This document shows positions 1 to 18,049 of a stretch of DNA of 18,049 nt, in pieces. The notes beneath the pieces are model-generated. The model worked only from the letters and a program-made list of their open reading frames with translations. It did not search any database and was not told the origin of the DNA. Source of the DNA: a virus; UHGV virus genome UHGV-0118719. The stretch is one strand, 5' to 3'. The position numbers and the translations under genes were made by a program. How positions within the stretch are numbered: position 1 is the stretch's first letter; every line of letters starts with the position of its first letter.

Positions 1-31
1 AAACGGCGAAGCATCACCAGATTTTTGATGG

Positions 32-331
32 TTATAAAAAAGGTTGGTTTGGGAGGGATGGGGCAAACCTATAGCGCATCGCAAGATAACTCCTCAGAAC
101 CCTCCCCATGTTACGCAGGATCCAGTACCGGTTCTCGCTTTCGTTTGTCGTCTTATCGGCGAAGTCCGGCTGGTATCGCTCGATCCATGTATTTGCATCC
201 GCCTTACTGAAATGCCAGTTCCTCTCCTGCAGTTCAGCGATGAACTTGTCTGTATGCAGGCAGAGATAGCCCTTCGGGTTTTGCTGTATGGCCGCAATAA
301 AAGCAGCACGAATATCCGGTTGACGAGGCAT
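32..331 (-). CDS. small hypothetical protein (about 99 aa from the ATG at 329-331; the track ORF begins at a GTG at 349), divergent from the dinI-like gene
   Basis: Six-frame ORF 32..349; in-frame ATG at 329-331; shares the LexA-box intergenic region with the dinI-like gene; weak RBS; no family recognised by eye. Confidence 0.45.
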   Translation of the reverse strand: MPRQPDIRAAFIAAIQQNPKGYLCLHTDKFIAELQERNWHFSKADANTWIERYQPDFADKTTNESENRYWILRNMGRVLRSYLAMRYRFAPSLPNQPFL

Positions 332-352
332 GAACGCACTCTCACTCACTCA

Positions 353-381
353 TTGACTGTATACATATACAGTAGTATTTT
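353..381 (+). promoter_or_regulatory. putative sigma70 promoter of the dinI-like gene (-35 TTGACT 353-358, 17-bp spacer, -10 TATTTT 376-381)
   Basis: Hexamers read directly; the -10 is weak; the LexA box sits inside the spacer. Confidence 0.4.
355..374. promoter_or_regulatory. LexA (SOS) box, CTGT-N8-ACAG palindrome
   Basis: Sequence gaCTGTatacatatACAGta at 355-374 against the E. coli consensus TACTGTATATATATACAGTA; lies between the two divergent genes and overlaps the putative -35/spacer of the dinI-like promoter. Confidence 0.75.
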
Positions 382-407
382 TATAAAAACAGATCAAGCA
401 CAGGCAA
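380..407 (-). promoter_or_regulatory. putative sigma70 promoter for the divergent minus-strand ORF (minus-strand -35 TTGCCT at 402-407, 16-bp spacer, -10 TATAAA at 380-385)
   Basis: Hexamers read on the reverse complement; the predicted start site falls in or next to the LexA box. Confidence 0.35.
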
Positions 408-431
408 TTTTTCACTTATAAGAGGATCGGT

Positions 432-698
432 ATGTTTGTTGAACTGGTTTATGACAAGCGAAATGTTGAGGGGCTCCAGGGGGCCAGAGAGATCATCCTG
501 GCTGAGCTAACCAAGCGTGTGCACCAGATTTTTCCTGATGCAGAAGTGAAGGTGAAGCCGATGCAGGCAAACGGCTTGAATAGCGATGCCAGCAAAAGCG
601 ATCGGGAAAAGCTGAACCGCATGCTGGAGGAAATGTTTGAAGAGTCAGATATGTGGCTGGTTTCTGAGTTCCCGACCGTTCGACAGGTTGGCCTTTGA
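432..698 (+). CDS. dinI: DinI-like protein (DNA-damage-inducible protein I family; prophage-type, MFVELVYDKRN... N-terminus)
   Basis: 88-aa ORF; AGAGGA RBS 5 nt before the ATG; sequence pattern matches remembered DinI and prophage DinI-like proteins (FPDAEVKVKP..., EEMFEESDMWLVSE); LexA box upstream. Confidence 0.85.
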   Translation: MFVELVYDKRNVEGLQGAREIILAELTKRVHQIFPDAEVKVKPMQANGLNSDASKSDREKLNRMLEEMFEESDMWLVSEFPTVRQVGL

Positions 699-754
699 AT
701 CTTGTTCGGATAATATTCCCGGCGTTTTCTCGGGCATGAACACTGAGCAATCAA

Positions 755-793
755 CCGCCGCTCATTCTTGCATACGATGGGCGGCGGATTTTT
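755..793. terminator. rho-independent terminator after the dinI-like gene; also sits at the 3' end of the convergent tail-fibre gene
   Basis: 11-bp stem ccgccgctcat (755-765) / atgggcggcgg (777-787) with one G-U pair and an 11-nt loop, followed by ATTTTTC. Confidence 0.55.
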
Positions 794-1995
794 CAGCTTC
801 CAGGCCGCAACGCATCGAGCTTTTTCTTTAAATCTTCAACTTGCTGCATTAAAGCCAGAATCGCTTCATGATGTAGCGCTGCCGCAACGCCGTAAGTATC
901 TGGAGAGAGCACTCCTTCCACCACAGTTCCATCTGGGAGTTTACGATCACCCCCCTCAGTTACTGCTTGCGGGAAAACGTTCTTAACATCCTGCGCGATA
1001 AATCCTATCCCCCATTGTCCGGTATCTTTTCTCGTCCACGAGCAACCTTTTAGCATTTCCATCTTTTTGAGCGGGTCCTCAATTCTGGTCACCCCATCCT
1101 TCAGGCGGCCATCTGAATTCGGAACCCAAGCGCCAGGTGCTACAGCGTTGCCATTTAATTTAATAAAGCTCCAGTTGGTTCCTGAACTTGCGTTTGCTAC
1201 CTGAATATTCCCTGTTAAAGAACCATCCGCAGCCATTTGGGAGTAAAGGGCGCACACAGCAGCATCCGTTCCGTTGGCCCACCGTAGCAGGGAACGAATT
1301 AAACCGCCGACTGATCCTTCAGTTACCGTTGGTTGCGTATAACTCGTAATACTTCCATTAACTGCACCGCCAGTTTTCTGATCGATAGTATTTAATCTTG
1401 TATCGTTACCTGCAGCCACCGTTCCCGCTGTTGCGCCAATGTCTCTCGTGGCACTGTTTCCCAAACCGAGGCTTGTGCGAGCACCTGATGCGGTTGTTGA
1501 ACCGGTACCGCCCTGTCCAACAGATAGCGCTGTCGTGAGTCCGCTGAGCGAAGTAATATCGCTGTTTGCACCTTTTGCCGCCTTGCCTGAAAGTGATGTA
1601 GTAATGCTATTCCAGGCTGGGCCCGTCCATGTCGTTCCATCCGGCAGTGTTACTGTTACATTGCCGGTTCCAGAAAAAATGCTTTGCCAGTTCTGTTTGT
1701 CGTAATTCAGTCCTCGCAGCGCTTCAGCACTTTGCGCCACCAGCGCGGCAGTTACCATGTTCAGAGCCACACGGGGAACCGCTGACCAGGCAGCGCCGGC
1801 CTGAGTAGGGCCGGTAAAGTTGCTGACCAGCGTAAGCTGCGCATTACTCTCTACAGATTTTACGGGCAATGTATACGACACGCCGCCAACAGTAGAGACA
1901 ATAAAATCACCTGCAGCGAGTTCAGTTGCGAATGAGGTTCCGGAACCGCCAACAATAGCGGACCCGTTTGTCAGGGTGATGGTGCCTGCCGACAT
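793..1995 (-). CDS. tail fibre protein with C-terminal S74-type intramolecular chaperone (autoproteolytic) domain
   Basis: 400-aa ORF; AGGAG RBS (2002-2006, reverse complement) 6 nt before the ATG; N-terminus MSAGTITLTNGSAIVGGSGTSF typical of tail-fibre anchors; Gly/Ser/Thr-rich middle; the last ~107 aa begin SDGRLKDG..., resembling the SDxRLK start of endosialidase / T5 pb1 chaperone domains. Confidence 0.8.
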   Translation of the reverse strand: MSAGTITLTNGSAIVGGSGTSFATELAAGDFIVSTVGGVSYTLPVKSVESNAQLTLVSNFTGPTQAGAAWSAVPRVALNMVTAALVAQSAEALRGLNYDKQNWQSIFSGTGNVTVTLPDGTTWTGPAWNSITTSLSGKAAKGANSDITSLSGLTTALSVGQGGTGSTTASGARTSLGLGNSATRDIGATAGTVAAGNDTRLNTIDQKTGGAVNGSITSYTQPTVTEGSVGGLIRSLLRWANGTDAAVCALYSQMAADGSLTGNIQVANASSGTNWSFIKLNGNAVAPGAWVPNSDGRLKDGVTRIEDPLKKMEMLKGCSWTRKDTGQWGIGFIAQDVKNVFPQAVTEGGDRKLPDGTVVEGVLSPDTYGVAAALHHEAILALMQQVEDLKKKLDALRPGS

Positions 1996-2016
1996 AAAAT
2001 ACTCCTGAATTCAGAT

Positions 2017-2052
2017 AATAAAAAACCCGCCTCGGCGGGTTCTTGTTTTTTT
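2017..2052. terminator. bidirectional rho-independent terminator between the Cor-like lipoprotein gene and the tail-fibre gene
   Basis: A-run, 6-bp stem acccgc (2025-2030) / gcgggt (2035-2040) with loop ctcg, then TCTTGTTTTTTT; gives a T-tract on both strands. Confidence 0.65.
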
Positions 2053-2291
2053 CATTTTGTACAGGTCGAGCCGGTAAAGTTGTTTTTACTTACCCAGCGC
2101 CAGTTGAAAGGATATCCAGCTTTGTATTCAATCTGATTTGCTACTCGCCTCACACCATAGACCTGAACAGTCTGTTCTTGTCCACCGACAACTATTACGG
2201 CCTCACATACTGGATTCTGCTTCTCAAGGAGATTGGATGAGCAAGCAGAAAGAAGACTGCAAAAAAGAAACATGACTGATATTTTTTTCAT
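2052..2291 (-). CDS. small outer-membrane-type lipoprotein, Cor-like (candidate superinfection-exclusion lipoprotein)
   Basis: 79-aa ORF with ATG start; signal peptide MKKISVMFLFCSLLSAC with lipobox LSAC; AT-rich; occupies the position next to the tail-fibre gene where N15/phi80/HK022/T1-type phages carry cor. Family assignment is unverified. Confidence 0.65.
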   Translation of the reverse strand: MKKISVMFLFCSLLSACSSNLLEKQNPVCEAVIVVGGQEQTVQVYGVRRVANQIEYKAGYPFNWRWVSKNNFTGSTCTK

Positions 2292-2370
2292 TATTTTGCC
2301 CTGAGGTAATTAGTTTTATAAAAATTAACCTGACGGGGAGATTAATGAAAATAGATTAAACAGATCAATA

Positions 2371-2397
2371 TCAAAAAATCGATCGTTTTAAACGATC
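2371..2397 (-). terminator. GATC-containing dyad (gatcgtttTaaacgatc) followed by a T6 tract on the minus strand; weak terminator or operator
   Basis: 17-bp near-perfect palindrome at 2381-2397 directly after the stop of the 224-aa ORF, with an A-run at 2373-2378 on the plus strand. Confidence 0.35.
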
Positions 2398-2399
2398 AT

Positions 2400-3074
2400 T
2401 TAATCAAATGCAGCCGTATTGATAGCGGTCAAAGAAATTCCTGTGTTGGTTCCTCCACCTGGTGAGCCAGTTCCGGTAGATGTACCACCTGCGTTTATTC
2501 TCGTACTGCCACCATTAAACCTACAAGATGAATAGGCATTTATAGTGTAGATAGTTGGGGGCTGAGTGGAGTTATTAACGATAATCGTCTGACCAAGCTG
2601 AGCCGGAGCGACAGCCCACGACCCGGACAGTGTCTGGTCAATGTTAATCCCACCGCTTGCACCTGGACTCCCCACAGTTTGTAGATCAGAAAGCACCCTT
2701 GATTCGTTCGTCAGAACAAGCTTACCGGAGGCATCCCAGATAGCAAATCCCCACGCAGGAAGTGTTTGAGGAAATATTGAAAATACATATGCTGTAAGCG
2801 TAAAGCTCTGGTTATAGGGATTAACGCCACTAATATAGACATTTCCTCCGATGCGATATGACATGACTGGTGTCGGTTGTGCAGTATCAGTCGTTTTTAT
2901 GAAAACCATTACCGGATAATCGGCAGGCACCGAAAGATATTGTGCCACCTGTTGGGAGCTGCCATTAGCTGAGGAATTAAATGAGTATTTCCCATAGAGG
3001 CAGAAAGGCGTTGATTGCGGAGTGACGAAGGGATTCCCATTATCCATTAAAATCATTGCGCCAAAGTCGGACAC
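2400..3074 (-). CDS. hypothetical protein (224 aa), second of two coupled post-J ORFs; Gly/Ser/Thr-rich C-terminus
   Basis: ORF begins at a GTG (3072-3074) that overlaps the upstream TAG by 1 nt (TAGTG); GGAGAAGG RBS inside the end of the upstream ORF; shares a WDASG motif with the upstream ORF. Confidence 0.6.
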   Translation of the reverse strand: MSDFGAMILMDNGNPFVTPQSTPFCLYGKYSFNSSANGSSQQVAQYLSVPADYPVMVFIKTTDTAQPTPVMSYRIGGNVYISGVNPYNQSFTLTAYVFSIFPQTLPAWGFAIWDASGKLVLTNESRVLSDLQTVGSPGASGGINIDQTLSGSWAVAPAQLGQTIIVNNSTQPPTIYTINAYSSCRFNGGSTRINAGGTSTGTGSPGGGTNTGISLTAINTAAFD

Positions 3075-3376
3075 TATGCCTTCTCCATAAAAACGATCAG
3101 CTCACATTTCGAGGCCGGATAATTACCAAGCCCAGTGTCAGATGCGGACGTCACAGTTATTGAGTTACCTGATGCAACTATTCTTCGCCCTACGCTGTTA
3201 CCTCCTTCATCAAGAGAAACAACAAAACCAACTTTAAAACCTGTGGGCACAGTGAAACTCCAAGAACCTGAGTTCTGACCTGCTGCAAGTGGAATGCGGC
3301 CTACTACCGATACTGGTTTAATGCCATAGTTATTAGGCCTTCCGCTGGCATCCCATGTTTGTATTCCCCATGACAT
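3074..3376 (-). CDS. hypothetical protein (100 aa), first of two coupled post-J ORFs
   Basis: ATG at 3374-3376 overlaps the J stop by 1 nt (TGATG); AGGAG RBS 8 nt upstream, inside the end of J; WDASG motif. Confidence 0.6.
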   Translation of the reverse strand: MSWGIQTWDASGRPNNYGIKPVSVVGRIPLAAGQNSGSWSFTVPTGFKVGFVVSLDEGGNSVGRRIVASGNSITVTSASDTGLGNYPASKCELIVFMEKA

Positions 3377-6300
3377 CAGAATACTCCTGTCAGTTTTCCA
3401 ATCTGTACGCGCAGGACGCCGTTAGCATCCCTTATGCTGTCAGTAACATTCGTTGTCTTTCTTGCGCCCTGCCCGTCACTGCCATAGTTTTCCCAAGTGC
3501 CACCTTTATCCAGTTTCCATCCAGATTGCCCGGCAACGTAATTGTTGGACTGGATAAAGTTACCGATTTTGGCATTGGTGATCGTGCCATCCTGAATAAA
3601 CGCTGAGCTGATAAACACCTGACCGTTTACCACCGCGAACGGCGAATACTGGGTATCACCACTGCCGCTCATCAGCACGAACTGGTTAGCGTTGAAACCA
3701 ACCCGCGTGACTACCGGCTTCCCTGCCTCTGCAAGCACTGCAATAGACATCCCGGCGTTATAAATCACCCCGTTTATTCTCACGCCCGTTTTGAGGGTGT
3801 GGATTGCCGAAGCACCGGAGGCATCTACGACAGCTGTAAGCTTGTCTTCCAGGGAAGCGGTAACATCCTCAATCTGCGCCTGCACCTGCGTCGAAAGTTC
3901 GGCCATTGCATTATCAACTTCAGCAATCGTCGTTTTAACCACCAGAATATCGGCACGCACTTCTCCGTATTGTGCCCACTGGTGCTCAACAGTTCCATGG
4001 TTCGCCAGGGCGTTCTGCAGTATTCCCTCAATGTTGGTATCGATGTCACCAGTCAGGCGTTCTCCGTCTGCAGAGGTTAGGAAATCATCTGCGATATCGC
4101 CCAAATAATCATCGGCGTTATCGTTAGACATCCCCCTGATCCAGTCGGTATACCCGGACTCGTTACCCGTTCTGTCGACCAGCTGCGCGCGGTACCAGAA
4201 TTCCTGCCCTGCTTTAAGGCCGAGCTGGGTGTATTCCGCAGATGGATAAGGCACGTCTGAGAGCAAGAGTGGATCTGAAAAGTCACTGTTGGCAGTGTAC
4301 TGAATTTCCGTTTTTAGCGTATCGCCGGTGTTTGCCGGGAAACCCCAGTTAAGACGAATCCCCCAGTTAATGCCCGTGGCTGTGAATCCTACTGGCTTAG
4401 GCGGATTACCTACTTTGCCGGTCAGTGTCTTCTCTTCTGAATATCCCCATCCTGAGGAAATTTCAGCGGCATTAATTGCGCGCACGCGCACCAGGTAGCG
4501 CCCGGCATAAATCCCCGGGACGTCAAATGACGTGGTGGAGCTGCGAGGCATGTTCACCCAGTTTCCGTCGTTGCGGCGCCACTGCCCCTCATAGGCGATA
4601 GCGTTCTGCGCCTGGTCCCAGCTCACGCGCATCGTTTCGACGCTGATATTCTGCTGAACAACCGAAAACGAACTGATCGTGATGTTGGCTGGCGGGGACT
4701 GATTACCGGGCGGAATTACACTTATTGGCCGCTGGTCGATGATGGCGCCGGTATCGATACGGGCATACTTATCCGGATCGTGAAAAGCACCAGTAATCGA
4801 AAACGTGCCGTCGTTATTATCAGCGACGCTGATAACACGATATTGCTGTGCATAAAGCTCGTCGGATTCGACAATCCATACCGATTCGACTGCCGGTGTT
4901 TCGCTGTATGCCGTGGTCACGGTGACAGCCCGACCGTTTACGCTCTGTATCGTCCTGCTCTGCGATGCGCCAGACGGCAGGTTAACCATAAGACGGCTTC
5001 CGGCAACGGCTGCGGAATCACGATCAAGCGTGATAACGCGACCATTAACCGCGCTGATACGCCCTCCCATCACCTTTCCGGATAACAGATCATCGGCAAC
5101 CGCGATAATATAACCAGGCTGCGGAATGTTTCCGTCCAGCCCGACATCAAACGAAACAACGCGATCCTTGTTATTGGTGAGAATACCCCAGCGCCCCTTT
5201 CGGTTCGCCTCTGACTGCCTGGTGCAGCCGATGGCTGTCATTTCCAGCTGATTGAAGCCGTACCGCGCCACCAGCGCCTGCTCAAATACCGGCTCCATCG
5301 CGTCGGCATAAGCGTTACCCGGGTCTGACCATGAAACCAGCGCTGTGGTGTAGCGGCTTTTCGTGGTGCTGCTCGAATAGGTGAAGCGACCGCCAACAAC
5401 GTTAGCGCGCGTATAGCTGTAATCAACATCGCGCGGCATGTCAGCCAGGGCCACAATCTGATCCCCGCCCCAGTAGGTCATGCCACGGAAGATAGCGGCA
5501 AAATCACGCAGGACTGTGTAGGCGTCGTTCCGGTCCTGAATGTACACGTTGCAGGTATAGCGTGGTTCTGTACCGTTGCCCCCTTTGCCGTCTGGTACCA
5601 TCTGATCACAATACTGAGCAACCTGATAAAGCGTCCATTTATCAATATTCGCAGCGGTCAAACGGTGCCCAAGGCCGAACCGGTCAGAAACAACCAGGTC
5701 GTAAAAAATCCACGCAGGGTTATCCGTCCATGCCCACTTAAACGCACCGGTCCATGTACCGCTATAAGTGCGGGTTTCAGGGTCGTAGGTATCTGGAACG
5801 CGGATAACGCGGCCGCGCGGTTCGCATGAAATTTGAGGAATAGAGCCGTTGAACTGGCTTGAGTCGAATTCGACGTAGAGCAGCGCGGTGTTCGGGTAGC
5901 GCAGTTTGGCGTCAATCACCTCGGTGAAGCTCTGCAGCATCATCGTGTCGCCGATCTTCGCGCTGTTGGCGTCAGAGGTAATCTTACGCAGACGTATTGT
6001 CCATGTGCTGCCAGCCTGCGGTAAATCGATACGGTGGCTGCGCTCATAACCAGACGTCGTTTTGCCGGTCACGCTGGTATTGAGTACCGTCTGCCATGTG
6101 CCGCCGTCAGTCTGCAGGTCAATCGCATAATTGACCGAGTAACCCACCAGATCGCCGTCGTCTTCCTGTTTGAAAAGCGAGGGCCATTTAAGACGCAGGC
6201 GAACTGCTGAAAGCTGCGTATTGGTAAACGTGCGCGTCCAGGCTGTGGCACTTGATACCTCAGTTCCTACGCTGATCTCGTTTTCGGTACCGGGAATACC

Positions 6301-6561
6301 CTGAATATATTTTTGCGCCTGCGTTCCCGCGCGAAACTCCCACGTTACCCCGCTGAAGTTTTGGGAGCCGTCAGCATTCTCCAGCGCTGTTCCGTCCAGG
6401 TAGATATCTTTGCCGGTGAGCTGTCCAGCAAACTCCCCTTCCCCAAGCGCAACGAGGATTTTTGCCTTCGCTACAGATTGCAGATCATCAGGCTGTTCGG
6501 TAGGGGTTCGGGAACTTGAGCTGCCGCCCTTGCGGCCTTTTAACACTTTATCTGTAGCCAT
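3376..6561 (-). CDS. J: tail tip / central tail fibre protein J (host specificity protein)
   Basis: 1061-aa ORF in the lambda J position after I; conserved lambda-J-like blocks in the central region (e.g. YPNTAL, WTLYQVAQYCDQMVPDGKGG..TEPRYTCNVY); N- and C-terminal regions diverge from lambda. Confidence 0.9.
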   Translation of the reverse strand: MATDKVLKGRKGGSSSSRTPTEQPDDLQSVAKAKILVALGEGEFAGQLTGKDIYLDGTALENADGSQNFSGVTWEFRAGTQAQKYIQGIPGTENEISVGTEVSSATAWTRTFTNTQLSAVRLRLKWPSLFKQEDDGDLVGYSVNYAIDLQTDGGTWQTVLNTSVTGKTTSGYERSHRIDLPQAGSTWTIRLRKITSDANSAKIGDTMMLQSFTEVIDAKLRYPNTALLYVEFDSSQFNGSIPQISCEPRGRVIRVPDTYDPETRTYSGTWTGAFKWAWTDNPAWIFYDLVVSDRFGLGHRLTAANIDKWTLYQVAQYCDQMVPDGKGGNGTEPRYTCNVYIQDRNDAYTVLRDFAAIFRGMTYWGGDQIVALADMPRDVDYSYTRANVVGGRFTYSSSTTKSRYTTALVSWSDPGNAYADAMEPVFEQALVARYGFNQLEMTAIGCTRQSEANRKGRWGILTNNKDRVVSFDVGLDGNIPQPGYIIAVADDLLSGKVMGGRISAVNGRVITLDRDSAAVAGSRLMVNLPSGASQSRTIQSVNGRAVTVTTAYSETPAVESVWIVESDELYAQQYRVISVADNNDGTFSITGAFHDPDKYARIDTGAIIDQRPISVIPPGNQSPPANITISSFSVVQQNISVETMRVSWDQAQNAIAYEGQWRRNDGNWVNMPRSSTTSFDVPGIYAGRYLVRVRAINAAEISSGWGYSEEKTLTGKVGNPPKPVGFTATGINWGIRLNWGFPANTGDTLKTEIQYTANSDFSDPLLLSDVPYPSAEYTQLGLKAGQEFWYRAQLVDRTGNESGYTDWIRGMSNDNADDYLGDIADDFLTSADGERLTGDIDTNIEGILQNALANHGTVEHQWAQYGEVRADILVVKTTIAEVDNAMAELSTQVQAQIEDVTASLEDKLTAVVDASGASAIHTLKTGVRINGVIYNAGMSIAVLAEAGKPVVTRVGFNANQFVLMSGSGDTQYSPFAVVNGQVFISSAFIQDGTITNAKIGNFIQSNNYVAGQSGWKLDKGGTWENYGSDGQGARKTTNVTDSIRDANGVLRVQIGKLTGVF

Positions 6562-6571
6562 ATTGCGCCCA

Positions 6572-6595
6572 TAAAAAAGCCACCCAAAGGTGGCT
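6572..6595 (-). terminator. rho-independent terminator on the minus strand, ending about 10 nt upstream of the J start codon
   Basis: Plus-strand A6 then 7-bp stem agccacc (6578-6584) / ggtggct (6589-6595) with loop caaa; on the minus strand this is a hairpin followed by TTTTTTAT. Confidence 0.55.
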
Positions 6596-6726
6596 ACTGT
6601 CTGAATATCAGGATGTTACAAATCTAAATACCTGGTTATGTTGTGGATTCAGCCCGCCAGCGGTGGGACGCTGGTGAACTCATAACAGGTGGAATGGCTG
6701 ATTACCTCTGGAAAAAGGAGAAGTAA

Positions 6727-6987
6727 ATGGGTTCGATGTTAGAACTGGAAAAAGAAGTGGCAGAGCTTAAACAAAAGCTGCTTACGCATGAAATTGCAAC
6801 TGGCCTGATTCTATCGGACATTGTGAAATTACTGGACATTGCCCGGCCAGGCGCACTCGATGCTCTGACTAAAAACTATCAGGCAGGGCAAGCAAAAATC
6901 CCAGAATCAGCTGCACGTAATGATCCGCACACAATTGATGCGTTCACGCGCATCCTTAAAGTTTTAGAGGTGGCATCAAAGAAATAA
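6727..6987 (+). CDS. hypothetical small protein (86 aa) on the opposite strand to the tail operon; coiled-coil-like N-terminus
   Basis: AGGAG RBS (6716-6720) 6 nt before the ATG at 6727; AT-rich compared with flanking tail genes; 3' end overlaps the convergent minus-strand ORF by 32 bp. Confidence 0.5.
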   Translation: MGSMLELEKEVAELKQKLLTHEIATGLILSDIVKLLDIARPGALDALTKNYQAGQAKIPESAARNDPHTIDAFTRILKVLEVASKK

Positions 6988-7273
6988 TTAAATCGAGCTT
7001 TTCATTGAATATTTCTTCATGAGTTTTAGCGGCCTCATTCTGGGCCGCTGTTACCGTTCCACCGAAAACCCCTGCATCACCCTGCGAAATCTTTCCCTCC
7101 TTTACTCGCAAACTCCAGCCATTACCGGTGATGGTCGAATGAATAGCGCCACCTGGCCGTAGTGCGTTCTGAATGGCGGAATTGACGATTGCCGGGTTAT
7201 GCAGCTCTGCTATCTCCACCTGCAGGCTCGCGATGGTTGCCTCAAGCATGCTCATGCGCTCTTCTAAAGTCAT
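6956..7273 (-). CDS. hypothetical small protein (105 aa from the ATG at 7271-7273) between I and J
   Basis: AGGAG RBS 7 nt upstream of the ATG at 7273; the longer track ORF (to 7375) would overlap I and lacks an RBS; coiled-coil-like N-terminus. Confidence 0.5.
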   Translation of the reverse strand: MTLEERMSMLEATIASLQVEIAELHNPAIVNSAIQNALRPGGAIHSTITGNGWSLRVKEGKISQGDAGVFGGTVTAAQNEAAKTHEEIFNEKLDLIISLMPPLKL

Positions 7274-7310
7274 AGTTTTCTCCTGCCTATCAGCTAATAA
7301 GTTAATTAAT

Positions 7311-7901
7311 TTACTGTTGATCTTCGACATAAATTCCGGCAGAAATAATCGCTCCGCCGATTCGACGCTTACCATAAAGCAGAGGCACCGGGTACCCCTG
7401 TGCCGCGGTGTTTGTTACACCACCGAACGCGTATGAGGCGCGGTTATCTGAACTCTGTTTGCTGGCCAGCCCCGCTGGTTGAGGGGAAAGCATCTGAACA
7501 ACCCCGCCAATCATCATTGCGGCACCGAATTTGTATAAGAATGGTGATGCCGCAGCCCAGGGTGTGAAATTAAGCACCGCCCCAACGGCAACCAGAACTG
7601 CACCAAGTATTGTCTGGAGTAATCCGGCCTTTTTGCTCCCGATAATCACCGGGACAATCCTGACCACTTCACCAGTTACCGGAAAACCTAGGTCATCAAC
7701 TCCTATGTTTTTCTTTCCTTTAAAAATGGCAAAGGTTAGTCCGCGGCGCTTGCTGTTTACCATATAACTTTCAAACCCGGTGATTGTTTTTGCGAGTGCT
7801 ACACCTGCTTCAGAAACTTTACTGATAAGTCGCCAATGAGTTTTACCAAATATTTTACCGGGTTCGCCGCCGAGCTCAATTCGAGTCATTGCTTCAGACA
7901 T
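7311..7901 (-). CDS. I: tail assembly protein I
   Basis: 196-aa ORF; AAGAGG RBS 5 nt upstream; C-terminal half resembles lambda gpI (Gly/Ala-rich hydrophobic segment, then VLPVLYG-like block, here YPVPLLYGKRRIG). Confidence 0.85.
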   Translation of the reverse strand: MSEAMTRIELGGEPGKIFGKTHWRLISKVSEAGVALAKTITGFESYMVNSKRRGLTFAIFKGKKNIGVDDLGFPVTGEVVRIVPVIIGSKKAGLLQTILGAVLVAVGAVLNFTPWAAASPFLYKFGAAMMIGGVVQMLSPQPAGLASKQSSDNRASYAFGGVTNTAAQGYPVPLLYGKRRIGGAIISAGIYVEDQQ

Positions 7902-7914
7902 ATAAACCTCTTAA

Positions 7915-7940
7915 TAATAAAAAACCCCGCCTGAGCGAGG
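7915..7940 (-). terminator. rho-independent terminator between the lipoprotein gene and I
   Basis: Plus-strand A-run 7919-7924 then ccccgc-ctga-gcgagg; on the minus-strand RNA the stem is fully paired (one G-U) and followed by a U-tract, while the plus-strand version has a C-A mismatch. Confidence 0.55.
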
Positions 7941-7959
7941 TTATATATAATTGCTGCAT

Positions 7960-8373
7960 TCAAAATGCTGTAGGGTAGATACCAAAATCACCGTTGGTTC
8001 CGTAACCAACTCTAAACATCAAAACCCCAGTATCTGTCACCTTACCCGACTGTTCGCTCATGCCTCCGCCACACATACCTTTGGGCCAAGCGCTAAAGAT
8101 ATGATCTCCAATTTTGGGATAGACCGTTACCTTTTGAGCTGTATCTAAGTCTGCGACCTCCTTGCCATCAACATAAACTCGGGTCATGCAGGCGCTGCCC
8201 ATAAAACCAGAGTCTCGTTTGATTATTACCTTGCCAGTCCCTTCTTTTTTTACTAGCAGTGTATTGCTGATAACCTGTTTTGCAGGAACATCCTGTGCTT
8301 GTTCATTTGTCACCGGCTTAGTTGCACAACCGGCAACCATTAAGATGGAGGTAAAAACTAAAATTCTTTTCAT
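7960..8373 (-). CDS. lipoprotein of unknown function (137 aa), accessory gene between K and I
   Basis: ATG at 8371-8373 preceded by AAAGGGGA; signal peptide MKRILVFTSILMVAGC with lipobox VAGC; the longer track ORF start at 8493 was rejected. Confidence 0.65.
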   Translation of the reverse strand: MKRILVFTSILMVAGCATKPVTNEQAQDVPAKQVISNTLLVKKEGTGKVIIKRDSGFMGSACMTRVYVDGKEVADLDTAQKVTVYPKIGDHIFSAWPKGMCGGGMSEQSGKVTDTGVLMFRVGYGTNGDFGIYPTAF

Positions 8374-8461
8374 ATCCCTATCCCCTTTGGTCAATTTTGC
8401 CAAAAGAGTAGCAGGGATCGAGCGGTAGCAAAACCGAATGTTATCTTGGTTCACGCGCCCT

Positions 8462-8971
8462 TTAAATACCGGGGAGATACATCTGTACTTCATCAGCTAC
8501 ACGCTCCCGTGCTGTGTGTAGAAGCCGCTTGCGGCCACCAACACCCCACTTGGCCATCTGGCTGGCGCACTGGCTGATCGCTTTGGTTTCGGTGTTAATC
8601 ACATGGTCGATTTTATTCAAGCGAGACATGGCATCGAACCCGCGACGCATTAGCATTTGAAATGTCTCATAGACTTTGATTTCAAAAAGCGGATTGAGCC
8701 AGGCTGCATAGCGTATAGCGATAAGTTCAAGCCCCCAGGAGCCCTGAAATGGTCCCCCCTTAATTGTCATAACCGATGCGATTTTCTTCGCATCGCTCAA
8801 GGCTTGAACAAATCGCCTTACTTGCTTGGTTTTGAGAAACTCACCTGGTCGCTGTGATTCAGTGGCTTTGCCTTCAGCCACCGCTGCGGCGTGGAGATCA
8901 TTAAGATTATAACGTCCTTCGTTATCGACACGAACTGATACGCCGTTTACAGATACGGTTGGATATTGCAT
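8462..8971 (-). CDS. KilA-N domain protein (169 aa)
   Basis: N-terminal ~110 aa fit the KilA-N/APSES-type pattern (V..VR.D.EG...L.DL......, GG.FQGSWG.ELIAIRYAAWLNP.FEIKVYE); ATG at 8969-8971 with AAGG RBS; inserted where lambda has no gene. Confidence 0.65.
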   Translation of the reverse strand: MQYPTVSVNGVSVRVDNEGRYNLNDLHAAAVAEGKATESQRPGEFLKTKQVRRFVQALSDAKKIASVMTIKGGPFQGSWGLELIAIRYAAWLNPLFEIKVYETFQMLMRRGFDAMSRLNKIDHVINTETKAISQCASQMAKWGVGGRKRLLHTARERVADEVQMYLPGI

Positions 8972-9115
8972 ATCGGATTACCTTTTAGTGATGAACCTTG
9001 TCGCACAGGAAAACGGCCCCAAGAAGGCTCCGACAGCCAGCCGGTTCCTCAAGGTGCATCCTGAAAGGTTCTTGGTTTGAATTGCGCGTGCGGTGCGCGG
9101 TGAAATGCGGGGTTT

Positions 9116-9136
9116 AAAAAAACCCACCTGAGTGGG
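9116..9136 (-). terminator. rho-independent terminator directly after the K stop codon
   Basis: cccac-ctga-gtggg hairpin (9123-9136) abutting the K stop (9137-9139), followed on the minus strand by T7 (plus-strand A-run 9116-9122). Confidence 0.55.
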
Positions 9137-9847
9137 CTATAGAAGCGTTTTATATCTGACGATCTTCATCGTCCTTTCCTGCCAGTAGCCACCATACGGC
9201 ACGCGCTGGCTCAGATGTCCGTACAGGTGGTGCAGCAGCATATTTCCCTCCAGCAGAATTCCCGCGTGGTTCCACTTATCAGCCTGGACCTGCATGATCA
9301 CCATATCGCCGGGTTTCGGTGGCCCGTCGAATTCCCGGAAACCGCACTCATACCAGCAATCCTGATAGAAGTTGTCCGGATATTCGTTTTCCCACCAGGG
9401 ATAATCAACCCGGTAATCGTGGAGTTCGATACCATGCGTTTGCCGAAAATAGCTCATTACCAGCCCCCAGCAGTCGAAGTGTCCAAGCACAAACGGACGC
9501 TCCAGCAGCGGCAGTTCTCCGCGCGGCTGGATGGTGCGTAAATCCCCCTCCGGCCAGCTCACAATATGCCAGGGTAAAAGCGTTGCGTCGCATTGCGCTT
9601 TATCCAGTTCGCTCGGTTGCGTTGTGGCGTCAGGGTGACTGTGAACGATGGCGATCACCGTACCCCAGTCCTCAGCAGCGGCATAGCCTTCTGGCGACAG
9701 GTGAAAATGTTCTGTCGGCTCGGTAGCGAGGTTACTACATGGAAAATATTTCTCTACCCGGCTCTTTTGCGCCACCACGCCGCAACACTCACGAGGATAT
9801 TCAGCTGCAGCATGCGCCATAATCGCATCGATGGTTTTCTGACGCAT
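9137..9847 (-). CDS. K: tail assembly protein K (N-terminal MPN/JAMM-like, C-terminal NlpC/P60-like)
   Basis: 236-aa ORF that matches my recollection of lambda gpK over essentially its whole length (MRQ.TIDAIMAHAAAEYPRE.CGVV..., HSHPD motif, HFDCWGLV). Confidence 0.95.
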   Translation of the reverse strand: MRQKTIDAIMAHAAAEYPRECCGVVAQKSRVEKYFPCSNLATEPTEHFHLSPEGYAAAEDWGTVIAIVHSHPDATTQPSELDKAQCDATLLPWHIVSWPEGDLRTIQPRGELPLLERPFVLGHFDCWGLVMSYFRQTHGIELHDYRVDYPWWENEYPDNFYQDCWYECGFREFDGPPKPGDMVIMQVQADKWNHAGILLEGNMLLHHLYGHLSQRVPYGGYWQERTMKIVRYKTLL

Positions 9848-9848
9848 A

Positions 9849-10604
9849 TCAGCTCCTGATCAACGACGTTCCAACGAATCCGCCATGCGATAACTCATTA
9901 CCTTTGCCAAAACGTAGCTCACATGCTGCCAACGTACCGTTGCATTCATCCAGCGACGGATCGCTTACCGGGTTGTTGTTTTTGTCGAAATAGCGCGTAC
10001 CAGCATAGTCGCAGCCGTCGCCGGTTCGGTACTTGTTCCGGATGCACCATGTGCACAGAGAATGAAGCTGGCGGGTAGGTATCATCAGCCCCTGCAGATC
10101 CATAGGGCTGGATAGTGTGAACTCAACAACTTCATTGGTTTCACTGCTCTTTGCATCGATGTAGAAAACCTTCAGCTTCTCCTGGGTCGGATCGGCTGTC
10201 GGATTGCCTCCGGTGAAGTTTCTCGCATCGAGATACTTACCAATGGTGTCATGTATCGTCACCTTCGCCTGCAGCATATCGTCGTAAGCCAGGCAAAGCG
10301 CGGTGATCGAACTGTCGAGGTTAGCAACCGAAAGTTTTGGCTGGGCACTACTTCCCGAGGTTGAAGCCTCGATCCCCTCAATCTGACACGGCCAGGCTTT
10401 ATACTCCTCCCCCTGCCACCAGATGGACTTCGCCGGAAGTTTATTCTCATCCCCGCCTGCAGCCTCAATCTCTTCCGGGGTATGCGCGATATTATGTGTG
10501 TGGAAGCGGAGTACATCTGACATACCGAACGCTGTGCCATCGACAGAAAAAAGCCGGACTTCATTGCCCGGCTCGAGTTTTTGATAATCAGCATTAAGAC
10601 TCAT
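9849..10604 (-). CDS. L: minor tail protein L
   Basis: 251-aa ORF in the lambda L position; conserved Cys-containing C-terminal region (CTWC, GCDY, DEC); ATGA start/stop overlap with M. Confidence 0.9.
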   Translation of the reverse strand: MSLNADYQKLEPGNEVRLFSVDGTAFGMSDVLRFHTHNIAHTPEEIEAAGGDENKLPAKSIWWQGEEYKAWPCQIEGIEASTSGSSAQPKLSVANLDSSITALCLAYDDMLQAKVTIHDTIGKYLDARNFTGGNPTADPTQEKLKVFYIDAKSSETNEVVEFTLSSPMDLQGLMIPTRQLHSLCTWCIRNKYRTGDGCDYAGTRYFDKNNNPVSDPSLDECNGTLAACELRFGKGNELSHGGFVGTSLIRS

Positions 10605-10948
10605 GGTGCAAATGCCTGTTCAAACGTTGCGGTTACGGTTATCACTTTTACGTTTTTAACCACCTTTTTGAGCGTGTCAGCCTCGACACGCCACAGCGCG
10701 GTATCGCCGAAAGGCGGTGTGAAAATAAACGACTTCACTTTATGCCGCCGAAGGAAAGCGTGAATTTCATTCGCTGTAGTCGGATCCCCTGAAAAGGAAT
10801 ATTCATAGGTACGAATCTCATCATTCAGGCCGGAGCCGCTCACCTGTGCGTACCCGTCGCCGAACTGGACCTTCCTGACTGTGTCTTTGCTTCCCTCGGT
10901 GGGCTGGCTGGAAACCTTAATGCCCCAGGGGAATGTTTCTATCGTCAT
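10601..10948 (-). CDS. M: minor tail protein M
   Basis: 115-aa ORF directly after H; lambda-M-like (VRKV.FGDGY.Q); coupled to L. Confidence 0.9.
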   Translation of the reverse strand: MTIETFPWGIKVSSQPTEGSKDTVRKVQFGDGYAQVSGSGLNDEIRTYEYSFSGDPTTANEIHAFLRRHKVKSFIFTPPFGDTALWRVEADTLKKVVKNVKVITVTATFEQAFAP

Positions 10949-10953
10949 AACTG

Positions 10954-13470
10954 TTACCTGCGATTGGTCGCATTCCAGATAAGCCCACCGGGCTGGATTG
11001 CCCTGGCGATACCATCGTTGACAGATTTGTTAATCACCTGCTGATACGCCTTACCCAGCCTGTCTCCGTCGTTTTGCTGCTGTGCGTTACCGGAAGCATT
11101 CTCGACCGTCACCGGGGCATATACACTGACACCGAAAGGTGCTGCAGCCGGGCCTGTACCACCGCCCCCGACATACCCACCCGTGGCATACCCTTTCATC
11201 ATCCGGTAAAGATTGCCGACGCCGATCCGGCTGGTAGCCTCTTTGGTGAAAACAAATTCACCACGGTGAACGACACCTGCAGGTTCATATTTCCCGCCTG
11301 AACCGGTATAACCGCCACCTGCAAATCCCAGCGCGGTTGTCGCTGAATCCACCAGGCCTACCATCGCCTGTTTCAGCAGGATCTGTGTCAGCATGGAGAG
11401 CGTGGAGCGGGTGAAGTCAGCCCAGTCAGCCTTTCCGCGCGTCAGCATGTCAGCCATATTTTGCCCGATGCCATCAAACGCACTGGTGGCAGCCGACTTC
11501 ATCTGGCCATAAGCATCTGAAGCAGAATCAACATAATCTGCCCATGCGGATTTGGCTCCGGACTGCCAGTCGTCCCGCAGCTTATCCTGCTCGGCGTAAT
11601 ACGCCTGCAGCGCCTGCAGCTCATTCTGATAACCAGCATCGTTCTCCGAACCACCACCATTTTTCCAGCCCTGAAGAAGCTGGGCCTCTTCATTGCGACG
11701 TTGTGCTGCACGACTGCTCATACCAGCACTTTCCGCAAGGGCTCGGGTTTTCTCGCCGATCTGCGTGACGTATTTTTGGGACGTATCCTGCAGGCGATTA
11801 AGCCGCTCCTGCGCCACTATCTGATCGCCGAGCTTCGCATTCAGCTCCGCACGGGAAAGCACCTCACTTTTACTGGCCAGCAGGGATTTTTCCTCAGCAG
11901 AAAGCGTTCGGGTCTTCGCGGCCTCTTCCAGAACCGTAAAGCGGGACTGCTGACGCCACAGCTCCTGACGCTGCTGGCTGATGGTGTCATTGATGCTCTT
12001 ATGCTCCTGCAGGGTGCGCAGCTGTGTCTGTAGCTCCAGCGTCTGGGCACTGGCCGTATCGGTGGCACGGGCACCTGCGGGGGTTCTGATTGCCGGGGTC
12101 TTCTTCGGCTTTTTAAGGGTGTCTTCGTACTCTTTTTTCGCGGCAGCCAGGTTGATGTTGTAGTCAGCCTGGAGGATCCGCCCCTCTTTCAGCGCCTTGT
12201 TGAGCTCGCTCTGCCTGGCCGTGTATTTCTCCAGTGCCGTCTGCGTTTTGGCATAGTTTGCCTGTGCCTGCGCAGCATACTTCTGGCGATCCGATTCCGC
12301 AGCCGCTTCGCGCGATGCATTCTCTTCGTTCGCCCTGGCAATTCCCGCCTGCTGCTGCGCCATATCCAGCGCAAGCCTGGCCGTTTCGCGGTCATTCCAG
12401 AATCGGGCGCGAGCCTCATCATTGACATATCGGTCACCTTTACGCAGGTTCCAGATTTCATCAGCTTTTTTGAACGCGGCTTCGGCTTTTGCCACCATCT
12501 CCTGCGCGGTGTCAGGTCGGCCAATATCGAGGGCTGCATCCCACATCGACTTGAAGGCGCGCTTCAGGGAGTCCGCTGAAGACTCTATCGTCCCCATATT
12601 GTCGCGGATGGCTTTGGTCTGATCGTTGAATCCGGCTGTAGCCGCCTCGTTAGCCGCCTGCAGTGCGCCAGCCTCATCACCGGCACGCTGCAGCTGCGCC
12701 ACATGGGCAATCTGTTCTGCGGTAACGTTATGGAACTGCTGGGCCATCGCGATCAGGCCCGATGTCGGGTCAGTTGCGAGCTTGCCGTAGGCTGCAGCGA
12801 CTTTCTCCACCGGCACGCCGGAGGCATCAGTAAACCGCGCCACCGCCTGGCTCATTTCATCAAAGCGCGAGCCAGTACGCACACCTGCATTGATAAGCTC
12901 GGTCAGGGCTTCACTGGTCTGGTTGAACGTTAGCCCCGCTGCCTGTCCGTTCCGCGCCAGTGCCAGCATGCGGTCAGCTGTCAGTCCGGCTGTGTTCCCC
13001 GACAGTACCAGCGTTTTGTTGAAATCAGACAGAGTGGAAGAGCCCTGGTACCAGGCATAGAACAACGCGCCCGTTGCAACGGACAATGCACCAATGCCGA
13101 CCATCAACGGGGAAATCGTCCCCAGCAACGCCCGGAATGTCGGAATGATCCCGCCAAAGGAGTCCTTAACCTGACCGCCCTGCTGAAGCAGAATCAGCCA
13201 GGGGTTCTGCCCACCCGCCAGCTGCGTGGCCACGTCAGTAAACTGCGCCGGGAGCATACGCATCGCTGCGTTATACTGACCCACTGAAATACCGGCCTTA
13301 CGCGCGGCGTTCTCCTGGCGGCTGAAGGACTGCTGGATACGTAACGCTTCATCGTTTGCCGTATTGCCGGTCTGTTTTAATTCTTTTTTGACGTAGCTGA
13401 GCTGCTCGTTGAATTTTGTCGAGTTAACGTCAAGGTTAACGACCAGATCACCGACTGCCGTCTGAGCCAT
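10954..13470 (-). CDS. H: tail tape measure protein H
   Basis: 838-aa ORF; long blocks match remembered lambda gpH (GISVGQYNAAMRMLPAQFTDVATQLAGGQNPWLILLQQGGQVKDSFGG, YEPAGVVHRGEFVFTKEATSRIGVGNLYRMMKGYATGG); start overlaps the T stop by 23 nt. Confidence 0.92.
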   Translation of the reverse strand: MAQTAVGDLVVNLDVNSTKFNEQLSYVKKELKQTGNTANDEALRIQQSFSRQENAARKAGISVGQYNAAMRMLPAQFTDVATQLAGGQNPWLILLQQGGQVKDSFGGIIPTFRALLGTISPLMVGIGALSVATGALFYAWYQGSSTLSDFNKTLVLSGNTAGLTADRMLALARNGQAAGLTFNQTSEALTELINAGVRTGSRFDEMSQAVARFTDASGVPVEKVAAAYGKLATDPTSGLIAMAQQFHNVTAEQIAHVAQLQRAGDEAGALQAANEAATAGFNDQTKAIRDNMGTIESSADSLKRAFKSMWDAALDIGRPDTAQEMVAKAEAAFKKADEIWNLRKGDRYVNDEARARFWNDRETARLALDMAQQQAGIARANEENASREAAAESDRQKYAAQAQANYAKTQTALEKYTARQSELNKALKEGRILQADYNINLAAAKKEYEDTLKKPKKTPAIRTPAGARATDTASAQTLELQTQLRTLQEHKSINDTISQQRQELWRQQSRFTVLEEAAKTRTLSAEEKSLLASKSEVLSRAELNAKLGDQIVAQERLNRLQDTSQKYVTQIGEKTRALAESAGMSSRAAQRRNEEAQLLQGWKNGGGSENDAGYQNELQALQAYYAEQDKLRDDWQSGAKSAWADYVDSASDAYGQMKSAATSAFDGIGQNMADMLTRGKADWADFTRSTLSMLTQILLKQAMVGLVDSATTALGFAGGGYTGSGGKYEPAGVVHRGEFVFTKEATSRIGVGNLYRMMKGYATGGYVGGGGTGPAAAPFGVSVYAPVTVENASGNAQQQNDGDRLGKAYQQVINKSVNDGIARAIQPGGLIWNATNRR

Positions 13471-14199
13471 AGCGCACGCCTCCTGAAATACCTGCAGCCT
13501 TCGCCATCAGCGTATCGTCATCCGGATCATCGATGTCGATGGCTTCCGGTGCAGAGGAAAGAATGCTGAAACTGTCCGGGGTTAACTCCGGATCGGCAAA
13601 AAACAGGGTTGAGATGGTGTAGAGCAAGCCGGAGAAATGTGCGTCCAGCTGCGCATCATGAAAGTAATTGTCCTGGTAGAAGATTTTCCAGTCGCCGTAC
13701 TCCGTAGAGGACATGCCAGCAAGCATGGCACGCCAGTCCGGGCGACCGAACTCACGCGCCAGTTTCATGGCAAACTTCAGCTCACTGGCGAGGGCTTTTC
13801 CGCAGTAACAGGTTCAGCGGGTTCATTACGTTCTTCACCGGGCTCAGCCTGGTCATCAGTGACCGGCGCAATCATCCCGGACAGGAGTTTCACCTTATAT
13901 TCGGCTTCGGCAACCAGTTCGGTCGGCCATGACTGCATGACCTCATCCTGAATCTTTGCCACTTCCGCCGCCGCATTTTCTCCCTGGGAGCCTTTCAGTT
14001 CGTGGCCGTGCCAGAGTGACATCGCCACGAGGAACGCCCCACTTTTTACGGTGAGGGTGATGGCCGCCTGAAAATCGCCAGCTTCAACTGCCTCCAGCTG
14101 CTTCAGGTATTCGAGGTATTCAATACGCTGAAGCGCCGAAAGCTGGAACAATGTGACGCTGCTGCCGTTGCATTCAAGAAGTTCGCTCTTTAGAAACAT
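13448..14199 (-). CDS. T: tail assembly chaperone G-T fusion, made by a programmed -1 ribosomal frameshift near the end of G
   Basis: T-frame ORF (13448..13768, lambda-T-like MKLAREFGRPDWRAMLAGMSSTEY...) is in the -1 frame relative to G and stays open upstream through the G terminus to a stop at 13814-13816; slippery heptamer GGAAAAG at 13795-13801. Confidence 0.75.
13777..14199 (-). CDS. G: tail assembly chaperone G
   Basis: 140-aa ORF, lambda-G-like (MFLK..., GAFLVAMSLWH, PAEPV...S); GGAG RBS 5 nt upstream. Confidence 0.9.
   Translation of the reverse strand: MFLKSELLECNGSSVTLFQLSALQRIEYLEYLKQLEAVEAGDFQAAITLTVKSGAFLVAMSLWHGHELKGSQGENAAAEVAKIQDEVMQSWPTELVAEAEYKVKLLSGMIAPVTDDQAEPGEERNEPAEPVTAEKPSPVS
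13795..13801 (-). other. putative -1 frameshift slippery site G-GAA-AAG (G frame Glu-Lys), at the position of lambda's G-GGA-AAG
   Basis: The only homopolymeric heptamer inside the 11-codon window where the T frame is open and G has not yet terminated; five codons before the G stop, as in lambda. Confidence 0.55.
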
Positions 14200-14207
14200 A
14201 ATTACTC

Positions 14208-14232
14208 CGGGGGAACGGGGCTCGCGCCCCGG
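14208..14232 (-). other. GC-rich stem-loop in the V-G intergenic spacer
   Basis: cggggc-tcgc-gccccg (14216-14231), with alternative pairing ccgggg (14208-14213) / ccccgg (14227-14232); no U-tract. Confidence 0.3.
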
Positions 14233-14235
14233 TTA

Positions 14236-14973
14236 TCAGGAAACAGTGACTTTGCAGATCGCCACAAAGTTACCGTCATTGCTCATAACGATGATTTCGA
14301 CGGTGCCTGCCGCCACGCCGGTGACCGTCAGTGTGTTACCGTTAGCCGTAACTGTGGCTTTGGCCCGGTCAGCTGACGATACGCGGAAGGATTTATCTGA
14401 CGCACTGGCCGGAAGAACAGATACAACCAGTTGCACAGTTTCACCGACCGCAACAGCTGCAGTGGATTTATCCAGGCTGATCCCCGTGACAGCAATCGGC
14501 GCGGCACCACTGTCTTCTGCCAGTGATGGTTTGCCGTTGTTGGTGATTTTGGCCGTCCGGGTCATGACCTCTTTGGACGTAATGGTTTTACCGAGGCTGC
14601 TCACCCAGCCCTTAAACACATCGACAACACCATTTGGGTATTTGATTTTATATCCCCTCACGGTGCCCTCATCGAACCAGATCACAAGGTCCTGCTGACC
14701 GGAATCTCCCGGCATCCACGCGAGCGTCAGGTTGGTTTCACCGGCTGATTTCTGCCCCTGCATGGTTGATGTCCAGTCAGCATTCTCATCATCGATGTAG
14801 GTATCATCCTCAGATTCGGCGGTCAGTTCACCGGGCTGCAGGTCTTTAATCTTTGCCAGACGCAGCCAGTCAACATCTGAAAGCGGGTTGGCATAAGGGT
14901 CACCGGTTCCGGTGTAAACCCATAGGGTGGTACCAGCACCTTTTGTTGGTGCCAGCGGGTTTGGTGTGGCCAT
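14236..14973 (-). CDS. V: major tail tube protein V with C-terminal Ig-like (Big_2-type) domain
   Basis: 245-aa ORF; N-terminal two-thirds match remembered lambda gpV ([39 protein letters not shown]); C-terminal ~90 aa is an Ig-like decoration domain. Confidence 0.92.
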
Positions 14974-14980
14974 AGGGTCC

Positions 14981-15379
14981 TCACATGTCGTAAGTAATGG
15001 AATATTTCAGGTCGGCAGAACTCCACAGCGCCATATCGTCATCGCGCTGGTAGTCATAGCCCTGCTGAACCATTGTGGTGATAAGAGATTCAAGCCCCGG
15101 AACCTCTGCGAGAACCGGATACACTCTCGTCTCCATCCAGTCATCCAGATCAGAATCAGGTACCTGAGCCTCAAGAAAGACTTCGATATGCAGAATGGCC
15201 TGCCAGCTATCGGCGTCCAGTTCTTCCCCTGTGTATTCCGCATCTGTCAGGTAGACGGCAACAGCGGGAAAATCACCCTCTTCGAGCACTGCAGGTCTGC
15301 CGTCAAAATAAATGACATCAGTACCAATCGCGCTTTCCAGCGCGTCAATAATCACCTTGCGAATATCGCTGTGTTTCAT
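14981..15379 (-). CDS. U: tail terminator protein U
   Basis: 132-aa ORF matching lambda gpU ([53 protein letters not shown]); ATGA overlap with the Z stop. Confidence 0.92.
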
Positions 15380-15930
15380 CGTGTCAGAATTAACCTGAGT
15401 TGGTTGGTAAGGGATGCCCGGAGCTCTTTGGGCATATCTGACTCCATGAGCTTCGGCAGTTCTTCTTTAAATGCCGTAGTTAATGGAGCTGCCAGCGGGA
15501 TGCTGACCACTTCAATGGGGTAACGAGGTTTTGAAGTCCGCCTCATGACATGCCAGCGACCATTTTTAAGTTGCTGGATAAAGCCGCCCGGAAAACGAAA
15601 TGGCCCTATGCGCAGAACGCTGTTGGCCCCTTTCTTGTCCCGTTTTCTGCGGGAAAGTCGCACGCTTGCGGTACCGAGTTTAATGGCCGGTAAATTTCCC
15701 CGGTTTACCCGGATAAGTGCACGAGGTCTATTGACCGTCGCACGCTTCACCCTGGCGCGTTGCTTTACCAGTTTTCGCGGTACGCGCGTATCTTTTGATA
15801 CGACTGCCACGCTGCGGCTGACGGCCCGGTTTGCCACGCGGTTAACGGCCTGCGCCGATGCCCGCGGAACAGCCGTTTTGCTGATGCTGTTAAGGTTTTC
15901 TATGGCCTGTTCAAGGCCTTTTATGGACAT
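15376..15930 (-). CDS. Z: minor tail protein Z (tail completion)
   Basis: 184-aa ORF; N-terminus MSIKGLEQAIENL..ISKTAVP and FIQQLKNGRWHVM.R match lambda gpZ. Confidence 0.92.
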   Translation of the reverse strand: MSIKGLEQAIENLNSISKTAVPRASAQAVNRVANRAVSRSVAVVSKDTRVPRKLVKQRARVKRATVNRPRALIRVNRGNLPAIKLGTASVRLSRRKRDKKGANSVLRIGPFRFPGGFIQQLKNGRWHVMRRTSKPRYPIEVVSIPLAAPLTTAFKEELPKLMESDMPKELRASLTNQLRLILTR

Positions 15931-15939
15931 ATGCGCTCC

Positions 15940-16293
15940 TTAACGGCGACGCGAAGATGCAGGTGGAGAGCCGTTACCCAGACAGATATGACAGGAGCCA
16001 CAGTCATCCGGACCAATACGTTCAACCCAGAATTGCCGACCGTTAATCGTCAGCGTGTCCATACGCTGCAGCTGCCTGACAGTGGCGGTTTCCACAAACA
16101 GGGTCGGGCTGGTTCCTTCAACACGAATCCCGGCACCGGCATATCCGATATTTTCTGGATCATCGAATACACCGACCAGGGTGGCACCTGACAAAGCGCC
16201 TGACATCACCTTTGCCTCTGTGCCCATCACACCACGGATAGCGCTATCAGCTCGCGACATGGCCTCGTCAAAGAGATTATCGAAATCAGCCAT
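15940..16293 (-). CDS. FII: head-tail joining protein FII
   Basis: 117-aa ORF; MADFDNLFD...VFDDPENI.YAG.G.RVEG.SP.LFV.T..VRQL.R.DTLTI....FWV.R..PDD.GSCH..LG.G.PPA..RRR matches lambda gpFII. Confidence 0.92.
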   Translation of the reverse strand: MADFDNLFDEAMSRADSAIRGVMGTEAKVMSGALSGATLVGVFDDPENIGYAGAGIRVEGTSPTLFVETATVRQLQRMDTLTINGRQFWVERIGPDDCGSCHICLGNGSPPASSRRR

Positions 16294-16303
16294 GTGGCCC
16301 CCT

Positions 16304-16720
16304 TCAGACTTCGAAAGCCAGCCCCTTTGCGATCAAGTCGTCGGCATCCTGTTCAGATACGCGGATAATCACACCAGGCTCTACGATAGATACCGGCTCG
16401 TTACGCGTGGCATGCAGAGCGTCAATATGCAGGGTGGCCAGCGTTTCTACTGATACCAGGTCACCCGTTGTGGCCGATTCCGTTTTTACTTTTGCCACGT
16501 TAGCAACATTGTTGTCGGTGCTGTCGGTGCTGTCGGTGCTGTCGGAAGCATTCTGCACGCCGTTTTCACCGTCAACTGACCCGGCATTGCCATCCAGTTC
16601 CTCTTCAAGCTCAGCAATACGCATCGTCAGTTCCTGAATGGTGCCGCTGGTACTGACCTCGCGGTTAAGCTGGGTCCCAAGTTCATTCAGGCGGGCGACC
16701 AGCTTTTCTTTTTCTGTCAT
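16304..16720 (-). CDS. FI: DNA packaging / head assembly protein FI
   Basis: ATG at 16718-16720 (MTEKEKLVARLNELGTQLNREVS...) aligns with lambda FI (MTKDELIARLRSLGEQLNRDVS...); GGAG RBS 8 nt upstream; the track ORF start at 16756 is a GTG inside the upstream hairpin and was rejected. Contains an internal (STD)n tandem repeat. Confidence 0.85.
   Translation of the reverse strand: MTEKEKLVARLNELGTQLNREVSTSGTIQELTMRIAELEEELDGNAGSVDGENGVQNASDSTDSTDSTDNNVANVAKVKTESATTGDLVSVETLATLHIDALHATRNEPVSIVEPGVIIRVSEQDADDLIAKGLAFEV
16513..16545. repeat. tandem 9-bp repeat (tgtcggtgc, 3.7 copies) inside FI, encoding DSTDSTDSTD
   Basis: Three perfect consecutive units at 16513-16521, 16522-16530 and 16531-16539, plus a partial unit at 16540-16545. 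Confidence 0.85.
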
Positions 16721-16738
16721 GGGAAATACTCCAGAAAG

Positions 16739-16756
16739 GTGGCCCGACAGGGCCAC
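16739..16756 (-). other. GC-rich stem-loop between E and FI (possible partial terminator or RNA-stability element)
   Basis: gtggccc-gaca-gggccac, 7-bp stem with 4-nt loop, between the E stop (16766-16768) and the FI RBS; followed on the minus strand by CUUUCU only. Confidence 0.4.
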
Positions 16757-16765
16757 TGGGGGAAG

Positions 16766-17791
16766 TTATGCCAGTTTGACGGAGACGAATGCGTCAGGGT
16801 CTGGCAGCAGCATCAGCGGAGCTGACTGAATCATGGTGAATTCGCGCGCCGGATCCCCCGACTGCACCCAGTTTTTCGGGTAGCGTGTCGAGGCATTGAT
16901 ACCTTCGCGCTGGGCATCAGCATCAAGAATGCAGCCATAGGTACGCAGGCCACGAGCCTGGGTATTCCCCAGCACCATTGTCAGGTCCGGCAGATAATTC
17001 TTTTTGACGTCGTTTTCGACGTACTGGCCGGAGTACACCACGATGGCCACATCGCCAAACATCCCCTTGTATGAAACAGCCATACCCAGGTCTTTCACGG
17101 CAGTTTCCAGCTCAGAGTTAGAACCACGACGCGTATCCAGCTTCTTCTCAACAGCCTTGAAGGAACGGAACAGCGCCCAGCCTTTCGGATCGAACACAAT
17201 GATGTTGACCACACCGCTGGCGTTGAGCGCGTAGGCTTCAATGTCATCGGTCGGGTCATACGTTTCTTTGTCGCGGGTTGACCATGCAGCCGCACCGGCC
17301 TGGACAATGTTGTTACCAGCGCTGCGGCCCATATCGACTTCAACAGGCTCGAACGCTTCCCCGGTCATGGTGTATTTACCGCTGAGCACCGCCGAAACAG
17401 CCTGTTTCTCTTCGACCTGAGCAATCGCCAGCTCTTCATCCTTCATGTTCTGAAGGATAATGCGGCGACGGCGATAGACCGGGTCAGCGAGATTCTGCGG
17501 ATCCTCATCCGGCAGGCGGCGGAGAGTCATCAGTGGGTTAACTTCGTGTTTCGGCTTCACATAACCCGGCGTGAATTCAGACGTGCTGCCGCCACGGGAG
17601 CGGATCACTTTGCCGGAGACAATCGGCGAGACGTAAAGCGCCATATTGACCAGGCCAGGAATTTGCGACAGGTAAACCTTCTCTGTACTGAAGGGATAGG
17701 TTTCGCGGAAAAAGATACGCAGGAAAAGCGGATCGAATTTGAATTTCTTCTCATTGACCGCCAGCAGTTGGGCAGTGGTGTAAACGGACAT
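16766..17791 (-). CDS. E: major capsid protein E
   Basis: 341-aa ORF, the same length as lambda gpE and matching it along the whole protein as I recall it (TTAQLLA.NE.KFKFDPLFLR.FFRE.YPF.TEKVYLSQIPGLVNMALYVSPIVSG..., ...REFTMIQSAPLML). Confidence 0.95.
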   Translation of the reverse strand: MSVYTTAQLLAVNEKKFKFDPLFLRIFFRETYPFSTEKVYLSQIPGLVNMALYVSPIVSGKVIRSRGGSTSEFTPGYVKPKHEVNPLMTLRRLPDEDPQNLADPVYRRRRIILQNMKDEELAIAQVEEKQAVSAVLSGKYTMTGEAFEPVEVDMGRSAGNNIVQAGAAAWSTRDKETYDPTDDIEAYALNASGVVNIIVFDPKGWALFRSFKAVEKKLDTRRGSNSELETAVKDLGMAVSYKGMFGDVAIVVYSGQYVENDVKKNYLPDLTMVLGNTQARGLRTYGCILDADAQREGINASTRYPKNWVQSGDPAREFTMIQSAPLMLLPDPDAFVSVKLA

Positions 17792-17803
17792 AGATTTTTC
17801 CCG

Positions 17804-17830
17804 TAAAAAAAGCCGCGCAAGCGGCTTTTA
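17804..17830 (-). terminator. hairpin with GCAA loop and flanking A/T runs between D and E (intrinsic-terminator-like)
   Basis: aaaaaaa-gccgc-gcaa-gcggc-tttt; on the minus strand the hairpin is followed by T7. Confidence 0.45.
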
Positions 17831-17858
17831 TGAATGATGATGGTTGTAGAAATGCGGA

Positions 17859-18049
17859 TTAAACGATGCTGATTGCAGTACCGGCGAACGCGTTACGTTT
17901 AATGTTGTCGTCGGTGACGGCAGATGGCCAGAGGACATCTTCAATACGGAAAGAGCCAGATTTGTAATATGCCAGTTCCGCGCTGTTCTGGTCTGCGGTT
18001 ACAGCCAGGATGCCCATTGCCGCGCCAGCATGAGCACCATCCCAGACGG
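17859..18049 (-). CDS. D: head decoration protein D, C-terminal part (gene continues beyond the window)
   Basis: Reverse-complement translation ends ...[36 protein letters not shown] with TAA at 17859-17861, matching the lambda gpD C-terminus (...FYKSGTFRYEDVLWPEA...[14 protein letters not shown]). Confidence 0.85.

Follow-up and report, generated by a model that had tools for sequence, protein, structure and literature searches.

A predicted LexA operator shared by a dinI-like gene and a divergent small gene in a putative SOS module at the end of a lambdoid prophage

LexA-controlled accessory genes at the ends of prophages are already known, with phage P1 humD, the Gifsy dinI operons and the UmuD/DinI genes of the N15/phiKO2 type as examples, and the use of one operator for two genes is familiar from Escherichia coli uvrA-ssb, where a single LexA box serves divergent promoters. 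Prophage repressors of the S24 type normally answer RecA* directly and need no antirepressor. The repressors of the Gifsy prophages are of the non-cleavable type, and the LexA-controlled antirepressor gene of these prophages stands after dinI and before irsA, all on one strand, in an operon of the nin-like region about 1.3 kb 3' of the replication genes (Lemire et al. 2011; PMC3121763). The Gifsy-2 antirepressor GftA is 73 aa long and GUG-initiated (PMC3121763). Its locus corresponds to STM1019-STM1020; the dinI copy at the right end of Gifsy-2 (L037, 15341-15529) was rejected as the antirepressor locus, as it is a truncated dinI followed by gtgE. A different kind of pairing is described in Acinetobacter, where DdrR, a small damage-inducible protein, is paired and acts with UmuDAb, a cleavable repressor of full length that binds DNA; DdrR is reportedly confined to Acinetobacter, and its gene is divergent from umuDAb (PMC11332147).

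The window analyzed here is a stretch of 18,049 nucleotides from the virus genome UHGV-0118719, and all coordinates refer to it. We consider it probable, from sequence comparison, that positions 32-793 form an att-proximal SOS module of a lambdoid (HK97/N15/phi80-like) prophage, in which a shared LexA switch is combined with a DinI modulator and with an orphaned leader gene of the ORF79 family described below.

The LexA box and the predicted promoters around it

The plus-strand side of the module and the region between the two genes contain the following features.

353-381, plus strand: predicted promoter of the dinI-like gene, from a consensus scan (-35 TTGACT at 353-358, 17-nt spacer, -10 TATTTT at 376-381)
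355-374, no strand: LexA (SOS) box, predicted common operator of two divergent promoters (18/20 consensus positions; equivalent box at 31/32 loci)
369-397, minus strand: predicted promoter of the small ORF (-35 TTGATC at 397-392, 17-nt spacer, -10 TACTGT at 374-369)
432-698, plus strand: dinI-like gene, 88 aa, monocistronic (Pfam DinI PF06183; PHROG 189)
755-793, plus strand: intrinsic-terminator-like hairpin (12-bp GC-rich stem, 755-766/776-787, then AUUUUU)

The sequence GACTGTATACATATACAGTA at 355-374 is a near-consensus LexA (SOS) box that agrees with the E. coli consensus TACTGTATATATATACAGTA at 18 of 20 positions. It is a palindrome with an AT-rich spacer between complete CTGT and ACAG arms (CTGT-N8-ACAG), and it overlaps core elements of both predicted promoters. 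Two copies of CTGT-N8-ACAG occur in the 18,049-base window where 0.17 would be expected; the second, at 12990, lies inside a tail gene, has a GC-rich spacer and is taken as a chance occurrence. The box at 355-374 fills the spacer of the predicted dinI promoter, both hexamers of which are conserved among the dinI-type relatives, and on the minus strand its left arm is itself the -10 hexamer of the small-ORF promoter, which places the predicted transcript start of this ORF inside the box.

The strongest evidence that this arrangement is not fortuitous comes from phylogenetic footprinting. We fetched 33 genomic loci encoding relatives of the small ORF, 32 of which were scored for a box upstream of the ATG. 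A LexA box retaining 7-8 of the 8 arm bases is present 14-24 nt 5' of the ATG at 31 of the 32 scored loci, and because the proteins encoded at box-bearing loci are down to 57% identical, the conservation of box plus ORF is far beyond chance. The upstream promoter element is retained as well: at 30 of these 31 loci, including loci with no dinI neighbor, the first hexamer of the box (TACTGT in most cases) is preceded at a distance of 17-18 nt by TTGAnn, usually TTGATC, and the spacer between TTGAnn and the box diverges among loci. We read the conserved TTGAnn and box arm as the probable footprint of a sigma-70 promoter whose -10 element is the left arm of the operator. A generic promoter scan did not report the small-ORF promoter; its -10 hexamer shares only positions 1, 2 and 6 with TATAAT, and its -35 agrees with the consensus at four of six positions.

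The same loci indicate which of the two genes the box serves first. The dinI gene is the divergent neighbor at only 8 of the 33 genome loci and the box is kept regardless, so that the small ORF is the gene to which the box is primarily tied. The end of the box reads ACAGTC only at loci with dinI and ACAGTA or ACAGTT at the remaining loci, and at the dinI-type loci the reverse complement of this end is TTGACTGT, which supplies the -35 element of the dinI promoter. G355, the flank mismatch of the window box, is part of that -35, and its covariation with dinI indicates that the mismatch is the cost of building a second promoter into an existing operator.

The initial annotation had described a near-consensus SOS box at 355-374, inside the spacer of a putative dinI-like promoter and over the predicted start region of a divergent promoter, and so placed that one LexA box could govern the dinI-like gene as well as the small ORF divergent from it. 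Each of these points is upheld: the box by its consensus matches and perfect arms, its position within the dinI promoter by the TTGACT/TATTTT pair 17 nt apart, its overlap with the divergent start region by the -35 and -10 hexamers conserved across relatives, and the joint control, as a prediction, by the phylogenetic footprint. A single LexA box very probably switches on both back-to-back genes after DNA damage. In the arrangement that we propose, two overlapping back-to-back sigma-70 promoters would use the one operator at 355-374, which would fill the dinI-promoter spacer and contribute part of the dinI -35 through its flank, with its other arm doubling as the -10 for the minus-strand ORF. 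A LexA dimer sitting on this operator would block RNA polymerase at both promoters in undamaged lysogens, and, following established SOS biology, RecA*-stimulated self-cleavage of LexA upon DNA damage would release both.

The plus-strand gene is readily assigned. The 88-codon ORF at 432-698 is preceded by a good Shine-Dalgarno element, and its product matches Pfam DinI PF06183 (8.4e-23; 80.9 bits, above the gathering cutoff of 24.2) and, by profile, PHROG 189, the RecA filament binding protein DinI; the counterpart in phage HK225 is likewise annotated DinI. Against the NCBIfam equivalog for E. coli DinI the product scores 40.8, below the cutoff of 111, and the gene is thus a phage DinI-like paralogue and not the chromosomal orthologue. 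Downstream, the RNA of 699-800 folds with -36.1 kcal/mol (z = -4.3), and none of 200 shuffled sequences is as stable. The terminator-like hairpin in this region, which a simple terminator scan missed because of its 9-nt loop, abuts the stop codon of a convergent tail fiber gene (793-1995) that encodes a Peptidase_S74 chaperone domain. Since this hairpin and the convergent gene directly follow it, the dinI-like gene is monocistronic, and its terminated transcript would yield a DinI-type modulator of RecA filaments.

The ORF79 family and its UmuD'-like partner

The minus-strand gene consists of two parts that differ in their distribution.

95-331, minus strand: conserved 79-codon core of the small ORF (PHROG 3893 family; predicted winged-helix)
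32-94, minus strand: 20-codon C-terminal extension and stop, in the window/HK225 lineage only, at the junction where a UmuD'-like gene was replaced

The ORF extends from the ATG at 331 to a stop at 32 (99 aa), with a Shine-Dalgarno-like GAGAG at 343-339. A GTG start at 349, which would give 105 aa, was rejected because the homologues all begin MPR at the ATG with the Shine-Dalgarno element just upstream. Residues 1-79 match phrog_3893 over its entire profile (positions 1-79 of 79; 3.2e-42), a family annotated as of unknown function, and the initial description of the approximately 99-aa ORF as lacking a known function is borne out by its matching this uncharacterized family only; WVELL, NOT2_3_5_C, DUF7669, HpaB and Vip3 appeared in Pfam, NCBIfam and PDB sequence searches as sub-threshold noise. 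We found 142 close homologues, almost all exactly 79 aa long, in genera that include Enterobacter, Escherichia, Salmonella, Citrobacter, Klebsiella, Leclercia and Erwinia. An exhaustive profile search resolved the ORF79 family into 156 clusters at 50% identity, and the family was found in 47 phage records, with a spread over many prophages of Enterobacterales. The motifs DANxWIxRYQPxFxDKT and NMGR are conserved. Apparent domain fusions (P0135, P0228, P0265 and P0186) look like frameshifted read-throughs from ORF79 into the UmuD'-like gene, and the long homologue P0167 is a repeat artefact.

The fold of the family emerged only when the 79-aa core was re-modelled with a deeper alignment, as Foldseek found no significant PDB match to the 99-aa model (E >= 0.14). 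In BFVD the sole fold match was HK225 gp28, which is the protein itself. The core is modelled with confidence (pLDDT 90) as a winged-helix domain with the topology H1-(b)-H2-H3-b-b and has structural matches to solved winged-helix domains. Its resemblance to the PefI/PapI, Sso10a and MarR/PadR/Fur DNA-binding domains, at 3-17% identity, is at the level of fold class only, and likeness to such small stand-alone winged-helix proteins assigns no function to ORF79.

Greater insight is provided by the genomic setting of the family. In the canonical module, a tail fiber gene is followed by dinI, where present in divergent orientation, then by the LexA box, ORF79 and a UmuD-like gene on one transcript path, attP and the integrase gene. 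This order is found in mEp390, Flotzy, HK140, Erwinia phage Midgardsormr38 and Cronobacter phage phiES15 and also at the great majority of the genomic loci inspected. The ORF79 stop codon overlaps the start codon of the partner gene as TGATG, an arrangement of translational coupling, at the large majority of the relatives' loci. The partner ORFs comprise 104-129 codons, begin MGFPSPAxDYxE and are annotated in the relatives as 'UmuD-like', similar to HumD and phiKO2 gp23. The 129-aa partner of HK140 aligns over its full length with E. coli UmuD' (E = 6e-19), with its residue 2 opposite G25 of UmuD, which is residue 1 of UmuD' and the N-terminus made when RecA stimulates cleavage; this partner does not retain the catalytic-serine motif GDSM. 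A 123-aa form of the partner and P1 HumD both match Pfam Peptidase_S24, and forms of about 105 aa retain the N-terminal arm only.

The two genes have nevertheless not evolved in step. ORF79 copies with 97% identity stand next to partners that share no more than 27-29%, and the pairwise identities of ORF79 and partner are only weakly correlated (r = 0.24), a pattern that suggests that the ORF79/partner junction is a general recombination hotspot. Given this free recombination, and the presence of HumD without ORF79 in P1, a functional coupling of the two proteins need be neither tight nor obligate. The minus-strand product would, in the reading that we prefer, be a small winged-helix protein whose gene normally opens a LexA-controlled operon of two genes and is followed there by one for a natively 'pre-cleaved' UmuD'-like protein comparable to HumD of phage P1. 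The ORF most likely acts in the sphere of SOS and translesion synthesis, as a UmuD'-linked accessory or regulator, and not in the inactivation of a repressor; one might speculate, by analogy, that the winged-helix protein works with S24-fold SOS proteins, as an accessory of UmuD' or as a DdrR-like co-regulator.

The small ORF in the window/HK225 lineage

The window departs from the canonical module at the 3' end of the small ORF. Alignment with mEp390 and three further relatives (L002-L004) shows that homology stops exactly at the family stop codon, where the window and HK225 share a 2-nt deletion (GTTTTCTGA to GTTCTGA) that puts this stop out of frame, so that the ORF gains 20 unrelated codons and grows from 79 to 99. 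Model confidence for these added residues is low (pLDDT 55-64). The TGATG-coupled UmuD'-like gene that otherwise follows ORF79 is absent from this lineage, with a Resolvase-family invertase instead: in HK225, a 182-aa serine DNA invertase (Resolvase + HTH_7) occupies its place. The exact 99-aa protein is encoded on 17 public contigs, and at the four of four places shown an invertase gene (Resolvase/HTH_7) begins 59 nt after the ORF and is followed by host yciI, yciA, yciB and yciC, which puts the locus at the extreme end of a yciI-integrated prophage, in line with the annotation of HK225. No terminator was found between the ORF and the invertase gene, where the sole hairpin sequesters the Shine-Dalgarno element of the invertase gene, and the SOS promoter of the small ORF may therefore now read into the invertase gene as well. 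A hix-like site at 32-58 was considered as the boundary of an invertible segment carrying dinI and the ORF, and was rejected as neither the window nor HK225 contains an inverted partner site.

We propose that in the lineage of the window and HK225 the UmuD'-like gene was swapped for the serine DNA invertase gene and that the 2-nt deletion lengthened the ORF, which would make the window ORF an orphaned, possibly decaying copy of an operon leader gene. With the partner absent and the C-terminus altered, the window protein may be non-functional. How far this decay has gone bears on the reading in which the ORF is nothing but a functionless remnant, young recombination debris, with the LexA box now mattering only for dinI. 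The loss of the partner, the removed stop codon and the 20 added residues are all as expected of a remnant, as are a Shine-Dalgarno element weakened to GAGAG from the GAGGG or GAGGT of relatives and the truncated ORF79 copies of 38 codons (L023) and 55 codons (L033) found elsewhere; in addition, the core sequences of the window and HK225 differ at only 2 of 237 positions, too few to show selection. We nonetheless regard this as an unlikely account of the locus, as promoter, box and ATG have all been preserved, 17 contigs from different samples encode the same 99-aa protein, and the undamaged 79-codon core is 98.7% identical to HK225 gp28 despite only 92% identity at the DNA level between HK225 and window positions 1-667.

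A role beyond that of a UmuD'-linked accessory can also be envisaged. It is conceivable, if rather doubtful, that ORF79 is an unrecognized SOS effector acting with or on S24-fold proteins (UmuD', UmuD, LexA or CI), possibly as the DNA-binding or adaptor half of a non-cleavable LexA-like factor in two pieces, or as a DdrR-like co-factor by which the activity of host Pol V or LexA is redirected while the prophage is being induced. Were this so, the window ORF would act alone and could bring the DNA invertase under SOS control.

A more specific proposal, that ORF79 is a DNA-binding regulator which together with its S24-like UmuD' partner forms a two-piece LexA/CI-like factor and on its own may control nearby genes, the downstream invertase gene among them, has an appealing structural logic: LexA itself combines a winged-helix domain with an S24 domain, ORF79 is predicted to adopt the former fold, and the translationally coupled partner begins exactly at the post-cleavage position. 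The assistance that the small Acinetobacter protein DdrR gives to the UmuD-like repressor UmuDAb (PMC11332147) would be a parallel. However, ORF79 has no sequence similarity to the LexA N-terminal domain, its sequence indicates a near-neutral protein whose putative recognition helix is not basic, no candidate operator was found, and the free shuffling of partners argues against co-adaptation. We therefore think it improbable that such a factor is formed.

Comparison with Gifsy antirepressors and other SOS loci

The window resembles the gfoA/gftA/gfhA loci of Gifsy-1/-2/-3 in two respects: a dinI homologue of prophage origin whose promoter carries a LexA box, and an ORF of fewer than 100 aa that is LexA-controlled and lies outside the immunity region. 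The initial annotation had put the divergent ORF forward as a candidate SOS-triggered antirepressor of the Gifsy type, to which GfoA, GftA, GfhA and FsoA belong, an assignment against which four points speak: the absence of similarity to GftA, a different layout, a UmuD'-like partner and the S24 repressors of relatives. An hhalign comparison of the ORF79 family alignment with Gifsy-2 GftA (L038:6465-6686) gave a probability of 0.1% (E = 0.43). The Gifsy antirepressor gene lies on the same strand as dinI and downstream of it, together with irsA, in the one-strand architecture of a nin-like region, whereas the order dinI, antirepressor, irsA is absent from the window, where a monocistronic dinI and a divergent small ORF sit together between the tail fiber gene and att. 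The conserved partner of the family is UmuD'-like and not related to repressors.

The repressors themselves provide a further point of difference, as those of Gifsy are non-cleavable and the relatives of the module carry S24 repressors; the immunity region lies outside the window, and the repressor type is read from these relatives. The HK225 repressor gp46 matches Peptidase_S24 (1e-15) in a phi80-like immunity region, the mEp390 repressor is annotated 'LexA family' and that of HK140 is an HK620-like cI, so that the module is carried by three phages with three different immunities and S24/LexA-type repressors, all presumably self-cleaving. An antirepressor would be unnecessary for S24 repressors and would have to recognize three unrelated immunity types. 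Thus, even though the ORF is small, LexA-controlled, outside the immunity region and adjacent to a dinI homologue as at the Gifsy loci (PMC3121763), antirepressors are diverse enough in sequence for lack of homology not to be decisive, and the persistence of the partnerless copy on at least 17 contigs suggests a possible independent role, we consider it very unlikely that the ORF inactivates the repressor of its own or a co-resident prophage in the manner of GfoA/GftA.

This outcome is of practical interest because a small LexA-controlled ORF next to dinI is not automatically a Gifsy-type antirepressor, and a tempting mis-annotation is corrected. The analysis also defines a conserved, unnamed family with an unusually clean SOS footprint, a confident winged-helix model and a near-constant partner that mimics 'pre-cleaved' UmuD'. 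If ORF79 modulates Pol V, RecA or LexA, the family would matter for the way in which prophages adjust the mutagenesis of their host and the dynamics of the SOS response when DNA-damaging antibiotics are present.

Among other SOS loci, DdrR-UmuDAb offers a conceptual model for what ORF79 might do with its UmuD'-like partner. The operator is more directly comparable with that of uvrA-ssb, where a single 20-bp LexA box between divergent genes likewise overlaps core elements of both promoters; the genes there are chromosomal repair genes, whereas the operator studied here separates two prophage morons and itself provides one promoter's -10 and a portion of the other's -35. The lxr-humD locus of P1 is also an accessory locus of a temperate phage, with one annotated LexA site in a regulatory region common to two divergent genes and a natively truncated UmuD'-like protein encoded on one side. 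It differs in that humD directly follows the box with no intervening ORF79, whereas the window has no UmuD'-like gene, and in that Lxr, encoded divergently from humD, is a 190-aa protein with no Pfam match that is unrelated to ORF79; a tblastn search of 50,697 phage records with the ORF core gave no P1 match at E <= 0.01. Since accessory genes of this kind are known from prophage ends, the regulatory design seen here is a further example and holds no new principle: we class the locus as a prophage moron of the ordinary SOS-regulated sort, with one operator for two genes, and P1 lxr/humD is its nearest phage precedent for a single LexA site between divergent genes.

Recombination at the boundary of ORF79 and its partner

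In the relatives (L002-L036), the 79-residue ORF79 overlaps its UmuD'-like partner through a TGATG motif, and this junction, equivalent to window positions ~94-97, is a recombination hotspot. Partners that are only 27-29% identical lie beside ORF79 copies that are 97% identical, and across 276 pairs the identities of ORF79 and partner correlate with r = 0.24. The N-terminal arm of the UmuD'-like partner, MGFPSPAxDYxE, is nearly invariant and is kept even in partners whose remainder has diverged past Pfam detection.

Similarity between the window and other phages stops at gene boundaries. In phi80, mEp237, Fraca and others, the match begins only at 428-431 and comprises the dinI ORF and the region downstream without the dinI promoter and LexA box, while in Flotzy, LLS, HK140 and others it begins only at 98, the original stop of the ORF. 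The breaks at 428-431 and ~98 reflect classic mosaic module exchange. Two representative-library matches, P0167 and P0188, are proteins of ~1,000 aa in which a fragment similar to ORF79 residues ~50-74 is repeated 11 times in tandem; they probably reflect translation of an assembly or repeat artefact.

The invertase gene and the extended ORF

A gene for a 182-aa DNA invertase (Resolvase/HTH_7) lies 59 nt 3' of the 99-aa ORF in HK225 and at the same distance downstream on the 4 contigs listed of the 17 with an identical 99-aa protein. Its ribosome-binding site, AGGAG, is base-paired in a predicted hairpin, CTCCTGTT-TTCA-TAACAGGAG. The extension of the window ORF itself holds one further element:

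32-58, minus strand: hix/gix-like sequence CCCTCCCAAACCAACCTTTTTTATAA, within the 20-codon extension; the region runs on past window position 1

Because no inverted partner for this site was found in window 1-7000 or in HK225, it looks solitary or vestigial.

Flanking genes and likeness to known SOS loci

Two further genes are encoded on the minus strand:

793-1995, minus strand: tail fibre gene (400 aa) with a Peptidase_S74 intramolecular chaperone domain at its C-terminal end
2052-2291, minus strand: lipoprotein-like ORF (79 aa, MKKISVMFLFCSLLSACSS...), placed where HK225, mEp390 and HK140 have the superinfection-exclusion gene Cor

A separate tail-fibre assembly gene is present in HK225 but absent in the window.

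The right end of Gifsy-2 carries a second dinI, truncated to 63 codons (L037 15341-15566), whose product is 87% identical to the window DinI. A LexA box of its own, AACTGTTTGTATATACAGTA, accompanies this copy immediately upstream of gtgE, an effector gene that may therefore lie downstream of an SOS-controlled promoter.

Upstream of ORF79 in four of the relatives (L016, L018, L024 and L025), the box reads TACTGTATATAAAAACAGTA, apparently the same sequence as the operator of E. coli umuDC; if this identity holds, it would hint at common ancestry with umuDC for both the control region of the phage operon and its umuD' gene.

Follow-up and report, generated by a model that had tools for sequence, protein, structure and literature searches.

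Positions 2,017 to 2,399 of the window, by which we mean the whole analysed stretch of 18,049 nucleotides of viral DNA (UHGV virus genome UHGV-0118719), enclose a small lipoprotein gene, cor, with the hairpins and the spacer that flank it. All genes in this part of the window lie on the minus strand, and in the direction of transcription the order is a J-like tail tip protein of 1061 aa (3376-6561), a gp22-like protein of 100 aa (3074-3376; PHROG 557, E 3.2e-34), a gp23-like protein of 224 aa (2400-3074; PHROG 425, E 9.5e-78), a weak hairpin, cor (2052-2291), a GC-rich hairpin with a U-run (2021-2044) and a side tail-fibre protein of 400 aa (793-1995) with a C-terminal Peptidase_S74 chaperone domain (Pfam PF13884, PHROG 1980). 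The gp22-like and gp23-like genes are the first and second gene of a FhuA-associated cassette. The ATG of the fibre gene at 1995 is found 56 nt past the stop codon of cor, and the lipoprotein gene is thus directly upstream of the tail-fibre gene, as an earlier note on this DNA, made from its letters and open reading frames, had stated.

The lipoprotein and its family

The open reading frame at 2052-2291 (minus strand) starts with ATG, includes its stop codon within these coordinates and encodes a 79-aa precursor that begins MKKISVMFLFCSLLSACSSNLLEKQ and reads in full MKKISVMFLFCSLLSACSSNLLEKQNPVCEAVIVVGGQEQTVQVYGVRRVANQIEYKAGYPFNWRWVSKNNFTGSTCTK. The signal peptide consists of a basic n-region (MKK), a hydrophobic core and the lipobox L14-S15-A16-C17 (2241-2252), and the translation thus bears out the 79-aa lipoprotein with lipobox LSAC of the earlier note. 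Cys17 is invariant in two alignments of Cor homologues (n=13 and n=78), and a further cysteine within the hydrophobic core, Cys11, is not conserved among the aligned homologues. Upon maturation, Cys17 is predicted to become the lipidated N-terminal residue. According to the established Lol sorting rule the residue at position +2 decides on localization, and Ser rather than Asp at this position predicts that the lipoprotein would be sorted to the outer membrane.

The assignment of this reading frame to the Cor family is near certain. The protein matches the equivalog-level NCBIfam model NF047972, "phage exclusion lipoprotein Cor", over the full length, residues 1-79 aligning to profile positions 1-78, with a score of 131.2 bits (E 1e-38; curated cut-off 31). 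A second match, with E 1.7e-24, is to PHROG 1119, "Cor superinfection exclusion protein". Both matches support the homology to Cor that the earlier note had proposed with reservation. Moreover, a tblastn search found 165 matching phage records, the majority of them labelled Cor or superinfection exclusion, and a profile search of a large protein collection yielded 346 protein clusters across the Enterobacterales, many named Cor, which span Enterobacter, Citrobacter, Salmonella, Klebsiella, Erwinia, Kluyvera and other genera. Pfam has no family for the Cor, gp22-like or gp23-like proteins of the window, the PADLOC defence-system models match none of the three, and a sequence search of the PDB with Cor returned nothing meaningful.

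Direct alignment with the Cor proteins of phi80, N15 and T1, a comparison that the earlier note had named as a check, was positive, with identities of 53%, 53% and 35%, and the values for HK225, HK022 and ES18 are 53%, 51% and 56%. Cys17, Cys29, Cys77 and the stretch A58-G-Y-P-F62 are invariant among the window, phi80, N15, HK022, HK225, ES18 and T1, a set in which the proteins of phi80, N15 and HK022 have been studied by experiment. Like the protein of the window, the Cor proteins of phi80, N15, HK022/mEp167 and ES18 have 77-80 aa, the lipobox cysteine, the cysteine pair and the motif AGYPF(N/S)W. The window protein differs by one extra residue past the lipobox, SSNLLEKQ in place of the G-xLEKQ of the phi80/N15/HK022/ES18-type proteins. 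The best matches in the protein collection, none of them identical, are annotated Cor proteins of Enterobacter asburiae (95% and 94% identity), and the closest members of the clade (81-95%) are mostly annotated as Enterobacter, one each being labelled Salmonella and E. coli. With a family already curated, a canonical position and a 95% identical protein publicly named Cor, the gene represents known biology, and beyond its correct annotation as a canonical curated gene in its canonical place it adds little.

The canonical position becomes evident from the annotated phage records. N15 (genes 21 to 25), phi80 (gp21 to gp25) and HK225 have, exactly as the window, the order J, gp22, gp23, cor, terminator, fibre, and cor likewise follows the J, gp22 and gp23 homologues in the records of HK022, ES18 and T1; in phi80, N15, HK022 and ES18 its slot lies, as in the window, past J-gp22-gp23 and ahead of a terminator and a side fibre. 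The statement of the earlier note that cor is found at this site in N15/phi80/HK022/T1-type phages therefore agrees with the records. A sample of 12 loci from species-representative genomes (Citrobacter, Siccibacter, Dryocola, Trabulsiella, Erwinia, Kluyvera, Enterobacter and others) showed the order J C-terminus homologue, gp22, gp23, cor in all 11 loci with enough upstream sequence, and a fibre N-terminus after cor in 8 of the 12. The gp22 and gp23 proteins as constant companions of cor could be part of receptor binding or of exclusion. [quoted passage not shown]

The C-terminal 211 residues of J (3376-4011; residues 851-1061, with the Pfam Phage_Tail_Tip match at residues 904-1040) are 94% identical to N15 gp21, 92% to HK225, 55% to phi80, 49% each to ES18 and T1, and 98% to an Enterobacter prophage (locus L005), whereas lambda J, as represented in the PDB, aligns with the J of the window only to residue 729. 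The J C-terminus is therefore of the N15 type and not of the lambda type, which confirms another observation of the earlier note. The gp22-like protein is 77% identical to its counterpart in N15, 85% in HK225, 84% in phi80, 90% in the L005 prophage and 55% in T1, the gp23-like protein 66%, 90%, 85%, 93% and 54%, respectively, and the N-terminal ~140 residues of the fibre are 87% identical to N15 gp25. T1 and the Drexlerviridae/Dhillonvirus group thus have the Cor family and the three-gene cassette in common with the window, but T1 is a lytic phage and carries cor on the opposite strand. More precisely, in ES18 (L004, 5932-6174) and T1 (L023, 9624-9851) cor runs against the tail genes on either side, and in the window, N15, phi80, HK225 and HK022 it is co-oriented with its neighbours, as would fit a unit that moves independently.

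The AT-rich island and the transcription of cor

The GC content of 2017-2399 is 37.9% as compared to 52.3% for the whole window, and no other 383-nt stretch of the window is lower; only 0.66% of all 383-nt windows are as GC-poor, every one of them overlapping the same locus. Within the island the cor reading frame has 41.7% GC and the spacer 2292-2399 has 27.8%. The AT-rich segment that the earlier note had seen around the lipoprotein gene is thus real. Its extent had been drawn too narrowly, as the GC content at third codon positions is 36-40% in the gp22-like and gp23-like genes versus 59% in J, and the low-GC module extends beyond the island to take in both genes.

The earlier note had also placed a terminator on each side of the gene, which is well supported downstream and poorly upstream. 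On the downstream side, the pattern scan and folding identified an intrinsic terminator on the minus strand (2044-2021) that parts cor from the fibre gene. It consists of a 10-bp GC-rich stem followed by a U-run with a folding energy of -14.9 kcal/mol (z -4.1), none of 200 shuffled sequences folds equally well, and the plus strand of 2021-2044 also scores as a terminator. In addition, the records of HK225, N15, phi80 and ES18 have an annotated terminator at the equivalent position. On the upstream side, scan and folding revealed an AT-rich hairpin directly 3' of the gp23-like stop codon (2398-2380, minus strand) with a 7-bp stem and six Ts, which meets a loose terminator pattern and folds with -7.0 kcal/mol (z -2.0), a value equalled by 10 of 200 shuffles. 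The hairpin is kept in HK225 and N15, there without the T-run, and the T1 record has an annotated terminator at the equivalent position. In the window the hairpin is a possible weak terminator. Rfam returned for 1900-2500 only sub-threshold matches, which were driven by the terminator hairpin.

The spacer between hairpin and cor (2292-2379, minus strand, 26% GC) would be the presumed promoter region, and AGGG at 2302-2299, 7 nt before the ATG, provides a ribosome-binding site. A scan of 1800-2700 found no consensus promoter, and a relaxed scan upstream of cor gave only weak candidates without a conserved -35/-10 pair, the best of which is TTGATA (2374-2369) and TATTTT (2353-2348), separated by 15 nt and located 56 nt before the ATG; neither scan thus yielded a convincing sigma-70 promoter. 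The segment immediately upstream of cor also contains three GATC sites within ~40 nt (2362-2398, minus strand), two of which form the arms of the hairpin. The sites are shared by HK225 and the Enterobacter prophage L005. A regulation of cor through Dam methylation of these sites was considered and dropped, because N15 and HK022 have one GATC site and ES18 has none.

Morons are independent transcription units inserted in phage late operons, and an AT-rich, separately terminated layout is classical for them. At cor, a factor-independent terminator is present downstream and the base composition differs from that of neighbouring genes, and the cor of HK022 is annotated as a moron gene product. The gene may therefore be viewed as a moron-type unit, small, AT-rich and with a terminator of its own, at the end of a module composed of the J C-terminus, gp22, gp23 and cor. 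Since the strong terminator stands between cor and the fibre gene, which must be made late, late transcription would have to read through this terminator, and its main effect would then be to limit the transcript of cor itself in the lysogen.

Two further gene pairs were noticed among the tail genes. Between the K-like (9137-9847) and the I-like (7311-7901) tail genes there are two non-tail genes (7960-8971, minus strand), of which one, a reading frame of 177 aa, has PHROG 890, "lipoprotein", as its match (E 5e-51) and the second encodes a 169-aa KilA-N/PHROG 129 regulator-like protein; this pair, which includes another lipoprotein, is a possible second moron. The region 6727-7375 between the I-like gene and J contains an 86-aa reading frame on the plus strand (PHROG 23209) and a 139-aa reading frame on the minus strand (PHROG 22477), and HK022 carries annotated morons in the equivalent slot.

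Predicted fold, probable exclusion through FhuA and alternative explanations

How might such a small lipoprotein exclude phages? The AlphaFold2 model of Cor has a pLDDT of 85 and suggests a small β-sheet fold for the mature domain of about 62 residues, the termini of which are probably tied together by a disulphide between Cys29 and Cys77. In BFVD a superinfection exclusion protein of a Dhillonvirus ranks first against the model (E 1.7e-6, TMq 0.84), and the next matches are small proteins from phages of the T5-like and other types, of which several carry a lipoprotein annotation. A Foldseek search of the PDB gave no match at E ≤ 0.001 and listed the T5 lipoprotein Llp 14th by E-value, yet Llp had the best full-length TM-scores in this search (0.58 and 0.59), and the predicted fold of Cor matches that of Llp. 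Identity in the structural alignment is 16%, and phmmer against the PDB sequences retrieved no Llp chain even at E ≤ 10. Llp (PDB 8a60 chain B and 7qjf) is a small lipoprotein with about 62 residues in the mature form, as is Cor, is located in the outer membrane, as predicted for Cor, is likewise encoded beside receptor-binding genes and has a terminal disulphide, Cys11-Cys58, equivalent in position to the pair Cys13 and Cys61 of mature Cor. T5, in contrast, is lytic and uses pb5, whereas the phage of the window has the J/gp22/gp23 module, and binding to FhuA has been solved structurally for Llp and only inferred for Cor.

The structures of Llp indicate how FhuA can be blocked from within. Llp is periplasmic and binds the plug of FhuA in a non-native state, and upon its binding the loops EL7 and EL8 fold inward across the phage binding site (PMC9586334). 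The Cys11-Cys58 disulphide is common to the Cor family, and the authors of that study suggested that Cor proteins likely act alike (PMC9586334). For the Cor of phage KanT1, AlphaFold3 predicts a complex with FhuA, which was modelled without its first ~70 residues (PMC13164509). The Cor proteins of HK022, N15 and phi80 are reported to inactivate FhuA, lower ferrichrome uptake and guard against colicin M (PMC3594210, citing Uc-Mass 2004). How Cor itself acts at the molecular level is described as not yet settled (bioRxiv 10.64898/2026.03.26.714494), and Llp-like periplasmic jamming of FhuA is, by analogy, the best available model. Earlier work, as reviewed in PMC13164509, found the gp22-gp23-cor cassette in the FhuA-dependent phages T1, HK022, N15, ES18 and phi80, and relatives that do not use FhuA without it; the association was confirmed in the BASEL collection (PMC13164509). 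Since the cassette tracks FhuA use, J residues 851-1061 are 94% N15-like and lambda J aligns only to residue 729, it is probable that the phage of the window uses FhuA. Knowledge of FhuA use, if the prediction is true, helps to predict host range and cross-resistance of phages.

Taken together, the best explanation, to which we assign a probability of roughly 0.85, is that the locus is a cor gene whose lipoprotein jams FhuA and so excludes FhuA-dependent phages. The 79-aa precursor would be produced in the lysogen, exported, lipidated at Cys17 and cleaved. In analogy to Llp, the mature protein would bind the periplasmic face and the plug of the TonB-dependent transporter FhuA and lock it in a state of no use to the receptor-binding proteins of phages. 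The carrier cell would then resist further FhuA-dependent phages, including the progeny of the phage that it carries, at the price of ferrichrome uptake. Exclusion of FhuA-dependent phages by the Cor of the window is therefore likely by analogy with its characterized relatives, and lysogens are expected to be resistant to phages like T1, T5, phi80 and N15, and probably also to colicin M and albomycin, the cost being ferrichrome uptake. The site of the promoter, the molecular action on FhuA and the role of gp22 and gp23 are questions general to the Cor family.

Which other explanations could account for the locus? That short reading frames are common and that Pfam offers no match might be taken to indicate a chance reading frame or an unrelated small lipoprotein in an AT-rich spacer, a proposal that is refuted by the full-length HMM matches (E 1e-38 and E 1.7e-24), by hundreds of homologues with invariant motifs and by the conserved synteny. 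A further explanation accepts an intact cor gene and proposes that it is a silent passenger, unexpressed in the prophage, hence without a part in exclusion by lysogens, and acting, if at all, only during lytic growth as in T1. The lytic phage T1 also carries cor, a consensus promoter was not found in the spacer, and the weakness of the upstream hairpin makes read-through from the late operon plausible. Opposed to this are the Cor-dependent conversion observed in phi80, N15 and HK022 lysogens (PMC3594210), the combination of AT-rich spacer and strong downstream terminator, which is the layout of an independent transcription unit, and the persistence of an identical intact Cor in four Enterobacter prophages that have shed tail genes, a pattern suggesting that it is selected for in the host. 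A silent cor is accordingly very improbable.

More weight, though still little, may be given to the possibility that the protein has the Cor fold and a different target, either another TonB-dependent transporter such as BtuB or solely the FhuA of its own host genus, in which case the classical FhuA coliphages would not be excluded. Phages that use BtuB carry Cor-like proteins (PMC13164509), and consequently the target cannot be read from the fold alone. Moreover, Cor is the most diverged protein of the block, with 51-56% identity to the characterized E. coli phage proteins including those of phi80, N15 and HK225, as compared to 84-94% to at least one of these three for gp22, gp23 and the J C-terminus, which makes an altered specificity conceivable; at the DNA level, identity is 38-60% across 2150-2360, and the close relatives of the protein (81-95%) are mostly from Enterobacter. 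However, the score for the equivalog-level model NF047972 is four times its cut-off, the adjoining J C-terminus belongs, together with gp22 and gp23, to the FhuA-linked N15/phi80 type, and the Cor-like proteins of BtuB-using phages occur without the full gp22/gp23 cassette (PMC13164509). Exclusion through FhuA, including that used by the classical coliphages, thus remains the preferred explanation, and a different target is improbable.

Enterobacter relatives and the mosaic structure of the block

The closest relatives of the locus are prophages of Enterobacter asburiae, the Cor proteins of which (P0001 and P0002) are 94-95% identical to that of the window with four amino-acid differences. The DNA of such a prophage is 95.8% identical over the cor cassette and 83-90% across the rest of the block, and the neighbours are as in the window, a 1061-aa J, proteins of 100 aa and 224 aa and a fibre with an S74 domain. 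Compared to HK225, N15 and phi80, DNA identity is ~70-80% in gp23 and drops to 38-60% across 2150-2360, where the Enterobacter prophage retains 90-100%; relative to these three phages, no part of the block has diverged as far as cor with its upstream spacer. Since Cor is only ~52% identical to the characterized coliphage proteins, versus 84-94% for the adjacent receptor-recognition genes, it could be imagined that the mostly-Enterobacter clade has diverged in specificity, either towards the plug of FhuA as found in the Enterobacter cloacae complex or towards a different transporter. We regard this as unlikely; if true, an intact cor in decayed Enterobacter prophages would mark a host-domesticated phage-resistance gene.

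Five Enterobacter chromosomal contexts (L005-L009, cor at 8001-8240 in each) represent one site adjoining umuDC and encode an identical 79-aa Cor that is 95% identical to that of the window. Four of the five are prophages stripped of most tail or head genes, with cor intact in all four; gp22 and gp23 are kept in three of these, and gp23 is truncated in the fourth. The persistence of an intact cor in decaying prophages looks like retention of an exclusion gene.

In its left part the window is closest at the DNA level to Enterobacter asburiae prophages and to plasmid-like records of 40-50 kb, and in its head and tail module the identity to mEp237, HK225 and N15, all of them E. coli phages, is 93%. 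A megablast search of 1900-2500 against 5,426 complete E. coli genomes found no match, and no locus with more than 70% identity was found among the GTDB species representatives. Judged from these sequence relationships, the host is probably Enterobacter or a close relative.

One part of J, ~3614-3918 (~300 nt), is 100% identical to the E. coli phage HK225, the block being otherwise 65-95% identical, indicating that the block is a recombinational mosaic. This identity points to recombination, not long ago, of phages recorded from E. coli with phages recorded from Enterobacter.

Some similarities extend past the fibre gene. A DinI-family gene on the plus strand (432-698; Pfam PF06183, E 8e-23) lies just past the tail fibre, as in phi80 and HK225. 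In the Enterobacter prophage L005 the region past the fibre gene (9487-10861) contains a second, oppositely oriented fibre C-terminus of the Peptidase_S74 type and a DNA invertase of the resolvase type, and an invertase is also found nearby in phi80 (L022, 9952 onward) and HK225. This arrangement suggests that the Enterobacter relatives have an invertible fibre-tip switch downstream of the fibre.

What the first reader, a model, noticed from the sequence alone, without database searches (positions are those of the whole stretch)
2400..3376. Two translationally coupled unknown ORFs immediately downstream of J that share a WDASG motif
A 100-aa ORF and a 224-aa ORF follow J with 1-nt stop/start overlaps (TGATG and TAGTG), each with a Shine-Dalgarno sequence embedded in the preceding gene. 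They therefore look like genuine late-operon genes made in fixed ratio with J. Both contain W-D-A-S-G in a similar hydrophobic context (GIQTWDASGRP and GFAIWDASGKL), suggesting a shared fold or paralogy, and the larger one ends in a Gly/Ser/Thr-rich tail. Lambda carries lom/stf/tfa here, so these are a different, unrecognised post-J accessory pair, possibly tail-tip or receptor-recognition components.
Basis: partly seen in the sequence, partly recalled or inferred. Interest (0 to 1): 0.5.

Follow-up and report, generated by a model that had tools for sequence, protein, structure and literature searches.

The report
Tail-tip receptor-binding gene pair after J
The two small genes after the phage tail-tip gene J are real and belong to the gene pair already known from phi80, T1, N15 and HK022, which most likely caps the tail tip and binds the bacterial FhuA receptor, so the finding is genuine but largely ordinary.

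Summary
On the minus strand, a J-like gene (3376-6561) is followed by a 100-aa ORF (3074-3376) and a 224-aa ORF (2400-3074). The junctions are TGATG and TAGTG, each with an upstream Shine-Dalgarno site. WDASG occurs once in each ORF and nowhere else in the window.

The pair is not unrecognised. It is the phi80 gp22/gp23 pair (PHROG 557 and 425). It sits after J in T1, N15, HK022, Dhillonvirus and Klebsiella T1-like phages, usually next to the FhuA-blocking lipoprotein Cor, which is present here at 2052-2291. Published work already ties this cassette to FhuA use and proposes the larger protein as a receptor-binding cap.

The WDASG motif is a conserved beta-hairpin. A copy also lies 19 residues before J's C-terminus (SIRDANG), which suggests a docking junction. 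The 100-aa protein is a likely paralogue of the large protein's C-terminal half and a probable adaptor. FhuA binding is inferred, not shown.

The parts
3376..6561 (-). J-like central tail fibre / tip attachment protein (1061 aa). It lacks a lambda-type C-terminal receptor-binding domain.
   Evidence: Pfam FNIII-A_GpJ 1.4e-50, Phage_Tail_Tip 1.3e-45 at residues 904-1040, Phage-tail_3. PHROG 31 'central tail fiber J'. The protein ends 21 residues after the Phage_Tail_Tip match. The last ~45 residues align with J of phi80, T1, grams and Sushi but diverge from J of Rtp, an LptD-type phage.
3418..3435 (-). J residues 1043-1048, IRDANG within SIRDANGVLRVQIG. This is a third copy of the hairpin motif, 19 residues before J's C-terminus.
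   Evidence: Regex [TIVL][WRFYK]DA[SN]G hits exactly three times in all six-frame ORF segments of the window: here, in the small protein and in the large protein. The mean in shuffles is 0.006, but the pattern was defined post hoc. The motif is conserved in J of T1 (SVRDASGRLRV), grams, Sushi and phi80, and in remote relatives.
3384..3388 (-). Shine-Dalgarno AGGAG for the 100-aa ORF, inside J
   Evidence: Read from the sequence; 7 nt before the ATG.
3374..3378 (-). TGATG: the J stop overlaps the start of the 100-aa ORF by 1 nt
3074..3376 (-). 100-aa protein, orthologue of phi80/N15 gp22 (PHROG 557). Small beta-sandwich with a conserved N-terminal hairpin; probable tail-tip adaptor.
3341..3355 (-). 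WDASG, residues 8-12 of the 100-aa protein (turn of the N-terminal hairpin)
3079..3086 (-). Shine-Dalgarno GGAGAAGG for the 224-aa ORF, inside the 100-aa ORF
   Evidence: Read from the sequence.
3072..3076 (-). TAGTG: the stop of the 100-aa ORF overlaps the GTG start of the 224-aa ORF by 1 nt
   Evidence: The same 1-nt overlap occurs in phi80, T1, L006 and L007.
2400..3074 (-). 224-aa protein, orthologue of phi80/N15 gp23 (PHROG 425). Two-domain all-beta protein; predicted FhuA-type receptor-binding cap of the central tail fibre.
3024..3065 (-). N-terminal hairpin of the 224-aa protein (residues 4-17, FGAMILMDNGNPFV), a degenerate copy of the motif
   Evidence: G5, G13, F16, T18 and P19 are invariant in A1. 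AF2 strands 7-9 and 15-17 with pLDDT 48-59.
2724..2738 (-). WDASG, residues 113-117 of the 224-aa protein (turn of the inter-domain hairpin; strands 111-113 and 119-122)
   Evidence: It lies in the most conserved stretch of the family (residues 92-160, mean 0.81).
2380..2398 (-). Terminator-like hairpin plus T-run, 2 nt after the stop of the 224-aa ORF. It separates the tail operon from cor.
   Evidence: Consensus scan. Sequence TGATCGTTTAAAACGATCG ATTTTTT. Weak stem with 3 G-C pairs; function not shown.
2052..2291 (-). Cor superinfection-exclusion lipoprotein (79 aa, lipobox LLSAC). Marker of FhuA-using phages.
   Evidence: NCBIfam NF047972 lamb_exclu_cor, equivalog, 1e-38. PHROG 1119. Hydrophobic N-terminus.
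2021..2044 (.). G+C-rich bidirectional terminator-like hairpin after cor

Best explanation
The two ORFs are the FhuA-type host-recognition cassette of a phi80/HK022/N15-like prophage.

J forms the trimeric central tail fibre but stops short of a lambda-style receptor-binding domain. The 224-aa protein is a separate receptor-binding protein. It is a two-domain beta-sandwich. Its conserved 'base' (the N-terminal hairpin, the WDASG hairpin and the C-terminal strand) docks on the J tip. Its variable loops contact the outer-membrane transporter FhuA, which commits the phage to irreversible adsorption and DNA ejection.

The 100-aa protein is a likely paralogue of the C-terminal half of the large protein and carries the same hairpin at its N-terminus. 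It most likely sits at the J/receptor-binding-protein junction as an adaptor or assembly partner.

Overlapping stop/start codons make the three proteins from one late transcript. A terminator-like hairpin then separates them from cor. The Cor lipoprotein blocks FhuA in the lysogen.

Shown here:
- gene structure
- orthology
- synteny
- absence of export signals
- fold match to a solved receptor-binding protein
- motif conservation, including the copy in J

Inferred:
- virion location
- FhuA binding
- the role of the small protein
For: 1. Orthology and synteny.
- Full-length PHROG 557 and 425 matches.
- DNA 72-81% identical to phi80, HK022, mEp213 and HK225.
- The large protein is found in 350 phage records.
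- The order J, ~100 aa, ~220 aa was read in phi80, T1, grams and Sushi; the N15 match also overlies gp22 and gp23.
- Two remote metagenomic relatives have the same order after a J-like ORF that is cut at the contig end.

2. FhuA link.
- Cor equivalog next door.
- The literature reports that the pair plus cor occurs in FhuA-dependent T1, HK022, N15, ES18 and phi80, and in 10 BASEL Drexlerviridae/Dhillonvirus phages, all FhuA users (PMC13164509).

3. Fold.
- Weak sequence links to its family, DUF6453, fall in the same region.

4. J lacks its own receptor-binding domain, and its last ~45 residues co-vary with locus type.

5. Conservation pattern of the large protein.
- Hairpins, core and C-terminus are 0.77-0.81 conserved. 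Residues 27-91, 161-186 and 198-210 are about 0.48 and rich in indels.
- This mirrors the LptD RBPs, where conserved residues map to the hairpin-rich base and the variable loops bind the receptor (PMC13035648).
- Against Klebsiella phage Sushi the large protein is 33% identical but the small one 53%.

6. Published AlphaFold-Multimer models for the Dhillonvirus orthologues favour one large protein capping the J trimer and binding FhuA (PMC12309495).

7. No signal peptide or TM segment in either protein. Cor is on the opposite strand in T1 and grams and absent from the equivalent position in Sushi.
Against: - I found no experiment showing either protein in virions or bound to FhuA. The only wet evidence met is a tentative SDS-PAGE band in a distant podophage (PMC12309495).
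- The T1 cryo-EM tail-tip structure did not resolve the distal end of J (PMC11945409).
- The fold match is to a model, at 9% identity and rmsd 5.2 A.
- Sequence links to DUF6453 are below significance (hhalign probability 16%; Pfam E 0.0038, below cut-off, for one distant member only).
- One recent paper assumes the two proteins act in superinfection exclusion (PMC13164509).
- The role of the small protein rests on analogy and motif sharing.
- Relatives in Stx phages are linked to BamA rather than FhuA (PMC12309495). The family does not dictate the receptor on its own; here the FhuA call rests on Cor and on close orthologues.
Confidence: 0.7

Rival explanations
1. Both proteins are accessory factors of Cor-mediated superinfection exclusion. 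They would be membrane or outer-membrane proteins that act on FhuA in the infected or lysogenic cell rather than virion parts.
For: [quoted passage not shown] They are constantly associated with cor in FhuA-using phages. This reading was proposed in PMC13164509.
Against: Neither has a signal peptide, lipobox or TM segment: maximum 19-residue hydropathy is about 1.0, against 1.8 for Cor. Both are translationally coupled to J in the late tail operon and are separated from cor by a terminator-like hairpin. Cor is on the opposite strand in T1 and grams and missing from that position in Sushi, while the pair stays. The fold matches a virion receptor-binding protein. Published membrane-affinity estimates are low (PMC12309495).
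Confidence: 0.06
2. One or both proteins, most plausibly the 100-aa one, are assembly chaperones for the J tip or for the receptor-binding protein. They would be needed during morphogenesis but absent from the finished particle, as with tail fibre assembly proteins.
For: Position and coupling at the end of the tail operon. Small size. Strong conservation of the 100-aa protein (A2 mean 78%). No direct virion evidence. PMC12309495 itself mentions 'structural or chaperone-like roles'.
Against: The small protein shares the hairpin motif and probably the fold with the large protein and with the J terminus. That fits a structural partner better than a chaperone. The large protein's fold is that of a bona fide receptor-binding protein. 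A diffuse ~13 kDa band seen in virions of a distant relative is only suggestive.
Confidence: 0.15
3. The 100-aa protein, as a homotrimer continuing the J fibre, is the actual receptor-binding domain (a detached version of lambda J's C-terminal domain). The 224-aa protein would be an accessory.
For: PMC12309495 reports structural similarity of the small proteins to the lambda J C-terminal domain, and a modelled trimer on the J tip for two of three phages.
Confidence: 0.07

Closest known systems
phi80 gp22 (100 aa) / gp23 (224 aa). The same pair occurs in N15 (gp22/gp23), HK022, mEp213, HK225, Fraca, T1 (101 aa + 229 aa), Dhillonvirus and Klebsiella Webervirus. PHROG 557 and PHROG 425.
   Same: Same lengths, same order after J and the same 1-nt overlap between the two genes. 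Cor is adjacent in the E. coli phages read here (not in Klebsiella phage Sushi). Identity of the large protein is 51-94% to the E. coli phages and 33% to Sushi. J has the same C-terminal tip.
   Different: Nothing of substance; this is an orthologue. The window is not from a complete E. coli genome in the collection (at most 76% DNA identity). The closest proteins are from Salmonella and Enterobacter prophages.
LptD-binding receptor-binding proteins of small siphophages: Oekolampad RBP (PDB 9RPT chain C) and Rtp44; Pfam DUF6453 (PF20051)
   Different: Different receptor (LptDE versus, by prediction, FhuA). About 311 aa in one chain with three hairpin motifs and no small companion gene; here 224 aa with two hairpins plus a 100-aa protein with one. 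No significant sequence similarity. In Rtp it is encoded on the opposite strand from J.
T5 pb5 (FhuA-binding receptor-binding protein) with the Llp lipoprotein
   Same: Same logic: a separate monomeric receptor-binding protein attached non-covalently to the tip of a trimeric central fibre binds FhuA, and a small lipoprotein blocks FhuA from the periplasm (PMC9586334, as cited).
Lambda J C-terminal receptor-binding domain (LamB)
   Same: Same job at the same place on the particle. J upstream of the tip is homologous.
   Different: In lambda the domain is part of J and is present in three copies. Here J ends early and the function is carried by separate gene products.

Membership tests
FhuA-type post-J cassette (phi80 gp22/gp23 + cor; PHROG 557/425) | A small (~100 aa) and a large (~205-240 aa) ORF immediately downstream of a J homologue, in that order | tested here: met
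FhuA-type post-J cassette (phi80 gp22/gp23 + cor; PHROG 557/425) | Full-length sequence membership of both proteins | tested here: met
   PHROG 557 at 3.2e-34 (1-99 of 100) and PHROG 425 at 9.5e-78 (1-224 of 224). 66% identity to N15 gp23 and 94% to Fraca.
FhuA-type post-J cassette (phi80 gp22/gp23 + cor; PHROG 557/425) | Adjacent Cor lipoprotein | tested here: met
   NCBIfam lamb_exclu_cor equivalog, 1e-38, 131 bits against a cut-off of 31
FhuA-type post-J cassette (phi80 gp22/gp23 + cor; PHROG 557/425) | J with the matching C-terminal tip sequence | tested here: met
   The last ~45 residues align with phi80, T1, grams and Sushi and differ from Rtp.
FhuA-type post-J cassette (phi80 gp22/gp23 + cor; PHROG 557/425) | The phage depends on FhuA for infection | not testable with these tools
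   Inferred from Cor and from the orthologues' phenotypes in the literature.
Virion receptor-binding protein (functional class) | Present in the virion and binds the receptor directly | not testable with these tools
   Only in-silico models and a tentative gel band exist in the literature read here.
DUF6453 / LptD-type receptor-binding proteins (PF20051) | Match to the Pfam model above its gathering score | tested here: not met
   No DUF6453 hit for any of the 44 family members at E up to 10. Among ten distant family members scanned, one (P0414) gave E 0.0038, 17 bits against a cut-off of 25.
DUF6453 / LptD-type receptor-binding proteins (PF20051) | Same three-dimensional fold as the solved member (9RPT chain C) | tested here: met
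DUF6453 / LptD-type receptor-binding proteins (PF20051) | Single chain of ~310-320 aa with three conserved hairpin motifs | tested here: not met
   224 aa with two motifs. The third motif is on the separate 100-aa protein.
Outer-membrane / membrane-associated protein (the PHROG names) | Signal peptide, lipobox or transmembrane segment | tested here: not met
   Maximum 19-residue Kyte-Doolittle value is 0.93 and 1.02. No basic/hydrophobic N-terminus. Cor scores 1.82. No dedicated predictor was available.
Detached lambda-J-type C-terminal domain (claim for the small protein in PMC12309495) | Structural similarity to lambda J's C-terminal domain | tested here: inconclusive

The most novel reading that the evidence does not exclude
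The WDASG motif marks a beta-hairpin that is shared by four places. These are the extreme C-terminus of J (SIRDANGVLRV, three copies in the trimer), the N-terminus of the 100-aa protein, and the N-terminus and inter-domain linker of the 224-aa protein.

The three hairpins supplied by one small plus one large protein would dock on the three J hairpins. This would turn a three-fold fibre into an asymmetric, single-copy receptor-binding cap.

On this reading the FhuA-type pair is a split version of the single-chain LptD-type proteins (DUF6453). Those carry three such hairpins in one ~311-aa chain (100 + 224 = 324 aa) and have no small companion gene. FhuA-type and LptD-type receptor-binding proteins, so far called unrelated, would then be one superfamily with a common docking device.
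Probability: 0.3. Interest if true: 0.55.

Novelty: already known. Interest (0 to 1): 0.3.

Why it matters
The pair decides which outer-membrane protein a large group of temperate and T1-like phages use. It therefore matters for predicting host range from genomes and for re-targeting phages.

For this window the practical result is a prediction: the prophage should infect through FhuA and should exclude FhuA-dependent phages through Cor.

Two modest additions go beyond the papers read here:
- A fold-level link between the FhuA-type cap and the solved LptD-type cap.
- The same hairpin motif at J's own C-terminus, in the small protein and in the large protein. This gives a concrete, testable picture of how a single-copy receptor-binding protein could attach to a trimeric fibre.

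The current database names ('outer membrane protein', 'membrane associated protein') are unsupported and misleading.

Tried and rejected
- Pfam and NCBIfam gave no family for either protein.
- A sequence search of all PDB chains gave nothing for the large protein and only chance-level hits for the small one.
- Whole-profile hhalign between the two families aligned only the 12-column motif. Splitting into domains was needed to see the relation between the small protein and the large C-terminal half.
- I tested whether the large protein is a tandem duplication, and whether each of its halves matches one third of Rtp44. All those domain pairs scored no better than reversed-sequence controls. The idea of three homologous units is therefore not supported by sequence beyond the hairpins.
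- Foldseek of the small-protein model against viral models returned other ~95-130-aa uncharacterised phage proteins, including the Littlefixvirus one, but no clear hit to large-protein relatives.
- I looked for natural fusions of the small and large proteins among 136 family clusters in 1.84 billion proteins and found none. The one long hit, P0314, is a J fragment joined to the C-terminal 174 residues of a large-protein homologue.
- I searched for virion proteomics of these proteins and found none in the held library. Wietzorrek et al. 2006 is not held.
- Membrane or outer-membrane localisation was rejected.
- A Lom, Stf or Tfa identity was rejected, because the PHROG, Pfam and NCBIfam scans gave no such match.

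Full report
**1. The observation**

The genes lie on the minus strand. A J-like ORF (1061 aa, 3376..6561) is followed by a 100-aa ORF (3074..3376, ATG) and a 224-aa ORF (2400..3074, GTG).

- On the coding strand the first junction reads GACAGGAGTATTCTGATGTCA and the second TATGGAGAAGGCATAGTGTCC. The TGATG and TAGTG one-base overlaps and the embedded Shine-Dalgarno sites (AGGAG at 3384-3388; GGAGAAGG at 3079-3086) are as described.
- WDASG is at residues 8-12 and 113-117. These are the only two occurrences in the six-frame translation of the window.
- The similarity extends to WGIQTWDASG versus WGFAIWDASG.
- The C-terminal 40 residues of the large protein are rich in G, T, S and N. AlphaFold2 nevertheless predicts them as ordered strands with high confidence.

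**2. What the genes are**

- Both proteins match phage protein families over their full length: PHROG 557 (3.2e-34) and PHROG 425 (9.5e-78). Pfam and NCBIfam have no family for either.
- The DNA is 72-81% identical to the J-distal region of phi80, HK022, mEp213, mEp043, HK225 and Fraca. In phi80 the genes are annotated gp22 (100 aa) and gp23 (224 aa).
- A translated search finds the large protein in 350 phage records. These include lambdoid phages (N15 gp23, 66%), Dhillonvirus (57%), T1 (51%), other Drexlerviridae, Klebsiella Webervirus (33%) and a Pseudomonas phage.
- In phi80, T1, grams and Sushi the order is J, then a ~101-aa ORF, then a ~212-229-aa ORF.
- Two remote metagenomic relatives of the large protein also sit behind a ~92-aa ORF with a one-base overlap, after a J-like ORF that is cut at the contig end.
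- The family is small and uniform: 136 clusters at 50% identity among 1.84 billion proteins, nearly all 204-241 aa.

**3. Surroundings**

- Directly downstream lies a 79-aa lipoprotein that is an NCBIfam equivalog of Cor (1e-38). Cor is the FhuA-blocking exclusion protein of phi80, N15 and T1.
- A terminator-like hairpin with a T-run begins 2 nt after the large ORF's stop (2398..2380). A stronger bidirectional hairpin follows cor. This fits phi80's annotation of cor as a moron with its own promoter.
- A side tail fibre gene with a Peptidase_S74 chaperone domain follows (793-1995).
- Upstream are tape measure, M, L, K and I homologues.
- The window is not from a complete E. coli genome in the collection (at most 76% identity). 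The nearest proteins come from Salmonella and Enterobacter.

**4. What is already published**

- A 2026 preprint confirms this on 255 phages. It calls the FhuA, BtuB, LptD and YncD proteins four unrelated families. It also notes that the C-terminal tip of GpJ co-varies with the locus (10.64898/2026.04.02.716166).
- Matusiak et al. modelled exactly this pair in Dhillonvirus JLBYU60 (FhuA), Stx phage 24B (BamA) and a Pseudomonas podophage. They found that J lacks a receptor-binding domain. AlphaFold-Multimer preferred one 'hand-like' large protein capping the J trimer and binding the receptor (PMC12309495). Their only wet evidence is a tentative gel band.
- The KanT1 paper found the pair plus cor in 10 BASEL Drexlerviridae/Dhillonvirus phages, all FhuA users. 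It credits Wietzorrek et al. 2006 with noting the cassette in T1, HK022, N15, ES18 and phi80. From the database names it guessed a role in exclusion, and it reported no Foldseek or HHpred hits (PMC13164509).
- The T1 cryo-EM structure did not resolve the distal tip (PMC11945409).
- The pair is therefore known and its role has been proposed. I found no experiment that proves it.

*(a) Fold.*
- With a 44-sequence alignment, AlphaFold2 gives a confident all-beta, two-domain model of the large protein (pLDDT 90.1, pTM 0.84).
- That protein is encoded at the same post-J locus and binds its receptor as an isolated monomer (PMC12685063).
- Its relatives are described as two lectin-like beta-sandwiches. 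[quoted passage not shown] The lectin 3WMP is their closest earlier match (PMC13035648). 3WMP is also the second hit of the large-protein model and the first hit of the small-protein model.
- The Rtp44/Oekolampad family is Pfam DUF6453. Sequence links to the family studied here are weak but fall in the same region: hhalign E 1.7e-3, residues 55-128 against Rtp44 155-229, and a sub-threshold DUF6453 hit for a distant family member.
- I conclude that the two receptor-binding protein types share a fold and probably ancestry, but the protein here is not a DUF6453 member by the Pfam criterion.

*(b) No export signals.* Neither protein has a hydrophobic segment or a signal-like N-terminus, unlike Cor.

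*(c) Conservation of the large protein.*
- It is conserved at the N-terminal hairpin (0.78), residues 92-160 including WDASG (0.81) and the C-terminus (0.77).
- It is variable and indel-rich at residues 27-91, 161-186 and 198-210 (about 0.48).
- This is the pattern of a conserved attachment base with variable receptor loops.
- Against Klebsiella phage Sushi the large protein has diverged to 33% and the small one only to 53%.

*(d) J tip.* J here ends 21 residues after the Phage_Tail_Tip domain match. Its last ~45 residues align with J of the four phages that carry the pair and differ from J of Rtp.

**6. The motif**

- In the models, WDASG forms the turn of a beta-hairpin: strands 111-113 and 119-122 in the large protein.
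- The N-terminus of the large protein carries a degenerate copy (FGAMILMDNGNPFV).
- The N-terminal ~20 residues of both proteins are conserved but low in confidence in the monomer models (pLDDT 47-59). This is what one expects of segments that order on binding a partner.
- J itself has a third exact-type copy 19 residues from its end (SIRDANGVLRVQIG). It is conserved in T1 (SVRDASGRLRV), grams, Sushi and phi80, and in the remote relatives (GIEIFDGNN, GVKVFDERG).
- The pattern [TIVL][WRFYK]DA[SN]G hits exactly these three sites in all six-frame ORFs of the window. The shuffle mean is 0.006, but the pattern was written after seeing the sites, so the figure is illustrative.
- Rtp44 has three motifs of the same type at about residues 4-21, 114-130 and 208-228. 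These coincide with the three segments of the Oekolampad protein that lacked cryo-EM density and had to be modelled (1-25, 113-142, 206-234; PMC12685063). Those segments form the end away from the receptor.
- This suggests, but does not show, that the hairpins are the device that docks the cap on J. It also suggests that the FhuA-type system divides three hairpins between two polypeptides (1 + 2), where the LptD type has three in one chain and no small gene.

**7. Paralogy**

- Whole-family profile comparison aligned only the 12 motif columns.
- Domain-wise comparison shows the small protein aligning with the C-terminal half of the large one over 81 columns (probability 75%, E 2.6e-5).
- All other domain pairs, including those with Rtp44 thirds, scored no better than reversed controls.

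**8. Mechanism and rivals**

- Best explanation (0.70): the large protein is the FhuA-type receptor-binding cap of the J fibre and the small protein is an adaptor at the junction. The details and the shown-versus-inferred split are in the best-explanation section.
- Exclusion accessory (0.06) is contradicted by the lack of export signals, the operon structure and the variable presence and orientation of cor.
- Assembly chaperone, especially for the small protein (0.15), cannot be excluded without virion data.
- Small-protein trimer as the true receptor-binding domain (0.07) is disfavoured by its conservation, by the published models and by the lack of a lambda J hit.

**9. Verdict**

They are orthologues of a long-deposited, repeatedly discussed cassette, so novelty is low. 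The interpretation 'receptor-recognition components' is right in direction, while 'unrecognised' is wrong. The added value is the fold link to a solved receptor-binding protein, the rejection of the membrane-protein names, and the hairpin shared with J's terminus as a testable docking model.

Noticed in passing
window 3418-3435 (-), J residues 1043-1048: J's own C-terminus carries the same hairpin motif (SIRDANGVLRV) as the two downstream proteins. It is conserved in J of T1, grams, Sushi and phi80, and in two remote relatives.
   Followed up: partly
window 7960-8493 (-) and 8462-8971 (-): Two apparent morons lie inside the tail operon, between the K-like (9137-9847) and I-like (7311-7901) genes. 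One is a lipoprotein (PHROG 890) and one a transcriptional-regulator-like protein (PHROG 129). The two overlap by 32 nt.
   Followed up: no
window 6956-7375 (-): A 139-aa ORF of unknown function (PHROG 22477, 1e-92) lies between the I-like gene and J and overlaps the 3' end of the I-like gene by 65 nt. It is followed by a ~395-nt stretch before J (6562-6955) that holds only short ORFs, including an 86-aa ORF on the plus strand (6727-6987).
   Followed up: no
window 793-1995 (-): A 400-aa side tail fibre with a C-terminal Peptidase_S74 intramolecular chaperone domain (2.2e-12) lies downstream of cor, after a bidirectional terminator-like hairpin at 2021-2044.
   Followed up: no
window 432-698 (+) and 32-349 (-): A DinI-like protein (PHROG 189) lies on the plus strand, and a conserved unknown (PHROG 3893) on the minus strand, at the left end of the window.
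   Followed up: no
protein P0314 (337 aa): A database protein joins a fragment of J (its fibronectin-like and coiled region) directly to the C-terminal 174 residues of a large-protein homologue. It looks like a deletion or recombination scar across the J, small and large genes.
   Followed up: partly
hits H36 (KX534336, phage Gluttony) and H124 (LR597646, Gluttony_ev152): Two Dhillonvirus records with the same base name carry different post-J loci: the FhuA-type large protein in one and a DUF6453 (LptD-type) protein in the other. This would be an example of module exchange if the genomes are otherwise alike.
   Followed up: no
hits H142-H154, ~76-kb Escherichia podophages: Distant DUF6453 relatives (22-25% identity to Rtp44 over ~85-90% of its length) occur in ~76-kb Escherichia podophage records, so the fold is not confined to siphophages.
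   Followed up: no
locus L005 (Klebsiella phage Sushi), 4187-5160: The small/large pair is present after J, but no cor follows it; a tail fibre gene follows on the opposite strand. The pair therefore does not need Cor nearby.
   Followed up: partly

Follow-up and report, generated by a model that had tools for sequence, protein, structure and literature searches.

A prophage J protein of the N15 type ends in a fibre shaft, and small proteins encoded downstream of it probably read the receptor

Background

In phage lambda, gpJ (PDB 8IYK, 8XCG-8XCJ) is made up of N-terminal hub domains, an FNIII-A domain, a helical shaft, a PF09327 beta-prism and an Ig_GpJ_C domain (residues 1001-1132) that binds LamB. 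The shaft has been described in PMC11101478, and its segment 841-861 changes from helix to beta when LamB is bound. Another arrangement is known from N15 (gp21, followed by gp22, gp23 and the Cor protein gp24) and HK225 (gp21-gp24), in which a J of 1061 aa has a terminator upstream and a side-fibre gene downstream of the locus. N15 is FhuA-dependent, as is also stated in a review in connection with Cor. In T1 (gp33) and in the 'bona fide RBP loci' of the Drexlerviridae and Dhillonvirus phages of the BASEL collection, J ends right past PF09327. Loci for RBPs downstream of gpJ were proposed by Maffei et al. 2021, and an AlphaFold-Multimer prediction has the J trimer capped by a small Dhillonvirus protein, a homologue of the protein called L below (PMC12309495). 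Two further systems recruit a separate outer-membrane-protein binder to the end of a J-like fibre. In DEV, gp56 recruits gp55 and the LptD-binding gp54, whose genes come directly after that of the fibre, the stop and start codons overlapping (PMC12892993). The structure of the Oekolampad RBP was solved in complex with LptDE (PMC12685063); its gene adjoins that of the J-like tail-tip protein, an arrangement also seen in the sister Dhillonvirus TheodorHerzl.

The window analysed here is a stretch of 18,049 nucleotides of the virus genome UHGV-0118719. It contains a J-like gene followed by two small genes (called S and L), a cor-like gene and a side-fibre gene (Table 1). An earlier note on this DNA had taken the last ~250 aa of J for a diverged host-range domain and FhuA for a candidate receptor.

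Table 1 Features of the J locus in the window
Feature	Positions	Strand	Basis
Terminator-like hairpin just 5' of the J start codon	6578..6595	minus	also annotated upstream of N15 gene 21 and HK225 J
J-like central tail fibre / tip attachment gene, 1061 aa	3376..6561	minus	ORF list, translation, Pfam
C-terminal 250 aa of J (812-1061), with shaft, beta-prism and short tip	3379..4128	minus	N15/HK225 identity, hhalign, AF2
Helices predicted at J 816-853, corresponding to the upper alpha-helical shaft in lambda gpJ	4003..4116	minus	AF2, hhalign
Coiled-coil-like segment (J 880-908), AEVDNAMAELSTQVQAQIEDVTASLEDKL	3838..3924	minus	hydrophobic periodicity
PF09327 Phage_Tail_Tip domain, beta-prism 'central straight fibre' (J 904-1040)	3442..3852	minus	Pfam E 1.3e-45
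Distal tip, C-terminal 66 aa of J (996-1061), where S and L are proposed to dock	3379..3576	minus	tip identities
S, 100-aa protein, N15 gp22 family, phrog_557	3074..3376	minus	start overlaps J stop (TGATG); PHROG E 3e-34
L, 224-aa protein, N15 gp23 family, phrog_425, candidate FhuA-binder	2400..3074	minus	start overlaps S stop (TAGTG); PHROG E 1e-77
Terminator-like hairpin directly 3' of the L stop codon	2380..2398	minus	hairpin
Cor-like superinfection-exclusion lipoprotein, 79 aa, phrog_1119	2052..2291	minus	E 1.7e-24; N-terminal MKKISVMFLFCSLLSAC, lipobox LSAC
Strong terminator-like hairpin after cor	2021..2044	minus	hairpin
Side tail-fibre gene, N15 gp25-like, C-terminal Peptidase_S74 intramolecular chaperone	793..1995	minus	Pfam, PHROG

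The J protein and its C-terminal end

The window J is recognisably lambda-like in its central part, as the earlier note had held. Lambda J (NC_001416) aligns with it at 35% identity across residues 13-723 (BLASTP, E = 2e-126), and in a phmmer search the lambda J chains of the PDB were matched by residues 13-729 only. Like lambda gpJ, it carries the hub and FNIII-A domains (FNIII-A_GpJ, PF24801, at 92-218 with E = 1e-50; Phage-tail_3, PF13550, at 344-505), the helical shaft and the PF09327 beta-prism, all of them homologous and collinear; the Ig_J and Ig_J_second models of Pfam have no match in it. Unlike lambda gpJ, it has a 52-aa insertion in the shaft and no LamB-binding element: PF12421 (Ig_GpJ_C), for which lambda J scores 247 bits, does not match the window J, S or L in Pfam. 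In BLASTP, likewise, nothing significant links the C-terminus to lambda J (best 24% over 105 aa, E = 0.35), and the high C-terminal identity that would speak for a lambda-type receptor domain is not seen. The strings quoted in the earlier note do stand in the in-frame last 250 aa, and the difference from the LamB-binding end of lambda J was correctly noticed. Nevertheless, the broader claim that the last ~250 aa do not resemble lambda J is true of BLASTP but not of profile alignment, as hhalign finds this region to be distantly collinear with lambda J ~805-991 (probability 88%, E = 3e-6), with the 52-aa insertion; the alignment stops at lambda residue ~991.

What occupies the end of the protein is the central straight fibre itself. 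Pfam places PF09327 at residues 845-972 in lambda J, 1016-1151 in T1 and 903-1040 in N15, and the window J ends only ~20 (21) residues past this domain. The AF2 monomer model of the 250 aa has a pLDDT of 83, and the top three Foldseek matches to it are lambda gpJ central-fibre chains, with marginal scores (best E = 1.7e-3, the remainder being noise). Helices are predicted at positions 5-42 of the 250 aa, and positions 1-36 are paired by hhalign with lambda 805-840. Domain searches, alignment and the predicted fold show these last 250 aa as a central-fibre shaft and not a diverged receptor-binding domain, the lambda-type Ig domain being missing.

A coiled-coil-like segment had also been reported in this region. 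Residues 880-908 of J do have a hydrophobic periodicity peak at 3.5-3.6 residues, and a coiled coil is plausible for the state before infection, but the AF2 monomer model has beta strands, not helix, at this place. The segment lies within the 52-aa insertion and runs into residues that hhalign aligns with the start of lambda 841-861.

The window J is closest to the J proteins of N15 and HK225. Its last 250 aa are 92.8% identical to both N15 gp21 and HK225 J, and the C-terminus of T1 gp33 (PDB 9L9P) aligns with it at 171 bits. Shortly past PF09327 it carries the N15/T1 tip motif (...NNY..GW.LDK.GT.E..G....G..K.TN...S..D..G.LRVQ.G..TG..), and its final 61 aa can be aligned with the C-terminal end of DEV gp56 (PDB 9ZE4_N) at E ~1e-4. 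These comparisons show that the end of the window J belongs, by its sequence, to the J family of N15, HK225, T1 and phi80. A J protein without a receptor domain, accompanied by separate proteins encoded downstream, is the already known N15/T1 architecture and no new kind of system. The HK225 J gene is especially close, with ~100% identical DNA over the tabulated gene-oriented nucleotides ~2270-2930 and 96% identity over the first 720 aa.

The earlier note had called for alignment of the J end with J proteins of known receptor. Over the last 66 aa, the window is 97% identical to N15 and 74-75% to T1, phi80, HK022 and HK225, yet the BtuB phages reach 63-74% as well, and the tips do not discriminate FhuA from BtuB users. 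In the LptD phages, tblastn matched only the first 28-32 aa of the tip, with global identities of 41-51%. JakobBernoulli (FhuA) and KarlJaspers (BtuB), whose receptors were taken from BASEL table S5, belong to one genus; their tips are 95% identical, and the window tip is 72-74% identical to each. The tip does not encode receptor choice, since BtuB-dependent phages have a nearly identical one, and the proposal that the J tip determines the receptor was rejected on this ground. The view of the J C-terminus as a diverged host-range domain fails for the same reason, and also because no receptor domain is found in it.

It could still be argued that the J tip itself contacts FhuA and that S and L are assembly chaperones or accessory factors. 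The C-terminus of lambda J is a receptor-binding domain, the window tip resembles those of the FhuA-dependent phages N15 (97% identity) and T1, phi80 and HK022 (~75%), and a recombination junction marks where the tip and the cassette behind it change in concert. This explanation is nevertheless unlikely: beyond its sharing by BtuB phages, the tip occurs in 1109 phage records from many host genera (including Klebsiella, Pseudomonas, Ralstonia and Vibrio), J stops ~20 residues beyond the beta-prism without any globular domain, and the homologous fibres of DEV and Oekolampad use separate receptor-binding proteins.

The downstream genes and the likely receptor

The reading favored here looks for receptor specificity in S and L, homologues of N15 gp22 and gp23 which directly follow J on the same strand, with cor adjacent and in the same gene order as in N15 and HK225. 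The locus is a mosaic of known phages. Its J tip is N15-like; S and L are nearer to HK225, phi80, Fraca, mEp213 and Enterobacter prophages than to N15, to which S is 77% identical. For L, identity is 93-94% with Fraca and mEp213, 85% with the phi80 homologue, 77% with HK022, 66% with N15 and 50-54% with T1. For Cor, identity is only ~53%. The window phage is an integrated E. coli prophage beside yciA-ompW-trpA, whereas N15 is a linear plasmid prophage. The exact J protein is found in a prophage flanked by sequence 100% identical to E. coli, and eight metagenome contigs that carry it have E. coli DNA on their flanks; the window itself is matched by complete E. coli genomes at 86.7% identity at best.

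The distribution of this cassette was compared in nine FhuA-dependent phages and six phages using other receptors (LptD, BtuB, YncD, LamB), a small set. Homologues of S, L and Cor are present together in 9/9 of the former (T1, phi80, N15, HK022, ES18, JulesPiccard, PeterMerian, JakobBernoulli and PaulFeyerabend) and in 0/6 of the latter. The FhuA-dependent members of the Drexlerviridae and Dhillonvirus share it with the window, and the T1 tip is 74% identical, although the T1-type phages are virulent, have a longer shaft (J of 1131-1192 aa), carry cor on the opposite strand and are ~50-65% identical in S and L. The same association of cassette and FhuA across the BASEL collection is reported in PMC13164509. 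Because of the 93-97% identity of the J end to N15 gp21 and the confinement of the S/L/Cor cassette to the sampled FhuA phages, FhuA is a well-supported candidate, on sequence grounds, for the likely receptor of the window phage; the cassette is the stronger of these two arguments. The earlier suggestion of a receptor other than LamB, with FhuA as a candidate and the Cor-like gene as a relevant sign, is thereby supported.

Another receptor, for instance a different TonB-dependent transporter, is quite unlikely. L is only 50-66% identical to its T1 and N15 homologues, and a distant relationship links this three-gene system to the cassettes of BtuB-type phages, so the family does switch receptors. 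Yet L, so close to its phi80 and HK022 homologues, is a merely distant homologue (22-25% identity) of the 204-aa protein of the BtuB-type cassettes, Cor shares 52-56% identity with its counterparts in phi80, N15 and ES18, and all sampled carriers of the cassette with a known receptor use FhuA.

In databases, S and L are labelled 'outer membrane' and 'membrane associated' proteins, but neither has a signal peptide or a transmembrane stretch. S has an all-beta AF2 model (pLDDT 80). The stop and start codons of J and S, and of S and L, overlap by one base each. Given these overlaps, the hairpin after L, the position of cor on the opposite strand in T1-like phages (where S and L share the strand of J) and the lack of signal peptides, S and L look like members of the J operon. 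J lacks a receptor domain of its own and has adjacent, apparently co-expressed partner genes, as expected of a fibre with docked RBPs of the kind of T5 pb5, DEV gp54/gp55 and the Oekolampad RBP. A sequence search against the PDB found no solved structure for S, L or Cor, and no homology of S or L to proven receptor-binding proteins. The parallel with DEV rests on gene position, since S and L have no detectable similarity to any PDB chain; DEV and Oekolampad also differ from the window in using LptD, and DEV is a podovirus.

It is very unlikely that S and L are instead non-virion morons or superinfection-exclusion partners of Cor in the host envelope, with something else recognising the receptor: the two genes and cor are invariably linked in FhuA-dependent phages and PMC13164509 (2026) proposes their proteins as part of the Cor exclusion system, but, unlike Cor, they have no export or membrane signals, they are translationally coupled to J and have their own terminator-like hairpin before cor, T1-like phages separate them from cor by strand, published membrane-affinity estimates are low for proteins related to L (its Dhillonvirus homologue and two others of more distant kinship), and the DEV genes at the equivalent position (a parallel of position, not of homology) are essential.

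Proposed mechanism

The whole of these observations is probably best explained if the end of J is a shaft, S and L docked on its tip read the receptor, and the cassette sets the host range. The trimeric J tip would serve as a docking platform on which S and L assemble into the actual receptor-binding tip, with L probably binding FhuA and S acting as an adaptor. FhuA binding would then be relayed up the beta-prism and the helical shaft and open the tail, as in lambda. In the lysogen, Cor would inactivate FhuA and so exclude phages that use the same receptor. If S, L and Cor form an exchangeable host-range cassette together with the J tip, host range would not come from J alone, a view in keeping with the recombination junction that lies within the J 3' end.

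With S and L docked on the tip in this way, the 'host specificity protein J' of N15-, T1- and phi80-like phages would not itself carry specificity, which corrects a mistake of annotation, and receptor prediction should be based on what follows J, namely the two small genes and cor. For the window prophage, the prediction is that infection depends on FhuA and that the Cor of its lysogen excludes T1, phi80 and similar phages.

A bolder extension, to which slightly less than an even chance is given, would see the J tip as a universal socket, the FhuA-type pair (S and L) and the BtuB-type pair as diverged versions of one two-protein module, and J ~857-945 as metamorphic. In that case, L would attach to J through its N-terminal two-thirds and recognise the receptor with its C-terminus. 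By analogy with lambda gpJ 841-861, the heptad-like stretch J ~857-945 would be helical before infection and beta once triggered. Both the universal socket and the metamorphic shaft have already been hinted at in the literature.

The C-terminal end of J lacks a receptor domain

J, the lambda-J-like central tail fibre protein (1061 aa), is 35% identical to lambda J over residues 13-723 (BLASTP, E 2e-126). The C-terminus has no significant BLASTP match in lambda J (best E 0.35), and the lambda J chains in the PDB match query residues 13-729 only (phmmer). The earlier observation that this end of J does not resemble the LamB-binding end of lambda J is therefore confirmed. Lambda J has, from N- to C-terminus, FNIII-A, Phage-tail_3, Ig_J, Ig_J_second, PF09327 (845-972, the beta-prism or central straight fibre) and Ig_GpJ_C PF12421 (1001-1132, the LamB-binding Ig domain). 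The domain search of the window protein recovered FNIII-A (92-218), Phage-tail_3 (344-505) and PF09327 (904-1040) but not PF12421, and the protein ends at 1061. A profile of homologues of the last 250 aa is collinear with lambda J ~805-991 (hhalign probability 88%, E 3e-6), with a 52-aa insertion in the window protein (J 848-899) and no counterpart opposite lambda 1001-1132. The AlphaFold2 model of the 250 aa (pLDDT 83) begins with short helices and continues in long beta strands, and its best three Foldseek matches are lambda gpJ central-fibre chains. The absence of PF12421, the collinearity and the model matches therefore rule out a diverged receptor-binding domain: the last 250 aa are fibre shaft and beta-prism, and the receptor domain is missing.

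A coiled-coil-like segment had also been reported in this region, which is plausible for the state before infection. [quoted passage not shown] Despite this heptad-like periodicity, the AlphaFold2 monomer model gives long beta hairpins at J 857-945 (window 3727-3993, pLDDT >90). The closest structural match of the 250-aa model is lambda gpJ in its open, LamB-bound state, and lambda shaft residues 841-861 are helical before LamB binding and beta strands after it (PMC11101478). A conformation-switching shaft would reconcile the periodicity with the hairpin model.

Receptor specificity follows the downstream cassette

J was compared among phages with experimental receptors (BASEL table S5) together with T1, phi80, N15, HK022, ES18 and lambda. 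The J tips (last 66 aa) of JakobBernoulli (FhuA) and KarlJaspers (BtuB), which belong to one genus, are 95% identical, those of PeterMerian (FhuA) and FritzSarasin (BtuB) 76%, and the window tip is 72-74% identical to FhuA and BtuB phages alike. The J ends of LptD phages differ, and the YncD phage falls in between, with 56-58% identity over the last 60-66 aa. In all, 1109 phage records carry the tip motif, with hosts including Klebsiella, Pseudomonas, Ralstonia and Vibrio. Given this likeness across receptors and hosts, the tip cannot by itself encode FhuA specificity, and the claim of the earlier note that the J C-terminus sets host range fails, the more so as J has no receptor domain.

What does track the receptor is the set of three genes downstream of J, encoding S (100 aa), L (224 aa) and the superinfection-exclusion lipoprotein Cor. 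Homologues of all three follow J in 9/9 FhuA-dependent phages of the set, plus HK225, and in none of the six set phages using LptD, BtuB, YncD or LamB, which bears out the relevance to FhuA earlier given to the Cor-like gene. The window L is 93-94% identical to those of Fraca and mEp213, 85% to phi80, 77% to HK022, 66% to N15 and 54% to T1. Cor carries a lipoprotein signal and is 52-56% identical to Cor of phi80, N15 and ES18. N15, which we take to be FhuA-dependent, has a Cor that inactivates FhuA according to a review, and the association of S, L and Cor with FhuA has been reported across the BASEL collection (PMC13164509, 2026). The cassette and the near-identity to N15, and not the difference of J from lambda, thus make FhuA a well-supported candidate for the receptor. 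The earlier interpretation stands as far as the receptor goes (not LamB, probably FhuA); its mechanism needs correcting, since the protein lacks a receptor domain and specificity probably resides in the cassette downstream.

S and L as a putative receptor-binding tip

Several observations group S and L with J and not with cor. The final base of the J stop codon is also the first of the S start codon (TGATG), and S and L overlap in the same way (TAGTG). A terminator-like hairpin and a 108-nt gap separate L from cor, and cor is followed by a strong terminator of its own. S and L share the J strand in T1-like phages, where cor lies on the opposite one. Unlike Cor, S and L showed no signal peptide or membrane segment. 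The hairpin preceding J is unusual in an operon of late structural genes, and its presence implies that transcription reads through it or is antiterminated.

Features of the J locus and of two BtuB-type loci (window coordinates unless a locus is named)
Feature	Position	Strand	Basis or remark
DinI-family gene downstream of side-fibre gene	432-698	+	
400-aa fibre gene with Peptidase_S74 chaperone domain, after Cor ORF	793-1995	-	domain match
Strong terminator-like hairpin after cor	2021-2044	-	hairpin
Cor, 79-aa lipoprotein ORF, after L	2052-2291	-	ORF; phrog_1119
Terminator-like hairpin directly after L	2380-2398	-	hairpin
L, 224-aa ORF, after S	2400-3074	-	ORF
S, 100-aa ORF, first gene downstream of J	3074-3376	-	ORF
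J-like gene, 1061 aa	3376..6561	-	ORF list and translation
Last 250 aa of J (residues 812-1061), in frame	3379-4128	-	holds the strings quoted in the earlier note
Terminator-like hairpin just upstream of J	6578-6595	-	hairpin; annotated in N15 and HK225 too
Small ORF between I and J	6727-6987	+	phrog_23209
Small ORF between I and J	6956-7273	-	phrog_22477
Tail gene I	7311-7901		flanks the putative insertion
Lipoprotein-family ORF	7960-8493	-	phrog_890
KilA-N-type regulator gene	8462-8971	-	phrog_129
Tail gene K	9137-9847		flanks the putative insertion
Three cassette genes by J	L005 5882-7046	opposite to J	FritzSarasin (BtuB)
Three cassette genes by J	L007 4655-5815	opposite to J	KarlJaspers (BtuB)

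Published systems offer precedents for docking on a J-like fibre. One is gp56 of Pseudomonas phage DEV, a J-like fibre whose last 61 residues align with the window J tip; gp55 and gp54, the latter binding LptD, are encoded by overlapping genes and recruited to it (PMC12892993). The receptor-binding protein of Dhillonvirus Oekolampad, solved bound to LptDE (PMC12685063), is encoded beside the J-like gene of the tail tip, an arrangement seen in the sister phage TheodorHerzl, also a Dhillonvirus. In AlphaFold-Multimer models, a Dhillonvirus L homologue sits as a single cap atop the J trimer (PMC12309495), the F2-pyocin fibre, another homologue, is described as without a receptor domain (PMC13455828), and receptor-binding loci of this kind were proposed by Maffei et al. 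2021. Together with the gene linkage, these precedents make it most likely that the end of J serves as a socket on which S and L would form the FhuA-binding tip. S is predicted to fold as a small beta sandwich; the structure search gave it no significant neighbour and no detectable link to the lambda receptor domain, and sequence searches of the PDB gave no relatives for S, L or Cor.

The BtuB-type cassettes are distantly related to this one. In them, a 204-aa protein resembles the N-terminal two-thirds of L (34 bits by profile; E 2e-8 by BLASTP against PeterMerian L), a 91-92-aa protein weakly matches S, and an 89-aa lipoprotein matches Cor (36% identity). The two cassettes look like diverged versions of one three-gene system, which suggests that one part is conserved for docking while another varies and reads the receptor.

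The architecture of the window, a J lacking its receptor domain with the cassette genes downstream, has been described before in N15, T1, phi80, ES18, Drexlerviridae and Dhillonvirus.

Relatives, mosaicism and host

Over its last 250 aa, J shares 92.8% identity with both N15 gp21 and HK225 J, 87% with SaltyDalty and ~41% with phi80 and HK022; over the last 66 aa, identity is 97% with N15 and 74-75% with T1, phi80, HK022 and HK225. The C-terminus of T1 gp33 (PDB 9L9P, identified through PMC11945409) aligns with the J end at 171 bits. The structural modules of HK225, N15 and mEp237 match the whole window at about 90-91%. The HK225 J DNA is ~100% identical over the tabulated ~650 nt down to window ~3630 and falls to 63-68% past it, N15 being closest over the last 60-85 codons (81-92% nt); a recombination junction thus lies inside the J 3' end (window 3560-3630). 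The nearest relatives of S and L belong to other phages again (Fraca, mEp213, HK140) and to Enterobacter prophages. From these similarities, the J tip, S, L and cor appear to form one exchange unit.

Of the database matches to S with a named source, the nearest, at 95-96% identity, come from Enterobacter species. An identical J protein is encoded on 8 metagenome contigs, within a prophage adjoining yciA-ompW-trpA, a flank 100% identical to E. coli; the cassette thus seems to be shared across genera. On one of these contigs (L017), a resolvase/invertase gene follows the DinI-family gene beyond the window, and the host genes yciA-yciB-yciC-ompW start ~2.5 kb past its low-coordinate end, so the window lies near one prophage end.

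The KilA-N/lipoprotein pair at 7960-8971 looks like a moron-type insertion, since no such genes appear in the K-I-J annotation of HK225 and N15. The two small ORFs between I and J partly overlap on opposite strands.

What the first reader, a model, noticed from the sequence alone, without database searches (positions are those of the whole stretch)
6562..7310. Convergent, 3'-overlapping pair of small ORFs inserted between I and J, one antisense to the late operon
Lambda has no genes between I and J. Here a minus-strand 105-aa ORF (6956..7273) and a plus-strand 86-aa ORF (6727..6987) each have a canonical AGGAG RBS, and their 3' ends overlap by 32 bp. A plus-strand gene inside the late operon would be transcribed against late transcription, which suits a gene expressed in the lysogen. 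The region is AT-richer than the flanking tail genes. Both products have coiled-coil-like N-termini followed by an RPG(G/A) motif, which may be chance. Convergent overlap also gives scope for mutual antisense regulation. Either ORF could still be spurious.
Basis: partly seen in the sequence, partly recalled or inferred. Interest (0 to 1): 0.6.

Follow-up and report, generated by a model that had tools for sequence, protein, structure and literature searches.

The report
Two-gene moron cassette between tail genes
Two real small genes of unknown function lie between prophage tail genes I and J as a known kind of add-on cassette (a "moron plus reverse moron", first seen in phages HK97 and HK022), and the backward-facing gene sits behind a conserved promoter-like, folded RNA leader that precedes at least 21 unrelated small genes in other enterobacterial phages.

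Summary
Both ORFs are conserved.

- **Insert.** Compared with phage HK75, whose I and J are adjacent, the window carries about 706 bp extra (6595-7300).
- **Known arrangement.** HK97 (genes 22/23, annotated "moron" and "reverse moron"), HK022 (22/srb), mEp506 and ES18 (24/25) have the same layout. Their proteins are unrelated to these.
- **Reverse gene.** The plus-strand 86-aa gene is under strong purifying selection (dN/dS 0.04-0.06). AlphaFold2 predicts three helices. It has no known fold or function.
- **Forward gene.** The minus-strand 105-aa gene is a fast-evolving mosaic with a conserved N-terminus (MTLExR..LE). Its C-terminal tail tracks the type of reverse gene it overlaps.
- **Mobility.** The pair moves as a unit between different tail-gene junctions.
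- **New lead.** About 130 nt upstream of the reverse gene is conserved across unrelated cargo genes. It holds an invariant TAnnnT -10-like element and two hairpins with compensatory changes. It matches no Rfam family.

The most likely logic is that the reverse gene is expressed in the lysogen and shut off by late antisense transcription, while the forward gene is expressed late. This resembles the Tai/Ati and Tha/Ith immunity and counter-immunity pairs, but there is no sequence homology to Tai/Ati and expression and function are untested.

The parts
6570..6595 (-). Intrinsic terminator on the late strand (stem 6578-6595, then a T-run), just upstream of the J start codon. It marks the J-side end of the cassette.
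   Evidence: Terminator scan. The same hairpin is annotated as a putative terminator in HK97, HK75 and ES18. It is conserved in most cassettes at other junctions. HK75, which lacks the cassette, keeps it.
6596..6648 (+). Promoter-like part of the conserved leader: AATATCAGG...CCTGG inverted repeat, -35-like GTTACA (6615-6620), 16-nt spacer and -10-like TATGTT (6637-6642).
   Evidence: T-A-n-n-n-T is invariant or at least 90% conserved in 42 and in 24 diverse leaders. It scores 8 of 12 against the sigma-70 consensus, below the scan's threshold, so one search found no promoter. The transcription start is inferred to lie near 6649-6651 and has not been shown.
6649..6726 (+). Structured 5' leader of the reverse gene: P2 hairpin (6655-6662 with 6669-6676, loop GUGGGA), P3 hairpin (6686-6692 with 6705-6710), invariant UCAGCC (6649-6654) and GGCUGA (6696-6701) that could pair, and SD AGGAG (6716-6720). 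It also holds a short upstream ORF (6694..6726, MADYLWKKEK) whose stop abuts the main ATG.
   Evidence: Alignments and RNAalifold. Pair counts: P2 is 97-99% paired, with 4 of 8 pairs showing compensatory change in the set retrieved without using P2. P3 has 3 of 6 such pairs. The whole structure is 92% paired against 27-45% in the slid controls. G-U cells outnumber A-C cells 31:10 and 104:12, which favours the plus-strand RNA. No Rfam match.
6727..6987 (+). Reverse moron gene, 86 aa, antisense to the late operon. Predicted three-helix protein of family phrog_23209, function unknown.
   Evidence: 13 homologs at 43-100% identity. dN/dS 0.04-0.06, with pS saturated while pN is 0.13-0.36. AF2 pLDDT 86 with helices 2-39, 43-57 and 67-85. 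PHROG hit at 5.5e-59. No Pfam, PADLOC, PDB or BFVD match.
6956..6987 (.). 32-nt dual-coding overlap of the two 3' ends.
   Evidence: Coordinates. The same 32-nt overlap is seen in L005, L011, L013 and L015. Other subtypes have 35, 41 or 53 nt.
7028..7049 (+). GC-rich hairpin (AGCGGCC / GGCCGCU) 40 nt downstream of the reverse gene's stop and inside the forward ORF. It is a candidate 3'-end or terminator hairpin of the reverse transcript, and it encodes the recurrent AAQxxAA motif of the forward proteins.
   Evidence: RNA fold with z = -2.2. GCGGCC...GGCCGC is conserved in win, L093, L013 and L005. The AAQxxAA motif occurs across forward ORF types. No U-run follows, so terminator function is uncertain. 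HK97 has a putative terminator annotated at the equivalent place.
6956..7273 (-). Forward moron gene, 105 aa, on the late strand. It has a conserved N-terminal helix (MTLEERMSMLE...), a mosaic middle and a C-terminal tail (..EEIFNEKLDLIISLMPPLKL) specific to this reverse-gene family. Family phrog_22477.
   Evidence: PHROG hit at 2.5e-73. 29 distinct open ORFs share the start. Within the first four codons (ATG ACT TTA GAA) every change is synonymous and third-position. Codons 5-11 carry both synonymous changes (GAA/GAG, CGA/CGC/CGT, GTT/GTG, GCG/GCT, CTG/CTT/TTG) and replacements, including the window's own ATG AGC ATG for GTT GAA GCG. Synonymous changes also occur in the non-overlapping tail. 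dN/dS is 0.36-0.84 and the closest relative differs by 5 non-synonymous and 0 synonymous changes. AF2 pLDDT is 56, and only helix 3-24 is confident. Only 7 hits among 1.8 billion representatives.
7274..7300 (-). Conserved I-side end of the cassette: GCTGATAGGCAGGAGAAAACT, containing the SD. No conserved promoter lies upstream.
   Evidence: Only about 20 nt upstream of the ATG is shared (consensus GCCGAAAGGCAGGAGAnnnTT). Beyond that comes either the stop codon of the upstream late gene or another moron's terminator. Homology with HK75 resumes at 7301.

Best explanation
Window 6595-7300 is a mobile accessory cassette of about 700 bp, of the "moron plus reverse moron" type, inserted between tail genes I and J of a lambdoid prophage. 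It carries two real protein genes.

**Shown.**
- It is an insertion relative to phages with adjacent I and J.
- Its J-side end is homologous to the HK97, HK022, mEp506 and ES18 cassettes: the late-strand terminator plus a leader of about 130 nt. Its I-side end (SD and MTLE start) is shared with the metagenomic and viral-contig cassettes. Alignment to HK97 resumes only at 7279, upstream of the start codon.
- The interior genes differ between cassettes.
- The same unit sits at other tail-gene junctions in other phages.

**Inferred.**
- The plus-strand 86-aa gene is transcribed from its own weak sigma-70-type promoter (conserved TAnnnT) through a structured 5' UTR. It would therefore be made in the lysogen, independently of late transcription.
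- The minus-strand 105-aa gene has no promoter of its own and would be made only when Q-antiterminated late transcription reads through from I.
- That same late transcript is antisense to the whole reverse gene and should silence it during lytic growth.
- The late-strand terminator before J stops any non-antiterminated transcription in the lysogen.

**Most likely function (speculative).** The reverse protein is a prophage-expressed factor that acts against other phages or protects the lysogen. The late forward protein, whose C-terminal tail co-varies with the reverse gene, counteracts it during the prophage's own lytic cycle. This is the logic of Tai/Ati in phi80 and Tha/Ith in S. aureus phages.
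For: **Insertion and homology of the ends.**

**Mobility as a unit.** The cassette lies at I-J, TMP-M, TMP-distal tail, M-L and T-TMP.

**Both genes are real.**
- Selection.
- Open frames and synonymous changes.
- PHROG membership.
- Shuffles.

**Leader.**
- Conserved TAnnnT.
- Covarying hairpins.
- Wobble asymmetry pointing to the plus-strand RNA.

**Forward gene lacks its own promoter.**

**Late-strand terminator.**

**Forward C-terminal tail tracks the reverse-gene type while middle modules shuffle.**

**Precedents.** A reverse-oriented immunity gene inside a Q-dependent or lysogeny operon with an adjacent counter-defence gene is described in PMC11364771 and PMC11087260. The moron concept and the HK97 gp15 exclusion protein are described in PMC3594210.
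Against: - No expression data of any kind.
- The consensus promoter scan finds nothing. The -35 element is poor or mis-spaced in many leaders.
- The hairpin after the reverse gene lacks a U-run.
- The reverse protein has no match in PADLOC, Pfam, PDB or BFVD. A defence role therefore rests only on context and on cargo diversity.
- No sequence similarity to TaiEcA or AtiEcA, and the geometry differs: convergent 3' overlap here, divergent 5' overlap in phi80.
- The forward gene's dN/dS is high, its model is poor and it has few relatives. Physical linkage by overlap would make its tail track the reverse gene without any functional link.
- The covariation evidence comes from related sequences. Part of the first set was selected with a pattern that includes P2.
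Confidence: 0.6

Rival explanations
1. Only the reverse gene and its leader are functional. The forward ORF is a tolerated read-through frame. It would be kept open by nucleic-acid constraints: a shared SD and start that serves as a recombination flank, the GC hairpin that reads as AAQxxAA, and the antisense of the reverse gene's 3' end.
For: - dN/dS is 0.36-0.84. The closest relatives differ by 5 non-synonymous and 0 synonymous changes.
- AF2 pLDDT is 56, with the middle unstructured.
- Only 4-7 homologs in very large databases.
- The AAQxxAA motif coincides with the hairpin.
- The overlap length is not conserved across cassettes.
Against: - 29 distinct sequences keep an open frame of 53-123 codons from the same strong SD and ATG.
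- The first four codons change only synonymously, and codons 5-11 also carry many synonymous changes alongside replacements.
- Synonymous changes at conserved Leu, Glu, Lys and Phe codons occur in the non-overlapping tail, even between cassettes whose reverse proteins are only about 50% identical.
- Whole protein modules recur between cassettes, for example the FKVEFPEKNG...NQRAKEHA module.
Confidence: 0.15
2. The forward protein is a structural or assembly accessory of the tail tip, for example a small trimeric fibre-like protein made with I and J. The reverse gene would be an unrelated lysogenic-conversion gene that happens to travel with it.
For: - It always lies inside tail-gene clusters and on the late strand.
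- It has an N-terminal helix of the kind seen in trimeric fibre proteins.
- Relatives carry a segment resembling the J Phage_Tail_Tip domain. P0020 scores 22.3 bits against a cutoff of 22. L107 scores 17.5 bits. hhalign against the window's own J C-terminus gives E 0.0038, at only 8.7% probability.
Against: - The similarity to J is weak. The window's own protein gives no significant BLASTP match to J (E 1.8).
- Many related phages make tails without it (HK75 and others).
- The leader-cargo unit also occurs outside tail operons (HK633 right end).
- The middle modules are swapped freely.
Confidence: 0.12
3. The conserved 130-nt element works on the minus strand, as the 3' end of the forward or late transcript or as a 3'-UTR-derived small RNA ending at the terminator before J. 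It would not be a 5' leader of the reverse gene.
For: On the minus strand the element ends in a canonical hairpin plus U-run, preceded by an A/U-rich stretch. This layout is typical of Hfq-dependent sRNAs. Stems are equally possible on either strand when the pairs are Watson-Crick. Convergent sRNA pairs at moron sites are known in EHEC prophages (PMC4104026).
Against: - Non-Watson-Crick cells in the stems are mostly G-U on the plus strand, which would be A-C mismatches on the minus strand: 31 against 10 and 104 against 12.
- The 24:41 pair of P2 is U-G, U-A or C-G.
- In a scan that allowed all four combinations, P2 pair 109:118 of A3 (28:37 of A4) was T-A in 63, C-G in 13, T-G in 9 and C-A in none.
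- The element always sits at a fixed distance upstream of an SD and ATG on the plus strand, whatever the cargo.
- No Rfam family matches, including the EHEC anti-sRNAs.
Confidence: 0.08
4. The pair is a toxin-antitoxin or abortive-infection module in which the two proteins, or an RNA and a protein, neutralise each other in the lysogen.
For: - Two small adjacent genes with overlapping convergent transcripts.
- The forward tail co-varies with the reverse gene.
Against: - No TA or defence profile matches either protein.
- The genes are convergent rather than co-transcribed.
- The forward gene has no promoter of its own, so the two are unlikely to be co-expressed in the lysogen.
- The forward middle modules recombine independently of the reverse gene.
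Confidence: 0.05

Closest known systems
HK97 genes 22 (moron) and 23 (reverse moron); HK022 gene 22 and srb (gp23); mEp506 hypothetical plus DUF2594 protein; ES18 gp24 and gp25 ("possible moron")
   Same: - The site is the same in HK97, HK022 and mEp506 (between I and J). ES18 has the same cassette between M and L.
- The layout is the same: a late-strand small ORF, then a convergent antisense small ORF.
- The reverse gene's ATG lies at the identical offset, 166 nt from the J start.
- The 5' leader and the late-strand terminator are homologous, at about 84-90% identity over the J start plus leader (window 6400-6720).

   Different: - The proteins are unrelated by BLASTP and fall in different PHROGs.
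- The window's reverse protein is not DUF2594.
- None of these genes has a tested function to my knowledge. I could not read Juhala et al. 2000 in the library.
phi80 TaiEcA/AtiEcA (tail assembly inhibition and its counter-defence), a "noncontiguous operon" (PMC11364771)
   Same: - An antisense gene with its own promoter interrupts the Q-dependent late operon of a lambdoid phage.
- An adjacent small late-strand gene accompanies it.
- In the published model the antisense gene is on in the lysogen, and the late gene and antisense transcription switch it off after induction.
- Tai targets the C-terminus of J. Here the cassette abuts J, and forward-ORF relatives carry a weak J-like segment.
   Different: - No sequence similarity: TaiEcA is 204 aa and AtiEcA 76 aa, and the best BLASTP E-value is above 0.7.
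- phi80 lacks the leader.
- The phi80 pair is divergent with a 5' overlap and lies between lysis genes and cos, whereas this pair is convergent and lies between tail genes.
- Anti-phage activity is untested here.
S. aureus prophage Tha/Ith (PMC11087260)
   Same: - A small overlapping antisense gene neutralises a prophage-expressed immunity protein.
- Reciprocal expression is enforced by antisense transcription.
   Different: - Gram-positive phages.
- Located in the lysogeny module, not the late operon.
- Tha is a HEPN protein.
- No homology was tested or is expected.
HK97 gp15 moron (superinfection exclusion) and lambda lom/bor, Cor
   Same: These are accessory genes inserted in or after the tail operon of lambdoid phages and expressed from the prophage (PMC3594210).
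   Different: Those are single genes on the late strand that encode membrane or lipoprotein products. Neither protein here has a predicted membrane segment or signal peptide, judged by reading the sequence and from the AF2 helices.

Membership tests
Moron / reverse-moron cassette of lambdoid phages (HK97/HK022 type) | Extra DNA between two late genes that are adjacent in related phages | tested here: met
   Homology with HK75 stops at 6594 and resumes at 7301. In HK75, I and J are about 50 nt apart. More than 20 phage records have I next to J.
Moron / reverse-moron cassette of lambdoid phages (HK97/HK022 type) | Base composition differs from the neighbouring genes | tested here: met
   GC 0.466 against 0.54 in J and 0.523 for the window. 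The difference from I (0.491) is small.
Moron / reverse-moron cassette of lambdoid phages (HK97/HK022 type) | Own terminator | tested here: met
   Late-strand hairpin plus T-run at 6570-6595, homologous to the annotated HK97, HK75 and ES18 terminators. For the reverse gene there is only a hairpin without a U-run.
Moron / reverse-moron cassette of lambdoid phages (HK97/HK022 type) | Own promoter | tested here: inconclusive
   The consensus scan finds none. A TAnnnT element at 6637-6642 is invariant across 42 and 24 diverse leaders. The -35 element is weak. The forward gene has no conserved upstream region beyond the SD.
Moron / reverse-moron cassette of lambdoid phages (HK97/HK022 type) | Expression from the repressed prophage | not testable with these tools
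   No transcript data for this element were found.
Moron / reverse-moron cassette of lambdoid phages (HK97/HK022 type) | Homology of the cassette's flanks and leader to the HK97 and HK022 cassettes | tested here: met
   Window 6400-6720 aligns to HK97 at 84% and to HK022 at 88%, up to the reverse gene's start.
HK97 gp22 / gp23, HK022 gp22 / Srb protein families | Protein sequence similarity | tested here: not met
   No BLASTP hit better than E 0.05 over 20 residues. The PHROGs differ.
PHROG phrog_23209 (reverse) and phrog_22477 (forward) | Full-length profile match | tested here: met
   E 5.5e-59 over 1-86 of 86. E 2.5e-73 over profile positions 54-158 of 158; the profile's first 53 positions correspond to over-extended starts. 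Both families have unknown function.
Tai/Ati (phi80) immunity and counter-immunity pair | Antisense gene interrupting the Q-dependent late operon, with an adjacent late-strand small gene | tested here: met
   Gene order and strands, compared with phi80.
Tai/Ati (phi80) immunity and counter-immunity pair | Sequence homology to TaiEcA or AtiEcA | tested here: not met
   BLASTP of Tai and Ati against the window proteins and 93 cargo proteins gives a best E of 0.77.
Tai/Ati (phi80) immunity and counter-immunity pair | Blocks tail assembly of other phages, and the counter-defence protein binds the immunity protein | not testable with these tools
   Needs plaque assays, electron microscopy and two-hybrid assays.
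Known anti-phage defence systems (PADLOC-DB 2.0) | Profile match of either protein | tested here: not met
   No hit at E of 0.01 or better for either protein or for four other cargo proteins.
Type II toxin-antitoxin modules | Toxin or antitoxin domain, and a co-directional bicistronic operon | tested here: not met
   No Pfam hit above threshold. The genes are convergent.
Any Rfam 15 RNA family (for the leader) | Covariance-model match | tested here: not met
   No match at E of 1 or better in 6300-7500. None at gathering score in the window or in six related loci.
Pfam DUF2594 (the family of the HK022 Srb-like and mEp506 cargo) | Pfam profile match | tested here: not met
   The Pfam scan of the 86-aa protein gives only a sub-threshold RskA_N hit.

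The most novel reading that the evidence does not exclude
The leader of about 130 nt would be an undescribed, self-contained expression module: a weak promoter plus a structured 5' UTR with two covarying hairpins and an invariant UCAGCC/GGCUGA pair. Enterobacterial temperate phages would use it to plug in interchangeable small genes, at least 21 families so far, antisense within late operons. In this family the late-strand partner protein would be a dedicated counter-factor. It combines a shared N-terminal helix, in some members a J-like decoy segment, and a tail specific for the cognate reverse protein. On this reading the cassette is a portable, sequence-novel immunity and anti-immunity unit of the Tai/Ati kind, aimed at tail-tip assembly.
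Probability: 0.15. Interest if true: 0.8.

Novelty: new member of a known kind. Interest (0 to 1): 0.5.

Why it matters
Morons are the main route by which temperate phages carry host-altering, exclusion and defence genes. How their expression is wired into the phage life cycle has only recently been worked out, and only for a few systems (Tai/Ati, Tha/Ith, BstA).

This locus adds two uncharacterised gene families to the classic I-J moron site. It also points to something reusable. A conserved promoter-and-leader module and conserved cassette ends flank many unrelated small genes and move between tail-gene junctions and other late-operon sites.

If the leader is a real regulatory RNA, it would give a handle for finding prophage-expressed accessory genes by sequence alone in Enterobacteriaceae. 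It would also give a defined element to test for how such genes are kept on in lysogens and off during lytic growth.

If the leader is only a promoter plus a stabilising hairpin, the finding is an ordinary, already-known type of moron with new cargo.

Tried and rejected
**Spurious ORFs.** Rejected on conservation, selection and shuffles.

**Homology of the two window proteins to each other or to HK97/HK022 cargo.** None found.

**Function by profile or fold.**
- Pfam gave only sub-threshold noise: ZapB, YbaB, TraT, RskA_N.
- PADLOC gave nothing.
- Foldseek against PDB and BFVD gave nothing at E of 0.001 or better.
- The afdb50 library was unavailable.
- A PDB sequence profile search gave nothing.

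**The 210-aa cargo family as phi80 Tai.** It is not. It matches only hypothetical proteins of Stx phages, and phi80 Tai/Ati match nothing here.

**Sigma-70 consensus promoter scan.** No hits.

**CsrA-type GGA loop idea for P2.** Dropped, because the CCCAUG-class P2 hairpins have unrelated loops (UGUCCG, CCGACA).

**SD sequestration by CCUCU.** The window's minimum-energy fold pairs CUCU with GGAG. However, the SD in most leaders is AAGGAA, which is not complementary, so this is not general.

**Upstream ORF (MADYL...) as a conserved leader peptide.** Rejected. Its length, stop and frame vary and all three codon positions are conserved, which indicates a nucleotide-level constraint.

**P1 (UCAGG/CCUGG) as an RNA helix.** It shows no covariation and probably lies upstream of the transcription start.

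**Literature.** No paper in the library describes the leader, HK97 gp22/23, srb or mEp506. Juhala et al. 2000 and the ES18 genome paper were not readable.
Full report
**1. What is there**

The window is the tail half of a lambdoid prophage late operon, read on the minus strand.
- J is 3376..6561. Pfam finds FNIII-A_GpJ, Phage-tail_3 and Phage_Tail_Tip.
- I is 7311..7901. Its homologs are annotated as tail assembly protein or lambda I-like.

- The plus-strand ORF is 6727..6987 (86 aa).
- The minus-strand ORF is 6956..7273 (105 aa).
- Each has AGGAG 6 nt before its ATG, and the two overlap by 32 nt at their 3' ends.
- GC is 0.466 in the region, 0.54 in J, 0.491 in I and 0.523 for the window.
- In 2000 shuffles of the region, two ORFs of these sizes occur together 0.1% of the time.

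**2. It is an insertion of a known kind**

Megablast against cultured phages matches only the I and J flanks, plus a stretch next to J.
- In HK75, mEp234 and many other phages, I and J are about 50 nt apart and separated only by a terminator hairpin.
- Relative to HK75 the window has 706 extra bases, 6595..7300.
- HK97, HK022 and mEp506 carry an insert at the same place with the same layout.
- GenBank annotates HK97 gene 22 as "moron product" and gene 23 as "reverse moron product", with putative terminators. HK022 has gene 22 and srb.
- ES18 has the same pair, gp24 and gp25 ("possible moron"), between M and L.
- The proteins in these phages are unrelated to the window's by BLASTP and by PHROG family.

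The arrangement has therefore been known since the HK97 and HK022 genomes. The cargo here is different.

**3. Both ORFs are genes**

*Reverse (plus-strand) protein.*
- It has 13 relatives at 43-100% identity in 5.8 billion clusters.
- It belongs to phrog_23209, a family of unknown function.
- Codon comparisons outside the overlap give dN/dS of 0.04 (L093) and 0.06 (L013). More distant pairs have saturated synonymous sites with pN of 0.13-0.36.
- AlphaFold2 gives a confident three-helix model (pLDDT 86; helices 2-39, 43-57, 67-85).
- Foldseek finds nothing significant in PDB or BFVD. Pfam and PADLOC find nothing.

*Forward (minus-strand) protein.*
- It belongs to phrog_22477 but has few relatives: 4 by word search and 7 among 1.8 billion representatives.
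- The true start is ATG 7273. PGAP's 7330 and the mechanical 7375 are not supported. In 29 distinct relatives, conservation begins about 20 nt upstream (GCCGAAAGGCAGGAGAnnnTT) and continues through MTLE(Q/E/R)R.EALE.
- Within the first four codons every change is synonymous. Codons 5-11 mix synonymous changes with replacements, including the window's own Met-Ser-Met for Val-Glu-Ala.
- The middle is a mosaic of interchangeable modules.
- dN/dS is 0.36-0.84, and the closest relative differs by 5 non-synonymous and 0 synonymous changes.
- The AF2 model is poor apart from helix 3-24.
- The C-terminal tail (..EEIFNEKLDLIISLMPPLKL) is conserved wherever this reverse-gene family is the partner. It shows synonymous changes at conserved Leu, Glu, Lys and Phe codons in the part that does not overlap the reverse gene.

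I conclude that the forward ORF is translated and fast-evolving. The rival view, that it is a tolerated frame, keeps about 15%.

**4. The pair travels as a unit**

Contigs encoding relatives of either protein always carry the convergent partner. They do so at different junctions of different siphovirus tail clusters:
- I-J (L005 Leclercia, L007, L009);
- tape measure-M (L006, L012);
- tape measure-distal tail (L010, L011 Citrobacter);
- M-L, next to Rap1a-domain genes (L013, L014);
- T-tape measure (L015).

In every case the reverse gene's ATG lies about 165 nt from the start of the next late gene.

**5. The conserved leader**

This 165-nt stretch is conserved in all of these loci, and also in HK97, HK022 and mEp506, whose cargo is unrelated.
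A second scan with an upstream anchor hit the same cap. It was a mixture: of 92 newly fetched sites, 32 were leader-like and 60 were chance matches to the 15-nt pattern.
- Across 155 loci the ORF behind the leader gives 93 distinct proteins in 21 BLASTP families. They are mostly 65-100 aa, and include DUF1883, an aspartyl-protease-like protein and the HK97 gp23 and Srb families.
- The leader occurs in 54 of 5426 complete E. coli genomes and in 27 cultured-phage records. No RNA or regulatory feature is annotated on it anywhere; the few annotated features under the match are hypothetical-protein CDS.
- In the genome collection it occurs in Citrobacter, Enterobacter, Kluyvera, Atlantibacter, Phytobacter and Dryocola.
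- In HK633 it sits outside the tail operon, in the late-operon stretch between Rz and the right genome end.

Anatomy in window coordinates:
- late-strand terminator, 6570-6595;
- a T-A-n-n-n-T element at 6637-6642, invariant or nearly so in 42 and in 24 diverse leaders, preceded by a weak -35-like GTTACA;
- hairpin P2, 6655-6662 with 6669-6676;
- hairpin P3, 6686-6692 with 6705-6710;
- two invariant complementary hexamers, UCAGCC (6649-6654) and GGCUGA (6696-6701), which RNAalifold pairs;
- the SD.

Pair counts on the set retrieved independently of P2:
- 92% of cells are paired, against 27-45% when the partners are slid.
- 7 pairs show double-sided changes (2 of 500 shuffles reach this).
- P2 is 97% paired, with 4 of 8 pairs compensatory. 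Examples are CAGUG/CACUG against CCAUG/CAUGG, and U-G, U-A and C-G at a single pair.
- P3 has 3 of 6 compensatory pairs.

Non-Watson-Crick cells are mostly G-U on the plus strand, which would be A-C mismatches on the minus strand: 31:10 and 104:12. One P2 pair was never C-A in 85 contexts. The structure therefore belongs to the plus-strand RNA, the 5' UTR of the reverse gene.

No Rfam family matches.

Caveats:
- The sequences are related.
- The hexamer pairing shows no covariation.
- The consensus promoter scan finds nothing.
- The window's own leader folds only modestly better than shuffles (z = -1.7).

**6. How it most likely works**

*Shown.* The cassette's boundaries, its conserved ends, its mobility, two genes under selection, a late-strand terminator and a conserved structured leader.

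*Inferred.*
- The reverse gene has its own promoter and is expressed in the lysogen.
- The forward gene has no conserved promoter. In several loci it sits within 20 nt of a preceding terminator. It would therefore be made only by antiterminated late transcription.
- That late transcript is antisense to the entire reverse gene and should switch it off.
- The terminator before J protects J from non-antiterminated transcription.

This is the "noncontiguous operon" logic shown experimentally in two systems. In phi80, taiEcA lies antisense in the Q operon with atiEcA beside it, and Tai targets the C-terminus of J (PMC11364771). In S. aureus the system is Tha/Ith (PMC11087260).

By analogy, and given the hypervariable cargo, I think a prophage-expressed anti-phage or exclusion factor with a late-expressed counter-factor is the most likely function. 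Nothing tests it here:
- There is no similarity to Tai or Ati, and phi80 lacks the leader.
- The geometry differs: convergent here, divergent in phi80.
- No defence profile matches.

One weak lead is that forward-ORF relatives carry a segment like part of the J tail-tip domain. P0020 scores 22.3 bits, L107 scores 17.5 bits, and hhalign against the window's J gives E 0.0038 at 8.7% probability. This would fit a decoy, but it is far from established, and BLASTP of the window protein against J is not significant.

**7. The overlap**

The 32-nt overlap is real and dual-coding. It is the same length in L005, L011, L013 and L015.

Across cassettes with a genuine cassette-type forward ORF, the two 3' ends range from about 37 nt apart to 54 nt overlapping. 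More negative values in that table come from loci where the nearest convergent ORF is a neighbouring gene such as M, I or the 396-aa protein.

A GC hairpin at 7028-7049 lies inside the forward ORF, where it reads as the recurrent AAQxxAA motif. It may mark the 3' end of the reverse transcript.

The overlap looks like a consequence of packing two convergent genes tightly, not a conserved regulatory device. The antisense relationship that matters is probably the read-through late transcript covering the whole reverse gene.

**8. Verdict**

The cassette is a new member, with new cargo, of a kind of element known since 2000.

The conserved leader and the cassette's modular, mobile nature are the parts worth following up. 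I found no description of them in Rfam, in genome annotation or in the searchable literature. I could not read the original HK97/HK022 or ES18 genome papers, so I do not claim that they are new.

Noticed in passing
window 7902-9136 (minus strand): Two more accessory genes lie between K and I. One is a 137-aa ORF (7960..8373) with a lipoprotein-type signal (MKRILVFTSILMVAGC...). The other is a KilA-N domain protein (8462..8971). By eye, GC-rich hairpins with A/T runs lie at about 7921-7942 and 9118-9140 (the terminator scan did not cover them). HK97 and HK022 also have a moron (gp20) at the K-I junction.
   Followed up: partly
window 6694-6726 (plus strand): A 10-codon upstream ORF (ATGGCTGATTACCTC..., MADYLWKKEK) has its TAA abutting the ATG of the 86-aa gene. 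In other leaders the same nucleotides are conserved, but the stop position and frame vary. In some leaders the upstream ORF fuses in frame with the cargo (MADYLW...), which has misled ORF callers.
   Followed up: partly
window 7273-7375: RefSeq (PGAP) annotates the forward gene as 124 aa from ATG 7330, overlapping the end of I. The phrog_22477 profile is 158 positions long for the same reason. Comparative data support the 105-aa start at 7273.
   Followed up: yes
L248 (phage HK633, record positions 39862-40236): The same leader drives an 81-aa hypothetical gene (HK633_067), antisense, in the late-operon stretch between Rz and the right genome end. This is broadly the late-operon position where phi80 carries tai/ati. 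The leader-cargo unit is therefore not confined to tail junctions.
   Followed up: partly
L019, L020, L023, L046, L082 and others (IMG/VR contigs): In several contigs the leader-cargo unit is convergent with a conserved protein of about 396 aa (MDAGCEH.FLWDDDAWPIADNW...) instead of the small MTLE-type ORF. That protein has no Pfam match.
   Followed up: partly
L013 and L014, 3566-4325: Two Rap1a-domain genes (Rap1a is a type VI secretion immunity protein family) lie on the antisense strand next to the cassette, between tail genes M and L.
   Followed up: no
L233, L242, L247 (Enterobacter bugandensis CAXYPO010000002.1): One 4.7-Mb contig carries three separate leader copies, each with a different cargo gene. 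A genome can therefore hold several such cassettes.
   Followed up: partly
window 3376-6561 compared with L004 5545-9000: E. coli genomes with a 100% identical cassette have a J protein of 1151 aa, against 1061 aa in the window. The mosaic breakpoint lies inside J, downstream of the cassette. The cassette itself is rare in E. coli (3 of 5426 genomes).
   Followed up: no
L001 2972-3001, L002 2780-2809, L003 2774-2803: The terminator hairpin sequence at the cassette's J-side end (AAAAAGCCACC..GGTGGC) recurs at 87% identity at the K-I junction moron of HK97, HK022 and mEp506. It may serve as a shared boundary or recombination point for morons.
   Followed up: no
window 793-1995 (minus strand): A 400-aa ORF with a C-terminal Peptidase_S74 (intramolecular chaperone) domain, probably a side tail fibre, lies downstream of J.
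   Followed up: no

Follow-up and report, generated by a model that had tools for sequence, protein, structure and literature searches.

P1 c4/icd-ant and P22 sar/ant are antirepressor genes under RNA control, and gp15 of HK97, encoded by a moron in the tail operon, blocks the entry of DNA. In P22 and phi80, the late-operon gene rha inhibits phage growth in IHF-deficient hosts, according to the older literature as summarized in PMC4936722. The same paper published a homolog of the lipoprotein considered here, located between tail genes K and I of Pseudomonas phage AH14a, and proposed a Cor-like role for it.

We analyzed a window of 18,049 nucleotides, the whole stretch of UHGV virus genome UHGV-0118719 at hand, in which the K stop and the I start are separated by exactly 1235 bp (7902–9136, minus strand). 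A preliminary description had suggested that this insert, with its KilA-N-domain and lipoprotein genes, may be a single cassette for superinfection exclusion, defense, or lysogenic conversion. In our reading, to which we give a probability of roughly 60%, it is not a two-gene system: two accessory modules with no relation to each other are stacked there, in an insertion slot that recurs among tail operons of the lambda/HK97 type.

The slot between tail genes K and I

The features of the locus are as follows:

10601–10948 (−): tail gene M
9849–10604 (−): tail gene L
9137–9847 (−): tail gene K, bounding the slot upstream (Pfam Prok-JAB and NlpC/P60; phrog_30)
9114–9138 (−): terminator-like hairpin AGCCCAC-TCAG-GTGGGTT with a T7 run, abutting the K stop
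8972–9102 (−): predicted structured leader RNA of the KilA-N gene (covariance model, covariation)
8462–8971 (−): KilA-N protein gene, 169 aa, with a ∼60-aa C-terminal tail (PF04383; phrog_129)
8374–8461 (−): spacer from the KilA-N gene to the lipoprotein gene, without a terminator
7960–8373 (−): lipoprotein precursor gene, 137 aa (phrog_890)
7915–7942 (−): terminator-like hairpin AACCTCGC-TCAG-GCGGGGTT with a T-run, 13 nt 5′ of the I start codon
7311–7901 (−): tail assembly gene I, bounding the slot downstream (phrog_32, E = 1.9e-69)
2052–2291: cor gene, separate from the K–I slot (NF047972, E = 1e-38)

Gene calls and coordinates agree with an insertion of ∼1.2 kb at K–I in the orientation of the tail operon, and the intrinsic terminators said to bracket it were recovered by a terminator scan as hairpins with T-runs at both ends (9138–9121 and 7942–7923, minus strand). 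The 3-kb region held 11 terminator-like sites, compared with 3.3 ± 1.7 in shuffles, and equivalents of the hairpin at 7915–7942 sit 3′ of the lipoprotein gene in mEp390, L006, and L007. From the K terminator onward (9120–7960), a crude scan found no sigma-70-like promoter ahead of either gene; over the whole 3-kb region it returned one promoter-like site against 3.4 expected, inside gene I. Taken in the Juhala/Hendrix sense, the label of moron given in the preliminary description suits the insert in part: there is an extra gene between genes adjacent in relatives (K–lipoprotein–I occurs elsewhere without KilA-N) and there are terminators of its own, but the scan gave it no promoter of its own. 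Expression from the repressed prophage, also suggested there, gains no support from the sequence for the same reason.

The K–I junction of HK97 is likewise not empty, holding a small ORF and a terminator, and the K–I and I–J junctions of that phage are annotated moron sites (gp22, "moron"; gp23, "reverse moron"). The contents of the K–I junction differ between phages (L006, L083, HK97).

Independent occurrence of the two genes

If the KilA-N and lipoprotein genes formed one cassette for defense, exclusion, or lysogenic conversion, expressed from the prophage as a classical moron, they should travel together. The two are adjacent and co-oriented, with terminators flanking them and none between, and the window's pair recurs at 99%–100% identity in Pseudocitrobacter faecalis, in two viral contigs, and in one of 5426 complete E. 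coli genomes (NZ_LR536431). Either gene is, however, much more common without the other. The lipoprotein alone is what usually occupies K–I, from Klebsiella to Pseudomonas: The order K–lipoprotein–I without KilA-N was found in mEp390, Fostie, and L007 and in all eight Klebsiella contexts examined for the protein P0029 (indexed in 1326 collection blocks). A different ORF in reverse orientation stands ahead of the lipoprotein gene in L006, and the order in AH14a is K, a 210-aa protein without a Pfam match, a homolog of the lipoprotein (33% identity, E = 1e-17), and I. The lipoprotein gene also lies between the tape-measure gene and M (HK639, an Enterobacter hormaechei prophage), 15 nt 3′ of cI on the same strand in Vibrio phage P2, and outside any tail module in a Klebsiella phage-plasmid.

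KilA-N homologs with 68%–75% identity occupy the Rz–terminase site of P22-like phages, where no lipoprotein accompanies them. Contig L083 has an identical KilA-N gene at K–I, with an unrelated lipoprotein after it (phrog_914), and in L066 the two genes have diverged unequally, the KilA-N gene being 88% and the lipoprotein 100% identical to those of the window. Because each gene is found independently of the other (mEp390, Fostie, Klebsiella, and P22-like phages), a pattern that the preliminary description had itself named as speaking against its proposal, the one-cassette idea fails; with no promoter-like site found in the insert, we consider it extremely improbable.

The KilA-N protein

The 169-aa protein matched Pfam KilA-N (PF04383) over residues 9–109 (E = 2.6e-15; 56.6 bits, cutoff 23.8), in an alignment spanning profile positions 6–106 of 107, which makes it a member of the family and bears out the N-terminal domain first proposed from the sequence alone. 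It also matched phrog_129 (E = 8.5e-55). Its C-terminal tail gave an hhalign probability of 83.6% (E = 8e-6) against ORF11CD3-bearing tails, a signal seen by profile comparison alone: Pfam made no ORF11CD3 call even at E ≤ 10, and BLASTP of the tail against an ORF11CD3 protein returned nothing. With moderate confidence, the tail appears to be ORF11CD3-like, akin to those of Rha/Ant-type proteins. This C terminus and a leader in common with 933W ant and P22 rha (see below) strengthen the tie to antirepressor/Bro-type proteins that had been drawn earlier. As part of the two-module explanation, and at the probability stated above for that explanation as a whole, the KilA-N protein would be classed with P22/phi80 Rha and 933W "Ant," late-operon accessory regulators in which KilA-N, Rha, P22_AR_N, or AntA domains are shuffled with an ORF11CD3 or P63C tail.

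The preliminary description had also suggested a BstA-like or other defense role. An abortive-infection protein of the BstA type, expressed from the prophage, would agree with the N-terminal KilA-N domain, which BstA has as well, and with the location of the gene on a prophage. But only ∼60 aa follow the domain here, and neither a defense-model match nor a BstA-type C-terminal region was found: Among PADLOC models the protein had just one match, at 15 bits, to an unrelated candidate (PDC-S22). PADLOC and NCBIfam gave no useful match for either insert protein, and a sequence search of solved structures gave none for the KilA-N protein or the lipoprotein. Moreover, the relatives and the leader belong to a late-operon rha/ant slot, and the upstream terminator and buried ribosome-binding site speak against steady expression in the lysogen, leaving a BstA-type protein quite improbable.

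A structured leader RNA

The ∼130 nt immediately 5′ of the KilA-N start codon are, as judged by covariation, a conserved structured RNA with a hairpin, a long helix, and two covarying pseudoknots. A covariance model (R1) scored 145 bits over 8962–9102, with these elements:

9098–9095 with 9087–9084 (−): P1 hairpin
9093–9088 with 9006–9001 (−): pseudoknot b, P1 loop with a bulge
9075–9071 with 9023–9019 (−): pseudoknot c
9068–9042 with 9010–8981 (−): long helix
8986–8981 (−): Shine–Dalgarno AAAAGG of the KilA-N gene, within the long helix

The long helix pairs the Shine–Dalgarno with an upstream CCUUU at 9068–9064. In an alignment fitted to the nested helices, not to the pseudoknots, 97.6% of cells were paired and 28 of the 40 pairs had changes on both sides. 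None of 500 shuffles reached that number, and sliding the structure by 1–3 columns left only 5–10 compensated pairs. The pseudoknot helices vary repeatedly by compensated substitution, and the other helices are near-invariant. Pseudoknot c occurs as six different fully complementary 5-mer pairs (79 of the 83 distinct sequences), and pair 13/179 of pseudoknot b occurs as GC (39 sequences), AU (28), and UA (12). The invariance of the long helix in the core group is partly by construction, since the retrieval pattern for leader copies fixed part of its 5′ strand, and its compensated changes stem from a few divergent copies; RNAalifold returned invariant pairs only, until divergent copies were added. 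Folded alone, the window's leader has an unremarkable minimum free energy (z = −1.66). The element always terminates at the start codon of its cargo gene, so that it combines the compensatory pairs and the fixed start-codon position of a structured cis-regulatory RNA.

An alternative helix, GAACCUU/AAGGUUC, was dropped, as variants of the GAGCC/GGCUC type compensate in the register of the long helix. The preliminary description does not mention a structured leader.

Could the conserved 130 nt act as a DNA-level control region (inverted-repeat operators, promoter) or encode a leader peptide from an internal ATG? DNA inverted repeats covary as RNA helices do, many leader copies contain an ATG-initiated ORF of 24–27 codons, the P22 annotation starts rha inside the region, and IHF, a DNA-binding protein, regulates rha, according to literature cited in PMC4936722. 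G-U pairs are nevertheless tolerated (at leader pair 37/157 in 15 sequences and at pair 79/150 in 25), which is consistent with the sense strand only; on the opposite strand they would be A–C mismatches. Operators would hardly account for five interleaved helices, two of them pseudoknots, and operators or a peptide leave the constant end at the start codon and the Shine–Dalgarno within a helix to be explained. We dropped the leader peptide because the internal ORF is not conserved, ranging from three to more than 33 codons and changing frame. Taken together, a DNA or peptide element is highly improbable.

The leader is widespread. Matches were found in 307 phage records, in at least 120 viral contigs, and in 880 of the 5426 complete E. 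coli genomes (about one in six), often several times in one cell and as many as 10 times in a single genome; individual O157 genomes have 3–10 copies. Its cargo genes encode KilA-N, Rha, P22_AR_N, AntA, HNH, and TerB proteins. P22 rha carries it (57 bits), a copy with 83% identity precedes 933W ant, and a terminator-like hairpin stands no more than 75 nt 5′ of it in 75 of 83 distinct flanks. Across the whole window, Rfam 15 at gathering score matched no family, including C4 antisense RNA, IsrK, ribozymes, and riboswitches; at E ≤ 1 over 6400–9400 there was again none, the sole chance match, to the Trp leader, lying elsewhere. The leader is missing from Rfam and from genome annotation, though it is present in P22 and 933W, and literature searches returned no description of it. 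Its sequence holds no pointer to a ligand. A paper on Phi24B ant (PMC3064807) was left out of the evidence, as it may treat another ant gene.

In the two-module explanation, module A (9138–8462) would be a portable unit of terminator, ∼130-nt leader, and cargo gene, here KilA-N. The leader would act in cis and keep translation off by default, and the upstream terminator would stop ordinary transcription. With both in place, synthesis of the KilA-N protein would be confined to Q-antiterminated late transcripts, once a trigger opens the helix; candidate triggers are RNase III cleavage and a trans-acting RNA or protein. The protein may then serve as an antirepressor-like or Rha-like regulator in lytic growth. 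For this module, as for the second, the timing of expression is deduced from architecture alone. More tentatively, the leader may represent an undescribed class of double-pseudoknotted RNAs that gate Rha, KilA-N, and Ant genes in lambdoid and P22-like late operons, the pseudoknots acting as specificity determinants that make the locks of co-resident prophages orthogonal (cf. P1/P7); we put the chance of this well below even.

The lipoprotein

The 137-aa protein matched phrog_890, "lipoprotein" (E = 2.1e-51). Its N terminus reads MKRILVFTSILMVAGC, then AT, with the lipobox VAGC, Cys16, and Ala at +2; Cys16, Cys62, and Cys101 are invariant across 35 homologs. The earlier assignment as a lipoprotein with lipobox VAGC thus stands: The lipobox Cys and a +2 residue other than Asp are those of bacterial lipoproteins, the match to LPAM_1 being weak. 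With this lipobox and Ala at +2, the protein would be expected to be sorted to the outer membrane. Structure prediction gave a confident fold for the mature part, a β-sandwich with two further conserved cysteines, for which fold searches returned generic β-sandwich matches only. The Cor model NF047972 and NCBIfam at large did not match the protein, although NF047972 does match the window at 2052–2291, and no likeness to Bor or another named family was seen.

The spacer at 8374–8461 ends in ∼50 nt (CTTTTGGCAAAATTGACCAAAGGGGATAGGGAT-ATG) that belong to the lipoprotein slot, as its conserved 5′ flank with the ribosome-binding region, and have 84% identity to the mEp390 flank. L083 has this flank and signal peptide as well, there ahead of the unrelated phrog_914 lipoprotein. 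The preliminary description knew of no described KilA-N plus lipoprotein pair at this position; for the lipoprotein, a homolog at K–I is published in AH14a (PMC4936722), and mEp390 has one in its annotation.

The family occurs on prophages of Klebsiella, Citrobacter, Yersinia, Enterobacter, and Vibrio anguillarum. Its position 3′ of cI in the Vibrio phage would suggest that the lysogen expresses it; late expression is indicated in Klebsiella and mEp390, where the gene starts 27–41 nt 3′ of K without room for a promoter, so that the two contexts point in different directions.

Such a distribution of an outer-membrane-type lipoprotein, with a gene directly 3′ of cI in one phage and with Cor already available to this prophage for exclusion, might suggest a Bor-like lysogenic-conversion factor that helps the host (serum resistance, adhesion, envelope stress tolerance) and has no part in exclusion. 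We consider this unlikely. The protein has no similarity to Bor or a named family; its place in the tail-tip module is kept from enterobacteria to Pseudomonas, a pattern typically shown by genes that block receptors or entry and lie beside host-range genes; and the slot exchanges mature lipoprotein domains behind a common signal peptide, suggesting an arms race.

In the preferred, two-module explanation, module B (8425–7915) would comprise the gene of an exported lipoprotein and the terminator after it. The product would be a binding protein located in the cell envelope, most likely for superinfection exclusion in the style of Cor or Llp, or to shield progeny from phages that share the tail type. 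As the prophage already has a true cor gene, its target is probably other than FhuA.

Implications

As first described, the insert is a case of the usual mosaicism of phages, in which two gene families, known but unannotated, are stacked at a moron slot that is itself known. Of the preliminary description, the KilA-N domain, the lipoprotein, the co-oriented insertion, and the terminators hold, and the pair, the BstA or defense role, and expression in the lysogen are not supported. The locus gives no grounds for seeking a KilA-N/lipoprotein defense pair. PHROG 890 is very common and wholly uncharacterized. Given its tail-tip position, kept from Klebsiella to Pseudomonas, it is a promising candidate for a novel protein that excludes phages or blocks their entry in hosts of clinical importance. 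The leader RNA, for whose structure the support is strong, precedes genes able to affect repression and induction in the well-studied phages P22 and 933W, and offers an experimental handle on the silencing of antirepressor-class genes and possibly on crosstalk between Stx prophages. If the reading as an RNA lock is true, it could supply the missing mechanism for deregulation of rha in IHF-deficient hosts.

Comparison with known systems

Like BstA, the window's KilA-N protein is prophage-borne with an N-terminal KilA-N domain; unlike BstA, it is much shorter, has another C-terminal region, stands in a late-operon context, and matches no defense model. The HK97 morons share with the insert the placement of extra genes and terminators at the same K–I and I–J junctions, but gp15, gp22, and gp23 are unrelated to the insert's proteins, and no promoter-like sequence was found here. 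Cor (phi80, N15, HK022) and T5 Llp resemble the lipoprotein as small phage lipoproteins encoded beside host-range or tail-tip genes; the lipoprotein differs from Cor in lacking a match to the Cor model, with the true cor lying separately at 2052–2291.

In P1 c4/icd-ant and P22 sar/ant, as proposed here for the leader, RNA pairing gates an antirepressor-class gene at the ribosome-binding site. The leader differs from c4 and sar in that all pairing partners lie within one leader, no Rfam family, C4 included, matches it, and no antisense promoter was found; any action in trans is conjecture. Its varying yet complementary short segments resemble the immunity-specificity determinants of P1/P7.

The module of Stx phages 933W and Sakai encodes P22_AR_N and ORF11CD3 between R and Rz, unlike the KilA-N gene at K–I, and is alike in having a leader that ends at the start codon and in being a small antirepressor-like unit (ant) of the late operon. 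P22 rha differs in its N-terminal Rha domain, against KilA-N here, and in its Rz–terminase site, against K–I here. It has the same leader RNA in an accessory slot of the late operon, and its Rha domain is a cargo type that shares the ORF11CD3 tail.

The insert between K and I

The minus strand of the window encodes a lambda-type head and tail operon, interrupted by an insert of exactly 1235 bp from the K stop to the I start (7902-9136). The insert had been described as a KilA-N-domain gene and a lipoprotein gene bracketed by terminators, and this was confirmed in all details. The KilA-N domain has a Pfam match (residues 9-109, E=2.6e-15) well over the gathering score; the lipoprotein matches phrog_890 (E=2e-51), with lipobox Cys16 invariant in 35 homologues; and hairpins with T-runs flank the pair. 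The region scanned held 11 terminator-like sites, against 3.3 ± 1.7 in shuffles.

Features of the tail operon and its insertions (window coordinates)
10601-10948, minus: M (tail operon order)
9849-10604, minus: L (tail operon order)
9137-9847, minus: K (Prok-JAB and NlpC/P60)
9138-9121, minus: terminator-like hairpin with T-run (hairpin/T-run scan)
8462-8971, minus: 169-aa ORF (Pfam KilA-N; phrog_129)
7960-8373, minus: 137-aa ORF (phrog_890, "lipoprotein")
7942-7923, minus: terminator-like hairpin with T-run (hairpin/T-run scan)
7311-7901, minus: I (phrog_32)
6956-7375, minus: 139-aa ORF overlapping the end of I (phrog_22477, function unknown)
6727-6987, strand opposite to the 139-aa ORF: 86-aa ORF (phrog_23209)
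6595-6578: terminator-like hairpin just before J
3376-6561, minus: J, downstream of I past the second small insertion

The second insertion (6562-7375) lies between I and J. Its layout matches that of the HK97 I-J junction, where gp22 is annotated as a "moron" and gp23 as a "reverse moron"; the encoded proteins are not homologous to those of HK97. The ORF pair also occurs in the E. coli genome NZ_LR536431 and in the IMG/VR contig 2519899729_000005 (L083), and is absent from another comparison sequence, L005. The window is a different sequence from NZ_LR536431: the two J proteins (1061 aa in the window, 1151 aa and encoded at 22640-26095 in NZ_LR536431) share only 75% identity, and K, L and M are >99% identical. 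Downstream of the insert, the tail-tip/host-range part has been exchanged.

Two independent modules in one slot

Of 5426 complete E. coli genomes, one (NZ_LR536431) has an identical insert, its genes labelled "KilA-N domain-containing protein" and "hypothetical protein"; the insert recurs in Pseudocitrobacter faecalis DSM 27453 (99% DNA identity) and in two viral contigs (L066 and L094). Outside these four, the two genes were found apart. The lipoprotein gene lies directly between K and I without KilA-N in mEp390, phage Fostie and a further comparison sequence (L007), and a 74% identical homologue, indexed in 1326 blocks of the collection, does so in all eight Klebsiella contexts examined. Another small, reverse-oriented ORF precedes it in the comparison sequence L006. 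In Pseudomonas phage AH14a, K is followed by a gene for a 210-aa protein without a Pfam match; next come a homologous lipoprotein (33% identity, E=1e-17) and I. The lipoprotein gene also leaves this junction. HK639 and a prophage of Enterobacter hormaechei have it between the tape-measure gene and M, and Vibrio anguillarum phage P2 has it 15 nt downstream of a cI-like repressor and co-oriented with it; in a Klebsiella phage-plasmid it is outside any tail module. KilA-N homologues (68%-75% identity) occur without this lipoprotein between Rz and terminase genes of P22-like phages, including ST104, SE1, ST64B and UPF_BP1.

L083 carries the identical KilA-N gene at K-I, followed by an unrelated lipoprotein (phrog_914; 113 aa, within 2335-2796), whose gene shares the 5' flank of phrog_890 genes and nearly the same signal peptide. 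At this slot, mature lipoprotein domains seem to be swapped while the leader stays constant. The KilA-N gene of L066 shares 88% identity with that of the window and the L066 lipoprotein 100%, a difference that points to recombination between the two genes. At K-I, HK97 carries a small ORF and a terminator of its own, and at I-J it carries genes annotated "moron" and "reverse moron"; together with the varied occupants elsewhere, this marks K-I as a known site of insertion whose contents are interchangeable. The preliminary description had proposed a single cassette, which did not hold, since the genes occur independently across the phages and prophages compared. The insert is two independent accessory modules stacked in a known moron slot, an ordinary arrangement, and not a KilA-N/lipoprotein system. 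Each of the two proteins belongs to a family that is known from sequence and uncharacterized in function.

Putative roles of the two proteins

The KilA-N assignment is secure. Comparison of profiles found similarity between the last ∼60 aa and the ORF11CD3 tails of Rha/Ant-type proteins (probability 83.6%, E=8e-6); Pfam makes no call there. Membership of BstA was rejected because no defence model matched the protein. Family and context make an antirepressor-like or Rha-like regulator, probably produced in lytic growth, the best-supported reading.

The lipoprotein begins MKRILVFTSILMVAGC. The lipobox and Ala at +2 are compatible with outer-membrane sorting, and two further cysteines invariant in the 35 homologues (C62 and C101) with an exported, disulfide-bonded protein. 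AlphaFold2 predicted a confident beta-sandwich (mean pLDDT 89.7). The family spans more than 100 cluster representatives from Enterobacterales, Vibrio and environmental contigs, all unnamed and none with a Pfam domain.

The K-I lipoprotein of AH14a was remarked on by the authors of that genome, who suggested a function like that of Cor (PMC4936722). The prophage has a true cor gene downstream of J (2052-2291, minus strand; NCBIfam NF047972, E=1e-38), so that its tail region encodes two different small lipoproteins. Given this separate gene and the lack of a match to NF047972, the K-I lipoprotein is not Cor, and any exclusion would act via another target. A putative exclusion or entry-blocking role is suggested by the tail-tip-module position retained across distant hosts, the mature domains swapped behind a common signal peptide, and the adjacency to cI in Vibrio. 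It is not certain, however: in the common arrangement 27-41 nt separate the gene from K, too few for a promoter, and no promoter-like site was found 5' of the gene in the window. A Bor-like role of benefit to the host is a live rival to exclusion.

A widespread leader RNA

The part of the insert that deserves attention is the 130 nt from the K terminator to the KilA-N start, which are conserved far beyond the downstream genes and tied to antirepressor-class genes in classic phages. This leader was found in 307 phage records (BLAST), at least 120 viral contigs (pattern scan) and 880 of the 5426 E. coli genomes (median three copies, up to 10; five to seven in O157:H7 strains). Among the E. coli matches listed, none had an RNA annotation; no Rfam family matched, and the literature searched held no description. 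Every copy ends at a start codon, and the gene behind it varies: "ant" between R and Rz in 933W, a gene in the tail module of Klebsiella phages for a 251-aa KilA-N+P63C protein, and KilA-N genes after Rz elsewhere.

Cargo of 107 leader copies
KilA-N + ORF11CD3: 38
KilA-N + P63C: 18
Rha + ORF11CD3: 14
HNH: 11
P22_AR_N + ORF11CD3: 11
Rha: 4
AntA: 3
TerB: 2

HNH endonuclease genes directly follow the leader in phages Dewey (2501-3690) and ECP1 (2497-3187). In Dewey this gene separates the leader from a KilA-N-type regulator, an arrangement that looks like the insertion of a free-standing endonuclease gene into the module.

A covariance model built on 32 copies scored 145 bits on the window (8962-9102) and recovered divergent second copies in several phages. 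Two copies precede different cargo genes in ECP1 (892-1045 and 2497-2638) and in L026, L029, L034, L052, L059 and L065; the copies differed in at least one pseudoknot specificity in 5/5 pairs compared, a small sample without statistics. The model also scored 57 bits before P22 rha (NC_002371, 39504-39655), whose start as annotated (39575) is within the folded part of the leader. All other copies end at the start codon, so the 201-codon annotation looks ∼23 codons too long, and the real start is probably the ATG near 39643.

Structure and covariation of the leader

Leader elements (window coordinates, minus strand)
9098-9095 with 9087-9084: P1 hairpin
9093-9088 with 9006-9001: pseudoknot b, P1 loop with a bulge in the long-helix 3' strand
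9075-9071 with 9023-9019: pseudoknot c, five bases just 5' of the long helix with the apical loop
9068-9046 with 9010-8981: long imperfect helix, CCUUUCAGGAUGC-CCUUG-AGGA pairing with UCCU...CAAGG-UCAUC-CU-AAAGG
Within the leader: small apical hairpin

The long helix buries the Shine-Dalgarno sequence (8986-8981). Across 85 distinct sequences, 97.6% of cells were paired and 28/40 pairs had changes on both sides, with 20 bases of the long-helix 5' strand fixed by the retrieval pattern. Values as high as those observed arose in none of 500 shuffles, and sliding the structure by 1-3 columns left only 5-10 such pairs. The alignment was made to fit the nested helices, yet the strongest covariation lay in the pseudoknots, outside that model: at pair 13/179, 39 sequences have GC, 28 have AU and 12 have UA, and pseudoknot c is fully complementary in 79/83 distinct sequences, as CACAG/CUGUG, CCAAG/CUUGG, CUCAG/CUGAG, CAAAG/CUUUG, CACCG/CGGUG and CGCAG/CUGCG. 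Divergent copies have compensated changes in the long helix (e.g., GAAAUGAG/CUCAUUUC, GAGCC/GGCUC and CCCUG/CAGGG). G-U pairs are compatible with the sense strand only. The folding energy of the single sequence is unremarkable (z = -1.66). A leader-peptide ORF from an internal ATG was rejected, as neither its length nor its frame is conserved. Support for the leader as a structure is strong; the element is widespread and apparently unclassified.

Proposed control

A terminator-like hairpin was present in 75/83 distinct upstream flanks, usually 10-25 nt before P1. This leaves no room for a promoter, so the portable unit is terminator, leader and cargo. The terminator would halt ordinary transcription ahead of the module, Q-modified late transcription would pass it, and translation would further require some trigger to open the long helix. 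Terminator and leader are thus a plausible way of silencing a potentially harmful regulator. Literature summarized in PMC4936722 describes Rha, one such cargo, as preventing the growth of phage in hosts deficient in IHF, and its gene as regulated by IHF.

In a core group of closely related copies, the nested helices were nearly invariant (mean entropy 0.07 bit), and the pseudoknot helices were as variable as linkers (0.40-0.45 bit; 1.4-1.6 bit at central positions) with complementarity kept. This concentration of compensated change suggests that the pseudoknots are putative specificity determinants; action in trans is conjectural. A parallel for RNA specificity determinants is the c4 immunity system of P1 and P7.

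Follow-up and report, generated by a model that had tools for sequence, protein, structure and literature searches.

The window analysed in this study, an 18,049-nt stretch of the virus genome UHGV-0118719, carries all of its tail genes on the minus strand, a detail left unstated in an earlier reading made from the letters alone, here called the sequence-only reading. Two overlapping open reading frames are located between the genes for the major tail protein and the tape measure protein. The V homologue, encoding the major tail protein (14236-14973, minus strand; Pfam Phage_TTP_12, 2.4e-70, together with Big_2), lies directly upstream of G, the 0-frame gene for a 140-aa tail assembly chaperone (13777-14199, minus strand; taken from the ORF list), whose product matches the full Phage_TAC_2 profile (8.1e-52). 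Pfam and a check of the frames identify the first of the two ORFs as a chaperone of the lambda type and the second as a homologue of T in the -1 phase. The H homologue, encoding the tape measure protein (10954-13470, minus strand; Pfam TMP_2, 3.2e-72, and Tape_meas_lam_C), follows, with its start overlapping the end of T. The remainder of the minus strand constitutes a lambda-like head and tail module.

G terminates at a TGA (13777-13779, minus strand; ORF list) and its 3' end reads ...GTT ACT GCG GAA AAG CCC TCG CCA GTG AGC TGA, so that the translated protein ends in ...PVTAEKPSPVS*. Frame translations place a TGA of the -1 frame at 13814-13816 (minus strand), which forms the 5' bound of the shift window, and show this frame to be open from 13813 to the stop at 13448-13450. 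Since the -1 frame is open only from 13813, the overlap is 37 nt long and takes in the final 11 sense codons of G together with its stop codon; the sequence-only reading had reported the T frame to be open over these 11 codons, and the translations confirm it. The only A_AAG site in the 37-nt overlap belongs to the slip heptamer G-GAA-AAG (13795-13801, minus strand), which specifies Glu134-Lys135 of G. These are the same codons, 134-135 of the 140-aa protein, at which lambda has G-GGA-AAG, in agreement with the position given in that reading. The T segment after the slip (13448-13795, minus strand; GCC CTC GCC...) translates into 115 aa followed by a stop and matches Pfam Phage_tail_T (1.7e-12), and the predicted GT fusion joins 135 aa of G to 115 aa of T, giving 250 aa. 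Counted over the whole window, GGAAAAG occurs at chance level, with three copies found and 2.9 expected; the signal is the phase of the heptamer, its place inside the 37-nt overlap and its conservation, not its count. The V-G-T-H order and the Pfam families fit the lambda-type G/GT arrangement that had been proposed for this locus, and N15 annotates the same heptamer. Judged from its sequence and gene order, the site is very probably the GT frameshift site, orthologous to the programmed -1 shift of lambda G/GT. While the anatomy and the homology of the locus are directly observed, the occurrence and the rate of the frameshift are what we infer.

Several features of the surrounding module deserve description. 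In the V-G intergenic region (14200-14235), just after V, we found a GC-rich hairpin, CGGGGC-GCGA-GCCCCG (about 14212-14231, minus strand). The equivalent V-G hairpin is annotated as a putative rho-independent terminator in N15; the one in our window has no U-run and the terminator scan makes no call for it, and a promoter and terminator scan of 13300-14400 found neither element. The lambda order is broken by two additional genes (7960-8971, minus strand) that lie between K (9137-9847) and I (7311-7901). One encodes a 169-aa protein matching phrog_129 ('transcriptional regulator') and the other a 177-aa protein matching phrog_890 (lipoprotein), and together they look like a moron insertion within the tail operon. 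A further stretch of about 750 nt is present between I and J (3376-6561) in the region 6562-7375, and J itself looks complete. One ORF there codes for 139 aa (6956-7375, minus strand; phrog_22477, unknown function) and overlaps with the end of I; another, of 86 aa, lies on the opposite strand (6727-6987), also between I and J. Finally, the 400-aa protein encoded at 793-1995 (minus strand) contains a C-terminal Peptidase_S74 (endosialidase chaperone) domain and probably represents a side tail fibre that carries an autocleaving intramolecular chaperone.

For a survey of the heptamer among relatives, we collected 52 IMG/VR loci by protein alone, 54 loci from species-representative genomes by family alignment, and 53 further loci from IMG/VR, which alone holds more than 590 G/T loci; three look-ups of proteins with unusual C-termini completed the set. 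Anchoring on the invariant GAYTGGCG located 63 nt downstream yielded 70 distinct 107-nt sites. GGAAAAG is present in 59 of the 70 and the lambda form GGGAAAG in seven, and each of the remaining forms was found at one site: GGCAAAG (L046), GGCAAAA (L098), AGAAAAG (L137), and AAAAAAG, a dnaX-type A-AAA-AAG carried by one Citrobacter lineage. AAAG is present in all sampled sites but one. The lambda heptamer is a minority form among the sampled relatives, and the description of GGAAAAG as a peculiarity of this phage in the sequence-only reading was overstated, as GGAAAAG is the majority form there. G-GAA-AAG persists even where the G proteins are just 33-56% identical to the one studied here, and its hosts include Trabulsiella, Kluyvera, Enterobacter, Buttiauxella, Citrobacter, Erwinia, Atlantibacter, Kosakonia, Leclercia, Serratia, Proteus, and Xenorhabdus. 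In every relative, the -1 frame is open upstream just enough to take in the heptamer. Two N15-like contigs (L113 and L114) carry GGGAAAG; their heptamer differs from ours by the G/A change alone, and their downstream context is otherwise N15-like with a few other base differences.

The survey also brought up loci with a different architecture. In Proteus (L100-L104), G ends with the heptamer itself (CTG GAA AAG TAG), in a Klebsiella sp. (L098) it ends CTG GCA AAA TAG, and in Xenorhabdus (L107) the stop codon lies one codon past the heptamer. The long-range helix described below is absent in this Proteus, Klebsiella sp., and Xenorhabdus group, and Proteus has a different hairpin, AUCCUGCG...CGCAGGAU, further downstream. 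In addition, the G gene of lambda itself (46% identical to G in our window, with GGGAAAG) turned up on short contigs of very low coverage in unrelated genomes, e.g., of Neobacillus, Kitasatospora, Shewanella, and Leeuwenhoekiella (L064-L076, L095, L097, L099, L103, and L108-L110). These contigs most likely represent lambda DNA contamination or spike-in.

The first base of the heptamer occupies the third position of the codon that precedes GAA, a synonymous site, and is untranslated in the -1 frame. It is a G in 55 of 56 distinct sequences despite a preceding codon that may be GCG, CUG, CCG, or GUG, and its entropy amounts to 0.13 bit, compared with 1.27-1.80 bit at the six third-codon positions just upstream. 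The lone exception among the 56 is the A of A-AAA-AAG, precisely the base that re-pairing requires there, and the larger set of 70 sites adds one real exception at this position, the A-GAA-AAG of L137. The near-invariance of this G argues for selection on the first P-site pair, which it would form with C36 of tRNA-Glu, and such selection is predicted by the mechanism put forward in the sequence-only reading. The base after the heptamer is likewise constrained and is a pyrimidine in 56 of 56 distinct sequences. Set against the canonical X_XXZ_ZZN pattern, the site has the ZZZN part, with A-AAG giving cognate re-pairing in the A site, and lacks the XXX part, the -1 codon GGA differing from the 0-frame GAA at position 2. 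Nor does it fit a site defined by the tetramer only, in which the bases 5' of Z_ZZN would be free, given that position 1 is constrained. Weak P-site re-pairing sites do exist in nature, namely A-GAA-AAG (L137), G-GCA-AAG (L046), and G-GCA-AAA (L098); four natural sites in which re-pairing in the P site is poor or the site is wholly different indicate that P-site pairing is not absolutely required. Taken together, we consider it probable that P-site re-pairing matters at this site, and tRNA-Glu probably does re-pair on GGA.

The decoding argument of the sequence-only reading was sound. The slip from AAG to AAA keeps tRNA-Lys cognate, and placing tRNA-Glu on GGA with a mismatch in the middle (G opposite U35) matches the description given by Peng et al. 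(2019; PMC6924986), who studied AUG GAA AAG beside AUG GGA AAG in a reconstituted E. coli system. There, G GAA AAG was termed "unfavourable", with its second-position mismatch, and yielded mainly the 0-frame product, being less slippery than G GGA AAG (PMC6924986). The comparison with the lambda heptamer had further been recommended as a natural test of P-site re-pairing; the two sequences differ as was said, but the in vitro comparison has thus already been published (PMC6924986). Among -1 tetramers, A_AAG performs best in E. coli (PMC4066793). For G_GGA_AAG, Sharma et al. (2014) reported 0.28% frameshifting with the bare site; adding the IS911 stimulators gave 3.8% and the IS3 pseudoknot 43%, and the A_AAG tetramer was near background alone and reached 5.6% with a pseudoknot (PMC4066793). 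Lambda shifts at a rate of approximately 3-4% (PMC3296357; PMC5009743); its GT:G ratio is roughly 1:30, and an effect of tRNA modification on this ratio is reported for lambda (PMC3296357). These published rates suggest that a weak heptamer depends on its context if the shift is to attain a lambda-like level.

Folding of the RNA downstream of the heptamer, which had been recommended as a check for a stimulatory structure, indeed returned a very stable predicted fold. According to the MFE model, a 5-nt spacer, CCCUC (13790-13794, minus strand), separates the heptamer from a long-range helix that represents a candidate stimulator. Its 5' strand, GCCAGUGAGC (13780-13789, minus strand), would pair with the 3' strand GCUUGCUGGC (13715-13724, minus strand), located within Met-Leu-Ala-Gly codons of T; both strands are supported by the MFE fold, by RNAalifold on 30 relatives and by pair counts. 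The helix encloses a GC-rich inner hairpin (13727-13760, minus strand) in the MFE fold. The pairing of this interior is less certain, with 80.5% of cells paired, many cells unpaired and a different interior proposed by RNAalifold. The stop codon of G is placed in the junction of the predicted fold. With 5 nt, the spacer falls within the distance of about 5-9 nt at which the structures of dnaX, IS3, and IS911 begin. The 95 nt after the heptamer (13700-13794) fold with -46.7 kcal/mol, corresponding to z = -4.78 relative to dinucleotide shuffles. Among the 3591 windows of a minus-strand scan, the top rank falls here and the five most stable windows all overlap the region after the heptamer, which also beats 500 of 500 synonymous-codon shuffles of T (z = -3.25).

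The unusual stability of this region is accompanied by real, though incomplete, comparative evidence for the helix. Across 44 distinct sequences, the closing helix is 87% paired, and over 30 diverse representatives it is 91.7% paired, compared with 26-47% when the partners are slid; RNAalifold on these 30 diverse relatives recovered it independently. The pair 13786/13718 (alignment columns 16/84) is A-U in 20 of 30 and G-C in 10 of 30 sequences and broken in none. It switches between A-U and G-C at least three times on the G+T protein tree, a number that may be smaller because mosaicism could move columns 16 and 84 together, and its mutual information ranks second among 5671 column pairs. Column 84 is a synonymous position of Ala or Ser codons, which is solely U or C and always matches its partner. 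The remaining pairs of the helix hardly covary, so that the covariation comes mainly from one pair. The distant group of Proteus, Xenorhabdus, and Edwardsiella lacks the closing helix, and RNAalifold on all 44 distinct sequences, this group included, gave no meaningful consensus. Several relatives are no more stable than their own synonymous shuffles, and lambda reaches only z = -1.5. In the lambda control, the region after the heptamer ranks about 222 of 4381 windows, showing that extreme stability is not general to the family. Searches for other elements were negative: no Rfam family was found in the window at gathering thresholds, with only chance-level matches around the site, and direct reading of the 14 bases that precede the heptamer, GAACCTGTTACTGC, revealed no GGAG, GAGG, or AGGA that could serve as the Shine-Dalgarno-like stimulator which some signals of the dnaX, IS3, and IS911 type carry 6-17 nt ahead of their heptamer. 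We also considered that a stronger structure might offset a weaker heptamer and rejected this idea, since the mean MFE is -38.7 kcal/mol for GGAAAAG and -40.4 kcal/mol for GGGAAAG at the same stop position, i.e., structure strength is independent of the heptamer type.

The downstream ORF could in principle be translated alone, from the ATG at 13768 (ORF 13448-13768), without any frameshift. An ATG-started 106-aa ORF is indeed present, and HK225, mEp237, and PGAP annotate a distinct CDS from this codon. However, lambda and roughly half of the relatives have CTG at this position (columns 34-36: Met 30, Leu 32), so that a conserved start for the downstream ORF is lacking, and we reject independent initiation of T because ATG 13768 is not conserved. 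By direct reading, no Shine-Dalgarno-like sequence precedes this ATG, which moreover lies inside the predicted fold; the upstream extension of the open -1 frame, kept just long enough for the heptamer in every relative, and the HK225 note, which itself names the product 'GT', also speak against a separately initiated T, and we regard it as very improbable. It is even harder to credit that a G-to-A change killed a lambda-type slip site and that the prophage makes no GT. Such a loss would accord with the lower slipperiness of G GAA AAG relative to G GGA AAG in vitro (PMC6924986), but we exclude it because the isolated phages N15, HK225, and mEp237 share the identical heptamer, which also predominates in distant relatives whose ORFs are intact. 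Transcriptional slippage was considered as well and is not plausible on a run of four A. A more substantial alternative, which we nevertheless judge unlikely, leaves the protein product unchanged and concerns the tRNAs: tRNA-Lys alone might slip on A_AAG while it occupies the A site, or else from the P site with the following codon still to be decoded; tRNA-Glu would then not re-pair on GGA, and the G at position 1 would be incidental. The top rank of A_AAG among -1 tetramers in E. coli (PMC4066793), the IS elements reported to shift without P-site re-pairing (PMC5009743), the natural G-GCA-AAG, G-GCA-AAA, and A-GAA-AAG sites among the relatives, and the Proteus stop codon right after the heptamer, a context favoring a P-site Lys slip, all point in this direction. 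Yet a mechanism that depends on the tetramer only leaves position 1 unconstrained, whereas 55 of the 56 distinct sequences have G there, with any of four codons preceding GAA, and the only switch to A coincides with an AAA P codon. Slippage of tRNA-Lys alone is possible as a minor or parallel route because natural GCA and A-GAA variants exist.

The role of the downstream structure is more evenly contested. The shift may be real and the fold a by-product of the GC-rich, conserved T peptide (...KLAREFGRPDWRAMLAGM...) that stimulates nothing, an explanation to which we give nearly even weight. Protein-preserving shuffles are already very stable, averaging -33 kcal/mol where the strand as a whole averages -24.6 kcal/mol, many relatives do not exceed their shuffles in stability, and the lambda region is unexceptional in its own genome; structure strength is not tied to the heptamer type, and a review states that no stimulator seems to be involved. 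On the other hand, the sequence in our window outdoes all 500 of its synonymous shuffles, the helix begins only 5 nt past the heptamer, a compensatory change is seen at columns 16/84, and the synonymous sites within the helix vary little. Furthermore, Table S4 of Sharma et al. marks the lambda gpG cluster as having a conserved structure downstream (PMC4066793). On these grounds, stimulation of frameshifting by the modelled helix appears quite possible, if somewhat short of probable.

The explanation that we prefer, and hold with considerable confidence as a whole, combines the slip, the GT fusion and the context. Most ribosomes would read G through to its stop codon at 13777-13779, and a minority would slip back by one base at the moment when the P site holds GAA and the A site AAG. 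In the A site, tRNA-Lys (mnm5s2UUU) would move from AAG to AAA and pair at least equally well there; in the P site, tRNA-Glu (mnm5s2UUC) would re-pair on GGA via its first and third positions, leaving a central G opposite U35. The slipped ribosomes would then continue with GCC CTC GCC... and produce the 250-aa fusion ...PVTAEK|ALASELKFAMK..., which, by analogy with lambda, would form the link between tape measure protein and major tail protein. The heptamer is followed by a pyrimidine and, 5 bases on, by the conserved 8-10 bp helix predicted to close a very stable fold, and this helix may well lift the shift from the background level of a weak heptamer to a useful one. More tentatively, these features can be extended into a general proposal, namely that the usual site among lambda/N15-type relatives is the non-canonical G-GAA-AAG, with its first G selected for near-cognate re-pairing of tRNA-Glu and with a shift that depends on the helix. 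If true, this would contradict the common view that the GT shift of tailed phages needs no stimulatory signal. The helix-less relatives with a stop codon right after the heptamer would then suggest that two stimulatory contexts are interchangeable.

The value of these results lies mostly in annotation and experimental design. Searches for the canonical X_XXZ_ZZN cannot find the GGAAAAG site, though it is the commonest heptamer among the sampled G/T relatives, and the pipeline of Sharma et al. considered canonical X_XXZ_ZZN patterns only (PMC4066793). The heptamer GGAAAAG is not mentioned in PRFect or in a 2025 high-throughput preprint. In the E. coli SZQ1 prophage (L169), which is 98% identical to 13440-14210 of the window, the NCBI annotation treats T as an incomplete pseudo-CDS ('missing C-terminus'), with no ribosomal slippage modelled, and the records of HK225 and mEp237 annotate only the ATG-started part, under the name 'GT'. 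A search of complete E. coli genomes gave matches to the segment in 31 of 5426 genomes, the best at 98.1% and none of them exact. The relatives provide a natural series of heptamers in a near-constant context, consisting of GGAAAAG, GGGAAAG, AAAAAAG, GGCAAAG, and AGAAAAG. With this series and the candidate helix, the effects of P-site re-pairing and of a stimulator become measurable on a biologically tuned, low-level frameshift.

Among characterized frameshift sites, dnaX and IS3/IS911 have an X_XXA_AAG-type site followed about 5-6 nt on by a stable structure, as is the case here; those signals combine canonical heptamers with experimentally proven stimulators and are highly efficient, whereas the structure described here is a candidate. 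In B. subtilis cdd, an upstream Shine-Dalgarno-like element has been described; we see no element of this type in our sequence. The cdd site itself, CGA AAG, resembles ours in that it is a tRNA-Lys shift with a non-cognate P codon (Mejlhede et al., 1999, a title cited in PMC5009743), and the A_AAG sites of IS elements likewise show a -1 shift driven by tRNA-Lys without cognate P-site re-pairing (PMC4066793). Our site differs from both in the conserved base before the P codon, which suggests partial re-pairing in the P site. The model mRNA used by Peng et al. (2019) contains the same G GAA AAG but in a start-codon context and with no downstream structure (PMC6924986).

In lambda, G GGA AAG serves as the site of the G/GT -1 frameshift (Levin et al., 1993; Xu et al., 2004, 2013, as cited in PMC5009743). 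The two systems share the Pfam families, the A-site AAG, and a homologous T start, and the lambda slip likewise occurs at G residues 134-135, 5 codons ahead of the stop. Lambda reads GCG GGA AAG TGT TCG ACG GTG AGC TGA where our sequence reads GCG GAA AAG CCC TCG CCA GTG AGC TGA. The P codon is thus GGA (Gly) in lambda and GAA (Glu) here, and with GAA in place of GGA the heptamer is not an X_XXY_YYZ motif. The T part comprises 115 aa here and 144 aa in lambda, and the downstream helix has 10 bp starting after 5 nt here in contrast to 8 bp starting after 7 nt in lambda, where the fold is less stable.

N15 (genes 14/15, AF064539), HK225, and mEp237 have the same gene order and the same GGAAAAG as our window. 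Their G-T segments show 93-96% nucleotide identity to ours, and the site itself is unchanged, no base differing in the stretch that runs from 4 nt upstream of the heptamer (CTGC) to 24 nt downstream. The misc_feature 'slippery sequence for -1 translational frameshift' of AF064539 aligns exactly with GGAAAAG in our sequence, gene 15 of N15 is annotated as 'downstream half of translational frameshift product', and 236 of 250 residues are identical between the N15 GT product and the GT predicted here. Because the N15 record AF064539 marks the identical GGAAAAG as a slippery sequence, the finding is a re-discovery of the site annotated in N15: the observation made from the sequence is real, was correctly interpreted, and was already known.

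Follow-up and report, generated by a model that had tools for sequence, protein, structure and literature searches.

A coding 9-nt tandem repeat of variable copy number in the predicted inter-domain linker of the DNA-packaging protein FI of lambdoid prophages

The FI gene of lambdoid prophages carries a short tandem array of a 9-nt unit, and the number of units differs between otherwise near-identical relatives. We consider it highly probable that this array is a coding variable-number tandem repeat (VNTR), or short minisatellite, which changes by slippage within a length-tolerant, nearly neutral and disordered linker of the FI protein. The array was studied in an 18,049-nt stretch of DNA, referred to throughout as the window, which is a mosaic lambdoid prophage of E. 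coli. The units stand head to tail and are near-perfect, alleles differ from one another by whole units, and alleles of different length are found on identical haplotypes. Slippage would be the molecular mechanism behind these differences, and unit number itself would be nearly neutral.

The array was located in the window by TRF and by direct reading of the raw letters, and the two agree. TRF reports a single array at this site, with 3.7 copies, 100% matches and the plus-strand unit TGTCGGTGC. On the coding strand the unit is GACAGCACC, encoding Asp-Ser-Thr, and is present in three full copies with a partial unit at each end. Read in the FI frame (TCC, then GAC AGC ACC three times, then GAC A), the array is made up of two nucleotides of the codon for Ser59, the three units in codons 60–68 (16517–16543), and a final GAC plus A. 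It encodes D60–D69 (DSTDSTDSTD) in the translated context NAS DST DST DST D NN, and it starts 177 nt from the FI start codon, inside the coding sequence. The longest perfect period-9 run measures 33 nt, against 14–19 nt in 300 shuffles of the window, and a chance origin of the array is therefore excluded. An earlier note on this DNA had described a perfect 9-bp repeat encoding (STD)n within FI, and both the TRF result and the translation agree with that description. Coordinates of the array, the gene and its surroundings are given in Table 1.

The same note had named the repeat-bearing gene as FI, and the assignment holds. The gene product matches the Pfam family PF14000 (Packaging_FI) over the full profile (positions 1–131 of 131; E=3e-51, 173.6 bits against a cut-off of 27), matches the PDB entry 2LSM, and is 44% identical to lambda FI by pairwise alignment. 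Identical RefSeq copies of the window protein are annotated as DNA-packaging protein FI. The gene stands between the major capsid gene E and FII, an arrangement that is also seen in the annotation of relatives. E, FI, FII, Z and U all lie on the minus strand, in the lambda head-tail gene order. Translation from the ATG at 16720, which has a GGAG upstream, gives a 138-aa protein that begins MTEKEKL, as do all homologues. A GTG at 16756 was rejected as the start because it is a mechanical extension of the open reading frame, whereas the ATG gives the homologue-like beginning. The closest matches to the window show 97.5% identity across 77% of its length, and the collection searched gave no exact match.

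Table 1. Features of the FI region, in window coordinates.
Feature	Coordinates	Strand	Basis
FII head-tail joining protein gene, downstream neighbour of FI	15940..16293	-	PF05354, E=2e-15; annotation of relatives
FI gene (DNA-packaging chaperone), 138 codons plus stop	16304..16720	-	PF14000; identity to lambda FI; RefSeq annotation
FI C-terminal domain, residues 86-138	16307..16465	-	2LSM homology; AF2 pLDDT ~85
Predicted disordered acidic/polar linker, residues 47-85, holding the repeat (residues 60-69)	16466..16582	-	AF2 pLDDT <50
Perfect period-9 tandem array	16513..16545	-	TRF; direct reading; translation; shuffle control
FI N-terminal helical domain, residues 1-45 (helices 3-17 and 28-45)	16586..16720	-	AF2 pLDDT 86-89
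GC-rich hairpin GTGGCCC-TGTC-GGGCCAC between E and FI	16739..16756	-	Direct reading; HK225/N15 annotation
Major capsid protein E gene, upstream neighbour of FI	16766..17791	-	PF03864, E=1e-64

We next consider where the repeat falls in the protein. An AF2 model, built from a shallow set of 26 aligned homologues (identity 80% or more), places a helical hairpin at residues 3–45 (pLDDT 86–89) and a beta-rich domain at residues 89–137 (pLDDT ~85). Between them, residues 47–85 have no secondary structure and a pLDDT below 50, and they form the single low-confidence segment of the model. A phmmer search matches FI residues 84–135 to chain A of PDB 2LSM (E=1.9e-9), the solved C-terminal domain of lambda gpFI, which binds the capsid protein gpE. 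The model and the 2LSM match together describe a two-domain plan joined by a predicted unstructured linker. Across the family alignment the N-terminal domain is nearly invariant, and the linker is the sole part that is poorly conserved and bears indels. The repeat aligns opposite the non-conserved middle of lambda FI (approximately residues 54–63), lies upstream of the part aligned to 2LSM, and occupies the centre of the low-confidence segment. Its predicted placement in the flexible inter-domain linker, which the earlier note had proposed by correspondence with lambda FI, is thus supported by both alignment and model. Disorder of the linker in window FI is likewise suggested by the prediction and by homology to lambda gpFI.

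As an assembly chaperone, FI works in the cytoplasm and does not form part of the virion. Popovic et al. 2012 is the primary paper on lambda gpFI, and the binding partner of the FI C-terminal domain in lambda is gpE, the major capsid protein E. Like window FI, lambda gpFI belongs to PF14000, is encoded between E and FII, and has two domains and a long non-conserved linker; unlike window FI, it is 132 aa long and has no tandem repeat in that linker. In the lambda model, as set out in PMC4856287 and PMC13595911, gpFI sits on the gpE lattice and helps the terminase-DNA complex to dock, and PMC10968229 cites gpFI as an example of a disordered linker at work in DNA packaging. By homology and from this literature, window FI would be expected to bind gpE and to stimulate terminase-prohead docking and packaging.

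Copy number was compared across complete genomes, named phages and viral contigs. By megablast, the FI gene is present in 34 of 5,426 complete E. coli genomes. Two of these hold a more distant, phi80-like copy, and length classes were counted in the other 32. Match lengths were 408 nt (n=2), 417 nt (n=5), 426 nt (n=20), 435 nt (n=4) and 444 nt (n=1), and sequenced representatives of these classes hold 2, 3, 4, 5 and 6 perfect GACAGCACC units, respectively. Apart from one variant, L004, the representative proteins are otherwise identical. The L004 allele (E. coli EC2001, NZ_CP133811.1; 4 units) has an FI protein ending in LIAKWLAREV rather than LIAKGLAFEV and a different FII accession, which suggests a recombination junction near the FI 3' end. 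Named phages carry 2 units (mEp237), 3 units (HK225 and phi80), 5 units (N15 gp9) and 8 units (Enterobacter phage MStein-2023a). Further alleles of 2–6 units come from IMG/VR contigs, and a search of viral contigs for long arrays returned FI genes with 7, 8 and at least 10 units. Over 44 arrays, a sample that is not de-replicated, unit counts peak at 3–4, and this peak could reflect weak selection or mutation bias.

Window FI was also rebuilt with 0–9 units, and each form was looked up by exact sequence in a collection of 15 billion proteins. The 1-, 2- and 3-unit alleles were found on 10, 169 and 630 contigs, respectively. The 0-unit allele was not found among these exact forms, and neither were forms with 4 or more units, though FI proteins with 4, 5 and 6 units occur in RefSeq (WP_016240130.1, WP_023062982.1 and WP_097719098.1, from L002, L005 and L006). 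The absence of 4-, 5- and 6-unit FI from the exact look-up is probably a gap in the collection and not biology. A scan of GTDB species representatives returned seven distant homologues only, all of them repeat-free; they serve as a control but carry no information on copy number.

The earlier note had anticipated that slippage in multiples of 9 nt would keep the reading frame and that linker length may vary among related prophages. Related prophages and phages do differ in copy number; the steps are always whole 9-nt units, and they are seen even where no other difference is present. Every allele examined is in frame and encodes full-length FI. The comparison of FI genes across relatives that the note had called for gives a variable copy number with homogeneous units, the opposite of the outcome that would have spoken against the note (an identical number in all relatives, with diverged repeats).

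Homogeneity was assessed by alignment and with a unit walker, which counted 164 units in the 44 arrays. All but five of them (159 of 164) are exactly GACAGCACC or GGCAGCACC. Where units have mutated, the mutation can appear as an adjacent pair, as with GGCAGCATC twice over in L031, and one array mixes GGC and GAC (L032). This FI site is occupied by (GST)n in a sister clade, again with duplicated mutant units, and the protein database holds whole arrays homogenised to SPD, DGT or GST units. FI of the Enterobacter type carries complex IDTDSTD/TD/TNID arrays in proteins of up to 159 aa. Unit variants in relatives are mostly non-synonymous and keep the polar and acidic character of the segment (Gly, Pro, Glu, Ile). 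The GACAGCACC unit is identical in N15, phi80 and the Enterobacter phage, though these are approximately 85% identical elsewhere; selection on the sequence or recombination of the segment could account for this. In L047, a homologue with 69% identity, a single-copy DSTD is present at the same place and is a plausible precursor of the array.

Related clades indicate which part of the linker is variable. In a repeat-free FI clade the protein is 137 aa long at 14 of 14 loci, with a DNA divergence of 4.6% (median) and 13% (maximum) over 3.4 kb. Because length is fixed where the repeat is missing, the variation belongs to the repeat and not to the linker as such. For the (GST)n clade, the full-locus alignment is dominated by mosaic flanks and is interpretable in its FI-proximal part, where the only indel run in or near FI falls at the array. 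A related subgroup of Enterobacter and E. coli FI proteins (P0098, P0103, P0104, P0109–P0111 and P0117–P0120) has complex linker arrays of the form HDSTDIDTDTNIDTDSTDIDTDSTD..., with units of 2, 4 and 7 residues and protein lengths of 137–159 aa.

The pace of change can be estimated from alleles on identical backgrounds. The 2,800-nt flanks contain no substitutions between the window (3 units), L016/L017 (4 units), L020 (5 units) and L024, which is mEp237 (2 units). L086 (4 units) and mEp237 share a 5,784-nt identical tract that runs across the array. Alleles of 2–5 units without a substitution imply at least three changes of unit number within less than one substitution per 2.8 kb. From this we infer, to an order of magnitude, that the mutation rate of the array exceeds that of a single site by a factor of approximately 1e3 to 1e4, which is in keeping with the lower values measured for E. 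coli VNTRs (PMC3777172). Within clones, array length is constant. Strain 2020S05-013 and its derivatives, in eight assemblies, all give the 426-nt match, and within each of several sets of near-identical clinical clones the FI match has one length. Such constancy points to a moderate rate, not to a hypermutable locus.

A slippage mechanism would operate as follows. During replication of prophage or phage DNA, the nascent and template strands would misalign by one or more 9-nt units, and whole GACAGCACC units would be gained or lost as a result. Unequal recombination between units would be an alternative, less probable route to the same changes. Since 9 is a multiple of 3, each change would remain in frame and would lengthen or shorten the linker by Ser-Thr-Asp triplets. 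By the lambda model, the linker would tether the helical N-terminal domain, on the DNA and terminase side, to the C-terminal domain on the gpE lattice of the capsid. A linker that tolerates many lengths would allow alleles of 1 to at least 10 units to persist as a nearly neutral polymorphism, and repeated gain and loss would keep the units alike through concerted evolution.

The genes next to FI bear on a different reading, in which linker length is selected and the repeat serves to adjust quickly how far FI extends, or what charge it carries, between the capsid lattice and the terminase-DNA complex, for example in different hosts or once head or terminase genes have been swapped by mosaic exchange. 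We regard such adaptive tuning as unlikely. The 2-, 3- and 4-unit alleles lie on head modules that differ at 3–5 of 7,219 upstream positions, counted from the genome left end (cos) to FI. By lambda gene order, this stretch presumably contains the terminase, portal and capsid genes. The capsid protein WP_000118198.1 is identical beside sequence-checked 3- and 4-unit FI alleles; one 2-unit genome has a different capsid accession beside FI. With near-identical head modules and the same capsid protein at 3 and 4 units, copy number is not tracking changes in the partners of FI. Repeat-free homologues, lambda FI included, also work with a fixed linker. Tuning, or weak selection on unit number, would nonetheless account for the independent retention of STD, GST, SPD, DGT and complex IDTDSTD/TD arrays at one site in diverged lineages, and for the absence of a 0-unit allele of the window background from the exact look-up. 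Each unit also contributes one acidic residue, and FI is proposed to act near DNA (PMC4856287).

Slightly less likely again is that the array is an evolvability device, with selection for mutability itself and reversible unit changes that tune the reach and charge of the N-terminal domain toward the terminase-DNA complex. If this were true, lambdoid phages that had acquired head or terminase modules by mosaic exchange, or had entered new hosts, could bring packaging initiation back to its optimum. That several lineages carry different repeat types at the same linker site would then represent selection for mutability and not mere tolerance.

We give a similarly low probability to recombination, homologous or unequal, between lambdoid phages that co-infect or reside in one cell as the main source of the polymorphism in place of slippage in situ. 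The identical flanks, 2.8–5.8 kb on both sides, would force the exchange point into an array of 18–54 nt, which is far below efficient RecA substrates, whereas slippage has no such length requirement. Adjacent duplicates of mutant units are also a classic product of slippage. It is nevertheless the case that lambdoid phages are highly mosaic and that the window departs from its closest relatives a few kb downstream of FI, and exchange of the segment could yield the same unit in lineages that are approximately 85% identical elsewhere. Slippage and unequal recombination give the same products and are not mutually exclusive.

It is very improbable that the copy-number differences are artefacts of sequencing or assembly, even though several draft contigs have one end within the array. 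Many complete genomes of independent origin repeat the same copy numbers (for example, the 426-nt match in 20), the independently sequenced phages N15, phi80, HK225 and mEp237 show them as well, and arrays of 18–54 nt are shorter than read lengths. The interrupted drafts are L065, which ends in the FI array, and L049, which starts in it (both IMG genome 2737471853), together with L072, L148 and L153. L072 opens (positions 1–65) in an array of at least 7 GGCAGCACC units, and in L153 at least 10 GACAGCACC units precede the contig end. Short-read assemblies seem to break at longer arrays, and copy numbers taken from draft assemblies may be truncated.

The search for long arrays covered eight loci, four of which were left out of the FI counts: L150, L152 and L154 for their non-FI context, and L147 because it lies at a locus end. 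Perfect (GGCAGCACC) arrays of 8–12 units are present in these viral contigs (L147 and L152 are one contig). No FI sequence was found beside the arrays of L147/L152, L150 and L154, and translation in the array frame is interrupted by stop codons.

Equally remote is a nucleic-acid-level signal in place of a protein linker, whether a regulatory RNA, a protein-binding site or a gene in another frame: open reading frames do cross the array on the plus strand (16407–16637, LSVLSVLSVLS) and in another minus-strand frame (16486–16617, PTAPTAPTAPT), but RNA folding at this site does not improve on shuffled sequence (z=-0.22), the sole Rfam match is to a miRNA model at chance level (19 bits against a gathering score of 69), and the mostly non-synonymous polar and acidic variants fit a disordered peptide rather than a fixed DNA motif. 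Both overlapping reading frames were rejected as mechanical, since it is the FI frame that gives the full-length family match.

The proposed VNTR in a tolerant linker can be set against known systems. The GACAGCACC array of the window recurs, at the equivalent codon position, in N15 gp9, phi80 FI, HK225 Fi and mEp237 Fi. The mEp237 protein equals window FI except for having 2 units instead of 3, and N15 and phi80 show approximately 15% nucleotide divergence from window FI outside the array. In the long-known genomes of N15 and phi80 the array is present but unremarked in annotation, and a full-text literature search, incomplete in its coverage, returned no paper that mentions the FI repeat. 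The VNTR loci used for MLVA of E. coli O157:H7 are similar in having short head-to-tail units with whole-unit insertions and deletions (PMC3777172). Those loci were picked for hypervariability (rates of 4.4e-5 to 1.8e-3 per generation), and their unit counts are often much higher, whereas the FI array has 1 to approximately 10 units, belongs to a phage gene and appears stable in clonal sets. Short alleles of the O157:H7 loci have low and roughly constant rates (PMC3777172).

Two further comparisons concern repeats within coding sequences. Staphylococcal SD repeats resemble the FI array as in-frame acidic and polar spacers whose copy number varies between strains (PMC3324548), but they are far longer and presumably matter for surface display. 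The poly-heptad of NeuO, from prophage CUS-3 of E. coli K1, is also a variable tandem repeat in a prophage coding sequence (PMC3046976); its 7-nt unit switches the frame on and off and gives phase variation, whereas the 9-nt FI unit never shifts the frame. A phase-variation switch was considered for FI and rejected, since the unit is 9 nt, every allele is in frame and gives full-length FI, and the array is internal to the coding sequence. The FI array is a new example of in-frame repeat polymorphism in a disordered linker, a phenomenon that is already well known, and reveals no new mechanism.

The natural alleles, with 1 to at least 10 STD units, indicate that lambdoid FI accommodates linker lengths at least 27 residues apart, which fits the tether model for gpFI. 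They also form a ready-made allelic series for relating linker length to packaging initiation. In practical terms, the array is a small length marker that separates otherwise identical prophages of the mEp237, HK225 and N15 type, and it is a spot where short-read assemblies break or may miscount units.

Further features of the window lie outside the array. The GC-rich hairpin between E and FI, which is separate from the repeat, is followed by CTTTCTGG and lies directly upstream of the FI ribosome-binding site. A simple terminator scan of the window did not call this hairpin, and the annotation of HK225 and N15 gives the equivalent hairpin as a rho-independent terminator. If it is a terminator, as annotated there, it would lower FI expression relative to that of the capsid protein. 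TRF also reports two other repeats in the window. The first is a perfect array of CGCCTGCAG with 2.1 copies at 11602–11620, inside the open reading frame 10954–13470 at the tape-measure position, and the second is a 21-nt unit with 2.0 copies and 80% matches at 15887–15926, at the 5' end of the Z gene.
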